Assembly (NCBI GenBank): GCA_947258515.1
Contig: CAMYIO010000013.1
Location: 760 to 64,759, forward strand
Direction of reading: 5' to 3'
Length of the DNA: 64,000 nt
Source: an uncultured Ectothiorhodospiraceae bacterium
Lineage (GTDB): Bacteria; Pseudomonadota; Gammaproteobacteria; UBA9214
In this document: positions 1-64,000 of the stretch, in pieces
How positions within the stretch are numbered: position 1 is the stretch's first letter
Layout of the letters: each line of letters opens with the position of its first letter
Made by a program: the position numbers and the translations under genes
Notes under the pieces: model-generated
What the model was told of the DNA's origin: nothing
Databases searched by the model: none
The model's input: the letters and a program-made list of their open reading frames with translations, nothing else

Positions 1-264
1 GGCATTTTCCTTACTACACTGCTGTTGATCTTTGTTGCCGAGTTTGGTGACAAAACACAGATCGCGGTAGCAGGATTGGCAGGTAGTTTCGATCCTTTGT
101 CGGTGTGGTTAGGCGCCACCACTGCACTGGTCATGGTCTCGGCACTCGGAGTCTGGGCCGGACGCACCGTGTTGCAGCGCCTCCCACTTCATTGGATTCA
201 CCGAATAAGCGGAGGGGTCTTCCTGCTATTCGCCTTGCTGGCGGCTTGGCGAGCCCTTGCCTGA
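1..264 (+). CDS. UPF0016/GDT1(TMEM165)-family membrane protein, C-terminal part; 5' end upstream of window
   Basis: Open in frame from nt 1. AEFGDKTQ (E-x-G-D-K-T) signature and hydrophobic segments typical of UPF0016. Confidence 0.7.
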   Translation, partial: GIFLTTLLLIFVAEFGDKTQIAVAGLAGSFDPLSVWLGATTALVMVSALGVWAGRTVLQRLPLHWIHRISGGVFLLFALLAAWRALA

Positions 265-418
265 AATTACTCTGAGATACCCAGATTCACATCACCAGGG
301 TATTTGCCCTTCTAGGTCTGGAAAGCCCTCGCAACCTGTCGTTCCCTAACCTGTGGGCTACTTCCGAAAAGCCGCAACGGATAGGGGTAGGGAACGGCGA
401 TCGCCGTCCCCTCCCTCC

Positions 419-451
419 GAACCCGGTGTGCGGTTTTCCCGCGACGGGCTC
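419..451 (-). ncRNA. group II intron domain V catalytic hairpin
   Basis: Minus-strand GAGCCCGTCGCGG-GAAAA-CCGCACACCGGGTTC. It has the AGC triad, a 2-nt AC bulge, and a 14-bp stem with a GAAA-type loop. Confidence 0.7.
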
Positions 452-468
452 TCCAGTCGGTTTTTTCC

Positions 469-1100
469 TCATCGGGATTGGCGCGCTAATCGATGGGTTT
501 CTGACATCGTGAACAACCCAAGATCGGCGAAGAAAGCATTCGGCCATTGTTTGTGATCGCGTAGGCATCGTCCTTGACCCGGTCGGTGCTTCTGCCGGCG
601 CAGCATTGCCCTCAAGCGACGGCGAACAAATCCGTCGATTGACGAGAAAGTGAACCGGTGTGCATGTTGGAAGTAGCCGTACCAGCCTCGCAGAGTCGGG
701 TTAAGAGACGCAATCACGTACTCGATGGATTTCCCCTCGTTACGTTTAGTCTTGGCGCGGATTTTATCCCGCAATGACATTAGACTTTTCTTGCGTACCC
801 AACGCTTCCCTGCTTCAAACCGGTAACCCAGAAACTCGAACCCTTGACCTTCCACCCGACAGTCCCCAACATGGGTTTTGTCTGGATGGAGCATCAATCC
901 GTTCGCACTCACCCAAGCACGCACACGGGCCAGCGCCGATTCCGCTTCCTCCCGACTGCGACACAACACCACGGCGTCATCGGCGTAACGCAACATCACC
1001 AATCCGGCTTCCCGCATTTCTACGTCAAGCTCGTGAAGGTAAATATTGGCAAGCAAGGGGCTGATTACCGCCCCTTGCGGACTGCCAGCTCGGCCTTGGA
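469..1100 (-). pseudogene. group II intron-encoded reverse transcriptase/maturase, N-terminally truncated (RT 0-4 absent, no endonuclease domain)
   Basis: ORF 469..1344 is chimeric. Only the C-terminal ~210 aa are RT/maturase-like. Residues upstream of GSPQGAV are unrelated and the pspA frame differs. Confidence 0.75.
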
Positions 1101-1223
1101 TTCCCATTCGCTCGCCTCTTTCTCGATGGCGGCCAGTTTGCGGTTGAGCTCTTTCTTGTCGGCGATGGAACGCGCCGCTGCCGAACGCACCTCGACCAGC
1201 GTGTCCTCCATTTCCTGAATCAT
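1065..1223 (-). pseudogene. pspA: pspA (phage-shock protein A / IM30) internal fragment, roughly residues 33-84; no N- or C-terminal parts
   Basis: Translation [52 protein letters not shown] closely matches E. coli PspA [25 protein letters not shown]...WQEKAELALLKER. Stops flank it on both sides. Confidence 0.6.
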
Positions 1224-1234
1224 GCATCAATAGC

Positions 1235-1272
1235 GGCGACCTTCGTTCATTCGTTGGTCGCCGTTTTTCTTT
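1235..1272 (+). terminator. orphan intrinsic terminator-like hairpin (GGCGACC-N13-GGTCGCC + TTTTTCTTT)
   Basis: 7-bp GC-rich stem followed by a T-run on the + strand. There is no + strand gene immediately upstream. Confidence 0.45.
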
Positions 1273-1690
1273 GAGGTTGAAGATCATATTTTGGCTGGCA
1301 GTCAACGTACGATAGCAGGACGGGAACGTCCGGAGTTGCGGCATTGCTGACCTACAGATGTCTGTTGGGGAACGGCAAGTCCTGGGCCAACTTACCCGTT
1401 CAAAATTACGCCAACGCCAGACTCTGTTAGTCTAGCGAATGGCAGGTTTCCGTACGACCCCGGTCCTTTATGTCACGCACATTGGATTCTACACCCCACA
1501 ATACACGTTATGGAAAAGAGCCATCATGGCAGCCAATAAAATCCGACACTTATTCCAGAAATGCTTTACATAACACTACCGGAAGGTTAGGAAGAAAGCA
1601 CAGGTGCCATGGACTCCGGCAATTCGCGACATGACACAGAAAGCCCCCTGTCGTCCCCCTGAAAATGGATTTCAGAGGCCCCGGCAGGCG

Positions 1691-2053
1691 TCAGTATTTG
1701 AGCCATTCGAGTGCAGCTTCCTCTTCACTGAAGTGAAAATGCCGCACCTTGGGATTCACAAAGTAACCGATGATTTTTTGTAGCATGTAAAGCAGTTTAC
1801 TGTTGGATACGGTTGCGACTTTCTCAACACTTTTGTGGTGATCCCTTATAAATTTGATGTGCGAGCCAATACTGGCAATGTCTTTCCAGCCAGAGAACGT
1901 CTCGGTGTAGATCATCATCCCCTTGAGGTCCCCGTTCTTTTCAATATAGGGATCGACCCGCCGGGCAAACTCATCAATGTCGGCCGTCTCCAGCGGACCT
2001 GCAGGTGACAAAACAAAGATCCCAAGATCATGTACCAGCTCATGGTTGAGCAT
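1691..2053 (-). CDS. STAS/SpoIIAA-like small protein (DUF3478-like), 120 aa
   Basis: AAGGAGAAAAATA-ATG RBS at the internal Met (MLNHELVHD). Low-GC coding region. Fold call is from sequence pattern only. Confidence 0.55.
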   Translation of the reverse strand: MLNHELVHDLGIFVLSPAGPLETADIDEFARRVDPYIEKNGDLKGMMIYTETFSGWKDIASIGSHIKFIRDHHKSVEKVATVSNSKLLYMLQKIIGYFVNPKVRHFHFSEEEAALEWLKY

Positions 2054-2307
2054 TATTTTTCTCCTTGAAGAAACCTTGTTGGCATAGCGTATCCTAACCA
2101 TAGAAAAAAAATCACGCTTTGTCCCCGGTATTATCGAAAATCGGCACAATCCGCATCAGACCCGGGTTCTGGAACGGCCGATAATTCCTATTTTTATATT
2201 CAATTACAATATGTTGCATTTATTTCCTGTTATTGCTTCACTGCCGGCAAACAGCGGCAACATGACACACAAGCAGCGCTTGTCTGGACAGGACCTGGAA
2301 CTGGCGC

Positions 2308-3408
2308 TCAAAACACGATGACGAGCTGTGCAGCAACAAGATGCCGGGAATCGATTGGGTTGTCGTCATCATCAAAAACGAAATCGTTCTTGTACACACC
2401 GTAAAGGTAATCAACAGAGAGATTGACGCGGTAGCCGATCAGCCAAGTCGCGGACACTCCGTATTGCAATTCCGGCTCATCTGGAACCTCGCCACTGGTT
2501 TCGACACGGGCCGCAAACTGGAAATCGTTGAGCGGAAACCAGGCCACTTCAAGGTTGGCGGCCCAGGGCCGGTCTTCTTCGGGCTCAAGCTCATCGAAAT
2601 CACGGATCGCACCGAGATACTCGGCAGTAATTTCGTATGTCTCCCTGCCGATCAGTGCGTTGACATTAATACCACCCACACGGCGCAGGTACTTGTTATT
2701 GAAATCATCAAGGTATTGCTCATCGGTTTCAGCCATGTCCGAAAAATAACCTGCACTGAGCTTTAGCGACTCGTCTTCAGAGGCATACTCAAACCCGCCA
2801 CCCCAGTCGACCTTTCGTCCTGACTCGCCCCAGTTATCCGCATTGCTATCGAGTCCATAGGCAAATACATCAACCGCGTCAGTCAGTTCATAATCCGCAA
2901 CCAGCGCATAGCCACGCGTCTCTCCGAACTCGAGTATCGGACCGGTCACAAAATGACTATAGAATTCTCCGAAGGGTATATACAATTTACCGGCCTCGAT
3001 ACCGAACGATTCCCCTTCATAGCTCAAAATTCCTTCGTCTATAATTGAATAATTGGAATTAACCTCGTACTCAAAAACAAACTCCGCGGCGACCCGTTCC
3101 GACAGGGTAAAATTCAGGCCGAGTTGCAGCGACGCAAGTGTAACGTCACCGCTTTCACCGGATTTATTATCGCCTGACAAATTAAAGTGCTCGAATTCAC
3201 TCTCGACCTCGGCCAGACCGGAAACACTCAACCAGTCGGTAAGCTTCCGGCCCAGGCCTGCCTCACGCCGTTCCGAGGGAGACCGGTAGAGCTTGGGAGT
3301 TTTTTCAACTTGCGGCTCTGCAATATCCTCTATCACATCCCCTGCATACACGGCCCCGAACAACAACGGCAGACTGAAGGTCAGGAAGGCAGCAGATAGC
3401 GCTCTCAT
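2308..3408 (-). CDS. outer-membrane beta-barrel porin (signal peptide, C-terminal Phe; LbtU-like porin family suspected)
   Basis: N-terminal signal peptide MRALSAAFLTFSLPLLFGAVYA. Alternating amphipathic strands. C-terminal ...LVIVF is an OMP signature. Confidence 0.6.
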   Translation of the reverse strand: MRALSAAFLTFSLPLLFGAVYAGDVIEDIAEPQVEKTPKLYRSPSERREAGLGRKLTDWLSVSGLAEVESEFEHFNLSGDNKSGESGDVTLASLQLGLNFTLSERVAAEFVFEYEVNSNYSIIDEGILSYEGESFGIEAGKLYIPFGEFYSHFVTGPILEFGETRGYALVADYELTDAVDVFAYGLDSNADNWGESGRKVDWGGGFEYASEDESLKLSAGYFSDMAETDEQYLDDFNNKYLRRVGGINVNALIGRETYEITAEYLGAIRDFDELEPEEDRPWAANLEVAWFPLNDFQFAARVETSGEVPDEPELQYGVSATWLIGYRVNLSVDYLYGVYKNDFVFDDDDNPIDSRHLVAAQLVIVF

Positions 3409-3576
3409 GTGCCGAAGTGTACCTGTGTTTTCACCCGTATTTCAGCAAAGTTAACCAATTGGTAATGCGATTTACCCAGAATTTCCGGGACGGGACATTA
3501 TTAAGTTCATATACTTGTTACAGCATTATGACAAAGTCAATTCGGACTTTTATAAAGGTAACCACGGGTAGTCGAT

Positions 3577-4248
3577 ATGAGACTGCTGTTAATTGAAGAC
3601 GATGAAAAGATCGCCTCGTTCATCATTAAAGGCATGAAAGAAGCGGGCTTCCGGATCGAACACGCGGCTGATGGCGAAACCGGTCTTGCAATGGCGTCCA
3701 GCGGGGATTTCGACGGTGCCATTATCGACCTGATGCTGCCAAAGCTGGATGGACTGTCGATTATTGAAACCATCAGGGACCGCAGGATAGCGCTGCCCGT
3801 AATCATCCTGAGCGCAAAGCGTTCTATTGACGACCGTGTCAAGGGACTGCAACTCGGGGGCGACGACTACCTGACCAAGCCGTTTGCCTTCTCGGAACTG
3901 CTTGCACGGGTACAGTCACTACTGCGCAGGGTTAATGGCACGGTTGAGGCCACCAGCCTGACGCTGGACGATCTGTCCATCGATTTGCTTGCAAGAACCG
4001 TTAACAGGGGCGGGAAAAAGATCGACCTGCAGCCCAAGGAATTCTCACTGCTGGAGTACCTGATGCGCAATGCCGGACGGGTGGTTTCCAAGACCATGAT
4101 CATGGAACGTGTCTGGGATTACAGTTTTGATCCACAAACAAACGTGGTCGAGGCACGTGTCTGCCGGCTCAGGGACAAGATTGACAAGGGCTTCGACAAA
4201 CAGCTGATTCACACGGTTCGCGGACTCGGCTATGTCATCAAGAAATAG
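3577..4248 (+). CDS. OmpR-family response regulator, heavy-metal (CusR/CopR-like) subfamily
   Basis: REC domain with phosphoacceptor Asp and a winged-helix C-terminus. Strong similarity to CusR (KGLxLGADDYLxKPFAFxELLARV). Confidence 0.9.
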   Translation: MRLLLIEDDEKIASFIIKGMKEAGFRIEHAADGETGLAMASSGDFDGAIIDLMLPKLDGLSIIETIRDRRIALPVIILSAKRSIDDRVKGLQLGGDDYLTKPFAFSELLARVQSLLRRVNGTVEATSLTLDDLSIDLLARTVNRGGKKIDLQPKEFSLLEYLMRNAGRVVSKTMIMERVWDYSFDPQTNVVEARVCRLRDKIDKGFDKQLIHTVRGLGYVIKK

Positions 4249-5626
4249 CAAACAAAGGACGCTGGCCTCACGACTGACGATCTGGAACGCGGCGATCTAT
4301 ATCGTCTTCTTTGGCAGCGCATTTCTGCTGTTTTACCTGTCGATCGGCAATATTCTGCACAATTTGCTCGATGAGGACATGGTAGAAGACATTACCGACT
4401 TCCGCATGCTACTCGAAGAGGACGGCTTTAGCGGGGTAACGACCGAGATAGAGCGCGAAATTTATGCCGATGGCCCCGAAAACAGTTTTTTCAGGGTCAT
4501 GGACGAAGATGGCAACACGGTGTTTTCATCAGACCTGTCCGCCTGGGATGAAGCCGTGGTTGATACTGTTTTACTCGAACAGTTTGCAGAGGATTCCGAG
4601 CCCGTACTGGTTACGATTGCCGCGCCTGACAGGGACTATGACGCACGGGTTGTCTACGGCTGGATTGGCCCTGACATGATCATGCAAACCGGCGAGTCCA
4701 TGGAAGAGATACAGGAATTATTGACACTGCTGTCGACGATTTTTGCGTTCACCTTTGCTGTCGTTGTCGTGTTCGCCTCGATCACAGGGTGGTTGCTGGC
4801 ACGACGCGCCCTGCGCGGGGTCGAGGAAGTCAGTCGCGTCGCCGTCGATGTCGCCAATGGAACACTGGACCGACGTATGCTTGCCAAAACAGAAGGTGCC
4901 GAAATCGAACGACTTGCATCCACCTTCAACACCATGCTTGACCGGATTGATACCCTGATGTCAGGCATGCGTGAAATGACAGACAATGTTGCACACGACA
5001 TGCGCAGCCCGCTTGCCCGGATCAGGGCAAACTCTGAAATGGTCCTCTCCGACACAACAACAATTGACGAGTTCCGTGCCTCAGCCGCCGACACGATCGA
5101 GGAATGCGACCGGCTTATGCACATGATCAACACCACCCTGGACGTTGCCGAGGCCGAGGCAGGTGCTGCAAGACTGAGCATGGAAAGCATCGATCTTTCG
5201 CGGGTTGCCGAGGATGCCTGCGAGCTGTTCGGGCCAATCGCCGAGGACAAGGGTATATCCCTGTCGTCCAGTATAGAACCGGGGTGCCACGTGCGGGGTA
5301 ATTTACAGATGCTGCAGCGCATGCTGGCGAACCTGCTGGACAACGCACTCAAGTACTCCGAACGTAACAGCCGCGTCACGGTTGGCGTAAATGCCCGGGA
5401 CAATACCGTGCTGGTGTCCGTACGTGACGAAGGGACAGGTATCTCCCAACAGGACCTGAAGAAAATATTTGACCGCTATTTCAGGTGTGACGAAAGCCGC
5501 AGCAAAAGCGGCTGCGGGCTTGGCCTCAGCCTGGTGCGTGCGGTCACCATGGCGCATGGCGGCAGTATCGATGTAGTCAGCGCCGCGGGGACTGGCAGCG
5601 AATTCAGAATTACATTGCCTGCCTGA
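4232..5626 (+). CDS. sensor histidine kinase, CusS-like (2 TM, periplasmic sensor, HAMP, HisKA, HATPase)
   Basis: H-box HDMRSPLARI and N/G boxes. Overlaps the response-regulator stop (operon). Confidence 0.9.
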   Translation: MSSRNSKQRTLASRLTIWNAAIYIVFFGSAFLLFYLSIGNILHNLLDEDMVEDITDFRMLLEEDGFSGVTTEIEREIYADGPENSFFRVMDEDGNTVFSSDLSAWDEAVVDTVLLEQFAEDSEPVLVTIAAPDRDYDARVVYGWIGPDMIMQTGESMEEIQELLTLLSTIFAFTFAVVVVFASITGWLLARRALRGVEEVSRVAVDVANGTLDRRMLAKTEGAEIERLASTFNTMLDRIDTLMSGMREMTDNVAHDMRSPLARIRANSEMVLSDTTTIDEFRASAADTIEECDRLMHMINTTLDVAEAEAGAARLSMESIDLSRVAEDACELFGPIAEDKGISLSSSIEPGCHVRGNLQMLQRMLANLLDNALKYSERNSRVTVGVNARDNTVLVSVRDEGTGISQQDLKKIFDRYFRCDESRSKSGCGLGLSLVRAVTMAHGGSIDVVSAAGTGSEFRITLPA

Positions 5627-5757
5627 CGCGACTGCATCCGGCAACGGGGCAGCTGTCATCACGCCCCGACTGAAGACGACTGGCAGCAGGCCGGGGCAGC
5701 CCTGCCATTCACCGACACACACGGCTGCCTGGCAGACCAGGGCAAGCATTAAAACTG

Positions 5758-7266
5758 TTGCAACGACCGTGGTATCCTTCCCCATTTATTTCCCAGGAGC
5801 ACTTACTAGTGACACAGCTGTTTAGCCGCGGCCTGCTGGCCATCATCGCGCTTTCCCTGTTTCCGGTCATCGCACTCGGCGCCTCCGCAGAGACCCAGAG
5901 GCTTGACCTCACAACGGCAACCGTCGGAATGGCCGCACTGGCGATTTTCATACTGGCTTATATCGTCGTGATGTCCGAGGAATTCACGCACCTGAGAAAA
6001 TCCAAACCGGTCATTCTCGCCGCCGGCGTCATCTGGGGCATGATTGCCTATGTGTATGCCGGGAACGGCGATTTCCATAGCGTAGAAACCGCGCTAAGAC
6101 ATAATTTGCAGGAATTTTCCGAACTGTTCCTGTTCCTGCTCGCTGCCATGACCTATGTCAATGCCATGGATGAGCGCCAGGTGTTTGAAGCATTGCGTAC
6201 CCGCCTGGTGCGCAGGGGGTTCGGTTACCATAGCCTGTTCTGGCTGACCGGCTTCCTCGCCTTCTTTCTGTCCCCCATCATCGATAACCTGACAACCGCA
6301 CTGGTGATGTGCGCGGTGCTGATGGCCGTGGGCAAGGACAACAAACGTTTTGTCGGTCTCGGCTGTGTCAATATCGTGGTCGCTGCCAATTCCGGTGGCG
6401 CCTTTTCACCCTTCGGTGACATTACCACCCTGATGGTGTGGCAAAAGGGGCTCGTCGACTTCAGCATGTTCTTCAAGTTGTTCGTGCCTTCGCTGGTCAA
6501 CTTCCTGGTACCTGCAGCCATCATGCATTTCGCCATCCCGAAGGGGAAACCCGCCGCTGACGACAAGATCGTCACCATGCGACGGGGTGCGACACGCATC
6601 ATTATACTCTTCGGTTGCACCATCCTTACCGCGGTCAGTTTCCACAATTATCTGCATCTGCCGCCGTTCCTGGGCATGATGACCGGACTGGCCTACCTGC
6701 AGTTCTTCAGCTATTACCTGAAGAAGACACGCGCCACCATGACACCAGACCCAAGCGCCTTCGGCGGAGTCGGCGACATCACCATGGGTGACTCATCCGA
6801 GGACAGTTATGACTTTTTCAGCCGCCTGGCCCGCTCCGAGTGGGACACGCTGCTGTTCTTCTATGGCGTGGTGCTGTGCGTCGGTGGTCTGGGGTTTATC
6901 GGCTATCTGGAAAAGGTATCGGTGCTTATGTACGTTGACATGGGTCCGACTTTTGCCAATGTGACCGTCGGCGTGCTGTCCGCCATCGTGGATAATATTC
7001 CGGTGATGTTCGCCGTACTGAGCATGAACCCGGATATGGATCTGGGGCAGTGGCTGCTGGTGACACTGACCGCCGGTGTCGGTGGCAGTATGCTATCGAT
7101 CGGCTCTGCTGCCGGGGTCGCCCTGATGGGCCAGTCGCGCGGCCAGTACACCTTTTTCGGTCACCTCAAGTGGACGCCGGTGATTCTCATCGGCTATGCC
7201 GCCAGTATCATGGTACACATGTGGCTGAATGCCGATACGTTTGCGATCGCCGTACCCGCTGGCTGA
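5758..7266 (+). CDS. nhaD: Na+/H+ antiporter NhaD family
   Basis: Multi-TM permease with a conserved VMSEEFTHLRKSKPV block as in Vibrio NhaD. Start uncertain (possibly GTG ~5809). Confidence 0.8.
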   Translation: MQRPWYPSPFISQEHLLVTQLFSRGLLAIIALSLFPVIALGASAETQRLDLTTATVGMAALAIFILAYIVVMSEEFTHLRKSKPVILAAGVIWGMIAYVYAGNGDFHSVETALRHNLQEFSELFLFLLAAMTYVNAMDERQVFEALRTRLVRRGFGYHSLFWLTGFLAFFLSPIIDNLTTALVMCAVLMAVGKDNKRFVGLGCVNIVVAANSGGAFSPFGDITTLMVWQKGLVDFSMFFKLFVPSLVNFLVPAAIMHFAIPKGKPAADDKIVTMRRGATRIIILFGCTILTAVSFHNYLHLPPFLGMMTGLAYLQFFSYYLKKTRATMTPDPSAFGGVGDITMGDSSEDSYDFFSRLARSEWDTLLFFYGVVLCVGGLGFIGYLEKVSVLMYVDMGPTFANVTVGVLSAIVDNIPVMFAVLSMNPDMDLGQWLLVTLTAGVGGSMLSIGSAAGVALMGQSRGQYTFFGHLKWTPVILIGYAASIMVHMWLNADTFAIAVPAG

Positions 7267-7269
7267 TGC

Positions 7270-7998
7270 CTACGACACGACCGTGTCAGTCTCAAGACGA
7301 CGCCATACGCTGCTGCCGTCACAGGCCTTGTCGATGGCATCCAGCCGCGCTGCATGCGCCTGCATCTCTGCCTCATCAGCCCTGATGACAGGCAATGGCT
7401 TGCGATCTGCTGCGACTCGCTGGATGGTTGAACGTCGCTGGCCACTGCTGTCTACATGGCTGTCCAGTGACAGACTGACCTGCCCGCCGGTCATTGTCAG
7501 GTAAACATCGGCGAGGATTTCGGCATCCAGCAAGGCGCCGTGCAATTCACGTTGTGAATTATCGATTTCGTAGCGTCGGCACAGTGCATCCAGGCTATTG
7601 CGTTGCCCCGGATGCATGCGACGCGCCAGTGCCAGCGTGTCCAGCACCGTGCAGTGATCGTTCACACCGCCCGGGGAATCTTCCAGCAGCCTGAACTCGT
7701 GGTCGATGAAGCCCACATCAAAGGGCGCGTTGTGTATAACCAGCTCGGCACCGTCGATAAATTCAAGAAACTCTGCGGCAATATCCGTAAAGCGCGGCTT
7801 GTCAGCCAGCTTTTCATTGGTAATGCCATGGACTTCGATTGCGCCCGCATCGATCTCGCGGTCGGGCTGTATATACTGGTGATAGGTATTACCGGTCAGG
7901 CGCCGGTCATTCAGCTCCACGCAACCGATTTCAATAATGCGGTGGCCGTCAGCCGGTTCAAGACCGGTGGTCTCGGTATCGAGTACGATCTGGCGCAT
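7270..7998 (-). CDS. dnaQ: DNA polymerase III epsilon subunit (3'-5' exonuclease)
   Basis: Exo motifs DTETTG, HNAPFD and H-x4-D. Synteny with rnhA. Confidence 0.95.
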   Translation of the reverse strand: MRQIVLDTETTGLEPADGHRIIEIGCVELNDRRLTGNTYHQYIQPDREIDAGAIEVHGITNEKLADKPRFTDIAAEFLEFIDGAELVIHNAPFDVGFIDHEFRLLEDSPGGVNDHCTVLDTLALARRMHPGQRNSLDALCRRYEIDNSQRELHGALLDAEILADVYLTMTGGQVSLSLDSHVDSSGQRRSTIQRVAADRKPLPVIRADEAEMQAHAARLDAIDKACDGSSVWRRLETDTVVS

Positions 7999-8068
7999 GG
8001 TTAGTTTCCCTGATTAATCATCCGCAGGAGCGACTTGCATCATATTCCTGCGCCAAATAATAAAACTG

Positions 8069-8136
8069 GTAGGAGCGGATCGCATCCGCGATTATCCGCC
8101 AGGAAAAAGACATTCGCGGATGCGATCCGCTCCTAC
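8069..8136. repeat. REP-like palindromic element copy 1 (23-nt arms GTAGGAGCGGATCGCATCCGCGA); bidirectional terminator hairpin downstream of rnhA
   Basis: Perfect inverted arms with a 22-nt loop, followed by a T-rich tract on the minus strand. Confidence 0.8.
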
Positions 8137-8148
8137 AGTTTTTGATTA

Positions 8149-8595
8149 TTACAACAGTTCATCAATGGCCTTGTTCGCCAGCGCATCGGCCTGTTCGTTC
8201 TCGGCATGGCCGCTATGTCCCCTCACCCAGGCCCAGTCAATGTCATGAATCCGGGTCGCCTCGTCGAGCCGTTGCCAGAGATCGACATTCTTCACCGGTT
8301 TCCTTGCCGCCGTTTTCCAGCCACGCTTTTTCCAGTTGTGCAACCACTCCTGGATTCCTTTCATCACATACTGTGAATCCGTGGTCAGCCGCACCTTGCA
8401 GGGACGTGTCAGGCTCTCGAGTGCCTGGATAGCCGCCATCAGTTCCATGCGATTGTTGGTTGTTTCGGCTTCGGCACCGTACAGGGTCTTCACGTGGCCA
8501 TTGTGGCGCAACAGCACGCCCCAGCCACCCGGCCCCGGATTTCCACGGCAGGCGCCATCCGTGAAGATCTCTGTCTCAGTTGACACGCCGGACAT
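8149..8595 (-). CDS. rnhA: ribonuclease HI
   Basis: Full-length match to RnhA ([15 protein letters not shown] ... HSGHxxNEQADxLA). Confidence 0.95.
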
Positions 8596-9349
8596 TGCCC
8601 TGACTGGAACTCGGGATACCCACCGGGAACAGGTGCCGGCGGCGGTGCAAACTGTTCAATGGTGTCATTACCACGGTACGTTTACGTGCAACCAGGATGT
8701 AACTGGCTGACAGGAATTTGCGGCCGTAACCACTGGATGGACCGTGCAGATGCAACCTTTCAAGCAGGCGTCTGCTCTGCAGTGGTGGCCGCTGGAACAG
8801 GTAGTGACAATGCAGCGTATCGAAACCCAGCAGACCCAGCCAGTCCTTGATGCGGTTCACACTGAGGAAATGCGCGTCCCAGGGCATTTCTTGCCGCTTG
8901 CGTGTCAGCACTCTCCTGACGCCCCAGAGACTGCGCGGGTTGAAACCCAGGATAACCAGGTGGCCATCCGGAATCAGGCTGCGGTCGGCCTCACGCAGCA
9001 CCTGGTGCGGGTCATCCGTTAATTCCAGGGTATGCGGCAGGATAATGGCATCAATCGAATCGCTCATGATGGGCCAGTCTTCGGTATAGCCACCCAGGCC
9101 CGCCTCCTGGTGCGTCAAAGGCTCGACACTCTGGATGACATGATGGGGAATGCGACTGTCTTGCAGGCGGCAGCGTTCCCAGGGTGGGTCAATCACCATC
9201 AAGTGGTAGCCAAACAACGTCGGTAATTCAACTTCCAGGGCCGCCAGTTCCGCCTCTGCCAGCAGGTTTCCCAGTGGACGCCGGTACCAGTGCCGCAACG
9301 AAGCAGCGCGGGATAATACCCGGGACGATACGTGGATATCCTTGCTCAT
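8576..9349 (-). CDS. yafS: class I SAM-dependent methyltransferase, YafS-like
   Basis: Similar to E. coli YafS (YGFHLL..., LPHTLE..., IARKRT). Conserved position next to rnhA. Confidence 0.8.
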
Positions 9350-9562
9350 GACGTGGGAATGATACCGTATTTGAGCGTCAATGGCCGCACGGATTCAGCT
9401 CTATACTGGAAGTGATATTGACCCGCTTCGATCGGCCTGTCAGCATATCAGGCCCGTTACCAGTCCCGGTGGCGCGATTTAGAATGGCGGGGCCAGCCAA
9501 CAGTGACCGGGTTCACACATGCCACCTCAAGGCACCTTTAAACGGCGTCGATTACTTTCTTC

Positions 9563-11176
9563 ATGGATGCATTACGCAAGAGCGTTACAATACTCACCTT
9601 CCTGCTTGCCGGTGGTTGTGCAAGCGTTGATCGCGTTGCAGATACACCTGCTGATAATGCACCAGCCACTGAAACCAACAAATCCGGATCGCTGCACGTC
9701 ATAACGCTCACACGCGAACCCGTCGAGCCATTTGATGACAGCGCCGGTGACAGCGCCGTAATAAACGAAGTCATCATCGAAGAGCCCGCTGAATTCTGGG
9801 AACAGCTACGTCAGGGATTTCGCCTGCCTGGCTCGCAACAGAGTGCCGTTACCGCACGTGCGGCCAGGTACGGCAGATACCCGCGACAGGTTGAACGCAT
9901 ATTCAGACGTGGCGAACCCTACCTTGCCTATATTTTGAGTGAGGTACAAAAGCGCAATTTCCCGACCGAGATTGCATTACTGCCGTTTGTTGAAAGTGGC
10001 TATGACCCGTTTGCATTTTCCTATGGTCGCGCCGCCGGTATGTGGCAGTTCATTCCGGCTACCGGAAAACTGTACGGCCTGCAACAGGACTGGTGGTACG
10101 ACGGACGTCGTGACGTCGTGGAATCGACACAGGCTGCATTGAATTATCTGGATTATCTGCAGAACAAGTTCGAGGGTGACTGGCTACTGGCTGTTGCCGC
10201 CTACAACTCGGGCAGTGGCGCTGTCAGCAAGGCCATCAAGAAAAACCGCAAGGCAGGCAAACCGACCGATTTCTGGCATTTACAATTGCCGAAAGAGACA
10301 GCCGCCTATGTGCCCAAGTTACTCGCGATCAGCAGCGTTGTCAGGCACCCTGACAAATACAACATCAGTTTCTCACCCGTCGAGACGCAACCCGCCTTTA
10401 CCGTCGTTGAAACGCCGGGTCAAATGGATATTAGCGTCGCCGCCGAGCTTGCGGGGATGGATACCGAAGCGCTGTACCTGCTGAACCCCGGCTACAACCG
10501 CTGGACAACACACCCCGATGGCCCGCACCAGCTTGTCGTACCGGTCACGCATTCGACGACTTTTAAAGAGAACATAGCAACGCTGCCCGAGTCGCAACTT
10601 ACCCGTCTGGTCCGGCACAAGGTGCAAAGCGGCGAGACCCTGTCGCAAATTGCACAGCGCAACAACACCACCACCAACGCATTACTCAGCAGCAACCAGC
10701 TGAACAACACCCTGATACGCAGCGGTCAGTACTTACTGGTACCGGTTGGCCAGCAGGATGCATCGCAGTACGCGACACTGAACCGCAGGATCCAGGCTGC
10801 TAACGGTGCACGCAGCAAGCAAACCTACAGCGTACGCCATGGCGACAGTCTATGGACCATCGCACGCAAGTACCGTGTCACGGTACAGCAGGTCAGCAGC
10901 TGGAACAAACTGGACGCCAGGGCACCGATCAAACCCGGACAAAAACTGTTCATATACAAAAACAGCACGGGCAGCAATGCAACAAGCCGTGTACAAACGG
11001 TTGTCTACACGGTACGCAGCGGTGACTCGCTGTACCTGATCTCGAAGAAATTCAATGTCAGCGTCAATGATTTACGTCGCTGGAACAACCTGGGCAAGGA
11101 TAAATACCTGCAACCGGGACAGAGCCTCAAGTTATACGTCGACGTCACACACGTGACCGGAAACAGCCAGGGTTAA
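9563..11176 (+). CDS. mltD: membrane-bound lytic murein transglycosylase D (lipoprotein; SLT domain + 3 LysM)
   Basis: Lipobox LLAGGC. SLT catalytic region (ESGYDPFAFSYGRAAGMWQF). C-terminal LysM repeats. Confidence 0.9.
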   Translation: MDALRKSVTILTFLLAGGCASVDRVADTPADNAPATETNKSGSLHVITLTREPVEPFDDSAGDSAVINEVIIEEPAEFWEQLRQGFRLPGSQQSAVTARAARYGRYPRQVERIFRRGEPYLAYILSEVQKRNFPTEIALLPFVESGYDPFAFSYGRAAGMWQFIPATGKLYGLQQDWWYDGRRDVVESTQAALNYLDYLQNKFEGDWLLAVAAYNSGSGAVSKAIKKNRKAGKPTDFWHLQLPKETAAYVPKLLAISSVVRHPDKYNISFSPVETQPAFTVVETPGQMDISVAAELAGMDTEALYLLNPGYNRWTTHPDGPHQLVVPVTHSTTFKENIATLPESQLTRLVRHKVQSGETLSQIAQRNNTTTNALLSSNQLNNTLIRSGQYLLVPVGQQDASQYATLNRRIQAANGARSKQTYSVRHGDSLWTIARKYRVTVQQVSSWNKLDARAPIKPGQKLFIYKNSTGSNATSRVQTVVYTVRSGDSLYLISKKFNVSVNDLRRWNNLGKDKYLQPGQSLKLYVDVTHVTGNSQG

Positions 11177-11185
11177 TTGACGCAG

Positions 11186-11815
11186 TCACCCTGTGCCGTT
11201 ATCCGTCCCGGCATTCAGCGGATACTCCTTGAGCAATTTTCCGGAACCTGCGCCGCAACTGATCACAGAACGCATGGCGTCCTGCACGGGAACAGCCACC
11301 GGATGCACGTACTTTCCTTCCAGATGGTAGATAAGCCCGGACGTCGGATTCGGTCCGGTTGGCACGAACACCGTAAAACTGCCATCGTCATGTGTATCCG
11401 TGACGAAGCAGGTTACCAGCGTTGAATTGCAGAAAATCTGCGCCAGCGCCACGGACGAAAAGGGTGAATCCTTGCGATTGCCGAACAGCTGCAGCACGGT
11501 GTCCTTGATCATCGAGTAGCCCGGCGCCAGCTTCAGTATCCGTGTTTCCACCAGCCGGTAGAGCAGATCACCAAGACGCGTCCGTACCAGCATACCGACG
11601 AAGAAACAGGTCGCCAGAATCAAAATAATAGAGAATGATTCCGCTATAAATTCATTAAGTTGCAAATCTTTTGTAAGAAGTCGCGTTAGCGGTGAAATCC
11701 AGCCGGTTATAAGGTTAAATACCCAAACGGTTACCGAGACCAGGATGGCGACAGGCAGTATCACGACCACCCCACCCAGCAGCGAAGTCTTCAGAAATAG
11801 TTTTAGTTTGTCCAT
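11186..11815 (-). CDS. DUF502-family membrane protein
   Basis: N-terminal TM hairpin and a conserved DUF502-like core. Pattern-based call. Confidence 0.6.
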   Translation of the reverse strand: MDKLKLFLKTSLLGGVVVILPVAILVSVTVWVFNLITGWISPLTRLLTKDLQLNEFIAESFSIILILATCFFVGMLVRTRLGDLLYRLVETRILKLAPGYSMIKDTVLQLFGNRKDSPFSSVALAQIFCNSTLVTCFVTDTHDDGSFTVFVPTGPNPTSGLIYHLEGKYVHPVAVPVQDAMRSVISCGAGSGKLLKEYPLNAGTDNGTG

Positions 11816-11930
11816 CGATATGCCCTGGAATTAAAAATGTCCCGCAGGAGCCGGCGTGCTCGCCGCAATGAACAGTAATCGCGCCGTGGACGGCATTCCT
11901 GCGCCAATCAGTAATACGTGCAGGGGCTGC

Positions 11931-13335
<1,405 letters not shown>

Positions 13336-13371
13336 ATGTCTTTTAAAACCGCTTGTAAAATTAATTCACTT

Positions 13372-13435
13372 GTAGGAGCGGATCGCATTCGCGATTTCTG
13401 CTGGAATACTGTTCGCGCTTGCGAAGCGCTCCTGC
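13372..13435. repeat. REP-like palindromic element copy 2 (degenerate right arm), between prfB and lysS
   Basis: GTAGGAGCGGATCGCATTCGCGA ... TCGCGCTTGCGAAGCGCTCCTGC. Confidence 0.7.
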
Positions 13436-13449
13436 AATAATAGATACAA

Positions 13450-14548
13450 CTACAACCCGCTCTTCAGGCTGGCCTCGATAAACTGGTCAAGGTCACCATC
13501 CAGTACCGCCTGGGTATTGCCTACCTCGACACCGGTACGCAGATCCTTGATGCGTGACTGGTCCAGCACGTAGGACCGGATCTGGCTGCCCCAGCCAATA
13601 TCGGACTTGGTTTCTTCCAGCGCCTGCTGGTCAACGCTGCGCTTCTGGATTTCCAGCTCGTAGAGCTTTGACTTGAGCTGTTTCATCGCCGTGGCCTTGT
13701 TCTTGTGCTGGGAGCGGTCGTTCTGGCACTGCACCACTACACCGGTTGGTTCGTGGGTAATACGCACCGCCGACTCGGTACGGTTGACGTGCTGACCACC
13801 GGCACCACTGGCGCGGTAAACATCGATCCTGAGGTCCGCCGGATTGATATCGATATCGATGTCATCATCGATTTCCGGCGATACGAACACGGCGGCAAAC
13901 GAGGTATGGCGGCGGTTTCCTGAATCGAACGGTGATTTACGTACCAGCCGGTGCACCCCGATCTCGGTGCGCAACCAGCCGAAAGCATAGTCGCCGTCCA
14001 TCCTGATGGTCGCACTCTTGATACCGGCGACCTCACCCGGCGACACCTCGATTAATTCCGTCTTGAAACCGTGGCGTTCAGCCCAGCGCAAATACATACG
14101 CAGCAGCATCTCGGCCCAGTCCTGTGCTTCAGTCCCCCCGGAACCGGACTGAATGTCGACAAAGGCACTGGCCTCGTCCATTTCACCGGAGAACATGCGC
14201 CGGAACTCAAGCCTGGCGATATCGGCTTCCAGCACGTGGATGTCTTCCTCGACCGCATCCAGCGTTTCCTGGTCGCCTTCCTCGGCCGCGAACTCAAGCA
14301 GCTCGCTGGCATCCTGCAGCGAGCGGGACATGTTGTTCAGGGTACTGACGACCTCTTCGAGCCGCACCCGTTCACGGCCAAGCTCCTGCGCACGTTCCGG
14401 GTTGTTCCAGACTTCCGGCTCCTCCAGCTCGCGGATGACTTCCGTCAGTCGTTCATTCTTGCTATCGAGGTCAAAGATACCCCCTGAGGGCCGCCGAGCG
14501 CCCGTCGAGATCTTTAATCTGGTTGCGTATGGAAGTCAGGTCAGACAT
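13450..14548 (-). CDS. prfB: peptide chain release factor 2, with programmed +1 frameshift
   Basis: Frame 0 gives [25 protein letters not shown] then UGA. The +1 frame continues DLDSKNERL... into ORF 13450..14367, with SPF and GGQ motifs. Confidence 0.93.
14471..14486 (-). promoter_or_regulatory. prfB: prfB autoregulatory +1 frameshift site (SD-like AGGGGG, then UAU CUU UGA C)
   Basis: Identical in architecture to the E. coli prfB recoding site. Confidence 0.9.
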
Positions 14549-14823
14549 ATGTAAGGCATTATTTGTACAGGCAATTTGAAGCGCGCAATGATACTACTGT
14601 TAAGCAAATAAGAAAACAGGGAGCAACTGATTTGCTCGATGGGCAGATGAACGTGCAGGGCCCTGTTCGTAAACTCATCACCGAAACCGATGATGAGCGG
14701 CGGCCACTGGCGCTGCTCCGCCTGCTGCAGAAAATCACTTACAAACGGAATTATTAATACCTTACCAAAAATACTACCGTGTTTTCCCGTGGTCATACTA
14801 TTCACTTCTTTCAGGCTGAACCA

Positions 14824-16545
14824 CTACGATAGCGCCTCGACATATTCAACAATCAATTGCGGACTGACGATACCGCGAAACTCGTTGGCATCGAGACGAT
14901 AGGCCATGCGGACCTGCCGGCAGTCGGCCGGGAGTTCCGCTGTGTTGAAGGCGATGCCATCAATCTGGCAACTGCCCTGCGCCGGCTGCAGGGTCATCTT
15001 CAGGTGCTTTTCGCCGACGACACGATAACCCAGTACCGTAAAGTCACCCTCAAACAGCGGTGCCGGAAACCCCTGTCCCCAGGGACTGGCGTCACGCAGC
15101 AGCTGCGCAGTATCCAGCGACAGTTCCTCATCACTGAGTTCGCCATCCGAGTAGATGACACCGGTGAGGTCATCCGCTGATAAATGCCGGACCACCTCAT
15201 CATTGAAGGCGGCCGCGAATGCCGGGTAATTATGCTCCGCAAGACCCAGGCCGGCCGCCATGGCATGACCGCCAAACTTGTCGATCAGACCGGGATGACG
15301 CGTCGCGACTGCCTCCAGTGCGTCACGAATATGCAGACCACTGACCGAGCGTGCCGAACCCTTCAGCTCCCCTTCCCCACTGCGCGCGAAGGCAATGACC
15401 GGGCGATGAAAACGCTCCTTGATGCGGGACGCGAGGATACCGATGACGCCCTGGTGCCAGTCCGGCTCAAACAGGCACAGGCCAACAGGTAACTGCTCGT
15501 CTTTCAGGTCCAGTCCCGCTATCACCTGCAGTGCCTGTGTCTGCATGTCAGACTCGATGTCCTTGCGGTCACGATTAAACGTGTCCAGCCGCGCAGCCAT
15601 CTGCCGTGCCGCCTGCCTGTCATCCGTCAGCAGGCATTCGATGCCCAGTGACATATCATCGAGGCGGCCAGCGGCATTCAGCCGCGGGCCGACGCCAAAG
15701 CCCATGTCGGTTGCGACCACCCGCTGCAGGTTGCGGCCGGCATTCTCCAGCAGCGCGCGGATACCCGGCACACACTGGCCGGCGCGTATGCGCTGGATAC
15801 CCTGGTGTACCAGGATGCGGTTATTGCCGTCCAGTGGCACGACATCGGCTACCGTCCCCAGTGCAACCAGGTCAAGCCACACGGCGAGGTTGGGCTCAGG
15901 CAGGCCGGCCTCCTCAAACCAGCCCCGCTCGCGCAGGCGCGCGCGCAGCGCCAGCATGACATAGAACGCCACGCCGACACCGGCCAGGTTCTTGCTGGGA
16001 AAGGGATCACCGCGCAGGTTGGGGTTCACGATGGCCTCGGCTGCCGGCAGCTGTTCACCCGGCAGATGGTGGTCAGTAATGAGCACGCGGATACCGCACT
16101 GCCTGGCCGCCGCGACACCGTCGATACTGGAGATGCCGTTATCCACGGTCATGATCAGGTCCGGCTGCCGTTCTGCGGCGACCGCAACGATCTCCGGTGT
16201 CAGCCCGTAGCCATATTCAAAACGGTTGGGGACCAGGTAATGCACATCGACGGCGCCCATGGCCCGCAATGCTCGCAGCGACAGGGCACAACTGGTGGCA
16301 CCGTCTGCATCAAAGTCGCCGACGACCATGATGCGCTGCCCGTTGGTAACGGCCTGTTGCAACAGTTCAACCGCAGCCGTCATACCACCCAGCAGTGAGG
16401 GTGACAGCAAGCGCTGCAGCGAATAATCGAGCTCATCAGTCGACTCAATCGCTCTGGCGGCATACACCCGGCGCAACACCGGGTGCAGATCATCCGGAAA
16501 CCGGTCGCACGCAGCTACGGTACGCTGGACAATTTTCCTAGTCAT
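14824..16545 (-). CDS. recJ: single-stranded-DNA-specific exonuclease RecJ
   Basis: DHH and DHHA1 motifs (VVGDFDADGATS, ITDHHLP). Collinear with E. coli RecJ. Start taken at MTRKI (overlaps upstream ORF by 8 nt). Confidence 0.92.
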   Translation of the reverse strand: MTRKIVQRTVAACDRFPDDLHPVLRRVYAARAIESTDELDYSLQRLLSPSLLGGMTAAVELLQQAVTNGQRIMVVGDFDADGATSCALSLRALRAMGAVDVHYLVPNRFEYGYGLTPEIVAVAAERQPDLIMTVDNGISSIDGVAAARQCGIRVLITDHHLPGEQLPAAEAIVNPNLRGDPFPSKNLAGVGVAFYVMLALRARLRERGWFEEAGLPEPNLAVWLDLVALGTVADVVPLDGNNRILVHQGIQRIRAGQCVPGIRALLENAGRNLQRVVATDMGFGVGPRLNAAGRLDDMSLGIECLLTDDRQAARQMAARLDTFNRDRKDIESDMQTQALQVIAGLDLKDEQLPVGLCLFEPDWHQGVIGILASRIKERFHRPVIAFARSGEGELKGSARSVSGLHIRDALEAVATRHPGLIDKFGGHAMAAGLGLAEHNYPAFAAAFNDEVVRHLSADDLTGVIYSDGELSDEELSLDTAQLLRDASPWGQGFPAPLFEGDFTVLGYRVVGEKHLKMTLQPAQGSCQIDGIAFNTAELPADCRQVRMAYRLDANEFRGIVSPQLIVEYVEALS

Positions 16546-17584
16546 GCCGGCACAAAGATTCAAATGACCTGTCGCGCTTCCAGAAGTAATGCTGCTGACG
16601 CCTGTTGATCACGAAACGCGTACGGTCACAGGGGTCAATCTCCAGGGAGCTCAGGACACCCTGTCGCAGCGCTGCAAGCACGGGGACAAACCAGTGTTTT
16701 TCAAGTTCATTGAGTGCTTCCAGCCAGTGTTCAACATCCCCGTAGCGGGCCGCACTGGCCAACACATCATTAATCAGCAGTGTGACGCCGTCACCGGCCA
16801 GTGGCAGCAGTTCCCGGGCCGCCGCAGGCACATCCATCCGCGGGATACCCGCCTGCAATGCGAGCCCCATGCCCAGCGGGTGGTCGGTGACGATCCGTGC
16901 CACACGGCTTTGCAGGGTGTCAGGCGACAGGCCGCCGCCCCAGAACCACAGGCTGTTGATAGCGGGTTCAGCGCGCTGTTCACGGGCCACGTTGACCGGG
17001 TGGTCGTGCAACAGCATCTGCACCTCATTCAGCCGCTGGCGCCACTCCGCGGCTGCTTCACCCTGTGGTAAAAATGCATTGATGTCCTGACCTGCCACCC
17101 TGGAGAGCGCTGTCGTTGTTATCCCCGGGGTTGTTGCGCACGACAGATACCAGCGCCGCGGACAGGGCGCATGCAGTTGCAGGCCATGCCCTGCATAAAA
17201 TGTATTAAAGGCAGCAACCAGTTCATCGGCTTCTTCCTGCGTCAGGAGAAAGGTAGCAGCGTCGAACAGGCGCAGACTGCTCTGATCCGCACGCAGGTGC
17301 ACAGGGTCTGCACGCATGAGGTAGCCACTGGCTGCCTGGCCGGCATCCGAGCGGTAGGTCAGCGGCGCGTCTGGCAAGTTACGCTGTCCTGACGCTTTGA
17401 ATCCGAACCAGCGATACAGTGTCTCATCCAGACCCGCGTTACCGTTATGTAGCGGTGTGCTGCGTGACAGCAAGCGATCAAGCGCAGCTGGCCGTTGTTG
17501 TAAATAATCGGACACCGGGGGATCGGACTGCGGGCCGCACAGGCCCGGGAGAAGCACTACAAGATGTTGGCGGGGTTGAGACAA
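16538..17584 (-). CDS. conserved hypothetical protein (348 aa), operonic between thrC and recJ
   Basis: Long ORF with coding-like composition. Translationally coupled to recJ. No family recognised from sequence alone. Confidence 0.5.
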   Translation of the reverse strand: MSQPRQHLVVLLPGLCGPQSDPPVSDYLQQRPAALDRLLSRSTPLHNGNAGLDETLYRWFGFKASGQRNLPDAPLTYRSDAGQAASGYLMRADPVHLRADQSSLRLFDAATFLLTQEEADELVAAFNTFYAGHGLQLHAPCPRRWYLSCATTPGITTTALSRVAGQDINAFLPQGEAAAEWRQRLNEVQMLLHDHPVNVAREQRAEPAINSLWFWGGGLSPDTLQSRVARIVTDHPLGMGLALQAGIPRMDVPAAARELLPLAGDGVTLLINDVLASAARYGDVEHWLEALNELEKHWFVPVLAALRQGVLSSLEIDPCDRTRFVINRRQQHYFWKRDRSFESLCRHD

Positions 17585-17745
17585 GGCCGGTTAATGTATC
17601 GCTCTTGCACAGAAACCGTGCAATGACCCGGGCCATATCCCCTCTCCCTGTCCCGCTTCCGGGAGGAGAGGGAACGCACCGATCAGGCACTTTCCATTGA
17701 CACGGTTGTTACATCCGGTGCTGCTCGATGCAACCGACGCAGACG

Positions 17746-18891
17746 TCATGCCATGTTGTTCAGGATGGCGTCCTTGACGGCACCCAGATCGGCATCCACA
17801 GTCATCATCGCATCCTCACCACACTGCTTGATGGCGGTATCCGGGTCTTTCAGGCCGTGACCGGTGAGTGTGCACACCACGGAACTGCCTTGCGGTATCT
17901 TGCCGGACCTGATATCGCGCAGCGCACCGGCTACCGAGGTCGCTGATGCCGGCTCGCAGAAGATGCCTTCCCTTGAAGTCAGCAGTTTCTGTGCCGCCAG
18001 GATTTCCTCGTCGCTGCACTCGTCGAACCAGCCACCGGATTCCTCCTGCACCTTCCAGGCAGGACCCCAGGATTGTGGATGACCGATACGAATGGCGGTG
18101 GCCACCGTTTCCGGGTGGTCGACCATTGCGCCGCGCATGAAGGGTGCAGAACCGGACGCCTGGTAGCCGACCATGGTGGGACGCTTGTCCGTCACGGTCT
18201 TGCCCGCATACTTGCAGTGACCGTCGCAGAAGGTGCAGGCCGCCGTTACGCAGGCAGCATCATGAGTGGCATATTCACTGTAACCAATCCAGTGCGCGGT
18301 GATATTGCCGGCATTGCCGACCGGCAGGCAGTGAAAATCCGGTGCCCGGCCGAGTTCGTCAACGATCTCGAAGGCCGCCGTTTTCTGTCCCTGCAGGCGA
18401 TAGGGATTGATCGAATTCACGATCGTTACCGGCGCATGGTCCGCGACTTCCTTGACCAGCGCCATGCCGGCATCAAAGTTACCGCGAATCTGGATAACAA
18501 CGGCACCGTGAATCATCGCCTGCGCCAGCTTGCCGAGTGCAATCTTGCCTTCCGGGATCAGCACAAAGGCGGTGATGCCGGCACGTGCCGCATACGCCGC
18601 AGCGGCCGCGGAGGTATTACCGGTCGAGGCGCAGATGATGGCGCGACTGCCCTCTTCCACCGCACGGGTCACGGCCATGGTCATGCCGCGGTCCTTGAAG
18701 GAACCGGTGGGGTTCAGGCCCTCGTACTTCACATACAGATCAACATCCTTGCCGGTCTCGCGGGGGATGTTTTCAAGCTTCACCAGCGGGGTGTTGCCTT
18801 CACCAAGACTGATAATGCGGGTGTCCGCCGTGACGGGCATACGGTCGCGATAATGCTCAATGAGTCCCGTGTAGCGTGTTGCAGTCGACAT
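17746..18891 (-). CDS. thrC: threonine synthase (short form) with Cys-rich insertion
   Basis: PLP lysine motif TGSFKDRGM and overall ThrC collinearity. Confidence 0.9.
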   Translation of the reverse strand: MSTATRYTGLIEHYRDRMPVTADTRIISLGEGNTPLVKLENIPRETGKDVDLYVKYEGLNPTGSFKDRGMTMAVTRAVEEGSRAIICASTGNTSAAAAAYAARAGITAFVLIPEGKIALGKLAQAMIHGAVVIQIRGNFDAGMALVKEVADHAPVTIVNSINPYRLQGQKTAAFEIVDELGRAPDFHCLPVGNAGNITAHWIGYSEYATHDAACVTAACTFCDGHCKYAGKTVTDKRPTMVGYQASGSAPFMRGAMVDHPETVATAIRIGHPQSWGPAWKVQEESGGWFDECSDEEILAAQKLLTSREGIFCEPASATSVAGALRDIRSGKIPQGSSVVCTLTGHGLKDPDTAIKQCGEDAMMTVDADLGAVKDAILNNMA

Positions 18892-18962
18892 GCGTTTAAT
18901 CCTTACGTAATAAAATTTAAAATCCGGCTGTTCCGCTGGAATCGTTTGCCGTGTTACCTCAA

Positions 18963-20279
18963 TCAGTCACAATCCAGATGTTCCAGGCGGATGCGCATGA
19001 TATCACCGTGAATGGTATCCAGGGCCTCGATTTGCCGAATGGCGGTATTCATCTGTCTTTCCTGCACCACATGCGTCAACAGGATAATGGATGCCTGCTC
19101 GGCACCGGGCGCCGGTTCTTTCTGCAGAATGGCCTCGATGCTGATACCGGCATCACCAAGAATGCTGGCAACACTCGCCATCACACCCGGCTTGTCGGTC
19201 ACCTGCATACGCAGGTAATAGGCCGTCTCCACCTCTTCCATGGCAATTACCGGGATATCGGCAATGGCATTCGGCTGGAAGGCCAGATGCGGTACGCGGT
19301 TTTCCGGATCCGCTGTCAGGGTACGGACAAGATCAATAATATCGGCAACCACCGCTGAGGCCGTCGGTTCCGCGCCGGCACCGGCACCGTAGTAGAGCGT
19401 TGCACCGACGGCATCGGCATTCACCAGCACCGCGTTCATGACACCGTCGACATTGGCAATCAGGCGCCGTTCCGGGATGAGCGTTGGATGGACGCGCATC
19501 TCAATACCCTTGTCCGTGCGCCGCGTATAACCGAGGTGCTTGATGCGGTAACCGAACGCCTCGGCATAGGCAACGTCCTCACGGGTAATGCGGCTGATAC
19601 CCTCGGTGTACACCTTGTCAAACTGCAACGGGATACCAAAGGCAATCGATGCCAGGATGGTCAGCTTGTGTGCCGCGTCGATACCCTCGACATCAAAGGT
19701 CGGGTCCGCCTCGGCATAACCCAGCGCCTGCGCCTCCCTGAGCACATCGTCGAAGTCACGGCCCTTGTCGCGCATCTCGGTGAGGATGAAGTTACCGGTA
19801 CCATTGATAATACCGGTCAGCCAGTGGATCTTGTTCGCCGACAGGCCCTCGCGCAATGCCTTGATAATCGGGATACCACCCGCCACGGCCGCCTCGAAAG
19901 CCACCATGACGCCCTTGTCCTGTGCAGCACTGAAAATCTCGTTGCCGTGCAGGGCAATCAGTGCCTTGTTGGCGGTCACCACGTGCTTGCCGTTGGCGAT
20001 CGCCTTCAGCACCAGTTCGCGGGCCGGCTCATAACCGCCAATCAGTTCGACAATGATGTCGATGTCGGGATTGTCGACAACAGCAAAGGCATCGTCGCTG
20101 ACATTGATGGCCTCTATTCCCGGTAGACCCGCGGCATCGAATTCACGCGCAGCGGCATGTGTGATGCGTATACCACGACCGGCACGCCGGGTGATTTCCG
20201 CGGCATTGCGATTAAGGACATTAAACGTACCGCCACCCACTGTGCCGAGGCCCAGCAGACCAACATTAACCGGATTCAA
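18963..20279 (-). CDS. hom: homoserine dehydrogenase (with C-terminal ACT domain)
   Basis: Start assigned to TTG (LNPVNVGLLGLGTVG), 8 nt after an AGGAGGG RBS. Confidence 0.9.
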   Translation of the reverse strand: MNPVNVGLLGLGTVGGGTFNVLNRNAAEITRRAGRGIRITHAAAREFDAAGLPGIEAINVSDDAFAVVDNPDIDIIVELIGGYEPARELVLKAIANGKHVVTANKALIALHGNEIFSAAQDKGVMVAFEAAVAGGIPIIKALREGLSANKIHWLTGIINGTGNFILTEMRDKGRDFDDVLREAQALGYAEADPTFDVEGIDAAHKLTILASIAFGIPLQFDKVYTEGISRITREDVAYAEAFGYRIKHLGYTRRTDKGIEMRVHPTLIPERRLIANVDGVMNAVLVNADAVGATLYYGAGAGAEPTASAVVADIIDLVRTLTADPENRVPHLAFQPNAIADIPVIAMEEVETAYYLRMQVTDKPGVMASVASILGDAGISIEAILQKEPAPGAEQASIILLTHVVQERQMNTAIRQIEALDTIHGDIMRIRLEHLDCD

Positions 20280-20284
20280 GTGAA

Positions 20285-21499
20285 TTACCCTCCTGATACT
20301 CTTGCCTGACCGAGATCCCTGTTGAACATATCCCGGATACAACGAATCGCCTGTCGTGTGCGGTGTGGATTTTCTATCAGGCCGAACCTGACGTAATCAT
20401 CGCCATATTCACCGAATCCGATCCCGGGTGACACGGCAACCTTGGCATCGCTTAACAGCTTCTTGGAAAACTCAAGGGAACCCATTGACTGGTAGGGTTC
20501 CGGTATTTTTGCCCACACGAACATGGTGGCCCTGGGGACATCCACCGGCCAGCCGAGTGAGTGCAGGCCGTCACAGAGCACGTCGCGACGCTCGCGGTAC
20601 ATGTCTACAATCTCTGCCACGCAATCCTGCGGACCTTCAAGCGCGGCAATCGCGGCCACCTGGATGGGTGTGAACATGCCGTAATCCAGGTATGACTTCA
20701 TGCGCGTCAGGGCAGCAACCAGTGTTTCATTGCCGCACATAAAACCGACCCGCCAGCCCGGCATATTGTAACTCTTGGACAAGGAGAAGAATTCGACGGC
20801 CACATCGATGGCACCCTCGACCTGCAGTATGGATGGTGCGGTGTAGCCGTCGAACACCAGGTCCGCATAGGCCAGATCCTGGATGACCCATATTTCATGT
20901 TCGCGTGCAATGGCAACGACCTTCTCGAAGAATTCCAGTTCGACACATTGTGTGGTCGGGTTACCCGGGAAATTCAGCACCAGCATCTTGGGTTTCGGCC
21001 AGGAATCCTTGATGGCCTTTTCCAGTTCGGCAAAGAAGTCCACATCCGGGCGCAGCGGCACATGGCGGATATCGGCGCCGGCAATGGCGAAACCGTAAGG
21101 GTGGATGGGATAGGCCGGGTTCGGTACCAGCACGGCATCGCCGGGGCCGACGGTCGCCAGCGCCAGGTGCGCCAGACCCTCCTTGGAACCGATGGTGACA
21201 ATAGCCTCCCGGTCGGGATCGAGATCGACATCGTAACGGCGTTTGTACCAGTCACAGATGGCCTTGCGCAGGCGCGGGATGCCGCGTGACAGCGAATAGC
21301 GGTGGGTGTCGCCGCGCTGTGCGGCCTCGACCAGCTTGTCCACGATGTGTTGCGGCGTCGGCTGGTCAGGATTACCCATGCCGAAGTCAATAATATCCTC
21401 GCCCCGCGCCCGTGCCGCCGCTTTCAACTCATTGACAATGTTGAAAACATAGGGGGGCAGCCGCTTGATGCGGGCAAATTCTTCTATCACGCTGAACAC
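20285..21499 (-). CDS. PLP-dependent class I aminotransferase (AlaC/alanine transaminase-like)
   Basis: Fold-type I aminotransferase motifs (NPxNPTG-like, [12 protein letters not shown] with Schiff-base Lys). Immediately upstream of hom. Confidence 0.8.
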
Positions 21500-21631
21500 C
21501 GCTTATATCGTTGAATATGAAGAGATTACAGTAATTGACCGGGACTGCCAAACTTCTTTATGAAAGACATCGGGACAGGGCATTCCGCTGCTTGCTTGCC
21601 ACCCCCGGCCGGCCTGCGTATCTTCTCCGGC

Positions 21632-22009
21632 ATGCATTTTAGCCAGGACTCTTTTGCAATCAACAGTATCCGCGCCTACGGCGACGGCGAAATCACGATT
21701 AACGATAAGACCATCGTACAGAGCGTGGTGATTACAGCGGACAGTATCCTGTTGTGGGAACCGCGCAGCATCGATGAACTGACTGCTGCGCATTTAGACC
21801 GGCTGGGTGAGCTGGACCCGGAAATCGTCATTATCGGGACCGGCAGGCAACTGGTCTTCCCGGCACAGGCATTAACGGCCGGTTTGCAGGTCCGCGGCAT
21901 TGGTGTGGAGATCATGGCACATGACGCCGCCTGCCGAACCTTCAATATCCTGCTGGCGGAAGACCGGCGCGTGGTGGCAGCGCTGATGATGAACAAGACG
22001 ACCCTGTAG
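21632..22009 (+). CDS. Mth938-like (DUF498) domain protein
   Basis: About 125 aa starting MHFSQDSFAINSIRAYGDGEITIN. The stop TAG lies inside the REP-like element. Confidence 0.6.
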   Translation: MHFSQDSFAINSIRAYGDGEITINDKTIVQSVVITADSILLWEPRSIDELTAAHLDRLGELDPEIVIIGTGRQLVFPAQALTAGLQVRGIGVEIMAHDAACRTFNILLAEDRRVVAALMMNKTTL

Positions 22010-22070
22010 GAGCGGATCGCATCCGCGAAGATTTTTTGAATCCCTGTTCGCGGATGCGATCCGCTCCTAC
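22006..22070. repeat. REP-like palindromic element copy 3; bidirectional terminator between convergent Mth938-like gene and rpoS
   Basis: Perfect 23-nt arms identical to copy 1, with a different 19-nt loop. Confidence 0.8.
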
Positions 22071-22078
22071 AGCCATTA

Positions 22079-23056
22079 TTATTTCAATAGCGCATCCATT
22101 GAAAAACCGTCCTGTTCCAGAATACGTTTGAGCTTTTTCAGGGCATCCATCTGGATCTGGCGCACACGTTCGCGGGTCACGCCGATTTCCTGGCCCACTT
22201 CTTCCAGGGTTGATACCGAGGGCCCATGCAGGCCAAAGCGGCGCTCCACCACCTCGCGCTGCTTGTCGCTGAGTTTCGACAGGCACTCTTCGAGGTTGGA
22301 ATGCACACCCTCTTCCTGCAAGGTATCGGTCGGGTCACGTGCGTTGCTGTCGGGTATGGTATCCAGCAATGTCTTGCCGGAATCACTCATCACGCTGCTA
22401 TCAGTTGAGGAGACACGTTCGTTCAAGCCCAGCATGCGCTCTACATCCTCAATCGGTTTGTTCAGCAGCTCGGCGATTTCCTCGGATGTGGGTTCATGAT
22501 CAAGCTCCTGCGCCAGGCTGCGTGCCGCCCGCAGGTAGACATTGATTTCCTTGACGACATGAATCGGTAAACGGATGGTACGCGTCTGGTTCATGATGGC
22601 GCGCTCGATGGTCTGACGTATCCACCAGGTACCGTAGGTCGAGAAACGGAAACCGCGTTCCGGGTCGAATTTTTCAACGGCCCGGATCAGCCCGAGATTT
22701 CCCTCCTCGATCAAGTCAAGAAACGCCAGGCCACGATTCATGTAACGCCGCGCTATTTTCACGACCAGGCGCAGGTTGCTTTCGATCATGCGCTTGCGGG
22801 CGCTCTCGTCACCCTGTTGCGCAAGCCGCGAGAATTTCACTTCCTCCTCTGCCGTCAGCAGGGGTGATGCACCGATTTCACTCAGGTAGAGGCGGGTCGG
22901 ATCATGATCGGAGGCAGCGGTCGCTACCTTGTACTTGCGGGGCTGTGGCGTTGCATGACCAGACCGCTCCCTGTCCGGTGCCTGCGGCGACTTCACAGGC
23001 TGACCCTTCACGGTGCTCTTGCTGTCGTCGGAGTCCTTGCGTTTTGCCACTGGCAT
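22079..23056 (-). CDS. rpoS: RNA polymerase sigma factor RpoS (sigma-38)
   Basis: Near-identity to the RpoS core ([56 protein letters not shown]). Downstream of nlpD. Start uncertain (Met at 23113/23080/23056). Confidence 0.9.
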
Positions 23057-23125
23057 CCCCGCCTGGCGCTGTACGTCCATCACTGTCCATGAGCAGACAG
23101 CCCGTGCATACAATCATGGTCACAG

Positions 23126-23974
23126 TTACTGCTTCGGCAGGTACCTCATCGGGTCGGTCGGTTTGCCATTCTTGCGAATTTCAAAGTACAACTCGTTCCG
23201 ATTGGTGCCACTGCTGCCCATCTTGGCAATCATCTGTCCTGCCACGACGTGCTCGCCTTCGTTCACCAGCAGCTTGTTGTTATGCCCGTAGGCGCTGAGC
23301 AAATTTTCGTTATGTTTCACGATAATAAGCCTGCCGTAGCCGACAAGTCCACTCCCGGCATAGACCACCTTGCCATTGGCGGCGGCCTTTACCGGCTGAT
23401 CGGCATGCCCGCCGATATCTATGCCCTGCTTGCCGGGACCCGATGTCTGGAAGCGGGTCAACAGCCGGCCCCGGGTCGGCCATACCCATGTACCGTCATA
23501 CGCAGGTACCCTCGCTGTCTGATTTGCTGCGCTGTTCGACGTGCTGACCGTGACCGGCGTCGCCGCAGGGACCGGCTTCGGGGCCGGCGCTGCTGCAGGC
23601 GCCGGGGACGCCTTTACGGCAGGCCGGGGCTGCATCGCAGCCGGCTTTGCCTGTGACTGCCGGGGCACCGGCTTTACATGCAGCCGCTGGCCCTTATAGA
23701 TCGTGTAAGGTGAACGGATACCATTCATGCTCGCGAGTTCACGATAATTCAGCCCGAGATGCCAGGCAATGGAGTACAGGGTATCGCCGCCCTGCACAAC
23801 GTAATACCCGGACTGCTTGCTGCTTGTGGCGCTTGATGACGACCTTGCTGTTGTCTTCGCCCCCGAGGACTGTTGATTGTTTCGCGAATCAATCGGTGCA
23901 TTGACATGGGACGCACAGCCGCACAGCAGGGCGACCAGCAGGGCGGGAACAATTGACCGGTAAGCAGGCATCAT
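23126..23974 (-). CDS. nlpD: lipoprotein NlpD (LysM + M23 peptidase domain)
   Basis: Lipobox LLCGC, LysM (YVVQGGDTLYSIA), and a degenerate M23 domain. pcm-nlpD-rpoS synteny. Confidence 0.9.
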   Translation of the reverse strand: MMPAYRSIVPALLVALLCGCASHVNAPIDSRNNQQSSGAKTTARSSSSATSSKQSGYYVVQGGDTLYSIAWHLGLNYRELASMNGIRSPYTIYKGQRLHVKPVPRQSQAKPAAMQPRPAVKASPAPAAAPAPKPVPAATPVTVSTSNSAANQTARVPAYDGTWVWPTRGRLLTRFQTSGPGKQGIDIGGHADQPVKAAANGKVVYAGSGLVGYGRLIIVKHNENLLSAYGHNNKLLVNEGEHVVAGQMIAKMGSSGTNRNELYFEIRKNGKPTDPMRYLPKQ

Positions 23975-24549
23975 CAGTGACGAAAATACAAAAACGCGAT
24001 GACGGCTGCAACCACAACCAGCCAGCCGATACGCTCGACATAGTTACGCAGCTTGTCTTCCATGTCCCGGCCACCCCAGCGCATCAACCCGGCGACCAGG
24101 AAAAACCGGCCTCCCCGCCCCGCGATGGAGCCAAGCACAAACAGCGGCAGGTTCATACCCAGGGTACCTGCGGCAATGGTAAACACCTTGTAGGGAATCG
24201 GTGAAAACCCCGCGACCAGGATGGCCCAGAACCCCCATTCTTCAAACCAGCCGCGGGCAGCCTGATAGCTATCCCAGTAGTGGCTTTCCTGCAGCCAGGG
24301 CTGTATCAGGTCAAATCCATAATAGCCAATCAGGTAACCCAGCAAGCCGCCCAGTACCGAGGCCACGGTGGTCAGGGTGGCATAGCGCCAGGCGCGTTCC
24401 GGCCTGGCCATGCTCATGGGTGCCAGCATGACATCCGGCGGAATCGGGAAAAACGATGACTCGGCAAAACTCAGGCCCGCGAGGTACCAGGCCGCGTGGC
24501 GATGACGCGACCACAACATGCACTTGTCGTAAAGTTTGGTGAACATCAT
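23974..24549 (-). CDS. YqaA/DedA-like inner-membrane protein
   Basis: Four TM helices with SNARE-associated/DedA-like motifs. Confidence 0.65.
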   Translation of the reverse strand: MMFTKLYDKCMLWSRHRHAAWYLAGLSFAESSFFPIPPDVMLAPMSMARPERAWRYATLTTVASVLGGLLGYLIGYYGFDLIQPWLQESHYWDSYQAARGWFEEWGFWAILVAGFSPIPYKVFTIAAGTLGMNLPLFVLGSIAGRGGRFFLVAGLMRWGGRDMEDKLRNYVERIGWLVVVAAVIAFLYFRH

Positions 24550-24552
24550 GGA

Positions 24553-25212
24553 TCAGACCTGTCCTGTTAACAGTGGCACGAAAATGACAGGGTCAAGGCG
24601 CTCCTGCTCATAGCTGTCGTCGTGGCGGGTCACCACGGTCAGTCGCTGGCTGTCACGACCGCCGACCGGGATAATCAGGCGCCCGCCCCCGGGTGACAAT
24701 TGCTCCATCAGCGCCTGCGGGATTGTTTCCGTGGCCGCCGTGGTGATGATGGCGTCATAGGGCGCAAAGTCCGGCAGGCCTGCCGTACCATCCGAATAGC
24801 TGGCTCGGATATTCCTGAGTCCCAGTTTGCGAAACCGCTGACGTGCCTGCACCGCCAGCGGTTCAATGCGTTCAACGGTATACACCTTGGCCACCAGCGG
24901 CGCCAGCACGGCCGCCTGGTAGCCGGAGCCGGTACCGATCTCCAGCACCTTCTGCGGCTCGGCCCTGATCACAAGATCGGTCATTACCGCGACCACATAC
25001 GGCTGCGAGATTGTCTGGTTGTAGCCAATGGGCAATGCCGTGTCTTCATAGGCCCGACTGGACAGCGCCTCGTCCACAAACAGGTGCCGCGGCGTATTGC
25101 GTATCACATCGAGCACGGCCTCGTTGCAGATGCCTTCCTCCCGTAACCGCGCCACCAGCCGGTCGCGGGTACGTTGCGAGGTCATGCCAATGCCGCGGGT
25201 CGATGCATTCAA
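24553..25212 (-). CDS. pcm: protein-L-isoaspartate O-methyltransferase
   Basis: SAM motif [16 protein letters not shown]. Synteny with surE. Confidence 0.93.
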
Positions 25213-25238
25213 GACGGTTATTCCTTAATAGCGGTGTG

Positions 25239-25982
25239 CTAGTCGGTCAGCCAGCTGGCCAGTCCGTCAATCGCATCATAGCGGGTCAGGTCTACATCAA
25301 TGGGCGTTATCGAGACATAACCCGAGCGCACGGCATGGAAATCCGTGCCCGGGCCGGCATCCTGCTCGGGGCCCGCCGGACCCACCCAGTAAACCGTCCG
25401 GCCACGCGGGTCCTGCTCCTTGATCACCGCTTCTGACTTGTGACGATGCCCGAGTCGTGTCGCATGCATCCCCTTCAGCTGATCCCAGGGCAGATCGGGG
25501 ATGTTGACGTTGAGAATGGTGTCCGCGGGCAAGGAGCCGGAGGTACAACGTTTTACGAGGTCCACGGCGACGCGCGCAGCGGTATCATAATGAGTCGGCC
25601 GGTCCGTCACCAGCGACAGCGCGATCGCCGGGAACCCGAGGAAGCGACCCTCCATTGCCGCCGCGACCGTGCCCGAATAGAGCACGTCATCGCCGAGATT
25701 GGCGCCGGAATTGATACCGGCAACCACCATGTCCGGTTCCACATCCAGCAAGCCGGTGATGGCGAGGTGAACACAATCCGTCGGCGTGCCATCCACATAG
25801 GTAAAGCCATTACTGCCCTGGCGGGCCCGTATCGGGTTATCAAGCGTCAATGAATTACTGGCGCCACTGCGATCGCGGTCCGGCGCCACCACATGGATGC
25901 GGGCGATCTCCGCCAGCGCAGCGGCCAGCGCCTCGATTCCCGGCGACTGGTAACCATCGTCATTGCTGATCAGAATATTCAT
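25239..25982 (-). CDS. surE: 5'/3'-nucleotidase SurE
   Basis: [11 protein letters not shown]-terminal signature. Confidence 0.93.
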
Positions 25983-26133
25983 AATGTCCTTACAACCTGC
26001 CTGCCCTGTGAATTTTTGCCCCGCAGAGTACCCTGTGAAACAGGGTCAAAAATGCCTCTTTAATACAACAGCCATCTACCAACAACAAGCCGTGTAGTAT
26101 AAAGGAACATTGGGCGGGGAACCTGTAATCATT

Positions 26134-26679
26134 ATGGCTAAATCCGGAAAAATCACGACAGACGACATTGAGCTGTTCCGCCGCAGCGTTGGGCCCGTCA
26201 GGAAGATTCACCATGACAAGATCGCGCCGGCCGGAAGCTCGCAGACATCACGGCCACGTCGGCGTGCCGCCGCTGATGAACCACGGCTGACCGACGCTTT
26301 CTCAGACGGCTTTGACAGCGGTGTGGTCACATCGGACGAGGCCCTGTTCTTTACCCGGCCGGGACTGCAACAGCGGCAACTGCAGCGCCTGAAACGCGGC
26401 CAGCTGGCGATCGGCGCCGAGCTCGACATGCACGGCATGACGGCCGCCATGGCACGCAGTGCAGTGGTCAACTTCATCGCCCTGTGCCGCGAACAGCATA
26501 TTCGCTGCGTGCGTATTATTCATGGCAAGGGATACGGTTCGGGTGGCAGTGCGCCGGTGCTGAAAAACCGCATCAACTCCTGGCTGCGGCAACACCATGA
26601 TGTGCTGGCCTTCAGTTCGGCGCAAGCCCGGGACGGCGGCAGTGGTGCCCTCTATGTTCTGTTGAGATCAGGTCACTGA
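26134..26679 (+). CDS. Smr-domain protein (SmrA/YdaL-like endonuclease)
   Basis: C-terminal Smr domain (DLHGMTAAMARSAVVNFI...IHGKG). Confidence 0.7.
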   Translation: MAKSGKITTDDIELFRRSVGPVRKIHHDKIAPAGSSQTSRPRRRAAADEPRLTDAFSDGFDSGVVTSDEALFFTRPGLQQRQLQRLKRGQLAIGAELDMHGMTAAMARSAVVNFIALCREQHIRCVRIIHGKGYGSGGSAPVLKNRINSWLRQHHDVLAFSSAQARDGGSGALYVLLRSGH

Positions 26680-26829
26680 CAGCCATCTGCAGAAGCCCTG
26701 TTGAGCCCTGCGTCGCTGGCAGGGCGGTGTAATACGAATACCAGCATGAGCGCTTTATTGGTGGCAATGTCGGCTCCGTTGGCAGACAGACGCAGCGGAA
26801 GATCCGGCTGCCCTGGCTATTTCCAGCCG

Positions 26830-27873
26830 CTACCCCGCTGGCGTTGTCGCCTGCATCAGCTCACGCAACACACTGGTCGCGTAGGCACCGGGCGGCAGGC
26901 TGAATTCCAGCGACAGCTCAGCCCGGCCGGTCATCTGCCAGCCCAGGTCCTGCACCATGAGTCGCAGCGCGCGCCGGTCCTGTTTCAGCCCGGCGGCTTC
27001 CAGGCCGGCACACCAGTCCGCGTACCCGGCTAGCACGGCATGTTCCAGTTGATGACAGCTGCCTTGCACGGGGGTTTCGCCGCGACCGTGCAGCGGTCCG
27101 GTGGGATGCACGTCCTTGCTGTAGACGCGCGCCATCAGCTCCTCATCACTCGTCTCGGCAATAAAAAAACTGTGGCTGCCACTGAGCTGCATGGCGTCAC
27201 CAGCAATCGGCAAATTCCAGGTGGCGTCATCCACCCGATGAGACAGCAGCTGGTTAAACAGATAGGAACGTGCGGCCGACAGTGCCAGGCTGCGACTGGT
27301 TCTTGACATGCGCCGCCGCGGATTGGCAAACAGCCGCTGCGCGGCATGGAGATTGCCGGCATCACGACCAAAGCGTTGCTCACCAAAATAATTGGGCACG
27401 CCTTCAGCGCCTATCAGGGCAAGCCTTTTTTCCAGGGCTGTCTCATCAGCAGCAATTTCACGCACCGTTATGCTGAAGCGATTGCCACGCAATGCACCGC
27501 GCCGCAGTTTCCGTGAATGACGGGCATGTCGCAGCACGGTCAGGGTCTCCGAGTTGAGGGCCTCCCAGTGCGGGTCTTCGCGCCCCGACAGCTGTACCGA
27601 GAACCACTGCTCGGTCACCGCGCGCCGGTCCTTGAGACCGGCATAGCTGACCTGTCGTGGATGGACACCGGCGAATCGCGCCAGTTGCCCGGCGACCCAC
27701 GGCGTATTTTCATTGCGCTTGCGTATCCATAGCCAGACATGTTCACCCTCGCCGTCCGGTTCCAGCAAGGGCATCTCGGTGACGCAGAAGTCTTCCGCCC
27801 GCAGGCGCAGCCGACCGGTTGCGGCCGGCTTGCCGTGGGCGTACGCCAGTAACTGGATGGCCTGGTCGAGCAC
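26830..27873 (-). CDS. truD: tRNA pseudouridine(13) synthase TruD
   Basis: Collinear with E. coli TruD (VSYAGLKDRRAVT, NYFGEQRFG). Confidence 0.92.
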   Translation of the reverse strand: MLDQAIQLLAYAHGKPAATGRLRLRAEDFCVTEMPLLEPDGEGEHVWLWIRKRNENTPWVAGQLARFAGVHPRQVSYAGLKDRRAVTEQWFSVQLSGREDPHWEALNSETLTVLRHARHSRKLRRGALRGNRFSITVREIAADETALEKRLALIGAEGVPNYFGEQRFGRDAGNLHAAQRLFANPRRRMSRTSRSLALSAARSYLFNQLLSHRVDDATWNLPIAGDAMQLSGSHSFFIAETSDEELMARVYSKDVHPTGPLHGRGETPVQGSCHQLEHAVLAGYADWCAGLEAAGLKQDRRALRLMVQDLGWQMTGRAELSLEFSLPPGAYATSVLRELMQATTPAG

Positions 27874-27894
27874 CGCGGCAGTCGCGAGGTCCCG

Positions 27895-28368
27895 TTAACG
27901 GGACTCCAGCAACACCACGGCAAGAGCCGCGATGCCTTCGCCCCTGCCGGTAAATCCGAGGTGCTCGGTGGTGGTTGCCTTGACGTTGACACGTGTAAGC
28001 TTGATCTGCAGGTCCGCGCTGATGTTTTCACACATGGCATTAATATAGGGCGACAGTTTCGGCGCCTGCGCGACGACCGTGATGTCGGCATTCTCTACCC
28101 TGAAATGATGGACCCGCAGCTGTTCATGGGTCTCGCGTAACAGGATACGGCTATCGATATTTTCATAGGCCGCGTCATGCGGCGGAAAATGCCGGCCGAT
28201 ATCACCGAGGGCAGCGGCACCGAGCAGTGCGTCGCACAGTGCATGCAGCACCACATCACCATCCGAGTGTGCCTCAAGGCTGCGATCACAGGGTATCGGC
28301 ACGCCGCCCAGAACCAGGGTGCCGCCGTCCTGAAAGGCATGCACATCCACGCCCTGTCCGATTCTCAT
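27895..28368 (-). CDS. ispF: 2-C-methyl-D-erythritol 2,4-cyclodiphosphate synthase
   Basis: MRIGQGVDVHAF...HSDGDV motif. Confidence 0.95.
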   Translation of the reverse strand: MRIGQGVDVHAFQDGGTLVLGGVPIPCDRSLEAHSDGDVVLHALCDALLGAAALGDIGRHFPPHDAAYENIDSRILLRETHEQLRVHHFRVENADITVVAQAPKLSPYINAMCENISADLQIKLTRVNVKATTTEHLGFTGRGEGIAALAVVLLESR

Positions 28369-29075
28369 GATGATTGCCTCGATTGCAGGTAGAACGCTGC
28401 CAGTGGCAGGTCAGAGGGCAAGGTAATCTTTATATTATCACGCGCGCCCTGCACCATACGTGGACGGTAACCGGCAAGCTCCATTGCATTCGCCTCGTCG
28501 GTTACCGGGTGGCCGTTGTCAACGGCCTGCTGCAGGGCGGCGCGCAAGGCGCCGATGCGAAACATTTGCGGCGTATAGGCATGCCACAGACCCTCGCGAT
28601 CGACCGTGTCCGAGATATTCAATTCGTCATCCACGCGTTTCATGGTATCAGCTACCGGCACACCCAGCAGGCCACCCTCGCCACTGCCTTGCAGTGTGTT
28701 CATCAGGTGCTCGATATCTTCCGGGCGCACGCAGGGACGGGCAGCATCATGCACCAGTACCCAGTCATCATCTCCGGCGCGGGCGGCGAGGTGCTTGAGT
28801 CCATTCAGGACCGAGTCGCAACGCTCTGCACCACCGTTGACCGTTTCCAGTGCCTGCTGCGTATAGCGCTGCTGTATCCCCGTCCAGCGCTGGTCCGCTG
28901 GCGAAAGCACCAGGATAACGCCTGCGAGCCGTTCACAGGACAGCAGTGTATCCAGGGTGTGCTCCACTACGGTCCTGTCGCCCAGTGTCAGGTACTGCTT
29001 GGGGATATCCGAACCCATGCGCGTACCCGCACCGGCGGCGGGAACGATGGCCCAGAATCTGGCTTCAGTCTGCAT
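28365..29075 (-). CDS. ispD: 2-C-methyl-D-erythritol 4-phosphate cytidylyltransferase
   Basis: AIVPAAGAGTRMG P-loop-like motif. Overlaps the ispF start. Confidence 0.95.
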   Translation of the reverse strand: MQTEARFWAIVPAAGAGTRMGSDIPKQYLTLGDRTVVEHTLDTLLSCERLAGVILVLSPADQRWTGIQQRYTQQALETVNGGAERCDSVLNGLKHLAARAGDDDWVLVHDAARPCVRPEDIEHLMNTLQGSGEGGLLGVPVADTMKRVDDELNISDTVDREGLWHAYTPQMFRIGALRAALQQAVDNGHPVTDEANAMELAGYRPRMVQGARDNIKITLPSDLPLAAFYLQSRQSS

Positions 29076-29332
29076 AGTCGATCAAACACATCATCTGGAT
29101 AGCTTGCAGTGCTTCGATATGAACAAGATAAAATACTTTTGGCCACGGAATCCACGGAAGAACACGGAAAAAACTATTAAGGCTTTTTTCTTTCTTGTTC
29201 ATCCGTGGATTCCGTGGCCAAAAGTATTTTATCTTGTTCATATCAAAGCACTGCAAGCTATCCAGATGATGTGTTTGATCGACTATGCAGACTGAAGCCA
29301 GATTCTGGGCCATCGTTCCCGCCGCCGGTGCG
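29028..29332. repeat. 305-bp near-perfect palindrome (about 126-nt arms, 1 mismatch). It contains the ispD start plus leader on the left arm, an inverted copy on the right arm, and an imperfect CCACGGAA-element centre.
   Basis: The reverse complement of 29202-29332 equals 29028-29158 except C29106 vs T. The first 16 ispD codons recur on the + strand from ~29285. Confidence 0.85.
29141..29219. repeat. CCACGGAA palindromic element (copy inside the large palindrome centre)
   Basis: GGCCACGGAATCCACGGAAGAACACGGAA...TCCGTGGATTCCGTGGCC. Related to 60936-61017. Confidence 0.7.
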
Positions 29333-29579
29333 TCTCGCCCTCTTTAACCATGCCCAGGTCCTCGCGGGCATGTTCCTCGATGGCATCAAAGCCCTGCTGC
29401 AGGTCCTGCACCTCGGCCTCCAGTGCCGCATTGCGTTCGCGCAGTTCGATATTTTCCTGGCGTTGCAACTCGACCTCGCGGTGCAACTCCCAGACATCCT
29501 GCAGGCTGCTCTCCCCGAACCACAGCTTGTACTGCAAATAGAGCAGTAATATCAGCAGCAGTAGGACCAGCTTTTTCAT
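29283..29579 (-). CDS. ftsB: cell division protein FtsB; last ~15 codons are encoded by the palindrome arm
   Basis: N-terminal TM + coiled coil (LLLILLLYLQYKLWFG...). The C-terminus ...GETH-RRRERWPRIWLQSA derives from the antisense ispD 5' region. Confidence 0.85.
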   Translation of the reverse strand: MKKLVLLLLILLLYLQYKLWFGESSLQDVWELHREVELQRQENIELRERNAALEAEVQDLQQGFDAIEEHAREDLGMVKEGETHRRRERWPRIWLQSA

Positions 29580-29632
29580 GCCAGAACGGTGTACCTGAAC
29601 GCACCTGCAGGCGGCAAACTCCCGGCTGGCAC

Positions 29633-30940
<1,308 letters not shown>

Positions 30941-30975
30941 TTACTTGCCCAGTATTTATTTAAATGATTGACGGG

Positions 30976-31815
30976 CTATTTCATGAGCTCGTTTTCCGGT
31001 AGCGGCTGAGCCTTGATCAGCGCATCAATCTCTTTCAATGTCTTCAGCAGCGTCTGCAGCTGCCCCAGCGGCCAGGCGTTCGGCCCATCGCTGAGTGCCA
31101 CGGACGGGTCCGGGTGTGTTTCCATAAACACACCGGCGACGCCGGCGGCGACCGCGGCACGCGCCAGTACCGGGACGAACTCGCGCTGGCCACCGGAACT
31201 GCTTCCCTGCCCGCCCGGCAATTGCACCGAGTGCGTGGCATCGAACACAACCGGCACACCGGTGTTACGCATCACGGCCAGTGAACGCATATCCGAGACC
31301 AGGTTGTTATAGCCGAATGACGCGCCCCGTTCGCAGGCCATGATCTGTTCATTGCCGGTCGCCAGCGCCTTGTCGGTGACGTTTTTCATGTCCCACGGCG
31401 ACAGGAACTGGCCCTTTTTGATATTCACCGGCTTGCCCTGGCGCGCGACGCTCTGGATAAAATTGGTTTGTCGGCACAGGAAGGCTGGCGTTTGCAGGAC
31501 ATCGACAACCACGGCCACTTCAGCCAACGGGGTATCTTCATGCACATCGGTAAGCACCGGCACATGCAGCTGCTTCTTCACCTTCTCGAGGATGCGCAAA
31601 CCCTCTTCGAGACCCGGTCCGCGAAAGCTGGTGTGCGATGAACGGTTGGCCTTGTCAAACGATGACTTGTAGATAAACGGGATGTCGAGTGCTGCGGTTA
31701 TCTCTTGCAATTGCCCGGCGGTATCGATGGCAAGCTGTTCACTCTCTATTACACAGGGACCGGCTATCAGAAACAGGGGGTACTCGATACCAACCTGGAA
31801 ATCGCATAGCTTCAT
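30976..31815 (-). CDS. kdsA: 3-deoxy-8-phosphooctulonate synthase
   Basis: Collinear with E. coli KdsA. Confidence 0.95.
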
Positions 31816-31844
31816 GGGGTGATGGTACCTGTTACCGGGAGGTG

Positions 31845-33578
<1,734 letters not shown>

Positions 33579-33621
33579 TCACCTCAATGACCGGATTGGG
33601 TGCAGCCGTCTGAAACCGTCT

Positions 33622-34965
33622 TCAGGCAGGCGGAGTGGCACTGCTGTCCCAGGTGATCAAAAAGCCGGGCTCGGCCGGGCCGGCCTGAAAGGGCTCGCAC
33701 ACCCACAATCCCGGGACCATGGCGAGTTCATCCCCGATATAGATCAACGGTATCCGCTGCCGCTCCCAGGGAGGAACGCCCTGTTCCTGGAATAATTTCT
33801 TCAGACTGTGGTGATGCTTGCGGCCGGCCGGAAGGCAGCTTTCCCCCCCCTTGCGCCAGCTCACCCGCACCCCGGCTGCACTGGCAGCGGCATGTCGTAT
33901 ACCCGCCCCGGTCACCGGCAGGGCGGTCAGCACCCCGCCCGCCCCTGGCAAGCTCAAGGGTGCGGACAGAGACCAGTCCAGTGCACTTGGCTCATCCCGG
34001 TTGGCGGCTTGCTGCAAACAAAACACATCATCGCGGTAACGACGCAGCGCATGGCCGCCCAGGCGCACGCAGGGCCCGGCATCGGCACGACTGTGCAGGA
34101 CATCATTGACGATGCGCGCCAGCACCGCCGTCGACGGCGTGTGACCACAGCGACATTTCAGCCAGGCACGCAGGACGTTGCGCTGCCGGTCAGCCGGCAA
34201 GGCCACAAGACCCTGCACAGATAGCGTGTCGGCATGCTCACCCGCGACGTTCTGCAGGTCTTCTTCAGCAAGCTGGCCGATGAGTGCATTTGCCTCGGCA
34301 CAATGCGCTGCACTGCGTGACACACTCGAGGACACTGCCGGCCAGCGATCACGCAGTAGCGGCAACACCTGGTGACGCAGGTAATTGCGATCGTAGGCGG
34401 TACTGAGGTTGCCGGGGTCTTCTACCCAGCTCAGGTCATGCGCGGATGCGTAGTGGTGCAGTACCGTGCGCGTCACTCCCAGCAGCGGTCGCAGGTGTCG
34501 TCCCGCACCCAGTGCGGTGATTACCGGCATGGCAGCCAGTCCACTGACGCCACTGCCGCGCAGCAACTGCAGTAACAGGGTTTCCGCCTGGTCATCCTGG
34601 TGCTGGGCCGTGAGCAGGCAGTGCCCTGCCGGCAGCCACTCTGCCAGTGCCCGGTAACGCGCATCGCGCGCAGCGGCCTCGGGACTTTCACCACGCGCCG
34701 GCCGGCCATCAACGCGCAGCAAGGCGTACGCGACCTCAAGTTCATCGCAGACCTGCTGGCAATGTCTATCCCACTCATCGGCATCCGCATGCAGGCCATG
34801 ATGAACATGCACGGCGCCCACCCCGGCACCCAGCTGATCACGCAACGCACACAGCGCATGTAACAACACCTGTGAATCCAGCCCGCCACTGAAAGCCACC
34901 TGGTAACACGGGGGGGCAGCGTGCCGCTGTAATTGCTGCAGGAGATTGTCGGGTGAAAACTTCAT
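33622..34965 (-). CDS. tilS: tRNA(Ile)-lysidine synthetase
   Basis: PP-loop SGGLDS. Synteny with accA. Confidence 0.88.
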   Translation of the reverse strand: MKFSPDNLLQQLQRHAAPPCYQVAFSGGLDSQVLLHALCALRDQLGAGVGAVHVHHGLHADADEWDRHCQQVCDELEVAYALLRVDGRPARGESPEAAARDARYRALAEWLPAGHCLLTAQHQDDQAETLLLQLLRGSGVSGLAAMPVITALGAGRHLRPLLGVTRTVLHHYASAHDLSWVEDPGNLSTAYDRNYLRHQVLPLLRDRWPAVSSSVSRSAAHCAEANALIGQLAEEDLQNVAGEHADTLSVQGLVALPADRQRNVLRAWLKCRCGHTPSTAVLARIVNDVLHSRADAGPCVRLGGHALRRYRDDVFCLQQAANRDEPSALDWSLSAPLSLPGAGGVLTALPVTGAGIRHAAASAAGVRVSWRKGGESCLPAGRKHHHSLKKLFQEQGVPPWERQRIPLIYIGDELAMVPGLWVCEPFQAGPAEPGFLITWDSSATPPA

Positions 34966-35115
34966 AACTGATCGGGTATCCGCTGCTGCACCCGATAACC
35001 TGAATTAAACCGGCGGTGTGCCTGTCCCGCAAAAGACAGTCGGGGAAGAAAACCCGGAAATAAATGCCTTAACAGAATGGCTTCTCTGTTGCTGCGCGGA
35101 TTCCCTGGCCATGAT

Positions 35116-35216
35116 ACCTAGGAGCCTGTCGGACTTAGGATTAATCTACTGCGCTGATGGGAGAACGGCCCAAATACCCCCGATTCCTCGTTGCGTAGGC
35201 CCACTATGCGCCTCGA
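35116..35216. repeat. TAGGAGCC MITE-like element, copy A (about 100 nt, left half), overlapping the accA 3' end
   Basis: About 85% identical to 52240-52345 (CTAGGAGCCTGTCGGACTTAGGA...CCCACTATGCGCCTC). Confidence 0.75.
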
Positions 35217-36149
35217 CATGAGGCGTTTATAGCGCGCCTCAACAAGTTCATCCGTTGCCTTGTTTTTCAGCGAATCAAGCGTCTTCATCAGCGACTGCTT
35301 GATATTTTCAGCCATGGCATCAACATCACGGTGCGCGCCTCCGAGTGGCTCCGCTATGACCTGGTCAACCAGTCCCAGTTCATACAAACGTCCCGAGGTA
35401 ATACCGAGCGCCTCGGCCGCTTCCGGTGCCTTTTCGGCACTCTTCCAGAGTATCGAGGCACAGCCCTCCGGAGAGATCACCGAGTAGGTGCTGTATTGCA
35501 ACATCATCGTCTGGTCACCGACACCAATCGCCAGTGCACCACCCGAACCGCCTTCACCGATCACGGTACAGATAATCGGAACCTGCAAGCGCGACATCAC
35601 CTGCAGGTTTTTGGCAATGGCTTCACTCTGACCCCGTTCTTCCGCACCGATGCCCGGGTAGGCACCGGGGGTATCGATGAATGTCAGCACCGGCAAGCCG
35701 AAGCGCTCGGCCATTTCCATCAGGCGCAGCGCCTTGCGGTAACCCTCGGGCCGCGGCATGCCGAAGTTACGCTGTAACTTTTCCCTGGTATCGCGCCCCT
35801 TTTGCTGCCCGATTACCATGACGGGTATATCGTCGAGCCTGGCAACACCACCGACGATCGCGTGATCGTCCGCAAAATGCCGGTCACCGTGAAGCTCCTC
35901 AAAATCGCTAAAGATGCGGATGATGTAATCCAGTGAATACGGTCGCTGCGGGTGACGCGCAAGCTGGGAAACCTGCCACGGCGTCAGGTTCGAGAAGATC
36001 GTTTCAGTCAGGGTAGAACTTTTCTCTTTTAGCTTGGCGATCTCGTCATTGATGTTGACGTCGGCGTCATCGCCGATATAGTTCAGCTCGTCAATCTTTG
36101 CTTCCAGCTCGGCAATCGGCTGTTCAAATTCAAGAAAATTAAGATTCAT
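35118..36149 (-). CDS. accA: acetyl-CoA carboxylase carboxyltransferase alpha subunit, with a 30-aa C-terminal tail encoded by repeat element A
   Basis: Collinear with AccA through ...ARYKRLMS. The tail [31 protein letters not shown] and the stop come from the element. Confidence 0.9.
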
Positions 36150-36202
36150 GGGTTATTCCGCAGGACGGGTACTGGCTGTTAAGGTACCATAAGTGCCGGT
36201 GC

Positions 36203-39200
36203 TCATACATACTCCACCGCGACACTGTCCTTGCCGGCCAGGTCACACAAGCGGTGTATCAGCTCATCGGAGGGATGCACCGCCCACTCTTCACCCAGTG
36301 TCACGCGCGCCTGCGCATCACCGCCGCTGTAATCAATACACACCGGGCAATGTCCCTCGCGAAACGGCTGCAGGATATCAGCCAGACTGCCAACAAAACC
36401 ATTGCCTGCCTGGCTTGACTCAACCCCCACCACCAGTCGCCGTGCATACAGGGCACGTGCCTGGTTGATGTCGTAAATACTCTGCGCCGTTACCTGGTAT
36501 GTACCGCTGAAATCGTCCAGCCCCAGCCCCCCCTGTATCACCAGTACCTTGTTCTTCGCCAGCATCGCCTGGTACTTGTCGTAGACATCGGGGAACACGC
36601 GCACGTCGATGCGTGCCGTGCGATCATCCAGCGTCAGGAACGCAATCCTGCCCCCCCGCTGGGTCTTGATGACACGCATGCTCATCACCAGACCGGCAAT
36701 GGTGACCGCGCGCTCATCGGAACCTCTCCGCCCCTTGTATTCCTTGTTTGCGGAGTTCGCGGCCGGCGCCGGTAGCGCACACAAGGCAGTCACCTCGGCA
36801 AGCTTGCCACTGATAATATTGGAGAGTTCCGTCTCGTAACGCGTTATCGGGTGACCGGTCAGGTACAGACCCAGTGCATCCATCTCGCCCTGCAAACGCT
36901 GCTCTTCCTCCCACTCGGGCAATACCTGCCTGCTGACCTGCAGGGGTGCGGCAGCCGTCGTTTCACCAAACAGGTCATTCTGGCCGGTATCGAGATTGCG
37001 ACTGTGCTGTTCTGCAAGTTTCAGTGCCTGATCAAGGTTCGCCAGCTGGGTGGCACGCGTCTCACCCAGCGAGTCCAGCGCCCCGGCCCGTATCAGTGCA
37101 TCGAACACGCGCCGGTTCACCTTGCGCAGATCAACGCGCTGACACAGATCAAACAGGTCGGCGAACTCGCCGCCCTGATTACGTTCTTCAATCATGCCTT
37201 CTATGGCGGCCTGGCCAACCCCCTTGATCGCCCCCAGGCCGTAGACCACGGTCGTCTGTGACAATACCGTGAACGCATACAGGGACCGATTGACATCCGG
37301 CGGCACGACCTGCAGCTTCATGTCACGACACTCGGCAATCAGGTGCACGATCTTGTCGGTGTTGTCCATGTCTGCGGACAGCACCGCCGCCATGAACGCC
37401 GCAGGATAATGCGCCTTCAACCATGCCGTCTGGTAGGACACCAGCGCATAGGCCGCCGAGTGGCTCTTGTTAAAACCGTAACCGGCAAATTTCTCCATCA
37501 GGTCGAAAATACCGCTGGCGACCTTTTCATCGACAGCGCGCTGTTTGGCGCCCTCGAGAAAGATGGAACGTTGCTTTGCCATTTCCTCGGCTTTTTTCTT
37601 GCCCATCGCACGCCGTAACATGTCAGCGCCACCGAGCGTGTAGCCGGCCAGCACCTGCGCAATCTTCATCACCTGTTCCTGGTAGAGAATGATGCCGTAG
37701 GTGGGCTTGAGGATGGGTTCCAGGTCAGGGTGCGGGTACTTGATCTGCGCGCCGTGTTTGCGTGCAATAAAATCGTCTACCATGCCGGACTGCAGCGGGC
37801 CGGGACGAAACAGCGCCACCAGTGCGACGATATCTTCAAAGGTATCCGGTTGCAGACGTCGAATCAGGTCCTTCATGCCGCTTGATTCCAGCTGGAACAC
37901 GGCCGTGGTCGATGATGCCTTGAGCAACTCGAATGCTGACCTGTCATCCAGCGGTATCGCATCTATATCGGTGTACGCGTCGCTGTCCGGCGCGACACCG
38001 GCATTTATTGTCTTCAGTGCCCAGTCAATGATGGTCAGCGTACGCAAACCGAGAAAGTCGAACTTGACCAGCCCGACGGCTTCGACATCATCCTTGTCGA
38101 ACTGGCTGACAAGTGCACCGCCACCCTGCTCGCAGTACAACGGCGTAAAATCGGTCAACTGCGAAGGCGCGATCACCACGCCACCGGCATGCTTGCCGGC
38201 ATTGCGCGCCAGGCCCTCCAGTGAACGTGCGAGATCGATCACGGTGCGCACGTCCTCGTCACTGTCATAGAGATCGCTGAATGCCGGCTCCTGTTGCAGC
38301 GCCTTGTCCAGAGTTATACCGATCTCAAACGGAATCATCTTGGCGATGCGGTCGACAAAACCGTAGGGATGTCCGAGTACGCGACCGACATCCCGCACCA
38401 CGGCCTTGGCAGCCATCGAGCCGTAGGTAATGATCTGGGACACCCGGTCGCGCCCGTAATGCCCGGCCACGTAGTCGATGACGCGATCGCGTCCTTCCAT
38501 GCAGAAGTCAACATCAAAATCCGGCATCGACACGCGTTCAGGGTTTAGAAACCGTTCGAACAGCAGGTCATAGCGAATCGGATCGAGGTCGGTAATCGTC
38601 AGGGCGTAGGCAACCAGTGAACCCGCACCGGAACCGCGACCCGGACCGACCGGAATCCCGTTCGCCTTCGCCCAGCGGATAAAGTCCGCAACGATCAGGA
38701 AGTAGCCGGGGAAGCCCATCTCCAGTATGACCTTGATCTCGAGATCCAGGCGTTGTGCGTATTTTTCCCGCTCGCGCTCGAGAGCTGCTGTATTGGAAGC
38801 AAAGATCTGCCGGAAACGCTGCTCCAGTCCCTCCTCTGCAAGTTTCTTGAAATAGCCCGCCATATCCATGCCTGCAGGCACCGGGAAGTCGGGCAGATAA
38901 TTGTTACCAAGCTCCAGTTCGATATTGCAGCGGCGTGCAATCTCAAGGCTATTTTCCAGCGCCTCGGGAATATCATGAAACAGTGCCTGCATTTCTTCCG
39001 CAGAGCGCAAATACTGCTGACTGGTAAATTCCCTGGAACGACGTGGATCATCCAGCGTGCGGCCTTCGTTAATGCAGACACGCGCCTCATGTGCTTCAAA
39101 GTCAGAGGCTTTAAGAAAGTGCACATCATTTGTGGCGACTACCGGCACCTCTGCAGTGGCGGCAAGGTCAATGGCCTTGTGCAGGTAGTTCTCATCGCCC

Positions 39201-39724
39201 GGGCGTCCGGTGCGTTGCAACTCGAGATAAAAACTGTCGGGAAACAGCAGTTGCCAGCGCTGCAGCAACTCACCCGCCAGTGCAATCTTGTTCGCCAGCA
39301 GCGCCTGACCGATGTCACCGGCGGTACCCCCCGAAAGCGCTATCAGGCCTGAAGAATGGCCCTCCAGCCAGTCAAGTTCCAGCACCGGTATACCGCGATG
39401 CTGGCCTTCCGTGTAGGTGCGCGATACCAGGCGTGTCAGATTCAGATAGCCGGCACGCGATTTACACAGCAGCACCAGGCGCGTTGGCGACGACCCGCTG
39501 CTGTTATCAGCCACCCACAGGTCGACACCGACAATGGGTTTGACGCCCGCTGCCATGGCGGCACGATAAAACTTCACCATGGAGAACAGGTTGCACTGGT
39601 CAGTGACAGCCACGGCAGGCATGCCGGCTTTAGCGACGCACTTGACCAGCGGTTTGACCCGCACGGTGCCATTCACCAGTGAATACTCGGTATGGACGTG
39701 CAGATGGACAAAGGCTGGTTGCAT
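36203..39724 (-). CDS. dnaE: DNA polymerase III alpha subunit
   Basis: PHP domain (HLHVHTEYS), polymerase core and OB domains. Start taken at MQPAFVHLHVHTEYS. Confidence 0.95.
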   Translation of the reverse strand: MQPAFVHLHVHTEYSLVNGTVRVKPLVKCVAKAGMPAVAVTDQCNLFSMVKFYRAAMAAGVKPIVGVDLWVADNSSGSSPTRLVLLCKSRAGYLNLTRLVSRTYTEGQHRGIPVLELDWLEGHSSGLIALSGGTAGDIGQALLANKIALAGELLQRWQLLFPDSFYLELQRTGRPGDENYLHKAIDLAATAEVPVVATNDVHFLKASDFEAHEARVCINEGRTLDDPRRSREFTSQQYLRSAEEMQALFHDIPEALENSLEIARRCNIELELGNNYLPDFPVPAGMDMAGYFKKLAEEGLEQRFRQIFASNTAALEREREKYAQRLDLEIKVILEMGFPGYFLIVADFIRWAKANGIPVGPGRGSGAGSLVAYALTITDLDPIRYDLLFERFLNPERVSMPDFDVDFCMEGRDRVIDYVAGHYGRDRVSQIITYGSMAAKAVVRDVGRVLGHPYGFVDRIAKMIPFEIGITLDKALQQEPAFSDLYDSDEDVRTVIDLARSLEGLARNAGKHAGGVVIAPSQLTDFTPLYCEQGGGALVSQFDKDDVEAVGLVKFDFLGLRTLTIIDWALKTINAGVAPDSDAYTDIDAIPLDDRSAFELLKASSTTAVFQLESSGMKDLIRRLQPDTFEDIVALVALFRPGPLQSGMVDDFIARKHGAQIKYPHPDLEPILKPTYGIILYQEQVMKIAQVLAGYTLGGADMLRRAMGKKKAEEMAKQRSIFLEGAKQRAVDEKVASGIFDLMEKFAGYGFNKSHSAAYALVSYQTAWLKAHYPAAFMAAVLSADMDNTDKIVHLIAECRDMKLQVVPPDVNRSLYAFTVLSQTTVVYGLGAIKGVGQAAIEGMIEERNQGGEFADLFDLCQRVDLRKVNRRVFDALIRAGALDSLGETRATQLANLDQALKLAEQHSRNLDTGQNDLFGETTAAAPLQVSRQVLPEWEEEQRLQGEMDALGLYLTGHPITRYETELSNIISGKLAEVTALCALPAPAANSANKEYKGRRGSDERAVTIAGLVMSMRVIKTQRGGRIAFLTLDDRTARIDVRVFPDVYDKYQAMLAKNKVLVIQGGLGLDDFSGTYQVTAQSIYDINQARALYARRLVVGVESSQAGNGFVGSLADILQPFREGHCPVCIDYSGGDAQARVTLGEEWAVHPSDELIHRLCDLAGKDSVAVEYV

Positions 39725-40009
39725 GAAAAAAGTTTCCGGGTTTATCAGGCTGGATTCAAGCCTTTCCCTACTCCTCAAATTTATATTAGTATAATTACGT
39801 ATCTGATTGTTTATCAAACACCTTATATCTTTACTTCACTGCCGCACGCCGGCTTCTGACACACCCGAAGGACAACGGGGTGGCACAATTCGAGCCGGCC
39901 ACACCGCGGCGGGCGGTCAGACAGTGAATACTGCCTGCATAGCCGGTTAAATTACAGGGTCCGGGTGACGATATATCGATTACCTCCAGTGAATTTTCCG
40001 GGATGAAAC

Positions 40010-41098
40010 ATGCGGCAGGTTATCAGTGACCAGAATAGTTCCATTCTTGACAAGGAGGAGTTAAAGGGCTTTGCACGCAGTATGGCCGAACTGCAGTGGC
40101 TGTTACTGATCCTCGTCATTCTGTATTTTTTCATACCCACCCGTCCAATTACCGACAGCGACAGCCTGATCATCACCATGGTCAGTTACTCCGTGTTTGT
40201 GTTGCTGTTTCGTTACATGAATTTCCAGTCACGTGAGACCCGTCTGAAACTCGCCGTTGAAACCTGGGTCATGATTGCCTTCATATCGATGGTGTTATCG
40301 TGTACCGGACAGGTCGAAAGCCCGTTGCTGAATCTCTACCTGCTGGTCATCATCGCCTGTGCCATCACACTCGGGAAAATCATGACGCTGCTGGAAGTCA
40401 TGCTGATCGCCTGCTGCTATCTCTACATGGGTTACCAGTCTTATTCGACCGGACTGTTTGCAGCGGAAACCTTCTCCATGTTAATGGCAAAGTTCTCGCC
40501 ATTCCTGCTGGTCGCCTATGTCACATCCATGCTGGCTTCCGACATTCTGCATGCAAAGCAGCGCATCACCCTGCTATCACAAACCGATGACCTCACCGGC
40601 CTGCTGAATATGCGGGCCTTCAATAACCTGCTGGAAAAGGAAATCACCCGGGTTACACGCTACTCGCAACCGTTTACCGTCGTCATGATCGATGTTGACG
40701 GTCTCAAAACCGTCAACGACCGGTACGGGCATACAACGGGCAGCCGCCTCATCAAGACCATCGCCCATTCAATCAACGAGAATATCAGGAACACGGACAT
40801 ACTGGCACGCTTCGGTGGTGACGAGTTTGTGGTACTGATGACGCATACCAGCACGGAACATGCACGCATGGCGGCAGAGCGCATCCGCGCTGCCATCCAC
40901 AACACCGCTTTCAACATGAATGGCAAGCGCATCGCCACCACGGTCAGCATCGGCATCGCCAGCTACCCCGACGGTGTCAGGGAAGCCGCCGAGGTACTCG
41001 ACAAGGCGGATATTGCGCTTTACAAGAGCAAGCAAACCGGTCGCGACCGGGTGACCTACTACAACGGGGAAGCTGAAGCAGTACCTGTCTACGCCTGA
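40010..41098 (+). CDS. membrane-anchored diguanylate cyclase (6 TM + GGDEF, I-site RNTD present)
   Basis: GGDEF motif ARFGGDEFVV. Low-GC (~47%) gene with AT-rich flanks inside a conserved operon. Confidence 0.88.
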   Translation: MRQVISDQNSSILDKEELKGFARSMAELQWLLLILVILYFFIPTRPITDSDSLIITMVSYSVFVLLFRYMNFQSRETRLKLAVETWVMIAFISMVLSCTGQVESPLLNLYLLVIIACAITLGKIMTLLEVMLIACCYLYMGYQSYSTGLFAAETFSMLMAKFSPFLLVAYVTSMLASDILHAKQRITLLSQTDDLTGLLNMRAFNNLLEKEITRVTRYSQPFTVVMIDVDGLKTVNDRYGHTTGSRLIKTIAHSINENIRNTDILARFGGDEFVVLMTHTSTEHARMAAERIRAAIHNTAFNMNGKRIATTVSIGIASYPDGVREAAEVLDKADIALYKSKQTGRDRVTYYNGEAEAVPVYA

Positions 41099-41190
41099 TC
41101 CATATACCCGATAAACGCTGTAATTTCTCCCGCAAAGACGCAAAGTTATAGTAATACACAGTGCCTTGTTGGCATCTTTGCCAAAATTAC

Positions 41191-41659
41191 TTACTGGATG
41201 AAAACAGGGTCACCTGTTGCAGCATTCTTCTGACCGGTGCATACGAGCGCCGATGCACGGGTGTCACACCCAGCTCTTGCAGCGCCTCGATATGTGCCTT
41301 GCTCGGGTAACCCTTGTGTTGCGCCAGCCCGTAACCCGGATACATTTTATCCAGCGCCTGCACCGCAACGCATCGACTGCACGCTGCATCGCCAGCAGTG
41401 TCGCCTGCAGGATATTGATACTGTCGATTTCCTCAACCGAGGCATATGCCACGGACCACGCCAGCGCCTTTTCCTGTATTTCACCAAACAGCACTTCACG
41501 ACGCGACGCGCTCAAACACTTCGAATCCTTCAAGCCATCAATCGGTTTTTCCGCATCCAGTATGACGGCCCCCGCAACCACCGGTCCGGCCAGCGGTCCC
41601 CTGCCCGCCTCATCAACACCGGCGACGCGTCCCGCGGGCATCACCACTTCATCATGCAT
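41191..41659 (-). pseudogene. rnhB: ribonuclease HII with internal out-of-frame deletion (~50 aa of catalytic core missing)
   Basis: N-terminal part [23 protein letters not shown]...[11 protein letters not shown] switches frame to [42 protein letters not shown]. The LIDGNR...ILAK block is absent. Confidence 0.75.
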
Positions 41660-41672
41660 GTGTGCTTGCCGA

Positions 41673-42836
41673 TCATTCATGTTCGCGCCCCACCAGTTCC
41701 AGCACGGCATCCGCAGCACAGCGGTTTGCATCGCGCCGCAGGTCATCGTGTATAGCAGAGAAGATGGCGGCCAGTTCCTGCGCACGTTGCGGGTTCTCGA
41801 TCAGTGCAAGTACCTCGCTGCCGAGTGCTTCCGCCGTAACTTCATCCTGAATCAGTTCTTTCACCAAAGGCCGGCCGGCCAGCAGGTTGGGCAGCGAATA
41901 GCAGCTGGTTTTTACCAGCATCCTGGCGATCCGGTAGGTCACCGGAGACAGCCGGTAGGCCACCACCATGGGACGCTTCAGCAACATGCATTCCAGCGTC
42001 GCGGTTCCGGATGCCAGCATCACGGCATTCGCCGCGGCCATGGCTTCCAGTCCCTGCCCGCTGAGCAGCGTAACAGGCAGGCGGGTTGCTATCCTTGACA
42101 GGATCTCGTCAAAGGCCAGCCGGCATTCATAATTGGCCAGCGGTATGACAAAGTGCAGGTCATCACGACGCTGGTAACACCAGACAGCGGCATTCAGCAG
42201 GTCCGCCGCCAGGCGTTTTACTTCGCCGACACGGCTGCCGGGAAGCAGTGCAACGACCGGGCCGTTATGCTCCAGTGATATTTGCCGCCGTGCCTGCTTC
42301 TGATCCACTTCATCAGCTATCAGGTCTGCCAGCGGATGCCCGACACAGCGTGCCGCTACCTGCCGCTGCGCATAGAACTGCTCTTCAAAGGGAAACAGGG
42401 TCAGCATGCAATCCACGCTCGCTGCAATCTTGCGTACCCGGTATTTACGCCAGGCCCAGACGGACGGGCTGACATAATGCAGTGTCGGAATAGCCGCACC
42501 CTTCAAGGCATGTTCAAGTCCCAGATTAAAATCCGGCGCGTCGACACCAATGAAAATATCGGGCGGGTTTTCAAGGAAATGGCGACGCAGCTGCCGGCGT
42601 ATGGACAGCAAGCGCGGCAGGTGTTTCACGACCTCGACCAGCCCCATGACGGACAGTTCCTGCATCGGAAACAGACTGTGACAGCCGGCATCTTGCATGC
42701 ATGGCCCGGCAATGCCTTCAAACACGGAGTCCGGCAGGCGTTCACGAATGGCCTTTATAAGGCCGGCCGCGAGATTGTCGCCGGATGCCTCACCGGCAAC
42801 AATAGCGACGCGGAGCGGTTGACTGCGCAAGGACAT
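41673..42836 (-). CDS. lpxB: lipid-A-disaccharide synthase
   Basis: Collinear with LpxB. lpxA-lpxB-rnhB order. Confidence 0.93.
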
Positions 42837-42859
42837 TCCGGAATACCGCCGAGCCGTGA

Positions 42860-43654
42860 CTAGCGGACTATGCCGCGCGAGCGAGTCTCAAGAAAAGAAA
42901 CCAGCACCTCCAGCTCGGCACACTCATGCATTCCGCCTTTCAGTTCCGCTATCGCATCCTGCAGGGAACGGTTTTCACGATAGAGCGTCTTGTAGGCCTG
43001 CTTCAGCGCCTTGCGCGCCGCTTCCGGAAAACCACGGCGGCGCAAGCCCTCCATATTGAGTCCATGCGGCCGCGCAGGACTGCCACCAACCGTCACGTAG
43101 GGTGGCACATCCATGCTGATACCCGAACCGTAGGCGGTCAGTGAATGTGGCCCCAGTGAACAAAACTGGTAAACCAGGGTGAAGCCACCGAGAATGACAT
43201 AATCACCCACAGTGACGTGCCCCGCGAGCGATGCATTGTTGGCGAAGATCGTATGGTTGCCCACCTGGCAGTCATGGGCTATATGAACGTATGCCATGAT
43301 CCAGTTGTCATCACCAACCCGCGTCACATCCTCATCCTGCGCGGTACCGCGATTAATGGTGACGAATTCGCGAATGGTGTTGCGATCACCAATCTCCAGG
43401 CGGGTCGGCTCACCTCCATACTTCATGTCCTGGGGGTCCTCGCCGATTGATGTAAACTGGTAGATGGTGTTGTCCCGGCCAATGCGGGTATGCCCCTTGA
43501 TAACCACATGCGGACCGATGCGTGTCCCTGCACCGATAGCAACGTTTGCCCCGATCACTGAATAGGGCCCGACACTGACGTTCCCGGCAATCTCTGCCCC
43601 CGGGTCTATTACCGCGGTTGCATCGATCAAGTGTTTATATCCTGTTCGGTGCAC
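42860..43654 (-). CDS. lpxA: UDP-N-acetylglucosamine O-acyltransferase
   Basis: Left-handed beta-helix hexapeptide repeats. Collinear with LpxA. Start may be a few codons inside the ORF. Confidence 0.93.
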   Translation of the reverse strand: MHRTGYKHLIDATAVIDPGAEIAGNVSVGPYSVIGANVAIGAGTRIGPHVVIKGHTRIGRDNTIYQFTSIGEDPQDMKYGGEPTRLEIGDRNTIREFVTINRGTAQDEDVTRVGDDNWIMAYVHIAHDCQVGNHTIFANNASLAGHVTVGDYVILGGFTLVYQFCSLGPHSLTAYGSGISMDVPPYVTVGGSPARPHGLNMEGLRRRGFPEAARKALKQAYKTLYRENRSLQDAIAELKGGMHECAELEVLVSFLETRSRGIVR

Positions 43655-44067
43655 ATAATCTCGGCCGTTGCCACCACCTTGTCATCGACCCTGGCCTCGC
43701 AGGAAAACACCCAGATACCGCGCTTCGCGCGTAACAGGTCAGCACGGAGCATGAGCTGGTCACCCGGTACAACCGGCTTCTTGAATCGTGCCTTGTCGAT
43801 ACCAACCAGGAAATACAGACTCTCGCGCTTCGCACCCCGCTCCACCGTTCGGAACGCCAGCAGGCCCGTGGCCTGCGCCATCGCTTCCAGTATCAGCACC
43901 CCCGGCATCACGGGATGTTCCGGAAAATGCCCCAGAAAGAACGGCTCGTTACAGGTGACATTCTTGTAGCCTGTCAGCGATTCTCCAGCCTTGAACTCCG
44001 TGACCCTGTCTACCAGTAAAAAAGGGTAACGGTGTGGCAGGTGTTGCATTATTTTTTGAATGTCCAT
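43627..44067 (-). CDS. fabZ: 3-hydroxyacyl-ACP dehydratase FabZ
   Basis: Start at MDIQKIMQHLPHRYPFLLVDRV. Hot-dog fold motif. Confidence 0.93.
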   Translation of the reverse strand: MDIQKIMQHLPHRYPFLLVDRVTEFKAGESLTGYKNVTCNEPFFLGHFPEHPVMPGVLILEAMAQATGLLAFRTVERGAKRESLYFLVGIDKARFKKPVVPGDQLMLRADLLRAKRGIWVFSCEARVDDKVVATAEIMCTEQDINT

Positions 44068-44125
44068 GTTCGCTCGTCGTAATCGTGAGGGTGACTGCCA
44101 GGTGCCGGGCACGCGGTGAAAGTTG

Positions 44126-45166
44126 CTATTTATTTTCCTGCCGTTTTTCAGCTGTAAAATTTCTTTCCAGCGAATGGACCTTGCGTGCCAGCTTGTCCAG
44201 TTGCCTGAAGCGGGCATAATTCCTGTTCCAGGCATCATTCTCCTGGGCCGGCACCCCTGATGAGTAGACTCCTGGCCTGGTGATCGATTTCGTTACCATT
44301 GTCATACCGGTAATGATGACATGATCGGCAATCTCAAGATGTCCGACAATTCCGGAACCTCCACCAATCATGCAATATTTTCCTATTCTGACACTGCCCG
44401 AGATGCCGACACACCCTGCGATAGCCGTGTGCGCGCCAATGTGAACATTATGCGCGACCTGTATCTGATTATCGAGCCTGACACCCTCCTCAAGCACGGT
44501 GTCCTCCAGTGCGCCACGATCGATGGTCGTATTGGCACCAATATCGACGTCATTACCAATCCTGACACTACCGAGTTGCGGCACATTCAGCCACCGGCCT
44601 GCTTCATTCGCCATCCCGAATCCATCACTGCCAATGACAGCACCTGCTGCAATCCTGACGCGTGCACCGATCGTAACCGCGTGACAGATCACCACATTGG
44701 CAGACAGTCTGCTGTCAGTACCGATAACACTGTCAGCACCGATAAAACAGCCAGCCGCCATTTGCACGCCGGCATTAATCACCGCCCCTTTTTCAATGAC
44801 ACAGTGGGGACCAACCCAGGCACTCGCAGCAACGCTGCACTCCGGATCGAGGCTGGCGCTGTTATGTATACCCTGCCTGACAGGCGCTGGCGGCGAAACA
44901 AGGGCGGCGACGCGCGCGTAGACCGCGTAGGGATTGGAGGAAACGATGGCAGCCGCCGGGTAAGTGGCCGCATCCTCGGGTGACAGGATGACTGCTGATG
45001 CACGGGTTATTTTCAAATACTTGCGGTATCTCGCATTCGCGAGGAAACTGATATCCCCCTCAGCCGCATGCTGCAGGGTTGCAACCCCGATAATCTCGCA
45101 GTCCGGGTCTGCATTCTGCAATTCCCCGCCGGCTTCCTCAGCCAGCTTACCCAGTGTCTGCGTCAT
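44126..45166 (-). CDS. lpxD: UDP-3-O-(3-hydroxyacyl)glucosamine N-acyltransferase
   Basis: Hexapeptide-repeat acyltransferase. Conserved position. Confidence 0.93.
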   Translation of the reverse strand: MTQTLGKLAEEAGGELQNADPDCEIIGVATLQHAAEGDISFLANARYRKYLKITRASAVILSPEDAATYPAAAIVSSNPYAVYARVAALVSPPAPVRQGIHNSASLDPECSVAASAWVGPHCVIEKGAVINAGVQMAAGCFIGADSVIGTDSRLSANVVICHAVTIGARVRIAAGAVIGSDGFGMANEAGRWLNVPQLGSVRIGNDVDIGANTTIDRGALEDTVLEEGVRLDNQIQVAHNVHIGAHTAIAGCVGISGSVRIGKYCMIGGGSGIVGHLEIADHVIITGMTMVTKSITRPGVYSSGVPAQENDAWNRNYARFRQLDKLARKVHSLERNFTAEKRQENK

Positions 45167-45205
45167 CTGGATACCGCCCTGTCAGCAGGCCGTCAAGCCG
45201 AAAGT

Positions 45206-45718
45206 TTACTTGCCAGTGAGCTTTTTCAGCACACTGTCTGTGATATCCACCTTGTCACTGGAATACACAACACCCTGGGTGAGAATGAGATCGAACTTCT
45301 GCTCCTTGCCGAGACTGACAACGGCCTCGTACATGTCCTTTTGCAGCTTTGCGAGCACCTCGTTGCGGCGAATGTTCAGGTCATCACGAAATTCATCCTG
45401 TGAGCGTTTCAGATCACGACGCTTGGCAAGAATATCGCGCTCGATCTTGCTGCGTTCTGACTCGCTCATGACAGTACCGTCGCGTGTCAGCTTGTCTTCC
45501 TTGGTCTTGATCTCGCGCTGTAGTGCAACCAGCTCCTTTTCCCTGGGTGTAAATTCGGATTCTATCTTGCTCTGCGCCGATTTCGCCTGCGGTGCCGCTT
45601 CCATCAGTTTGACGGTATCCACAAAACCGATCTTGACCTCCGCGAGCGACGCCCCGGAGTAAACGGAAAGCACTGACAGCAACGTAATATAAAGGATCGT
45701 CGAGCTAGTTTTTTTCAT
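45206..45718 (-). CDS. skp: periplasmic chaperone Skp (OmpH)
   Basis: Signal peptide plus a coiled-coil Skp-like sequence between lpxD and bamA. Confidence 0.9.
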   Translation of the reverse strand: MKKTSSTILYITLLSVLSVYSGASLAEVKIGFVDTVKLMEAAPQAKSAQSKIESEFTPREKELVALQREIKTKEDKLTRDGTVMSESERSKIERDILAKRRDLKRSQDEFRDDLNIRRNEVLAKLQKDMYEAVVSLGKEQKFDLILTQGVVYSSDKVDITDSVLKKLTGK

Positions 45719-45748
45719 GGTTTGTTCTCCACAACGTAATTACTACAA

Positions 45749-48061
45749 TCAGAAAAATGTTCCTACTGTAAACTGGAAGTTCTGCACATCATCGTCTTTA
45801 TCAGCATTCAGCGGATAACCCAGACTGACGGATATCGGGCCCAGCGGCGACAACCACAAGCCTGCAATACCCACACTGTACTTCAGGCCACTGGCGTCAA
45901 AGGTGTTATAGTCGCCGAACACGTTACCCACGTCAAAGAAGGCGCTCAGGCGTATGCCGTTGCTGGACTCCACAAAGGGTACAGGAAAGATGACTTCCGC
46001 GTTGAACACCGTCAGGACGGAGCCGCCGATGGGATCGCCGTCGGAGTCCCTGGGGCCCAGGGTATTGTCCTCGAAGCCACGCACCGAGCGCACGCCACCG
46101 GCAAAGTAGTTCTCGAAGAACGGCAGGTTGTCGAAGTCACCAAAGCCGTCACCGTAACCAATATTGCCTTTCAGTCCCAGCGTCAGATTCCGTGTCAGCG
46201 GAAAAAATCGCTGCTGTACATAATTCAACTTGTAGTACTGCAACCCGGAGCCGGGTGTGGTCGTTTCAAACGAGAGGGTCTGCAAGCCACCGGTATCGGT
46301 AAACAGGATCTTGTTACGCGAGTCATGGCTCCAGCTACCGATCAACACCATGTCATTAAAACTGTTGCCGTGCTTGTCAATAAAGTCGGTGACCTCCAGC
46401 GGAGAAGTGGCCGTTTCAAACAGGTCCAGTCCCTGGTAACCGACGCTGAAACGCACGGTATCGTATTCATTGATCGGGATGCCAAAATTTATATCGGCAC
46501 CGCGGGTATTCGTCGAGTAATCCGACAGGTTGGCTTCCGACGCATCTGTTTTCCGGTAGAAAGCACCAAAGCCGCGACTGACGCCATCGATCGTCCAGTA
46601 CGGATTGACGTATGAGAAACGGTAGAGCGTGTTGATCTTGCTGTTATCGAAGGCAAAACTTACCCGCTTGCCGGTACCCAGAAAATTATTCTGGCTGATA
46701 CTGGCGTTAAACAGCACACCTGACGACTGCGAGAAACCCAGACCGGCGGTGACACTGCCGGATGACCGCTCTGTTACCGTGTAGTCCACATCCAGCTGGT
46801 CCGTGGTACCGGGGACCGGCGGCGTTTCCACGTTGACGTTTTCAAAATAACCAAGTCGTTCCAGACGGGTACGGGAACGTTCAACCTGTTCCGCCGAGTA
46901 CCAGCCCCCTTCCAGTTGCCGCATTTCGCGTCGCAGCACCTCGTCACGGGTACCGATATTCCCTGCCAGGTTGATGCGACGCACGTAAACACGATCACCC
47001 GGGTCGACAAAGAAACCCAGCTCAACCTCGTAATTCTCATCATCCAGTTCCGGGGACGTATTGACATTGGCAAAGGCATAGCCCTGATTACCCAGCAGCG
47101 AACTGATTTCATCGACCGCCCCGGTCACCTTTTTACGCGAGAATACATCGCCGGGATTGATCCTGATCAGCGGGAATAACTCTTCTGCAGGCACCACCAG
47201 GTCACCCGATAGCGTGACCTTGCTGATGGTGTACTGCTCACCTTCGGTCAGATTGATGGTGATATAAATGTCCTGCTTGTCCGGCGTGATCGAGACCTGT
47301 GTTGAGTTGATATGAAACTTCAGGTAGCCACGATCAAGATAATAGGTGCGCAGGATCTCGAGATCTGCCGACAGTGCCTGCTTGGAATACTGGTCACTCT
47401 TGGTAAAGGTGGAAAATATGGTCGGTGTTGTCAGGGAAAATTCCTTGAGCAGATCCTTGTCGCTGAAGGTATGGTTGCCGATAAGATTGATCTGCTTGAT
47501 GCGCGCCACACGCCCCTCGGAAATATCGATCAGGATACCGACCCGGTTCCTGTCCAGCGGTGTGACCGTGGTTTTGATCTTGACCGCATACTTGCCACGG
47601 CTGAAGTACTGCCGGCTGAGTTCCTGTTCAACCTTTTCGAGCAATGAACGATCGAAAACCCGCCCTTCAGCCAGGCCGATCTGCTTCAGGCCTTCCAGTA
47701 GCTCCTCGGTATCCAGGTCCTTGTTGCCTTCAATCTCGATACTGCTGATCGCCGCACGCTCTTCGACGTAGACCACCAGTACATCACCGTCCCGTTCCAG
47801 GTAAACGTCGTTGAAGAAACCGGTCTTGAAGAGCGCCTTGACAGCCGCAACACTGTCATTGGTATCGATGCTTTGCCCGATCTTGACCGGCAGATAGTTA
47901 AACACGGTACCCGCCGTAATCCGTTGCAGGCCCTCGACGCGGATATCCTGCACCACGAAGGGTTCAAAGGCATGTGCTGCAGCGCTGAGCAAGCATGCCA
48001 GCAGCAGCATCTGGCAGAGACGGGTAAATTGTTTTAAATACAGATACATGGGCAGGTTCAT
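45749..48061 (-). CDS. bamA: outer membrane protein assembly factor BamA
   Basis: Five POTRA domains plus a C-terminal beta-barrel ending ...FQFTVGTFF. Confidence 0.95.
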   Translation of the reverse strand: MNLPMYLYLKQFTRLCQMLLLACLLSAAAHAFEPFVVQDIRVEGLQRITAGTVFNYLPVKIGQSIDTNDSVAAVKALFKTGFFNDVYLERDGDVLVVYVEERAAISSIEIEGNKDLDTEELLEGLKQIGLAEGRVFDRSLLEKVEQELSRQYFSRGKYAVKIKTTVTPLDRNRVGILIDISEGRVARIKQINLIGNHTFSDKDLLKEFSLTTPTIFSTFTKSDQYSKQALSADLEILRTYYLDRGYLKFHINSTQVSITPDKQDIYITINLTEGEQYTISKVTLSGDLVVPAEELFPLIRINPGDVFSRKKVTGAVDEISSLLGNQGYAFANVNTSPELDDENYEVELGFFVDPGDRVYVRRINLAGNIGTRDEVLRREMRQLEGGWYSAEQVERSRTRLERLGYFENVNVETPPVPGTTDQLDVDYTVTERSSGSVTAGLGFSQSSGVLFNASISQNNFLGTGKRVSFAFDNSKINTLYRFSYVNPYWTIDGVSRGFGAFYRKTDASEANLSDYSTNTRGADINFGIPINEYDTVRFSVGYQGLDLFETATSPLEVTDFIDKHGNSFNDMVLIGSWSHDSRNKILFTDTGGLQTLSFETTTPGSGLQYYKLNYVQQRFFPLTRNLTLGLKGNIGYGDGFGDFDNLPFFENYFAGGVRSVRGFEDNTLGPRDSDGDPIGGSVLTVFNAEVIFPVPFVESSNGIRLSAFFDVGNVFGDYNTFDASGLKYSVGIAGLWLSPLGPISVSLGYPLNADKDDDVQNFQFTVGTFF

Positions 48062-49422
48062 TCAAACAAACGCACGAGATCGTTGTAAAACGCAATCGAC
48101 ATCAACGCCAGCAGCAAGGCGATGCCAATCTTTTGCCCGACAAGCTGTGCCGTCTCGGAGAGCGGGCTTCCCTTCACTATTTCCACCAGATAAAACAGTA
48201 AATGCCCGCCATCGAGAATCGGCACCGGCAACAGGTTCAGTATCCCGAGACTGACACTGACAATACCCAGAAAGCCCAGAAACGTTGCCAGTCCAACAGA
48301 TGCAGACTGACCCGCGTACCTGGCAATACTGATGGGACCACTCAGGTTTTCTACCGAGGCCCTGCCGTTCACCATTTTCCAGAGAGTGCGCAGTGTCAGC
48401 GTCGTCACATCCCAGGTCTTGTAGAGCGCCTCCGGGACAGCCTCCAGCAGACCATAGCGCACAACGACGCGCATTGTAGCACGCTCCTGTTCACCCGGTA
48501 GCTGTACATAGGCACCGATTCGACCAATGCTGTTGCCGTTTTCCGACTCGCGATCCGGCGTAACGCTCAGTTCCACAAGCTTGCCCTGGCGCATCACCTG
48601 CGTGGTAATACGCTCACCCGGGCGCGCACGCACATACTCAACCCACTGTTCCCAGTTACTGATAGGGGTATCGTCGGCATGAACCACTTTATCACCGGGC
48701 AGTATGCCGGCACGTTCGCCAGCACCCCCCTCGACCAGCCGTTCGATCACCGCCGGCGGCCGCCACGGTCCCAGACCAAAATTATCGAGTACCCCGCCCT
48801 TTTTCAGTAATGCATCAGGTGACCCGAAGAACGCCTGCAGGTAACGTTTATTACCCGCAGAATCCACGACCCTCAGGTTGACGATATTCTTGCCATCGAG
48901 GTTGGCAGTGAGTAACGCCATGATGGCTGTTTCCCAGGTCGGTGTTGGCTGGTTTTCTATGGACAGGATTTCGTCGCCTGCGCGGATCCCGGCGGCTGCC
49001 GCATAGGAGTATGGCAGTACCTCACCGACAACAGGCTTCAGCCCGGTTACACCTGAAACAAACATGATCCAGTAGGCAAGAATTGCAAATAAAAAATTAG
49101 CGGCCGGCCCGGCGACGACCACGGCGATTCGTGTCGACACCGGCTGGCGATTGAATGCGCGCTCCAGTTCCTCCTCCGCAACCTCGCCTTCACGCTCATC
49201 CAGCATCTTCACATAACCGCCCAGGGGGATGGCGGCAACCACCAGTTCCGTCGCGTCCTTGCCAAAGTTGCGCGTCCACAAAGGCTTGCCAAAACCGATA
49301 GAGAAGCGCAGCACCTTGACCCCGAGACGGCGTGCAACCCAGAAATGGCCATACTCGTGCACCGTCACCAGCACGCCGATGACGACAATAAACGACACCA
49401 GGGAGTAGAAAAAACCACCCAT
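48058..49422 (-). CDS. rseP: RIP zinc metalloprotease RseP
   Basis: HEYGHFWVAR zinc motif, PDZ domains and LDG motif. Start taken at [11 protein letters not shown]. Confidence 0.9.
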   Translation of the reverse strand: MGGFFYSLVSFIVVIGVLVTVHEYGHFWVARRLGVKVLRFSIGFGKPLWTRNFGKDATELVVAAIPLGGYVKMLDEREGEVAEEELERAFNRQPVSTRIAVVVAGPAANFLFAILAYWIMFVSGVTGLKPVVGEVLPYSYAAAAGIRAGDEILSIENQPTPTWETAIMALLTANLDGKNIVNLRVVDSAGNKRYLQAFFGSPDALLKKGGVLDNFGLGPWRPPAVIERLVEGGAGERAGILPGDKVVHADDTPISNWEQWVEYVRARPGERITTQVMRQGKLVELSVTPDRESENGNSIGRIGAYVQLPGEQERATMRVVVRYGLLEAVPEALYKTWDVTTLTLRTLWKMVNGRASVENLSGPISIARYAGQSASVGLATFLGFLGIVSVSLGILNLLPVPILDGGHLLFYLVEIVKGSPLSETAQLVGQKIGIALLLALMSIAFYNDLVRLFE

Positions 49423-50627
49423 TACGCGGTTACCGCCTGCCCCGAGCCGATACACTCAAACGCTGCCGCGCGTGCGGCAGCATCGTCGGCGAGGATGGTC
49501 TGCAGTGAATCCACGCCATGCACGGCACACTGTTCCAGCGTCAGTCTGATCACCGCGTGTATCGCGGTAAAGGCAATGCGTTGCTGCAGAAATGCCTGCA
49601 CGGCCACTTCATTGGCGGCGTTCAATATGGCCGGCGCCGTGCCACCGGTCTGCCAGGCGGCCGTCGCCAGCGCCAGGCAGGGATAGCGGCCACTGTCCGG
49701 TGACTCGAATTGCAGCTTGCCCACTGCCAGCAGATCCAGTCGCCCGGCCCCGGAGTCGATACGCTGCGGCCATCCCAGCGCATGACTGATCGGTATGCGC
49801 ATGTCAGGATTCCCCATCTGCGCCAGCATCGAACCGTCGTCATATTCCACCAGCGAGTGGATGATCGACTGCGGGTGCAACAGCACCTCGATCTGCTCCA
49901 TTGGCAGTCCGAATAACCAGCCGGCCTCGATCACCTCGAGGCCCTTGTTCATCATGGTGGCCGAGTCCACGGAGATCTTGCGCCCCATTACCCAGTTGGG
50001 GTGTGCGCAGGCCTGTTCCGGCGTAACCCCGGCGAGCTTGTTCACGGGCAGGGTCCGGAACGGGCCACCCGAGGCCGTCAGCATGATCCTTCGCACGCCC
50101 CGCGGCGCTGCACCCGGACGGTAGTCATCCGGCAGACATTGCAGGATGGCATTGTGCTCACTGTCAACGGGTAACAGCGTGGCGCCGTGTTCCTGCACTG
50201 CCTGCATGAACAGGCTGCCGGACATCACCAGCGCTTCCTTGTTGGCCAGCAATACCCGCTTGCCGGCACGCGCGGCTGCAAGCGATGGCAGCAATCCGGC
50301 CGCACCGACGATGCCGGCCATCACAAAATCGACTGCGTCCATGCCGGCCACCGTGACCAGACCATCAGGGCCGGACAGTACCTCTACGTCCGGCGCCAAT
50401 GCATGCAACTCTTTTTGCAGGCGCGTTGCCGCATCCGTATCCGCCATGACCGCGTATTGCGGCTGAAAGCGAACACACTGTTCAGCCAGCTTCTCCACAC
50501 GCGAATTCGCCGTCAGGGCGATGACCCGGAAGCGCTCCGGGTGACGCGCAATCACGTCGAGGGTGCTGACGCCGATCGAGCCGGTCGATCCCAGCAGCGT
50601 GACACCCGCAGGGTGAAGTGCACTCAT
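49422..50627 (-). CDS. dxr: 1-deoxy-D-xylulose 5-phosphate reductoisomerase
   Basis: Start at [19 protein letters not shown] (NADPH motif). Confidence 0.93.
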
Positions 50628-50661
50628 GATTTGCGTCCTTGCCGGGCAGCCCTGTGCAACA

Positions 50662-51480
50662 TCATAAAGACAGCCACAGAAAACCGGTGAGAAACACGGG
50701 TGCCGCCGCAACCAGGCTGTCGATGCGATCAAAAACCCCGCCGTGACCCGGAATGATATGGCCGCTGTCCTTGATGCCACTCTGACGCTTCATAAGACTT
50801 TCAAGCAGATCACCGGCCACTGAAAACATCACCGTCAGCAGCGCGACCATCATGAACATCAGCGTCCAGTGCAGCGAATGACTGAAAAACCAGCCGGCGA
50901 TTGCGGCAAACAACAGGCTCGAGAGCAAGCCGCCGTAGACACCCTCCCAGGTTTTACCGGGACTGACCGCCGGAGCCAGTTTCCTGTGACCCCACTGACG
51001 TCCCGCAAAATATGCACCGATATCCGCCAGCCATACCAGCACCAGCAGCATCAGCGTCAAAATCGGTCCGCGCTCGCCGTTCGCGTGCAGGGTACTCAAT
51101 GCCGCCCATGCCGGCAGGATCACCAGTACACCGGCCAGCATCTTCAGGCTGCTGTTCAGCAACGAGGCTTGCGCGAGGAATGCAGGTTGCGACAACCACA
51201 ACAATGCACACAACCACCACACGAAGGCCACCAGCAACAGCGGCTTGATGAATGCTTCAAGACCTGACCGCCACAGCAACCACATCAACACAGCAAGCGC
51301 GCAGGTGTAAATGATCCGGGCAACGATCGTCCCCAGCGGAATCAGGTGGGTCCATTCCCAGGCGCCTGCCAGCAGGATGGCTCCGAGGATCGCCGAGAAC
51401 ACGGGATTATCCAGATACAGCACCCCGTAGATAACCAGTGGCAGCATAACGAGCGCGGAAATAATGCGCAGCTTAAGCAC
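50662..51480 (-). CDS. cdsA: phosphatidate cytidylyltransferase
   Basis: CdsA signature SxxKRxxGIKDxGxxIPGHGGxxDRxDS. GTG start overlapping the uppS stop. Confidence 0.85.
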
Positions 51481-52222
51481 CTTTTTGCTGCTCCACCTGT
51501 TCGCCGGTACGACCGAAACGGCGCTGCCTGTTTGCATACCATAGCAGGGCCGCATCCAGTTCCTTTGCATTAAAGGCCGGCCACAGCACGTCGGTAAAAT
51601 ACAGTTCGGTATACGCCAGCTGCCAGAGCATGAAGTTACTGATGCGGCGCTCACCGCCGGTGCGTATAAACAGGTCAGGCGGCGGCAATTCAGACAGGGC
51701 CACCTCGGCGGCAATGATATCCGGACTGATGTCCTGCGGTGAGAGTTCACCTGCCTGTACACGTGTGGCAATCGTCCTGACGGCCTGGCTGATGTCCCAC
51801 TGCCCGCCATAGTTGGCCGCAATCACCAGCTGCAGCCGGGAATTATCACGGGTTTCATGCTCCGCCTCTGCAATCAGGTAGCGAAGCTTCTCTGAAAACG
51901 CGTCGCGATCACCAATGAAGCGTACCCGCACACCGTTCCTGTTGAGCGAGGCCACTTCCTTTTTTAGGGTCTGCACGAACAGGTCCATGATCAGGCCGAC
52001 CTCCTCGCTGGGACGTCGCCAGTTTTCACTACTGAACGCAAACAGTGTCAACACCTCTATGTGCCTGTCGATGCAGTCCTCAACCACCCGGCGAACCGAC
52101 TTCACCCCTTCACGATGCCCCACATAACGCGGCAGCAGTCGTGCACGTGCCCAGCGGCCGTTACCATCCATGATGATGGCAATATGCCGCGGCAAACTGT
52201 CTGTCACGCTGTCAGGTGCCAT
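51473..52222 (-). CDS. uppS: di-trans,poly-cis-undecaprenyl-diphosphate synthase
   Basis: HIAIIMDGNGRWA motif. Confidence 0.95.
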   Translation of the reverse strand: MAPDSVTDSLPRHIAIIMDGNGRWARARLLPRYVGHREGVKSVRRVVEDCIDRHIEVLTLFAFSSENWRRPSEEVGLIMDLFVQTLKKEVASLNRNGVRVRFIGDRDAFSEKLRYLIAEAEHETRDNSRLQLVIAANYGGQWDISQAVRTIATRVQAGELSPQDISPDIIAAEVALSELPPPDLFIRTGGERRISNFMLWQLAYTELYFTDVLWPAFNAKELDAALLWYANRQRRFGRTGEQVEQQKGA

Positions 52223-52239
52223 CGCTGCAAACCCGGCGT

Positions 52240-52407
52240 CTAGGAGCCTGTCGGACTTAGGAACAATCTACTGCGCTGACGGGAGAGCGGCTCAAATGCC
52301 CCCAATTTATCGTTACGTAGACCCACTATGCGCCTCAAAATTGTGACCATTTGTTCTCGCTCTCCCATCATGCTCGCTACGATTGCCCAAGTCAGACAGG
52401 CTCCTAG
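52240..52407. repeat. TAGGAGCC MITE-like element, copy B (about 168 bp, full length with terminal inverted repeats) between uppS and frr
   Basis: TIRs CTAGGAGCCTGTCGGACTT / AAGTCAGACAGGCTCCTAG. Internal GGGAGAGCG/CGCTCTCCC pair. The right TIR supplies the frr stop codon. Confidence 0.75.
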
Positions 52408-52964
52408 ATTTCCATGAGTTCGGTTTCTTTGGCTTCGAGCACTTTATCAACCCCCGCAACATGCGAGTCCGTCAGCTTCTGGATAGCTTCCTGGGCCTTG
52501 CGCTCGTCGTCTTCGGATATCTCCTTTCCCTTCAGCAGTTCCTTGAAATCACTGTTCGCATCGCGCCTGATATTGCGTATCGCCACCTTGGACGCCTCGC
52601 CGTCATGACGCACGACCTTTACCAGTTCACGGCGGGTCTCTTCGGTCAACGGCGGCATGGGAATGCGGATGACGGTGCCGGCCGTCGCGGGGTTCAGGCC
52701 CAGGTCGGATTTCAGAATGGACTTTTCGATGGGCTGTACCATGGTTTTCTCCCACGGTGTCACAATCAGGGTGCGCGCATCCTCAACACCGATGTTGGCG
52801 ACCTGCGAGATGGGTACACTGGATCCGTAGTAATCGACAAGCAGGTGGTCCAGCAGACTCGGGTGCGCACGGCCGGTACGCACCTTGGTGAGTGTCTGCT
52901 TGAACGCCTCGATGCTCTTGTCCATGCGCACACCGGCATCCTTCAGTATTTCATCTATCATCAA
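52404..52964 (-). CDS. frr: ribosome recycling factor
   Basis: Full-length RRF. Confidence 0.96.
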
Positions 52965-53678
52965 TCAGTTCTCCTGCTGGACCAGTGTTCCAACATCCTG
53001 TCCATCAACGATCCGGCCGAGGTGGCCGGCTTCAAAAACGTTAAACACACGCAACGGCATGGCATGTTCGCTGCACAGCACCAGTGCCGTCGCATCCATG
53101 ACACCGAGTTTCTGTGCCAGCGCAGCGTCATAACTGATGCGCTGGTACAGTGTCGCATCAGGATGCGTGACCGGATCGGCGCTGTATACGCCATCAACCT
53201 TGGTCGCCTTCAACATGATATCCGCACCGATTTCTATCGCCCGCAAACTGGCTGCAGAGTCCGTGGTAAAGAAAGGATTACCGGTGCCTGCGGCAAAGAT
53301 GACAACCCGGCCCGCCTGCAGATGCCGAATCGCCTCGCGTGTCGTATATGACTCGCAAACCTGGTTCATGGCCAGGGCCGACATCACGCGACAGGGCGTG
53401 CCGGCGTTTTCCAGCGCATCCTGCATGGCCAGTGCATTAATGACCGTCGCAAGCATCCCCATGTGATCGCCACTGACACGGTTCATGCCCTGCGCGGCAA
53501 GGCCGGCTCCACGGAGAATATTACCACCACCGATGACCAGCCCCAGTTGCACCCCCCGGCTGACCACCGCGTGAATCTCCTCTGCCAGTCGCTGAATGAC
53601 CTGCCGGTCTATCCCGTGGCGGCCCTGGCCCATCAGTGCCTCACCACTAAGCTTCAGCAACAACCGTTTATACATCAT
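52965..53678 (-). CDS. pyrH: UMP kinase
   Basis: Full-length PyrH. Confidence 0.96.
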
Positions 53679-53755
53679 TAATATTCCTTGTATTTCAGTA
53701 CATTACAGTCAATACATGCAGACCACATCCGCCCAGCATTGTCCAACTTTTTTCC

Positions 53756-53788
53756 CGGGATTGCCATAAAAAAACGGGGTCGAAAATC
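53756..53788 (-). terminator. intrinsic terminator downstream of tsf (GGGGTCGA-TTTT-TCGACCCC + U-run)
   Basis: Perfect 8-bp GC-rich stem followed by TTTTTTT on the minus strand, ~60 nt after the tsf stop. Confidence 0.8.
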
Positions 53789-53851
53789 GACCCCGTCCTG
53801 TACATACACGTCTGTGGCATGGTCAATAACTGCAATTGAACCAGTCCGGGA

Positions 53852-54742
53852 TCAACCACCCTTGACCTGCGCCATCACCTCGTCCGCAAAGTTCTCGTTC
53901 TTCTTCTCGATACCCTCACCGAGTTCGATACGCTCGAAGCGTACCACGCTCGCACCGGCCTGCTGCAACAGTTTGCCAACGGTCTGGTCCGGGTCCTTGA
54001 CGAAAGACTGACCCAGCAGGGTAATCTCGCTCAGGTACTTGCGGATTCTGCCAGTGATCATTTTTTCAATGATGTCATCCGGTTTGCCGCTTTCGCGCGC
54101 CTGGGCCGTGAAAATATCACGCTCCGTAGCAATCATTTCCGCCGGCACCTGCTCCTCGGAAACACACACCGGTCGTGGATCATGCGCGGCAATATGCATC
54201 GCCAGGTCGCGCCCCAGTGATTCATCAGCACCGGCAATATCCACCAGTACGCCAATGCGCACGCCGTGACGGTAACTGGCGATGGGATTGTCACTGGCAA
54301 TGCGGATAAAGCGTCGCACGGTAATATTCTCGCCGATGGCCGCGATCAGTGCCTTGCGGGCATCCTCGACCGTGGTGGCATCACCCTCCCTGAGCGGCAT
54401 CGCCAGGAGAGCATCCAGGTCTGCCGGATCATCCAGCAGGACTCGTTTTGCAATGGCCGCGGCAAAGTCCTGGAAATCGTCCTTCTTGGCAACGAAATCG
54501 GTTTCGCAATTGACCTCGACGAGGGCGGCCGTCATGTTGTCATCAGCCACCTCGATAACGACGAGCCCCTCGGCAGCAACACGCGCCGCCTTCTTGTCCG
54601 CCTTGGCAAGTCCTGTCTTGCGCAATGCATCGATCGCCGCATCCATATCACCATCGGCATCGACCAGTGCCTTTTTACATTCCATCATGCCGGAACCGGT
54701 ACGTTCGCGCAGCTCTTTTACCTGCGCAGCTGTAATAGCCAT
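53852..54742 (-). CDS. tsf: elongation factor Ts
   Basis: Full-length EF-Ts. Confidence 0.96.
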   Translation of the reverse strand: MAITAAQVKELRERTGSGMMECKKALVDADGDMDAAIDALRKTGLAKADKKAARVAAEGLVVIEVADDNMTAALVEVNCETDFVAKKDDFQDFAAAIAKRVLLDDPADLDALLAMPLREGDATTVEDARKALIAAIGENITVRRFIRIASDNPIASYRHGVRIGVLVDIAGADESLGRDLAMHIAAHDPRPVCVSEEQVPAEMIATERDIFTAQARESGKPDDIIEKMITGRIRKYLSEITLLGQSFVKDPDQTVGKLLQQAGASVVRFERIELGEGIEKKNENFADEVMAQVKGG

Positions 54743-54808
54743 ATCTGTATCCTCGTGTATATTTTCGCCCGCACTACTTGCTGTCGAGAAGAAGTTGCAG
54801 CAGGCAGG

Positions 54809-55765
54809 TTATGATTCCTTGCCTGCCTCTTCATCCGTTGCGGTCTCTGCAGAATCCGGCGCGGGTGATTCTGCCACTGCCTCTTCAACAGCAGCCTCTT
54901 TCGGGGCGGCCTCTTCCGGGGCGCTCTCTTCCGGGGCGGCCTCCTTGGCAGGCGCCTTCTTTTTCACGGTCACTTTGCTTGCAGTTTTCTTCTTCGCTGC
55001 CGCCTTTTTCCTTGCGGGCCGGGTAGCACCGGTTTCGTCAAGCTCAATGAATTCATCTGAGGATTCAGCAACCGCGTGTGCGACGCTCAGCCTGCCTGTA
55101 TCAATGGCATTGGCAGCCGCCTCGACATACAGTTTGATTGAGCGAATGGCATCGTCATTACCTGGAATGACGTAGTCGATACCTTCAATGGAGTTATTGG
55201 TGTCGACGATACCGACAACGGATATACCCAGTTTCCTGGCTTCGCTGATTGCTATCTTTTCATGACCGACATCGACGACAAACATGACTTCCGGAATGCC
55301 GCGCATGTTCTTGATGCCACCAAGACTGCGTTCCAGTTTGTCCATCTCGCGCTTCAGCATGAGGGCTTCTTTCTTGCTGATTTTCTCGAATGTACCGTCT
55401 TCAGACATGGTTTCCAGGTCTTTCAGACGCTTGATCGATGCACGTACGGTCTTGTAGTTGGTTAACATACCGCCAAGCCAGCGGTGGTTCACGTACGGCA
55501 TGCCGCAGCGCGTTGCATTCTCCATGATAATCTGCTGCGCGGATCGCTTGGTACCGACAAACAACACGGTACGTCCATTGGCAACCAGGCTGCTGAGGTA
55601 GTTCATGGCTTCATCGAAGAGCGGCAGCGTCTTCTCAAGGTTGATAATGTGGATCTTGCCGCGTTCACCGAAGATATAGGGGGCCATCTTCGGGTTCCAG
55701 TAACGGGTCTGGTGGCCAAAATGCACGCCAGCTTCCAGCATCTGGCGCATGGTGACGTCTGTCAT
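54809..55765 (-). CDS. rpsB: 30S ribosomal protein S2 with ~75-aa Ala/Glu/Lys/Pro-rich C-terminal extension
   Basis: Start at [27 protein letters not shown]. The upstream in-frame ORF extension is non-homologous. Confidence 0.93.
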
Positions 55766-56020
55766 GTGTATTACTCCAATGTTCAGGGTTAGGCTTCCAT
55801 GTACCCCAAAACAACAACCCGGTTGCCTGCGTGGTAATGACCTGCAGTCAACCAGGCACCCTGCTGCGTGTGCCGGTACATGTGTGAATTTTGCCAAGCG
55901 CAAATATTTGAAGTGCACTTAACAAGCCCGCCTTTATACCATACACTCCCTGCTCCGACAATCTGGCGGACGTCGCCACGGCTTGTACAGCTGCGCCCTC
56001 CTTGAGAATCAGGACCTTAG

Positions 56021-56788
56021 ATGCCAGTCACCATAAAAACACCCGACGAGATCGAGAAAATGCGCATTGCCGGGCGGCTTGCAGGTGAAGTCCTGCAGAT
56101 GATCCGGCCGCATGTCCAGGCCGGCATCAGCACCAGCGAACTGGACCGCATCTGTCACGATTATATTGTCAATGAGCAACAGGCGATCCCCGCACCGCTC
56201 GATTACCGCGGTTTTCCGAAGTCGATATGCACCTCGGTCAACCATGTTATCTGCCACGGCATTCCGGGCGACAAGGTGCTGAAGAAAGGCGATCTTGTGA
56301 ACATCGACATCACCGTCATCAAGGACGGTTTTCACGGCGACACCAGCAAGATGTTTTTTGTTGGCGAAGCAAGCGTGGCCGGTGCACGACTGGCCCGCAT
56401 CAGCCATGAATGCATGAAGATTGGCATTGACCTGGTCAAGCCCGGTACCCGACTCGGCGATATCGGCCACGCCATCCAGCAGCATGCCGAAGCACACCAT
56501 TGCTCCATCGTGCGCGAATATTGCGGCCACGGTATCGGCCGTGAATTTCATGAGGACCCGCAAGTGCTGCACTATGGTAAAGCAGGCACCGGCATGGCAC
56601 TGGAACCCGGCATGACCTTCACCATTGAACCCATGGTCAATGCCGGCAAGCGCTACACCAAACTGCTTCCCGATGGCTGGACCGTCGTCACCAAGGACCA
56701 CAGTCTGTCGGCACAATGGGAGCACACCATCCTGGTCACGGACAGCGGCCACGAGGTGCTCACCTGCCTGCCCGGCGATGACATCTAG
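56021..56788 (+). CDS. map: type I methionine aminopeptidase
   Basis: Metal ligands in conserved blocks. Divergent from rpsB as in E. coli. Confidence 0.95.
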   Translation: MPVTIKTPDEIEKMRIAGRLAGEVLQMIRPHVQAGISTSELDRICHDYIVNEQQAIPAPLDYRGFPKSICTSVNHVICHGIPGDKVLKKGDLVNIDITVIKDGFHGDTSKMFFVGEASVAGARLARISHECMKIGIDLVKPGTRLGDIGHAIQQHAEAHHCSIVREYCGHGIGREFHEDPQVLHYGKAGTGMALEPGMTFTIEPMVNAGKRYTKLLPDGWTVVTKDHSLSAQWEHTILVTDSGHEVLTCLPGDDI

Positions 56789-59498
56789 CAACCCCACTTC
56801 CAGCGCACCCGTGGCCACCGATGAGGGAACCATTGACGCGGCCACCTATGAATCCTGGTTCAGACTGCACAGCCTGGATGAATCCCGTAACAGCGACGAG
56901 GTACCACTGACGCTGTACAAGGATTGCCTGCTGCACGGCAACCGGCAGCTCGCGGAAAAATTCACACAGGGCGTCAGCGTACCGGTCCTGATCCATGCCC
57001 GCTCATGGCTGGTTGACCAGGTGCTGCGACGGGCCTGGCCGTATTTCACGGCAACCGCGGAAGACACACTGGCGCTGGTCGCCGTGGGGGGATACGGCCG
57101 CAGCGAACTGATGCCCGGCTCGGATATTGATCTGCTGGTGCTGCTTCCCGATGCCGACAATAACCGCTACGACCAGAAGATCACGCAGTTGCTGACATTT
57201 CTCTGGGATATCGGCCTTGAAGTCGGGCACAGCGTGCGCAGCATCGAAGATTGCGTTGAACAATCGCTGGCTGATATCACCGTGGTCACCAACCTCATGG
57301 AGGCACGCTTGCTGGCCGGTTCGGCAAGCCTGTTCCGGCGCATGCAACACCGGACCGGCCCCTCTGAAATCTGGAACAGCCGCGATTTTTTCGAGGTAAA
57401 GCGCCAGGAGCAGCGTGCACGTCACAGCCGCTATCACAACACCGCCTACAATCTGGAACCGAACATCAAGGAGAGTCCGGGTGGCTTGCGCGACATCCAG
57501 ATGATTGCCTGGGTCGCCAACCGGCATTTCGGCACCGCCTCGCTGCATGAACTGGTGGAGCGTGAATTCCTCACCAGGGAGGAATATCAGACCCTGATCA
57601 AGGGACGCGACCTGTTATGGAGTCTTCGCTTCGCCCTGCACACGCTCACCGGTCGCGGTGAAGACCGCCTGTTATTCGATCACCAGCGCACACTGGCCGA
57701 TACCTTCGACTTTCACGATGACGAAAGCCGCCTGGGTGTTGAAGCCTTTATGAAGCAGTACTACCGCACCATCATGGAATTAAGCCGCCTCAATGAAATG
57801 CTGCTGCAACTTTTCCAGGAAAACATCCTGCACCCGGAAGGTCCGGGCGAGCCGGTTGCCATCAACAAGCGCTTTCAAAGTCGTAACGGTTACATCGAGA
57901 TCAGCCATGAACGGGTATTTCGCTACCAGCCATTCGCACTGCTGGAGATTTTTCTGCTGCTGGAACAACACATGGAACTGAAGGGGGTGCGTGCCGGCAC
58001 CATTCGCGCCATACGCCAGAACCGTCACCTTATCGATGACGAATTCCGCAATGATATACGGGCACGCAGCCTGTTCATGGAAATCATTCGCCAGCCCCGG
58101 GGGATCACCCACCAGCTGCGACGCATGAATGCCTACGGCATACTCGCCGCCTATTTGCCGGCATTCGAGAATATTGTCGGACTGATGCAATACGACCTGT
58201 TTCATATCTACACCGTCGATGAGCATATACTGACACTGGTGCGCAACCTGCGTCGTTTTACCGTGCATGAGTTTGCGCTTGAGTTCCCCCTCTGCAGCCA
58301 CATCGTTGCCACCCTTCCCAAGCCGGAACTGCTCTATCTGGCCGGCCTGTTTCATGACATTGCCAAGGGCCGCGGCGGCGATCACTCGGAACTCGGTGCC
58401 GTGGACGCCACAGCCTTCTGCAAACAGCATGATCTCAGCGACTACGATACCGGACTGGTGACATGGCTGGTGGCAAACCACTTGTTCATGTCCTCGACAT
58501 CACAGCGCGAGGATATCAGTGACCCGGTCGTCGTGAATCGTTTTGCCAAGCGCGTCAAGGACACCGTACACCTGGACTATCTTTACCTGTTGACGGTGGC
58601 GGACATCAGGGCCACCAATCCGGAATTGTGGAATAACTGGAAAGATGCCCTGCTGAAGCAACTTTACTACAACACGCGACGTGCACTGCAACGCGGCCTG
58701 CAGGACCCGATGGAACGCGCCGAGCATATCCAGCAGGTGCAGCAGCAGGCCGTGAAAAACCTGGGGGAACTGACCCCGGCGATAACCGGTCTCTGGGAGA
58801 AACTCGGGGATGAGTATTTTCAGCGCCACGCGCCAGAACAGGTTGCGCATCACAGTCGCCTGCTGCTGAATAATGCGGGCAACAACACGCTGGTCGATAT
58901 TCAACCGGTGGGCGCACACGGCGGCACTGAAATTTTTATCTCTGCGCCCGCCGTGGACGACCAGTTCAGCCGTATTACCGCGGTACTCGACCGGCTCGGA
59001 CTGAACGTGGTCGATGCCGGAATCACCACCACGCAGGACAACAAGGCGCTCGACACCTTTCATGTACTGGAGGATTCCGGCTCCCCGGTAAGCGGGGACC
59101 GGCGGCTCGATGAAATAAAGGAGGCCCTGCTGAGCGCGATAAATGCCGGAAAACGCAGAACCTGGAATATATCCCGCCGTGCCCCGCATCTGTACCGGCA
59201 TTTTCCCATCAAGACACACCTGGATTTCAAACTGGACGCGTATGACCAGCGGACCGTAATGGAACTGATCACCGCCGACCGCCCAGGCCTGCTTTCCCGT
59301 ATCGGCAGGGCATTTGCCGATTGCAAGATCAGGCTGCTGAACGCAAAAATCGTAACCCTCGGTTCACGTGCGGAAGATGTGTACTACATCACCAACCAGC
59401 ATAACCAGCCGTTGACCGACGCCTCGGAAATCGCATGTCTCGAAGAGGCGATTCACAAATACCTTGACATGGAAGGCAACCCGGACAGCAATCACTAG
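56778..59498 (+). CDS. glnD: [protein-PII] uridylyltransferase/uridylyl-removing enzyme GlnD
   Basis: NT domain (VAVGGYGRSELMPGSDIDLLVL), HD domain and two C-terminal ACT domains. Start uncertain (ATG 56778 overlapping the map stop, or a later GTG). Confidence 0.9.
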   Translation: MTSSNPTSSAPVATDEGTIDAATYESWFRLHSLDESRNSDEVPLTLYKDCLLHGNRQLAEKFTQGVSVPVLIHARSWLVDQVLRRAWPYFTATAEDTLALVAVGGYGRSELMPGSDIDLLVLLPDADNNRYDQKITQLLTFLWDIGLEVGHSVRSIEDCVEQSLADITVVTNLMEARLLAGSASLFRRMQHRTGPSEIWNSRDFFEVKRQEQRARHSRYHNTAYNLEPNIKESPGGLRDIQMIAWVANRHFGTASLHELVEREFLTREEYQTLIKGRDLLWSLRFALHTLTGRGEDRLLFDHQRTLADTFDFHDDESRLGVEAFMKQYYRTIMELSRLNEMLLQLFQENILHPEGPGEPVAINKRFQSRNGYIEISHERVFRYQPFALLEIFLLLEQHMELKGVRAGTIRAIRQNRHLIDDEFRNDIRARSLFMEIIRQPRGITHQLRRMNAYGILAAYLPAFENIVGLMQYDLFHIYTVDEHILTLVRNLRRFTVHEFALEFPLCSHIVATLPKPELLYLAGLFHDIAKGRGGDHSELGAVDATAFCKQHDLSDYDTGLVTWLVANHLFMSSTSQREDISDPVVVNRFAKRVKDTVHLDYLYLLTVADIRATNPELWNNWKDALLKQLYYNTRRALQRGLQDPMERAEHIQQVQQQAVKNLGELTPAITGLWEKLGDEYFQRHAPEQVAHHSRLLLNNAGNNTLVDIQPVGAHGGTEIFISAPAVDDQFSRITAVLDRLGLNVVDAGITTTQDNKALDTFHVLEDSGSPVSGDRRLDEIKEALLSAINAGKRRTWNISRRAPHLYRHFPIKTHLDFKLDAYDQRTVMELITADRPGLLSRIGRAFADCKIRLLNAKIVTLGSRAEDVYYITNQHNQPLTDASEIACLEEAIHKYLDMEGNPDSNH

Positions 59499-59586
59499 GC
59501 ATCGCAACACGGGTTCCGGCGCTGCGCGCCTGACCCGGACAGCAATGACGGCGCCCGGCACAGGCAGCACGGCTAAAACACGCCCG

Positions 59587-59979
59587 TTATTGACTGGCCT
59601 GCATCACCTCTACCAGCTCGAGCGCATTGCCGTCCGGGTCACGGCAAAACAGGGCACGCCGTCCCGAGCTACTGAGCGTATACGCCACGTCTGCCGCCTG
59701 CAGTGCCGCCAGCACCCCGTCCAGGTCAGACACGCTCAGCGCCACATGCCGGTCACGGCCGCCATGTTCCGGCAACGTCACTTCACGCAGTGGATCCGGC
59801 AGCTCCAGCAGGTGTATCTGGGCCGAACCCACACGTAACCAGGCGCCGGGGTAATTCATGGCGGGGCGTGAGGCGTCGACCTGCAGACCCAGCACGCCCT
59901 GGTAGAACAGCAGTGCCCGCGCTGTATCACTGACCAGCAAGCTGACATGATGAATGGCCGTGATGTCAGCCATCTTCAT
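59587..59979 (-). CDS. VOC (glyoxalase/bleomycin-resistance) family protein
   Basis: Single VOC domain (IHHVSLLVSD...). Confidence 0.7.
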   Translation of the reverse strand: MKMADITAIHHVSLLVSDTARALLFYQGVLGLQVDASRPAMNYPGAWLRVGSAQIHLLELPDPLREVTLPEHGGRDRHVALSVSDLDGVLAALQAADVAYTLSSSGRRALFCRDPDGNALELVEVMQASQ

Positions 59980-60856
59980 CACCCGCATGAATACGTGCGG
60001 CCATGCAGGCCGCCGTTACGATCATGAATCCACCCAGCCATTCCCTGTAGAGCACGACCTCTTCCGTCAATAACAGCGATGACAGCGCGCCGATCACCAG
60101 CTCGAACAAGAGGATAACAGCAGAGCGATGCACCGGCATGCGCGTCACGCCATACAGTACGGTCAACGTCATGACGAGGAAACCGCACAGGCCCAGTGCT
60201 ACCGCGGCAAGCACGATGGCGTTACTCACCGCGGGCAAGCCGGCATGGCTGAGCACGATCCAGGCAGCGGCGATGAGCACCACACCCGACCAGCTGGCGG
60301 TTGACTTCAGCAACACGCCGACGTTTTGCGTGCGGCGCACGAAGACGTTACTCAGGGCGAAGGCAAAACCGGAGGAAACAGCCAGCCAGTCGGCATTGTC
60401 ACGCGGCCAGGGTATGCCGATATCCTCATTCCACAGCATAATGATCGCACCCGTCACCGCGATTGCGAATACCAGCAGGGATTTGGCGTCGAGCCGTTCG
60501 TCGAGCATGATCCAGCCAAGACAGACCGCCCAGAAGGGCGAAAGATAGAACAGCAGCAGCACGCGTACGACATGGCCATCCAGTACCGCCATGATGAAGG
60601 CAACATTACACCAGCCCGCGGACAGCCCCATTAGCAGCAGCGGCAGCTTATTCGCCAGCAGCGACTCGCGGTCACGGACCAGCACCCACGAAAACACGCA
60701 CAGGATGGTGCCATAACTGATCAGCGCACTCCACAGTCCGGACAGGCCCTGCCCCTCAAGCAGCCGCAACGGGTACCAGACGACACCCCACAGGGTCGCT
60801 GTAAACAGCAGACTGAGGACCGGCAGCAGGCGATTATCCAGTTTGGAGGTATTCAT
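59966..60856 (-). CDS. EamA/DMT-family transporter (10 TM)
   Basis: Two EamA repeats. Start at MNTSKLDN. Confidence 0.7.
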   Translation of the reverse strand: MNTSKLDNRLLPVLSLLFTATLWGVVWYPLRLLEGQGLSGLWSALISYGTILCVFSWVLVRDRESLLANKLPLLLMGLSAGWCNVAFIMAVLDGHVVRVLLLFYLSPFWAVCLGWIMLDERLDAKSLLVFAIAVTGAIIMLWNEDIGIPWPRDNADWLAVSSGFAFALSNVFVRRTQNVGVLLKSTASWSGVVLIAAAWIVLSHAGLPAVSNAIVLAAVALGLCGFLVMTLTVLYGVTRMPVHRSAVILLFELVIGALSSLLLTEEVVLYREWLGGFMIVTAACMAARIHAGDEDG

Positions 60857-60935
60857 GGCTTCCCTTATACTTTCACGACACACTCAGTGAAGCCAGTACA
60901 ATTCTGTTGGCTGCATATTAAGTACAAATAATTGT

Positions 60936-61017
60936 AGCCACGGAACCCACTAAAGGACACGGAAGAATAAAAGCATTACTAAAAATATTTCCGTGTTCTT
61001 CCGTGGATTTCGTGGCC
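60936..61017. repeat. CCACGGAA palindromic element, standalone copy in the EamA/dapC divergent intergenic region
   Basis: AGCCACGGAACCCAC...ACACGGAAGAA ... TTCCGTGTTCTTCCGTGGATTTCGTGGCC. An imperfect palindrome related to 29141-29219. Confidence 0.7.
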
Positions 61018-61066
61018 ATTTAATAAACTATCGGCAGTGACCAATCTAGAGTCAGCAACATAACGA

Positions 61067-62263
61067 ATGAACCCGAATCTGGCACAGCTGCAACCCTATC
61101 CATTCGAGCGACTGGCAACACTGTTCGAGGGCACCACAGCAGCCGCCGCGCTGACGCCGATATCACTGTCCATCGGCGAGCCACAGCATGCAACACCGGG
61201 ATTTATCACCGAGGAGGTGATTACCCACTTGCACGGTCTGTCACGTTATCCCCTGACACGCGGCATGCCGCAACTGCGCAGCGCCATCGCCGACTGGCTG
61301 GTGCAGCGTTTCACATTGCCGGCAGGCTCACTGGACCCCGAGCGGCAGGTGTTACCGGTAAATGGCACGCGCGAGGCACTGTTTGCCTTTGCCCAGTGCA
61401 TCGTCAATCCGCGCAGCGACGCACGGGTGCTGATGCCGAATCCCTTTTACCAGATCTATGAAGGTGCGGCCCTGCTGGCCGGTGCCAGGCCCTGGTTTAT
61501 GAACACCACCCGGGAAAGCGGCCTGCTCCCTGACTTCGATGCCGTACCCGACGCCATCTGGGAACGTTGCCAGCTGGTCTACATCTGCACCCCGGGCAAC
61601 CCGACGGGTGCCGTCATGCCGACAGCCGCGTTGCAGCAGTTGATAGAACTGGCAGACAGGCATGACTTTGTGATTGCCTCGGACGAGTGTTACTCGGAGA
61701 TCTACAGGGACGGCGACACACCCCCCGCGGGTCTGTTACAGGCGGCCGCGGAACTTGGCCGTCATGACTACCGTCGCTGCGTGGTCTTTCACAGTCTCTC
61801 GAAACGTTCCAATGCACCCGGCCTGCGTTCGGGTTTTGTCGCCGGCGATGCCGCTATCATGAACGACTTCCTGCGCTACCGTACCTACCACGGCTGCGCC
61901 ATGCCACCCGCCACCCAGGCCGCCAGCATCAGGGCCTGGCAGGATGAAGCACACGTGGCAGAGAATCGCACCCTGTACACAGAGAAATTTGATGCCGTGC
62001 TGGATATTCTCGCGCCGCTGCTGGACGTGCAGCCGCCGGATGCCGGTTTCTATCTCTGGGCGCATACGCCGCTGGATGACACCGACTTTGCCAGGGAGCT
62101 GCTGGCACAGCAAAACGTCATGGTCCTGCCAGGCAGTTTTCTTTCGCGCCCGGTAGATGGCAACAACCCCGGCAAGGATTATGTACGCATGGCGCTGGTG
62201 GCGCCGCTCGAGGATTGTATCGAGGCTGCAGGGCGCATTAAATCGTATATTGTCAGCCGGTAG
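61067..62263 (+). CDS. dapC: succinyldiaminopimelate transaminase (DapC, AlaC-like subfamily)
   Basis: PLP aminotransferase. Position upstream of dapD (glnD-dapC-dapD-dapE arrangement). Confidence 0.8.
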   Translation: MNPNLAQLQPYPFERLATLFEGTTAAAALTPISLSIGEPQHATPGFITEEVITHLHGLSRYPLTRGMPQLRSAIADWLVQRFTLPAGSLDPERQVLPVNGTREALFAFAQCIVNPRSDARVLMPNPFYQIYEGAALLAGARPWFMNTTRESGLLPDFDAVPDAIWERCQLVYICTPGNPTGAVMPTAALQQLIELADRHDFVIASDECYSEIYRDGDTPPAGLLQAAAELGRHDYRRCVVFHSLSKRSNAPGLRSGFVAGDAAIMNDFLRYRTYHGCAMPPATQAASIRAWQDEAHVAENRTLYTEKFDAVLDILAPLLDVQPPDAGFYLWAHTPLDDTDFARELLAQQNVMVLPGSFLSRPVDGNNPGKDYVRMALVAPLEDCIEAAGRIKSYIVSR

Positions 62264-62325
62264 GCAGTTATCATTGCCGCATCCTGTCATGACCAACCTT
62301 TTTACCTACCCGGAGATCAGCTCAT

Positions 62326-63147
62326 ATGAGTGACATGCAGTCTGTAATCGAAGCCGCCTTTGAACACCGCGCGGACATCACACCGCGCAGTGTCGACACC
62401 CATGTCAAGGAGGCCACGCTGGAGGCCATTGACATGCTCGACCGGGGGGTCGCCCGGGTTGCCGAAAAGAAAGACGGCCAGTGGGTCGTCAACGACTGGT
62501 TGAAAAAGGCCGTATTACTCTCGTTCCGCATCGAGGATAACGCGTTTATCAAGGGTGGTTTCACCAATTACTACGACAAGGTGACCTCCAAGTATGCTGA
62601 TACCAATTCGCGTGAATTTCGTGAAGGCGGCGTACGCGTGGTGCCACCGGCAACCGCACGCAAGGGTTCCTATATTGCCTCCGGTGTGGTGCTGATGCCC
62701 TGCTACGTCAACATCGGTGCCTATGTCGACAGCGGCACCATGGTCGACACCTGGGCCACCGTCGGGTCCTGCGCACAGATTGGCAAGAACGTGCACCTCT
62801 CCGGTGGCGTTGGTATCGGCGGCGTCCTCGAGCCGGTACAGGCCAGCCCGACCATTATCGAAGACAACTGCTTCATCGGCGCCCGCTCGGAAGTTGTGGA
62901 AGGCGTCATCGTCGAGCAGGGTTCGGTCATATCGATGGGTGTGTACATCGGTCAGAGCACCCGCATCTATGATCGTTCCAGCGGTGAAATCATGTATGGA
63001 CGGGTGCCAGCCGGTTCCGTGGTGGTCTCGGGCAACCTGCCCTCCAAGGATGGCAGCTACAGTTTGTACTGCGCCGTGATCGTGAAACGTGTTGATGAAA
63101 AGACACTCTCGAAGGTCGGCATTAACGAACTGTTGCGCGACATCTAG
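62326..63147 (+). CDS. dapD: 2,3,4,5-tetrahydropyridine-2,6-dicarboxylate N-succinyltransferase
   Basis: Collinear with DapD, with hexapeptide repeats. Confidence 0.94.
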
Positions 63148-63162
63148 GATAGCGACACAGCG

Positions 63163-64000
<838 letters not shown>

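Follow-up and report, generated by a model that had tools for sequence, protein, structure and literature searches.

The chimera at 381..1223 (−) of the window, the whole 64-kb stretch of DNA analyzed here, joins what is left of a class C-like group II intron, its 3′ third, to a stray 156-base piece of pspA. Judged against other copies of the same intron family, it fills the slot of a complete family intron, with a stem-loop, CTAT, the element, and a 3′ exon starting with CC. We favor, at a probability of about 0.48, an origin in a single aberrant retromobility event, in which the growing cDNA would have switched at a microhomology from the intron RNA to pspA sequence. Truncated copies of group II introns are common, and the element itself therefore changes nothing; it is an ordinary object, and the useful part is the junction, which we regard as a modest curiosity, unusual and informative. 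Read along the minus strand, the order is hairpin, CTAT, TGATGC, pspA, intron, and flank (Table 1).

Table 1. Features of the chimera and its surroundings, in window coordinates
Feature	Position	Strand	Description
GDT1-family gene end	up to 264	+	GDT1 domain at 1-261
3′ exon flank	265..380	-	begins CC like most family insertion sites; spacer from the GDT1-family gene stop to the insertion
Group II intron remnant	381..1088	-	last 708 nt; positions ~1158-1863 of ~1863
Domain VI hairpin	385..415	-	intact; bulged branch-point A, 8 nt from the 3′ splice site
Domain V	419..451	-	intact; AGC triad, AC bulge, GAAAA loop
C-terminal 206 codons of the intron-encoded protein (IEP)	469..1088	-	RT4-RT7 with YADD, maturase X, short C-tail; stop codon 471..469
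Overlap zone CTGGCAGTCCGCAAGGGGCGG	1068..1088	-	21 nt; intron reading G-S-P-Q-G-A, pspA reading L-A-V-R-K-G-R
Internal pspA fragment, ectopic by sequence comparison	1068..1223	-	52 codons, 156 nt, profile positions 32-83; same orientation as intron
TGATGC	1224..1229	-	six nt separating the putative insertion site from the pspA fragment
CTAT	1230..1233	-	putatively assigned 5′-exon nucleotides (IBS1-like), directly after the hairpin
GC-rich hairpin	1234..1263	both	8-bp stem CGGCGACC/GGTCGCCG, 14-nt loop

The segment 1088..379 (−) is 98.6% identical to L004, an independent intron copy with a different 3′ flank, and the remnant aligns to intron positions 1158–1863 of the full-length copy in locus L089. 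Its 3′ boundary is exact, at 381 (−), where the flank departs at once from the flanks of all other copies after …CCCCTAT. The intron 5′ end (GUGYG-like) and domains I–IV are absent, with no blastn or Rfam D1–D4 match in 1224–1566 or anywhere in the 64 kb; no further intron pieces lie beyond 1088..381 (−) within the 64 kb, and no intron 5′ nucleotides (GTACG…) are left at the 5′ junction of the chimera. These results bear out a reading made earlier from the sequence only, that this is a 5′-truncated group II intron, of which the last 708 nt of about 1,863 nt are present. Because it has neither the ribozyme core (domains I–III) nor RT fingers/palm motifs 0–3, the window element is a fragment that can neither splice nor move. 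A candidate for the missing intron 5′ end, GTGCGTGACAT near 1480 (−), was rejected; it is unlike any full-length copy and has no Rfam D1–D4 match.

Domains V and VI had been placed on the minus strand by the sequence-only reading, and both a covariance-model search and covariation within the family agree with it. The full Rfam Intron_gpII model (RF00029) matches 453..381 (−) with 36.9 bits (E=2.4e-5) in a permissive search of the small region; this score is just below the RF00029 gathering score of 40, so the match is unlisted in the whole-window gathering scan, where a t44 RNA (RF00127; 55788–55904 (−), 60.8 bits) is the sole match. In an alignment of 36 distinct family copies, the domain V/VI segment of the remnant is base for base the family consensus. 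Across these copies the two domains are 93% paired, with double-sided changes at 10 of 26 pairs, versus 0–2 when the partners are slid, and the observed values were reached by none of 500 shuffles. The domain VI helix (helix 2) is 98.9% paired and has double-sided changes at five pairs; its A is unpaired, 8 nt before the intron end, and the flanks of about 60 copies part right after CCCCTAT. Covariation in domain V is found in L162 and L163, and in its lower helix the two top pairs are mismatched in most family members, intact copies included.

The protein-coding part of the remnant, 1071..472 (−), matches Pfam RVT_1 (positions 124–204 of 205) and GIIM. Its match to the NCBIfam profile group_II_RT_mat (TIGR04416; positions 185–352 of 353, E=8e-42) is far ahead of those to Drt3a (1.6e-12) and retron RT (5e-6), and by these profiles the fragment is clearly a group II RT rather than a retron or DGR RT, in line with the earlier assignment. 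A tblastn search with the intact L089 IEP aligns residues 214–419 to 1089..472 (−) at 95.6% identity. RT4–7 and X are thus present (residues 214–419 of 419), including the RT4 motif SPQGAVISPLLAN; the earlier description of a protein with RT 5–7 and X and without RT 0–4 holds for RT 5–7 and X and fails for RT4. Likewise, the absence of an En domain is real and is not a loss, since En is missing throughout the intron family. The remnant contains no stop codons or frameshifts, and its coding differences from L004 are four synonymous and four non-synonymous. We also note that upstream of the junction the IEP frame runs on without a stop for another 91 codons, across the out-of-frame pspA and the hairpin, giving an open frame of 291 codons at 1344..469 (−). 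Two gene calls of the source record, a 212-aa “RT” (P0183) and a 52-aa “PspA” (P0121), are likely annotation artifacts; the locus is an annotation trap, in which neither would be a real gene.

Scanning metagenomes with P0002 as the query gave 80 loci with IEPs 67–98% identical to P0002. A complete family element is about 1,863 nt long (917–2779 in L089), starts with GUACG or GUGCG, and ends with CCCCUAU. The full-length IEP, of about 419 aa (419–488 aa in L089), has RVT_1 and GIIM only, no En, and ends like the window copy. Rfam group-II-D1D4-3 recognizes the 5′ part of the ribozyme in L088 and L099 and, among the eight loci scanned first, in six. In 57 of the 60 5′ junctions of the family, the first intron nucleotide comes 1–6 nt after the end of a perfect 4–10-bp stem, and these target stems vary in sequence by site (for example ACCGC..GCGGT-TTAGT, CCCCCGGC..GCCGGGGG-AT, and CCCAACAGCGG..CCGCTGTTGGG-T, each ending at the insertion point). 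Head-to-tail tandem copies occur in L088 (83–3800) and L099 (1–2700), where the second copy directly follows the …CCCCTAT of the first, indicating that domain VI itself acts as the target hairpin; in both arrays the second copy is thus also preceded by CTAT.

Insertion downstream of DNA stem-loops by introns with an En-less IEP is class C (IIC) behavior, and IIC introns, lacking En, use replication forks at terminator motifs for priming (PMC4424553). Class C targets are stem-loops such as terminators or attC motifs, in place of a long homing site of defined sequence; the class is also marked by the phylogenetic position of the IEP and by a ribozyme with a small DI and IBS1/IBS3 only. The solved proteins nearest to the family IEP are those of IIC introns (7UIM, 6e-59; 6AR1, 2e-58; 5HHJ, 3e-51, also 5HHL), followed by IIB (5e-45) and IIA (7e-40). 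We call the family class C-like, by its En-less IEP and its hairpin targeting.

Several further features of the family loci were recorded. About 25 loci from different metagenomes (for example L087 3036–3053, L091, L092, L095, L109, and L143) have a near-identical 5′ exon, …CCCT ACCGC-GNNA-GCGGT TTAGT before the insertion point, and their 3′ exons are also alike (CCNNCGRCCC…CGG); these common exons suggest, at the level of sequence, a recurrent repeated target element. The full-length L089 copy lies inside an IS66-family element, with an orf2/TnpB-like ORF and a 547-aa transposase directly downstream (L089 2688–4781). Farther along L088 there is a different intron (D1D4-2, with Intron_gpII at 54.6 bits), and in L133 the family copy is closely preceded by an unrelated second group II intron (1562–1710 (−); Rfam D1D4-7, 98 bits), which lies on the other strand. 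Three more family copies are internally 5′-truncated, in L154 (693–2082), L150 (3133–3705), and L153 (1–123); the first adjoins an IS4-like transposase ORF, the second is fused to a 190-aa ORF, and the third is cut in domain IV near the contig end. At least one of these (L154) was cut by an IS element, and truncation in this family therefore has several causes. Bacterial group II intron copies in general are mostly truncated or inactivated (PMC4424553).

The pspA fragment matches TIGR02977 (positions 32–83, E=1.9e-19) as well as PF04012, bearing out the earlier recognition of a 52-codon internal PspA fragment in another frame, fused to the intron. Its 52 residues are identical to a Woeseiaceae-type PspA, and the closest pspA genes are from Woeseiaceae and related sediment gammaproteobacterial MAGs. 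Compared with the pspA of L002, which like L001 is a native locus with the layout pspF-pspA-pspB-pspC, the fragment has no amino acid differences and 22 nucleotide differences, 20 of them at third positions; the source pspA was therefore a functional gene, kept under selection until not long before it was captured. In comparisons with 80 native pspA genes, homology stops sharply at 1223/4 and 1068/9. A tblastn search of the 64-kb window found no match to pspF, pspB, or pspC, and no other pspA, and no window ORF matches the ±10 kb around the 80 native psp loci, save weak paralogue matches to two-component regulators and a sigma-54-type activator. With no psp partners, no shared genes, and sharp edges on both sides, the fragment is by these comparisons ectopic, a captured piece; it has no psp function and is not a psp gene. 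The earlier statements that the window holds no other pspA, and that the downstream flank does not continue pspA, both survived, the 3′ exon being neither pspA nor pspB. Both pieces of the chimera look young, judged from the 98.6% identity of the intron part to L004, the consensus domains V and VI, and the unchanged pspA amino acids.

Two apparent parallels to the fragment were set aside. Many PspA matches of 77–91 aa might be taken for a recurrent truncation at about codon 84; this was rejected, as homologues were listed only up to about 1.75 times the query length, so that short queries give misleading “truncated” homologues. P0122, considered as a truncated PspA, is a frameshifted normal pspA inside pspFABC.

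At the junction, the overlap zone is identical (21/21) to intron copy L004, whose match is perfect from CTGGCAGTCCGCAAGGGGCGG onward, and the same 21 nt finish the PspA reading …AELAVRKGR. Against the L002 pspA the zone matches at 17 of 21 positions; the four mismatches all fall on third codon positions, the very ones that vary among native pspA genes. As the overlap can be read both as intron and as pspA, the breakpoint lies somewhere inside a microhomology of 17–21 nt, a length judged against the related L002 pspA. The ORF spanning the junction occurs once among about 15 billion proteins, and the junction rests on one contig.

On the 5′ side, CTAT directly follows the hairpin, whose end is 4 nt from the putative insertion site and 10 nt from the start of the pspA homology. 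It folds at −24.2 kcal/mol on the plus strand (z=−4.4), with z=−3.2 on the minus strand. On the plus strand it is followed by UUUUUCUUU, with a T-run to about 1274, making an intrinsic terminator that probably belongs to the GDT1-family gene. Taken on the minus strand, 1263..1234 is the kind of stem-loop that this intron family targets; neither this hairpin with its CTAT, nor the 21-nt overlap, nor the class C-like targeting of the family had been noted in the sequence-only reading. TGATG of the TGATGC repeats the pspA sequence across codons 31–32, a putative reading of the origin of these six nucleotides; a second microhomology at the 5′ pspA junction is limited to a weak, gapped resemblance upstream of TGATGC.

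A search for an empty site through orthologues of the SpoIIAA-like neighbor found none. The closest strains, represented by L165 and L166 at 94–96% nucleotide identity, are colinear with window positions 1567–3183 and diverge at about 1567, opposite window 1–1566 (L165 2408–3708, L166 828–1074); the site beside the SpoIIAA-like gene is a strain-variable spot. In L165, a HepT/MNT toxin-antitoxin pair takes the place of window positions 1224–1566 and the chimera. The ~290 nt at 1275–1566 contain no ORF of note, no Rfam match, and no match to the fetched loci; 1224–1700 has no match to plasmids, and no promoter-like site was found in 1–2400. The low-GC neighborhood reported by the sequence-only reading is real and mild, about 0.45–0.47 at 1500–2400 versus ~0.55–0.60 around.

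The anatomy, the overlap, the ectopic location, and the family target rule are shown by the comparisons above; for the order of events and an RT switch on RNA, which we infer, we propose the following. An En-less class C-like intron would have attacked the stem-loop 1263..1234 (−) and reverse-spliced after CTAT. Synthesis of cDNA would start normally from the 3′ exon side and copy domain VI, domain V, and the 3′ half of the IEP gene, until the growing end left the intron RNA within the RT4-coding stretch. That end would then re-anneal at the ~17–21-nt microhomology in pspA sequence, most simply a same-sense pspA mRNA, and 135–156 nt of pspA would be copied before the cDNA and the 5′ exon were linked, with several nucleotides added between them. 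The resulting chimera, dead on arrival, would consist of the hairpin, CTAT, TGATGC, pspA codons 32–83, the intron 3′ 708 nt, and the 3′ exon.

A single mobility event would explain together the exact 3′ end, the lack of intron 5′ nucleotides beside an intact hairpin, the microhomology, and the common orientation of the two pieces. In its favor are the precise, family-typical 3′ boundary with a 3′ exon starting CC, the position of the chimera at the kind of slot, 1–6 nt after a stem, that 57 of 60 family copies occupy, and an ectopic pspA in the same sense as the intron with a 21-nt overlap. Against it, there is one instance on one contig, with a junction ORF seen once among ~15 billion proteins, and the hairpin terminates the opposite strand, which is not the usual IIC orientation as described. 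The pspA copy also ends at codon 32 and not at the mRNA 5′ end, requiring a second break or switch.

Abortive reverse transcription, suggested in the earlier reading, is thus the leading mechanism, and the same product could come from DNA rearrangement. It is quite possible that a full intron inserted and that a break or stalled fork within it led to microhomology-mediated template switching or end joining, with the 156 nt of pspA as filler and the 5′ 1,155 nt deleted. The final sequence would be identical; hairpins stall forks, a 21-nt overlap is equally typical of DNA-level microhomology-mediated repair, and other family copies, such as L154 beside the IS4-like transposase, have been cut by clear DNA-level events. 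However, the deletion must end at or beyond the first intron nucleotide and yet spare the hairpin and CTAT, two separate events would be needed within a short time, as both pieces look young, and pspA would lie in the same sense as the intron by chance (1 in 2). That orientation would favor a switch at the RNA level over one at the DNA level by only about 2:1.

We consider it improbable that the chimera is an assembly product, in which a 21-mer common to pspA and a repeated intron mis-joined graph paths of the metagenome-assembled genome. In favor of it, the overlap length of exactly 21 nt is often the minimum k-mer size, a single contig carries the junction, and many metagenomes contain the intron as a multi-copy repeat. 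Nonetheless, a k-mer mis-join would run on into full pspA, whereas here pspA stops after 156 nt, at 1223/1224, without a usable k-mer, and two mis-joins within 156 nt of a 96.7-kb contig are unlikely. Final assembly k is also normally far above 21, and an artifact does not predict placement at a family-typical hairpin target.

A native psp locus that decayed here, with an intron inserted in or beside pspA and deletions taking the rest, is very unlikely. It would fit a fragment whose protein is 100% identical to the PspA of a related organism, but at least three precise deletions would be needed; no pspF, pspB, pspC, or further pspA is found in the 64 kb, window ORFs match the 80 native psp neighborhoods only through weak paralogues, the 3′ exon is neither pspA nor pspB, and close strains have unrelated genes at this place. 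The sequence-only reading had called the fragment a relic of a phage-shock locus, and this part of it is contradicted by these searches and by the sharp edges of the fragment. That the frame 1344..469 (291 codons), or its 212-aa version, is a domesticated thumb/maturase-only protein acting in trans is scarcely credible: the frame is open for 91 codons above the junction, the remnant is free of stops and frameshifts, and maturase-only IEP derivatives exist in organelles (PMC4424553), yet no promoter-like site is found in 1–2400, the 4:4 ratio of synonymous to non-synonymous differences from L004 gives no sign of selection, the upstream 91 codons are out-of-frame pspA and hairpin, and the chimera has no homologue elsewhere.

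Returning to the single retromobility event, its strongest form is that the locus preserves, as a natural fossil, the jump of a group II RT in vivo, in a bacterium, from intron RNA to pspA mRNA, leaving a chimeric cDNA at a hairpin target; this full form is doubtful. If true, it would give LINE-1 chimeric retrocopies a counterpart in bacteria, and group II introns would be able to retro-duplicate pieces of host genes. To our knowledge, the evidence that group II RTs switch templates and join ends through microhomology comes so far only from in vitro work and heterologous systems. These enzymes switch templates to RNA or DNA, including two switches in sequence, with 5′ junctions that contain intron truncations, extra nucleotides, and microhomologies (PMC3280974), and a IIC RT carries out microhomology-mediated end joining (bioRxiv 10.1101/2022.03.14.484287). 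The junction here, with its long microhomology, same-sense host-gene segment, and whole-intron slot, is the kind of footprint that such switching predicts. Should like chimeras recur at the 5′ ends of truncated bacterial introns, it would follow that these RTs occasionally copy cellular RNAs into genomes.

Among known systems, PspA/IM30 is a ~220-aa coiled-coil protein encoded in a pspF-pspABC context, and the fragment, with 52 residues (profile positions 32–83), represents a quarter of it, without the start, the N-terminal helix, the C-terminal coiled coil, the operon, or the sigma-54 context. The IIC introns B.h.I1, GsI-IIC, and the Eubacterium rectale IIC retroelement (PDB 7UIM) resemble the intron family in having an IEP of RT and X with no En. 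IIC introns also insert a few nucleotides downstream of stem-loops, terminator-like ones included, and form tandem copies (PMC4424553), as the family does. Unlike them, the window copy is without domains I–IV and IEP residues 1–213, and the hairpin in the window serves as a terminator for the other strand.

“Dead on arrival” copies truncated at the 5′ end are known for bacterial group II introns and are typical of LINE elements. Like these retroelements, the chimera has an intact 3′ end, a lost 5′ part, and a normal target site; unlike them, its truncation point meets a host-gene fragment through a long microhomology rather than meeting the 5′ exon directly. The 5′ truncation, extra nucleotides, and microhomology of the chimera are also alike to those in linear Ll.LtrB retrohoming and LtrA switching in vitro (PMC3280974). 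These systems, together with end joining (MMEJ) by the GsI-IIC RT (bioRxiv 10.1101/2022.03.14.484287), are experimental, using Drosophila embryos or purified enzymes, and involve short microhomologies and end-to-end switches. By contrast, the chimera would have arisen naturally in a bacterium, through an internal switch at ~17–21 nt that captured a segment of a cellular gene.

Follow-up and report, generated by a model that had tools for sequence, protein, structure and literature searches.

How a near-perfect palindrome of 305 bp came to lie between ftsB and ispD in an uncultured Ectothiorhodospiraceae bacterium, and whether it was made in a living cell or during sequencing and assembly, is the question raised by the locus described here. 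The stretch of DNA that was analysed (the window) is 64,000 nucleotides long. The reading that we favour, with a probability of about 0.6, is that a lineage-specific, hairpin-seeded template-switch (fold-back) mutation occurred in vivo, and that the resulting allele is most likely young, either deleterious or tolerated, and not a functional device.

On the minus strand, the genes run in the order kdsA (30976-31815), eno (29633-30928), ftsB (29283-29579), ispD (28365-29075), ispF (27895-28368) and truD (26830-27873). The Pfam labels of the orthologues in L001, an ENA metagenome contig of 131.7 kb (ERZ25039508 contig_12107), are consistent with these assignments. An exact look-up of the IspD protein matched two contigs, L001 and the short Logan contig L002 (SRR28060657). 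Another relative that is referred to repeatedly below, L083, comes from Ga0265306. The features on which the argument turns are listed here by their positions in the window.

28365-29075, minus strand: ispD, intact, 236 aa; L001 and L002 encode the same protein
29029-29141, minus strand: native donor segment, made up of ispD codons 1-16 (to 29075), their leader of 65 nt and the last base of the hairpin element; identical to L001
29141-29219: pre-existing hairpin repeat of about 79 nt with three CACGGAA copies in its arms; the second junction (J2) falls somewhere in the perfect 25-nt arm that faces ftsB; the same element is at the same site in nine relatives
29219-29331: inverted copy, 113 nt, of the ispD leader and codons 1-16; carries the lone arm mismatch at 29245 and replaces 45 nt of L001 (4805-4849)
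29332-29333: first junction (J1), where native ftsB meets the inverted copy; it can be placed at either of two positions 1 nt apart (C in gene sense), equivalent to 1 nt of microhomology
29283-29579, minus strand: derived ftsB ORF, 98 aa; native FtsB (DivIC family) extends over residues 1-83, and the inverted ispD copy encodes residues 84-98 (HRRRERWPRIWLQSA)
29287-29349, plus strand: decoy mini-ORF of 20 codons (MQTEARFWAIVPAAGASRPL, then stop) beginning at the duplicated ispD start codon, antisense to ftsB; a by-product, read from the sequence and predicted only
60936-61018: second copy of the CACGGAA hairpin family, between divergent ORFs and without extended arms, found by repeat search

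Geometry and folding of the palindrome

An inverted-repeat search of the 64-kb window returned arms at 29028-29173 and 29187-29332, each of 146 nt, 97% complementary and 13 nt apart. This is the one outstanding inverted repeat in the window, the runners-up being just 30-37 nt long. A base-by-base comparison of the two arms showed that symmetry is lost abruptly at 29027/29333, and the near-perfect palindrome that the initial annotation had reported at 29028-29332 was recovered by both approaches. Folded as RNA, the palindrome reaches -289.1 kcal/mol where shuffles average -98.6 (z = -37.6), with none of 100 shuffles as good; as DNA, it reaches -185.1 kcal/mol (z = -37.5 against shuffles). The single-stranded fold is one uninterrupted stem. 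The existence of the palindrome in the sequence, at a strength far above chance, is confirmed.

The palindrome is composed of the hairpin element of about 79 nt with 113 nt on either side of it, and the inner ~33 nt of each arm come from the inverted repeats of the element itself. When the outer segments were compared, 112 of the 113 bases at 29219-29331 matched the reverse complement of 29029-29141. A single arm mismatch had been described at 29106/29236. One mismatch is indeed all that separates 29028-29158 from 29202-29332, and its true place is nine positions off, at 29115 (C) and 29245 (A). The centre had also been described as not self-complementary, which did not hold: the 43 nt at 29159-29201 are the imperfect inner part of the hairpin and are paired at most positions. 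Similarly, the left arm had been said to carry the native ribosome-binding site of ispD and its first 16 codons. The arm does include codons 1-16 (29028-29075, minus strand) together with the 65 nt that precede them, but no canonical Shine-Dalgarno sequence was seen in these 65 nt; because of this, the segment should on its sequence be termed a 'translation-initiation region' and not a 'native RBS'.

Other parts of the original description were borne out. The copy in the right arm does encode a new FtsB tail, the 98-aa ORF at 29283-29579 (minus strand) terminating in GETHRRRERWPRIWLQSA. Mirror ORFs at 28957..29295(+) and 29065..29313(-) are both present, as a trivial outcome of the symmetry of the palindrome. 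Searched against Rfam, the palindrome scored only below threshold, with miRNA-precursor models of plants and animals; these matches were dismissed as a generic response to long hairpins, and the palindrome is without involvement of a known RNA family. In the window as a whole, the sole Rfam match above the gathering score was a t44 RNA at 55788-55904 on the minus strand (60.8 bits).

The ftsB-ispD junction and hairpin repeat in relatives

L001 and the window share 98.7-99.0% nucleotide identity over 10.7 kb and are collinear except for one block, in which 45 nt of L001 (4805-4849) correspond to 113 nt of the window (29331-29219). The BLAST blocks on either side, L001 1-4804 (window 34134-29332) and L001 4850-10711, flank the event collinearly. 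In L001, ftsB reads …GGCGAGAC followed directly by CTTCTACCAGGTGGTCGAGTAG, a 23-nt spacer, the hairpin element, the ispD leader and ispD. In the window, the same …GGCGAGAC is followed by GCACCGGCGG…, which corresponds to the 5' end of ispD and its leader in reverse complement, and then by the same hairpin element. The L001 ftsB encodes 89 aa with the C-terminus …GETFYQVVE, and the 45 nt lost in the window are its six final codons, the stop codon and the spacer. From the ftsB stop to the ispD start, the distance is about 174 bp in L001 and 207 bp in the window. Neither a second ftsB nor the lost 45 nt was found elsewhere in the 64-kb window.

A normal FtsB tail and the element, with no inverted ispD segment, were also found in L083 (IspD 97%), L003 (83%) and L085, L086, L088, L089, L091 and L093 (76-84%). 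The hairpin element therefore sits at the orthologous site in L001, L003, L083, L085, L086, L088, L089, L091 and L093. In its ancestral form it is about 80-87 nt long with 25-nt perfect arms in the ftsB-ispD spacer, and its arms in the relatives never exceed 40 nt (21-40 nt where a pair was called; no pair was called for L003 and L088). More distant relatives lack the element and keep the FtsB tail. A scan of genome contigs with IspD gave, among the matches listed, none above 83% identity. The target of the change is ancestral in L001, L083, L003 and the six others, and the source is identical between the window and L001. Since the 99%-identical L001, at least eight further relatives and 120 homologues keep the ancestral tail, the window state is read as derived, and the comparison supports the ispD arm as donor and the ftsB-side arm as copy. 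The initial annotation had proposed an inverted duplication of the ispD 5' end over the ftsB C-terminus, to be checked against the ftsB-ispD junction of related genomes. The ancestral junctions in L001 and eight relatives agree with it in showing the ispD side as donor, and L001 and at least eight others end ftsB normally with no inverted ispD copy. A different idea, in which the whole 305 bp is a mobile element that supplied the ispD N-terminus, was rejected: L092, L094 and L095, which have short spacers and no element, still encode the conserved motif [AV][IVL]VPAAG near the N-terminus of IspD.

Each arm of the element at 29141-29219 contains three CACGGAA heptamers (GGCCACGGAATCCACGGAAGAACACGGAAA). 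The resemblance of the centre to 60936-61017 that had been pointed out earlier was verified as a 31-nt match of 97% (to 60936-61018), and further CACGGAA hairpins lie at non-orthologous sites in L095 (2875-2953) and L137 (946-1030). Because of the second copy in the window and those in L095 and L137, the core element is placed, from its sequence, in a dispersed MITE- or REPIN-like repeat family of a clade of uncultured sediment gammaproteobacteria. It is short and non-coding, with inverted arms and several dispersed copies (two in the window, others in relatives). Like the intergenic hairpins of the REPIN and MITE type, it is about 80 nt long, has inverted arms and occurs in several copies at sites that vary among relatives. 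Unlike the REP-type palindrome with its GTAG head, it has three direct CACGGAA heptamers per arm, and a cognate RAYT or transposase gene was not identified. Typical elements of these classes also lack flanking gene sequence, unlike the palindrome in the window. Palindromes of the REP-like kind do occur in the window at 8055-8143 and 22004-22084, 14 kb apart, as inverted doublets with GTAG heads (GTAGGAGCGGATCGCATCCGCGA; REPIN-like), and these are not of the CACGGAA family.

The dispersal of the hairpin, which recurs elsewhere in the window and at different sites in L095 and L137, would suit an origin of the palindrome by transposition, or by recombination between two hairpin copies to give a composite MITE-like insertion with captured ispD, in place of a template switch. 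Only one copy of the element is present at the locus, however, and it is in the ancestral position. There is no target-site duplication, none being obvious at the element in the ftsB-ispD junction sequences of the relatives either, and no transposase gene lies nearby. The copied DNA is the directly adjoining sequence, in exact mirror register with the arm of the element. We regard such an origin as close to negligible in probability.

The element itself differs among the strains in ways that bear on its history. Its inner part is inverted between L001 (4850-4936) and L083 (431-517), with 43/48 identity in the flipped orientation against 37/52 in the direct one. Loop inversion is a recognised outcome of template switching (PMC8794818), and since the loop is flipped between L001 and L083, the ftsB-ispD hairpin may have been hit repeatedly by strand-switch or inversion events in the clade, as these sequences suggest. 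Relative to L001, the window carries two substitutions and an 8-nt deletion in the inner arm on the ftsB side, close to the centre, while about 150 nt on the native side show 0 differences. These inner-arm differences exceed the 1% background to L001 and would fit either elapsed time or selection against a perfect centre. When 29188-29202 was compared with 29119-29133 and 29227-29241, the substitutions GGAAGAACACG to GGATGAACAAG were both seen to raise the similarity to the arm motif ATGAACAAGATAAAA. The two substitutions may thus be a second, small templated change, with a probability of arising by chance of about 1 in 9. Separately, the Logan contig L002 starts exactly at the inner edge of the perfect arm, which a branching graph and a loop-flip polymorphism would fit equally.

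Predicted effects on ftsB and ispD

Residues 1-83 of the window protein are normal FtsB. Homologues align to at most 85% of its length, and a tblastn search with ancestral FtsB matches residues 1-83 only. Compared with the ancestor, 6 residues were lost and 15 gained. In a search of 5.8 billion proteins, all 120 of the best FtsB homologues end in GE[TI]FYQ[VL][VIL][EK]. Where these 120 have GE[TI]FYQ.., the window protein has GETHRRRE, and so lacks the C-terminal strand of the FtsB family (PF04977). The RRRERW tail, in turn, was absent from all 120 best homologues in that search.

The importance of this strand is known from E. coli. The ancestral GETFYQVV aligns to GETFYRLV of E. coli FtsB (solved chains 8hhg, 6h9n, 5z2w and others), and the lost residues map onto F84 and Y85, at which aligned positions the window protein has H and R. 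The strand of E. coli FtsB that binds FtsQ is E82-V88, which includes F84 and Y85. Residues 64-87 are necessary and sufficient for FtsQ binding, the F84A and Y85A proteins are non-functional, and truncation at Y85 abolishes both complementation and FtsQ binding (PMC6134095). As GETHRRRE replaces residues that are essential in this precedent, the window FtsB, without the FYQVVE strand (equivalent to E. coli F84-V88, which docks on FtsQ), is predicted by analogy to be defective.

Upstream of ispD, the predicted effect is on expression. In any read-through transcript from ftsB, the ispD start codon and leader are predicted by folding to be fully paired within the 146-bp stem. A scan for sigma-70 promoters over 28800-29700 found none, including between the element and ispD, which is a weak negative, and a terminator scan found none at the hairpin element. 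As DNA, the palindrome is predicted to be a hairpin- or cruciform-prone site.

It could be argued that the palindrome exists in the organism and is fixed, being either functional or tolerated, with a tail that still works and a hairpin that acts in regulation as an RNase III site, an attenuator or a transcription barrier. The ftsB frame does stay open for 15 further codons before a stop, relatives of 76-99% identity retain the ancestral hairpin at the ftsB-ispD site, and the mismatch in the copy and the central changes, which weaken the symmetry, could reflect persistence and selection for stability. On the other hand, the palindrome is absent from every relative, including the 99%-identical strain; the tail that it removed, FYQ[VL][VIL], is present in 120/120 of the closest homologues and is experimentally essential in E. 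coli; and neither covariation nor recurrence points to selection. A functional allele of this kind is very improbable. More generally, it is improbable that a free-living sediment gammaproteobacterium truly carries the palindrome as a fixed allele.

Switch points, origin and meaning

The in vivo template switch favoured at the outset is read from the two junctions. At J1, which in gene sense is GGCGAGA-C-GCACCGG, the C can be attributed to either partner. J2 lies at some point in the 25 nt (GCCACGGAATCCACGGAAGAACACG) through which the arms of the ancestral element pair without a mismatch. Immediately beyond this stretch, L001, L083, L003 and L091 have an A and the window a G, a change that matches the prediction of copying from the opposite arm. 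Collinearity with the original template is restored beyond the event, and the synteny, kdsA-eno-ftsB on one side and ispD-ispF-truD on the other, is normal; the event thus requires two switch points, as does the published template-switch model, in which nearby sequence is overwritten with a reverse-complement copy (PMC8794818). Because adjacent sequence was replaced by a reverse complement, with one switch point in an existing inverted repeat and a return to the template, the mechanism can be identified from the sequence, with good confidence, as a hairpin-seeded template switch, in which the resident repeat of about 79 nt would have seeded the 305-bp palindrome.

In the proposed sequence of steps, a nascent strand of plus polarity would be made from the ispD side (from ~29028 towards 29219) through the element. 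It would then snap back via the arms of the element and copy itself for 113 nt, perhaps to its own 5' end, before re-annealing inside ftsB via 1 nt of microhomology and omitting 45 nt. The GC skew of the plus strand is negative across the window (positions 1-64000), at -0.02 to -0.10. This suggests that the minus strand, on which kdsA-eno-ftsB-ispDF-truD lie, is the leading strand and that the strand that folded back was a lagging-strand fragment. As a speculation, the copy may end where the 5' end of that fragment lay.

The event belongs to a known class, that of template-switch and quasipalindrome mutations and local fold-back inverted duplications, and there is no evidence for a new kind of system. 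As in the Ripley model, the E. coli hotspots of the Lovett laboratory and the four-switch-point model of Löytynoja (PMC8794818, PMC7954356, PMC7202029), a segment is replaced by a nearby reverse complement, the change is nucleated at an imperfect inverted repeat, and a stem is created or extended. Loop inversion, likewise a feature of this class, is seen here in sister lineages, and one event accounts for all the differences in the cluster. The scale is another matter: in bacteria, the classical quasipalindrome mutations, like most template-switch mutations that have been inferred, range from a few bases to some tens, and no pattern in PMC8794818 exceeded 59 bp, whereas here 113 nt were copied to give a 146-nt stem. 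Unlike the usual template-switch mutations, this one also affects two essential genes. Fold-back inversions and palindrome-centred inverted duplications in yeast and cancer (PMC7467729, PMC10622511), and at a 246-bp palindrome in E. coli (PMC3315005), share the hairpin priming and a duplication centred on a short inverted repeat. They usually follow a double-strand break, however, and have arms of kilobases to chromosome scale or are dicentric, whereas the change in the window returns after 113 nt and is local and balanced. Its unusual features are its size, its seeding by a dispersed hairpin repeat and the fact that it covers the C-terminus of ftsB and the start of ispD.

The same structure could have been made outside the cell, by a polymerase switching at the hairpin (e.g. 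phi29 in multiple displacement amplification (MDA), or during library preparation) or by a mis-join in assembly, in which case the organism would in truth be L001-like. In most chimeras formed by MDA, a segment is inverted and the DNA in between is deleted, priming having taken place intramolecularly at 2-21 nt of complementarity (Lasken and Stockwell 2007, PMC1855051), and the event closely matches this form in its inverted segment, intervening deletion and intramolecular priming at short complementarity. The derived state is also a singleton, found in the window only. The 28-mer spanning J1, GAGGGCGAGACGCACCGGCGGCGGGAAC, had 0 matches in JGI metagenome contigs, no carrier of the new FtsB tail was found among 5.8 billion proteins, and exact-protein look-ups of the derived FtsB and of the 82-aa palindrome ORF matched no record. 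In addition, the allele is predicted to cripple the essential ftsB, and perhaps ispD too. A strongly deleterious allele is not expected at the consensus of a population or clone, and no sigma-70-like promoter was found that would give an ispD transcript free of the upstream arm; both points disfavour an origin in vivo. As no second assembly carries the derived state, the caution of the initial annotation that the palindrome might be an assembly fold-back artefact stands.

Several observations point the other way. A typical fold-back or MDA chimera has a single junction and continues inverted, whereas here two precise junctions back to one locus are needed; instead of a single junction or a contig end, unique syntenic sequence extends for more than 28 kb on either side. 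With only 1 nt in common at J1, a mis-join in a de Bruijn (k-mer) graph is ruled out. Nor are the arms identical: one mismatch lies in the 113-nt copy, and the inner arm and centre of the element differ both from their partner and from L001 (the two substitutions and the 8-nt deletion). Such divergence has the appearance of change after the event and is unexpected for a fresh high-fidelity copy. Because the arms are imperfect and the native side is unchanged, elapsed evolutionary time is favoured over a fresh in vitro chimera. The assembly of the window is otherwise clean. At four of four single-base indels it is L001 that has the extra base. In the one case that was checked directly, an nlpD-like gene (LysM and M23 peptidase), the window has an intact 282-aa ORF (23126-23974) and L001 is the frameshifted sequence, the gene being split by a 1-nt insertion (L001 10104-10711); tilS, too, is an unbroken 447-aa ORF in the window. 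Size alone is no bar to reality, since engineered chromosomal palindromes of 246-460 bp are kept in recombination-proficient E. coli with little growth cost, even though palindromes this large are SbcCD targets in that organism (PMC3315005, PMC4245961, PMC6959608). An artefact is accordingly a possibility that we hold to be unlikely, and the in vivo template switch is the reading retained.

What the locus means depends on which of these readings is correct. If it is an artefact, it would be a warning that local inverted duplications seeded by natural hairpins can survive assembly and falsify gene calls, in this case by giving a 98-aa 'FtsB' a spurious tail. If the event is real, it would be an unusually large and clean natural instance of a bacterial hairpin-seeded template switch, one that leaves the donor, the target and the two junctions, as well as the ancestral allele, legible in the sequences. 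A resident intergenic hairpin would have turned neighbouring coding sequence into a long palindrome and rewritten the end of an essential gene in one step, and the loop flip in the sister strains would flag the ftsB-ispD hairpin as a recurrent strand-switch site in the clade. If, beyond this, the palindrome were a fixed allele, the organism would divide with an FtsB that lacks the canonical FtsQ-docking strand and would express the essential ispD from behind a 146-bp RNA/DNA hairpin. In that case, either the FtsB-FtsQ strand interaction would be dispensable or replaceable in this lineage, or long palindromes in essential operons would persist for long enough to gain substitutions.
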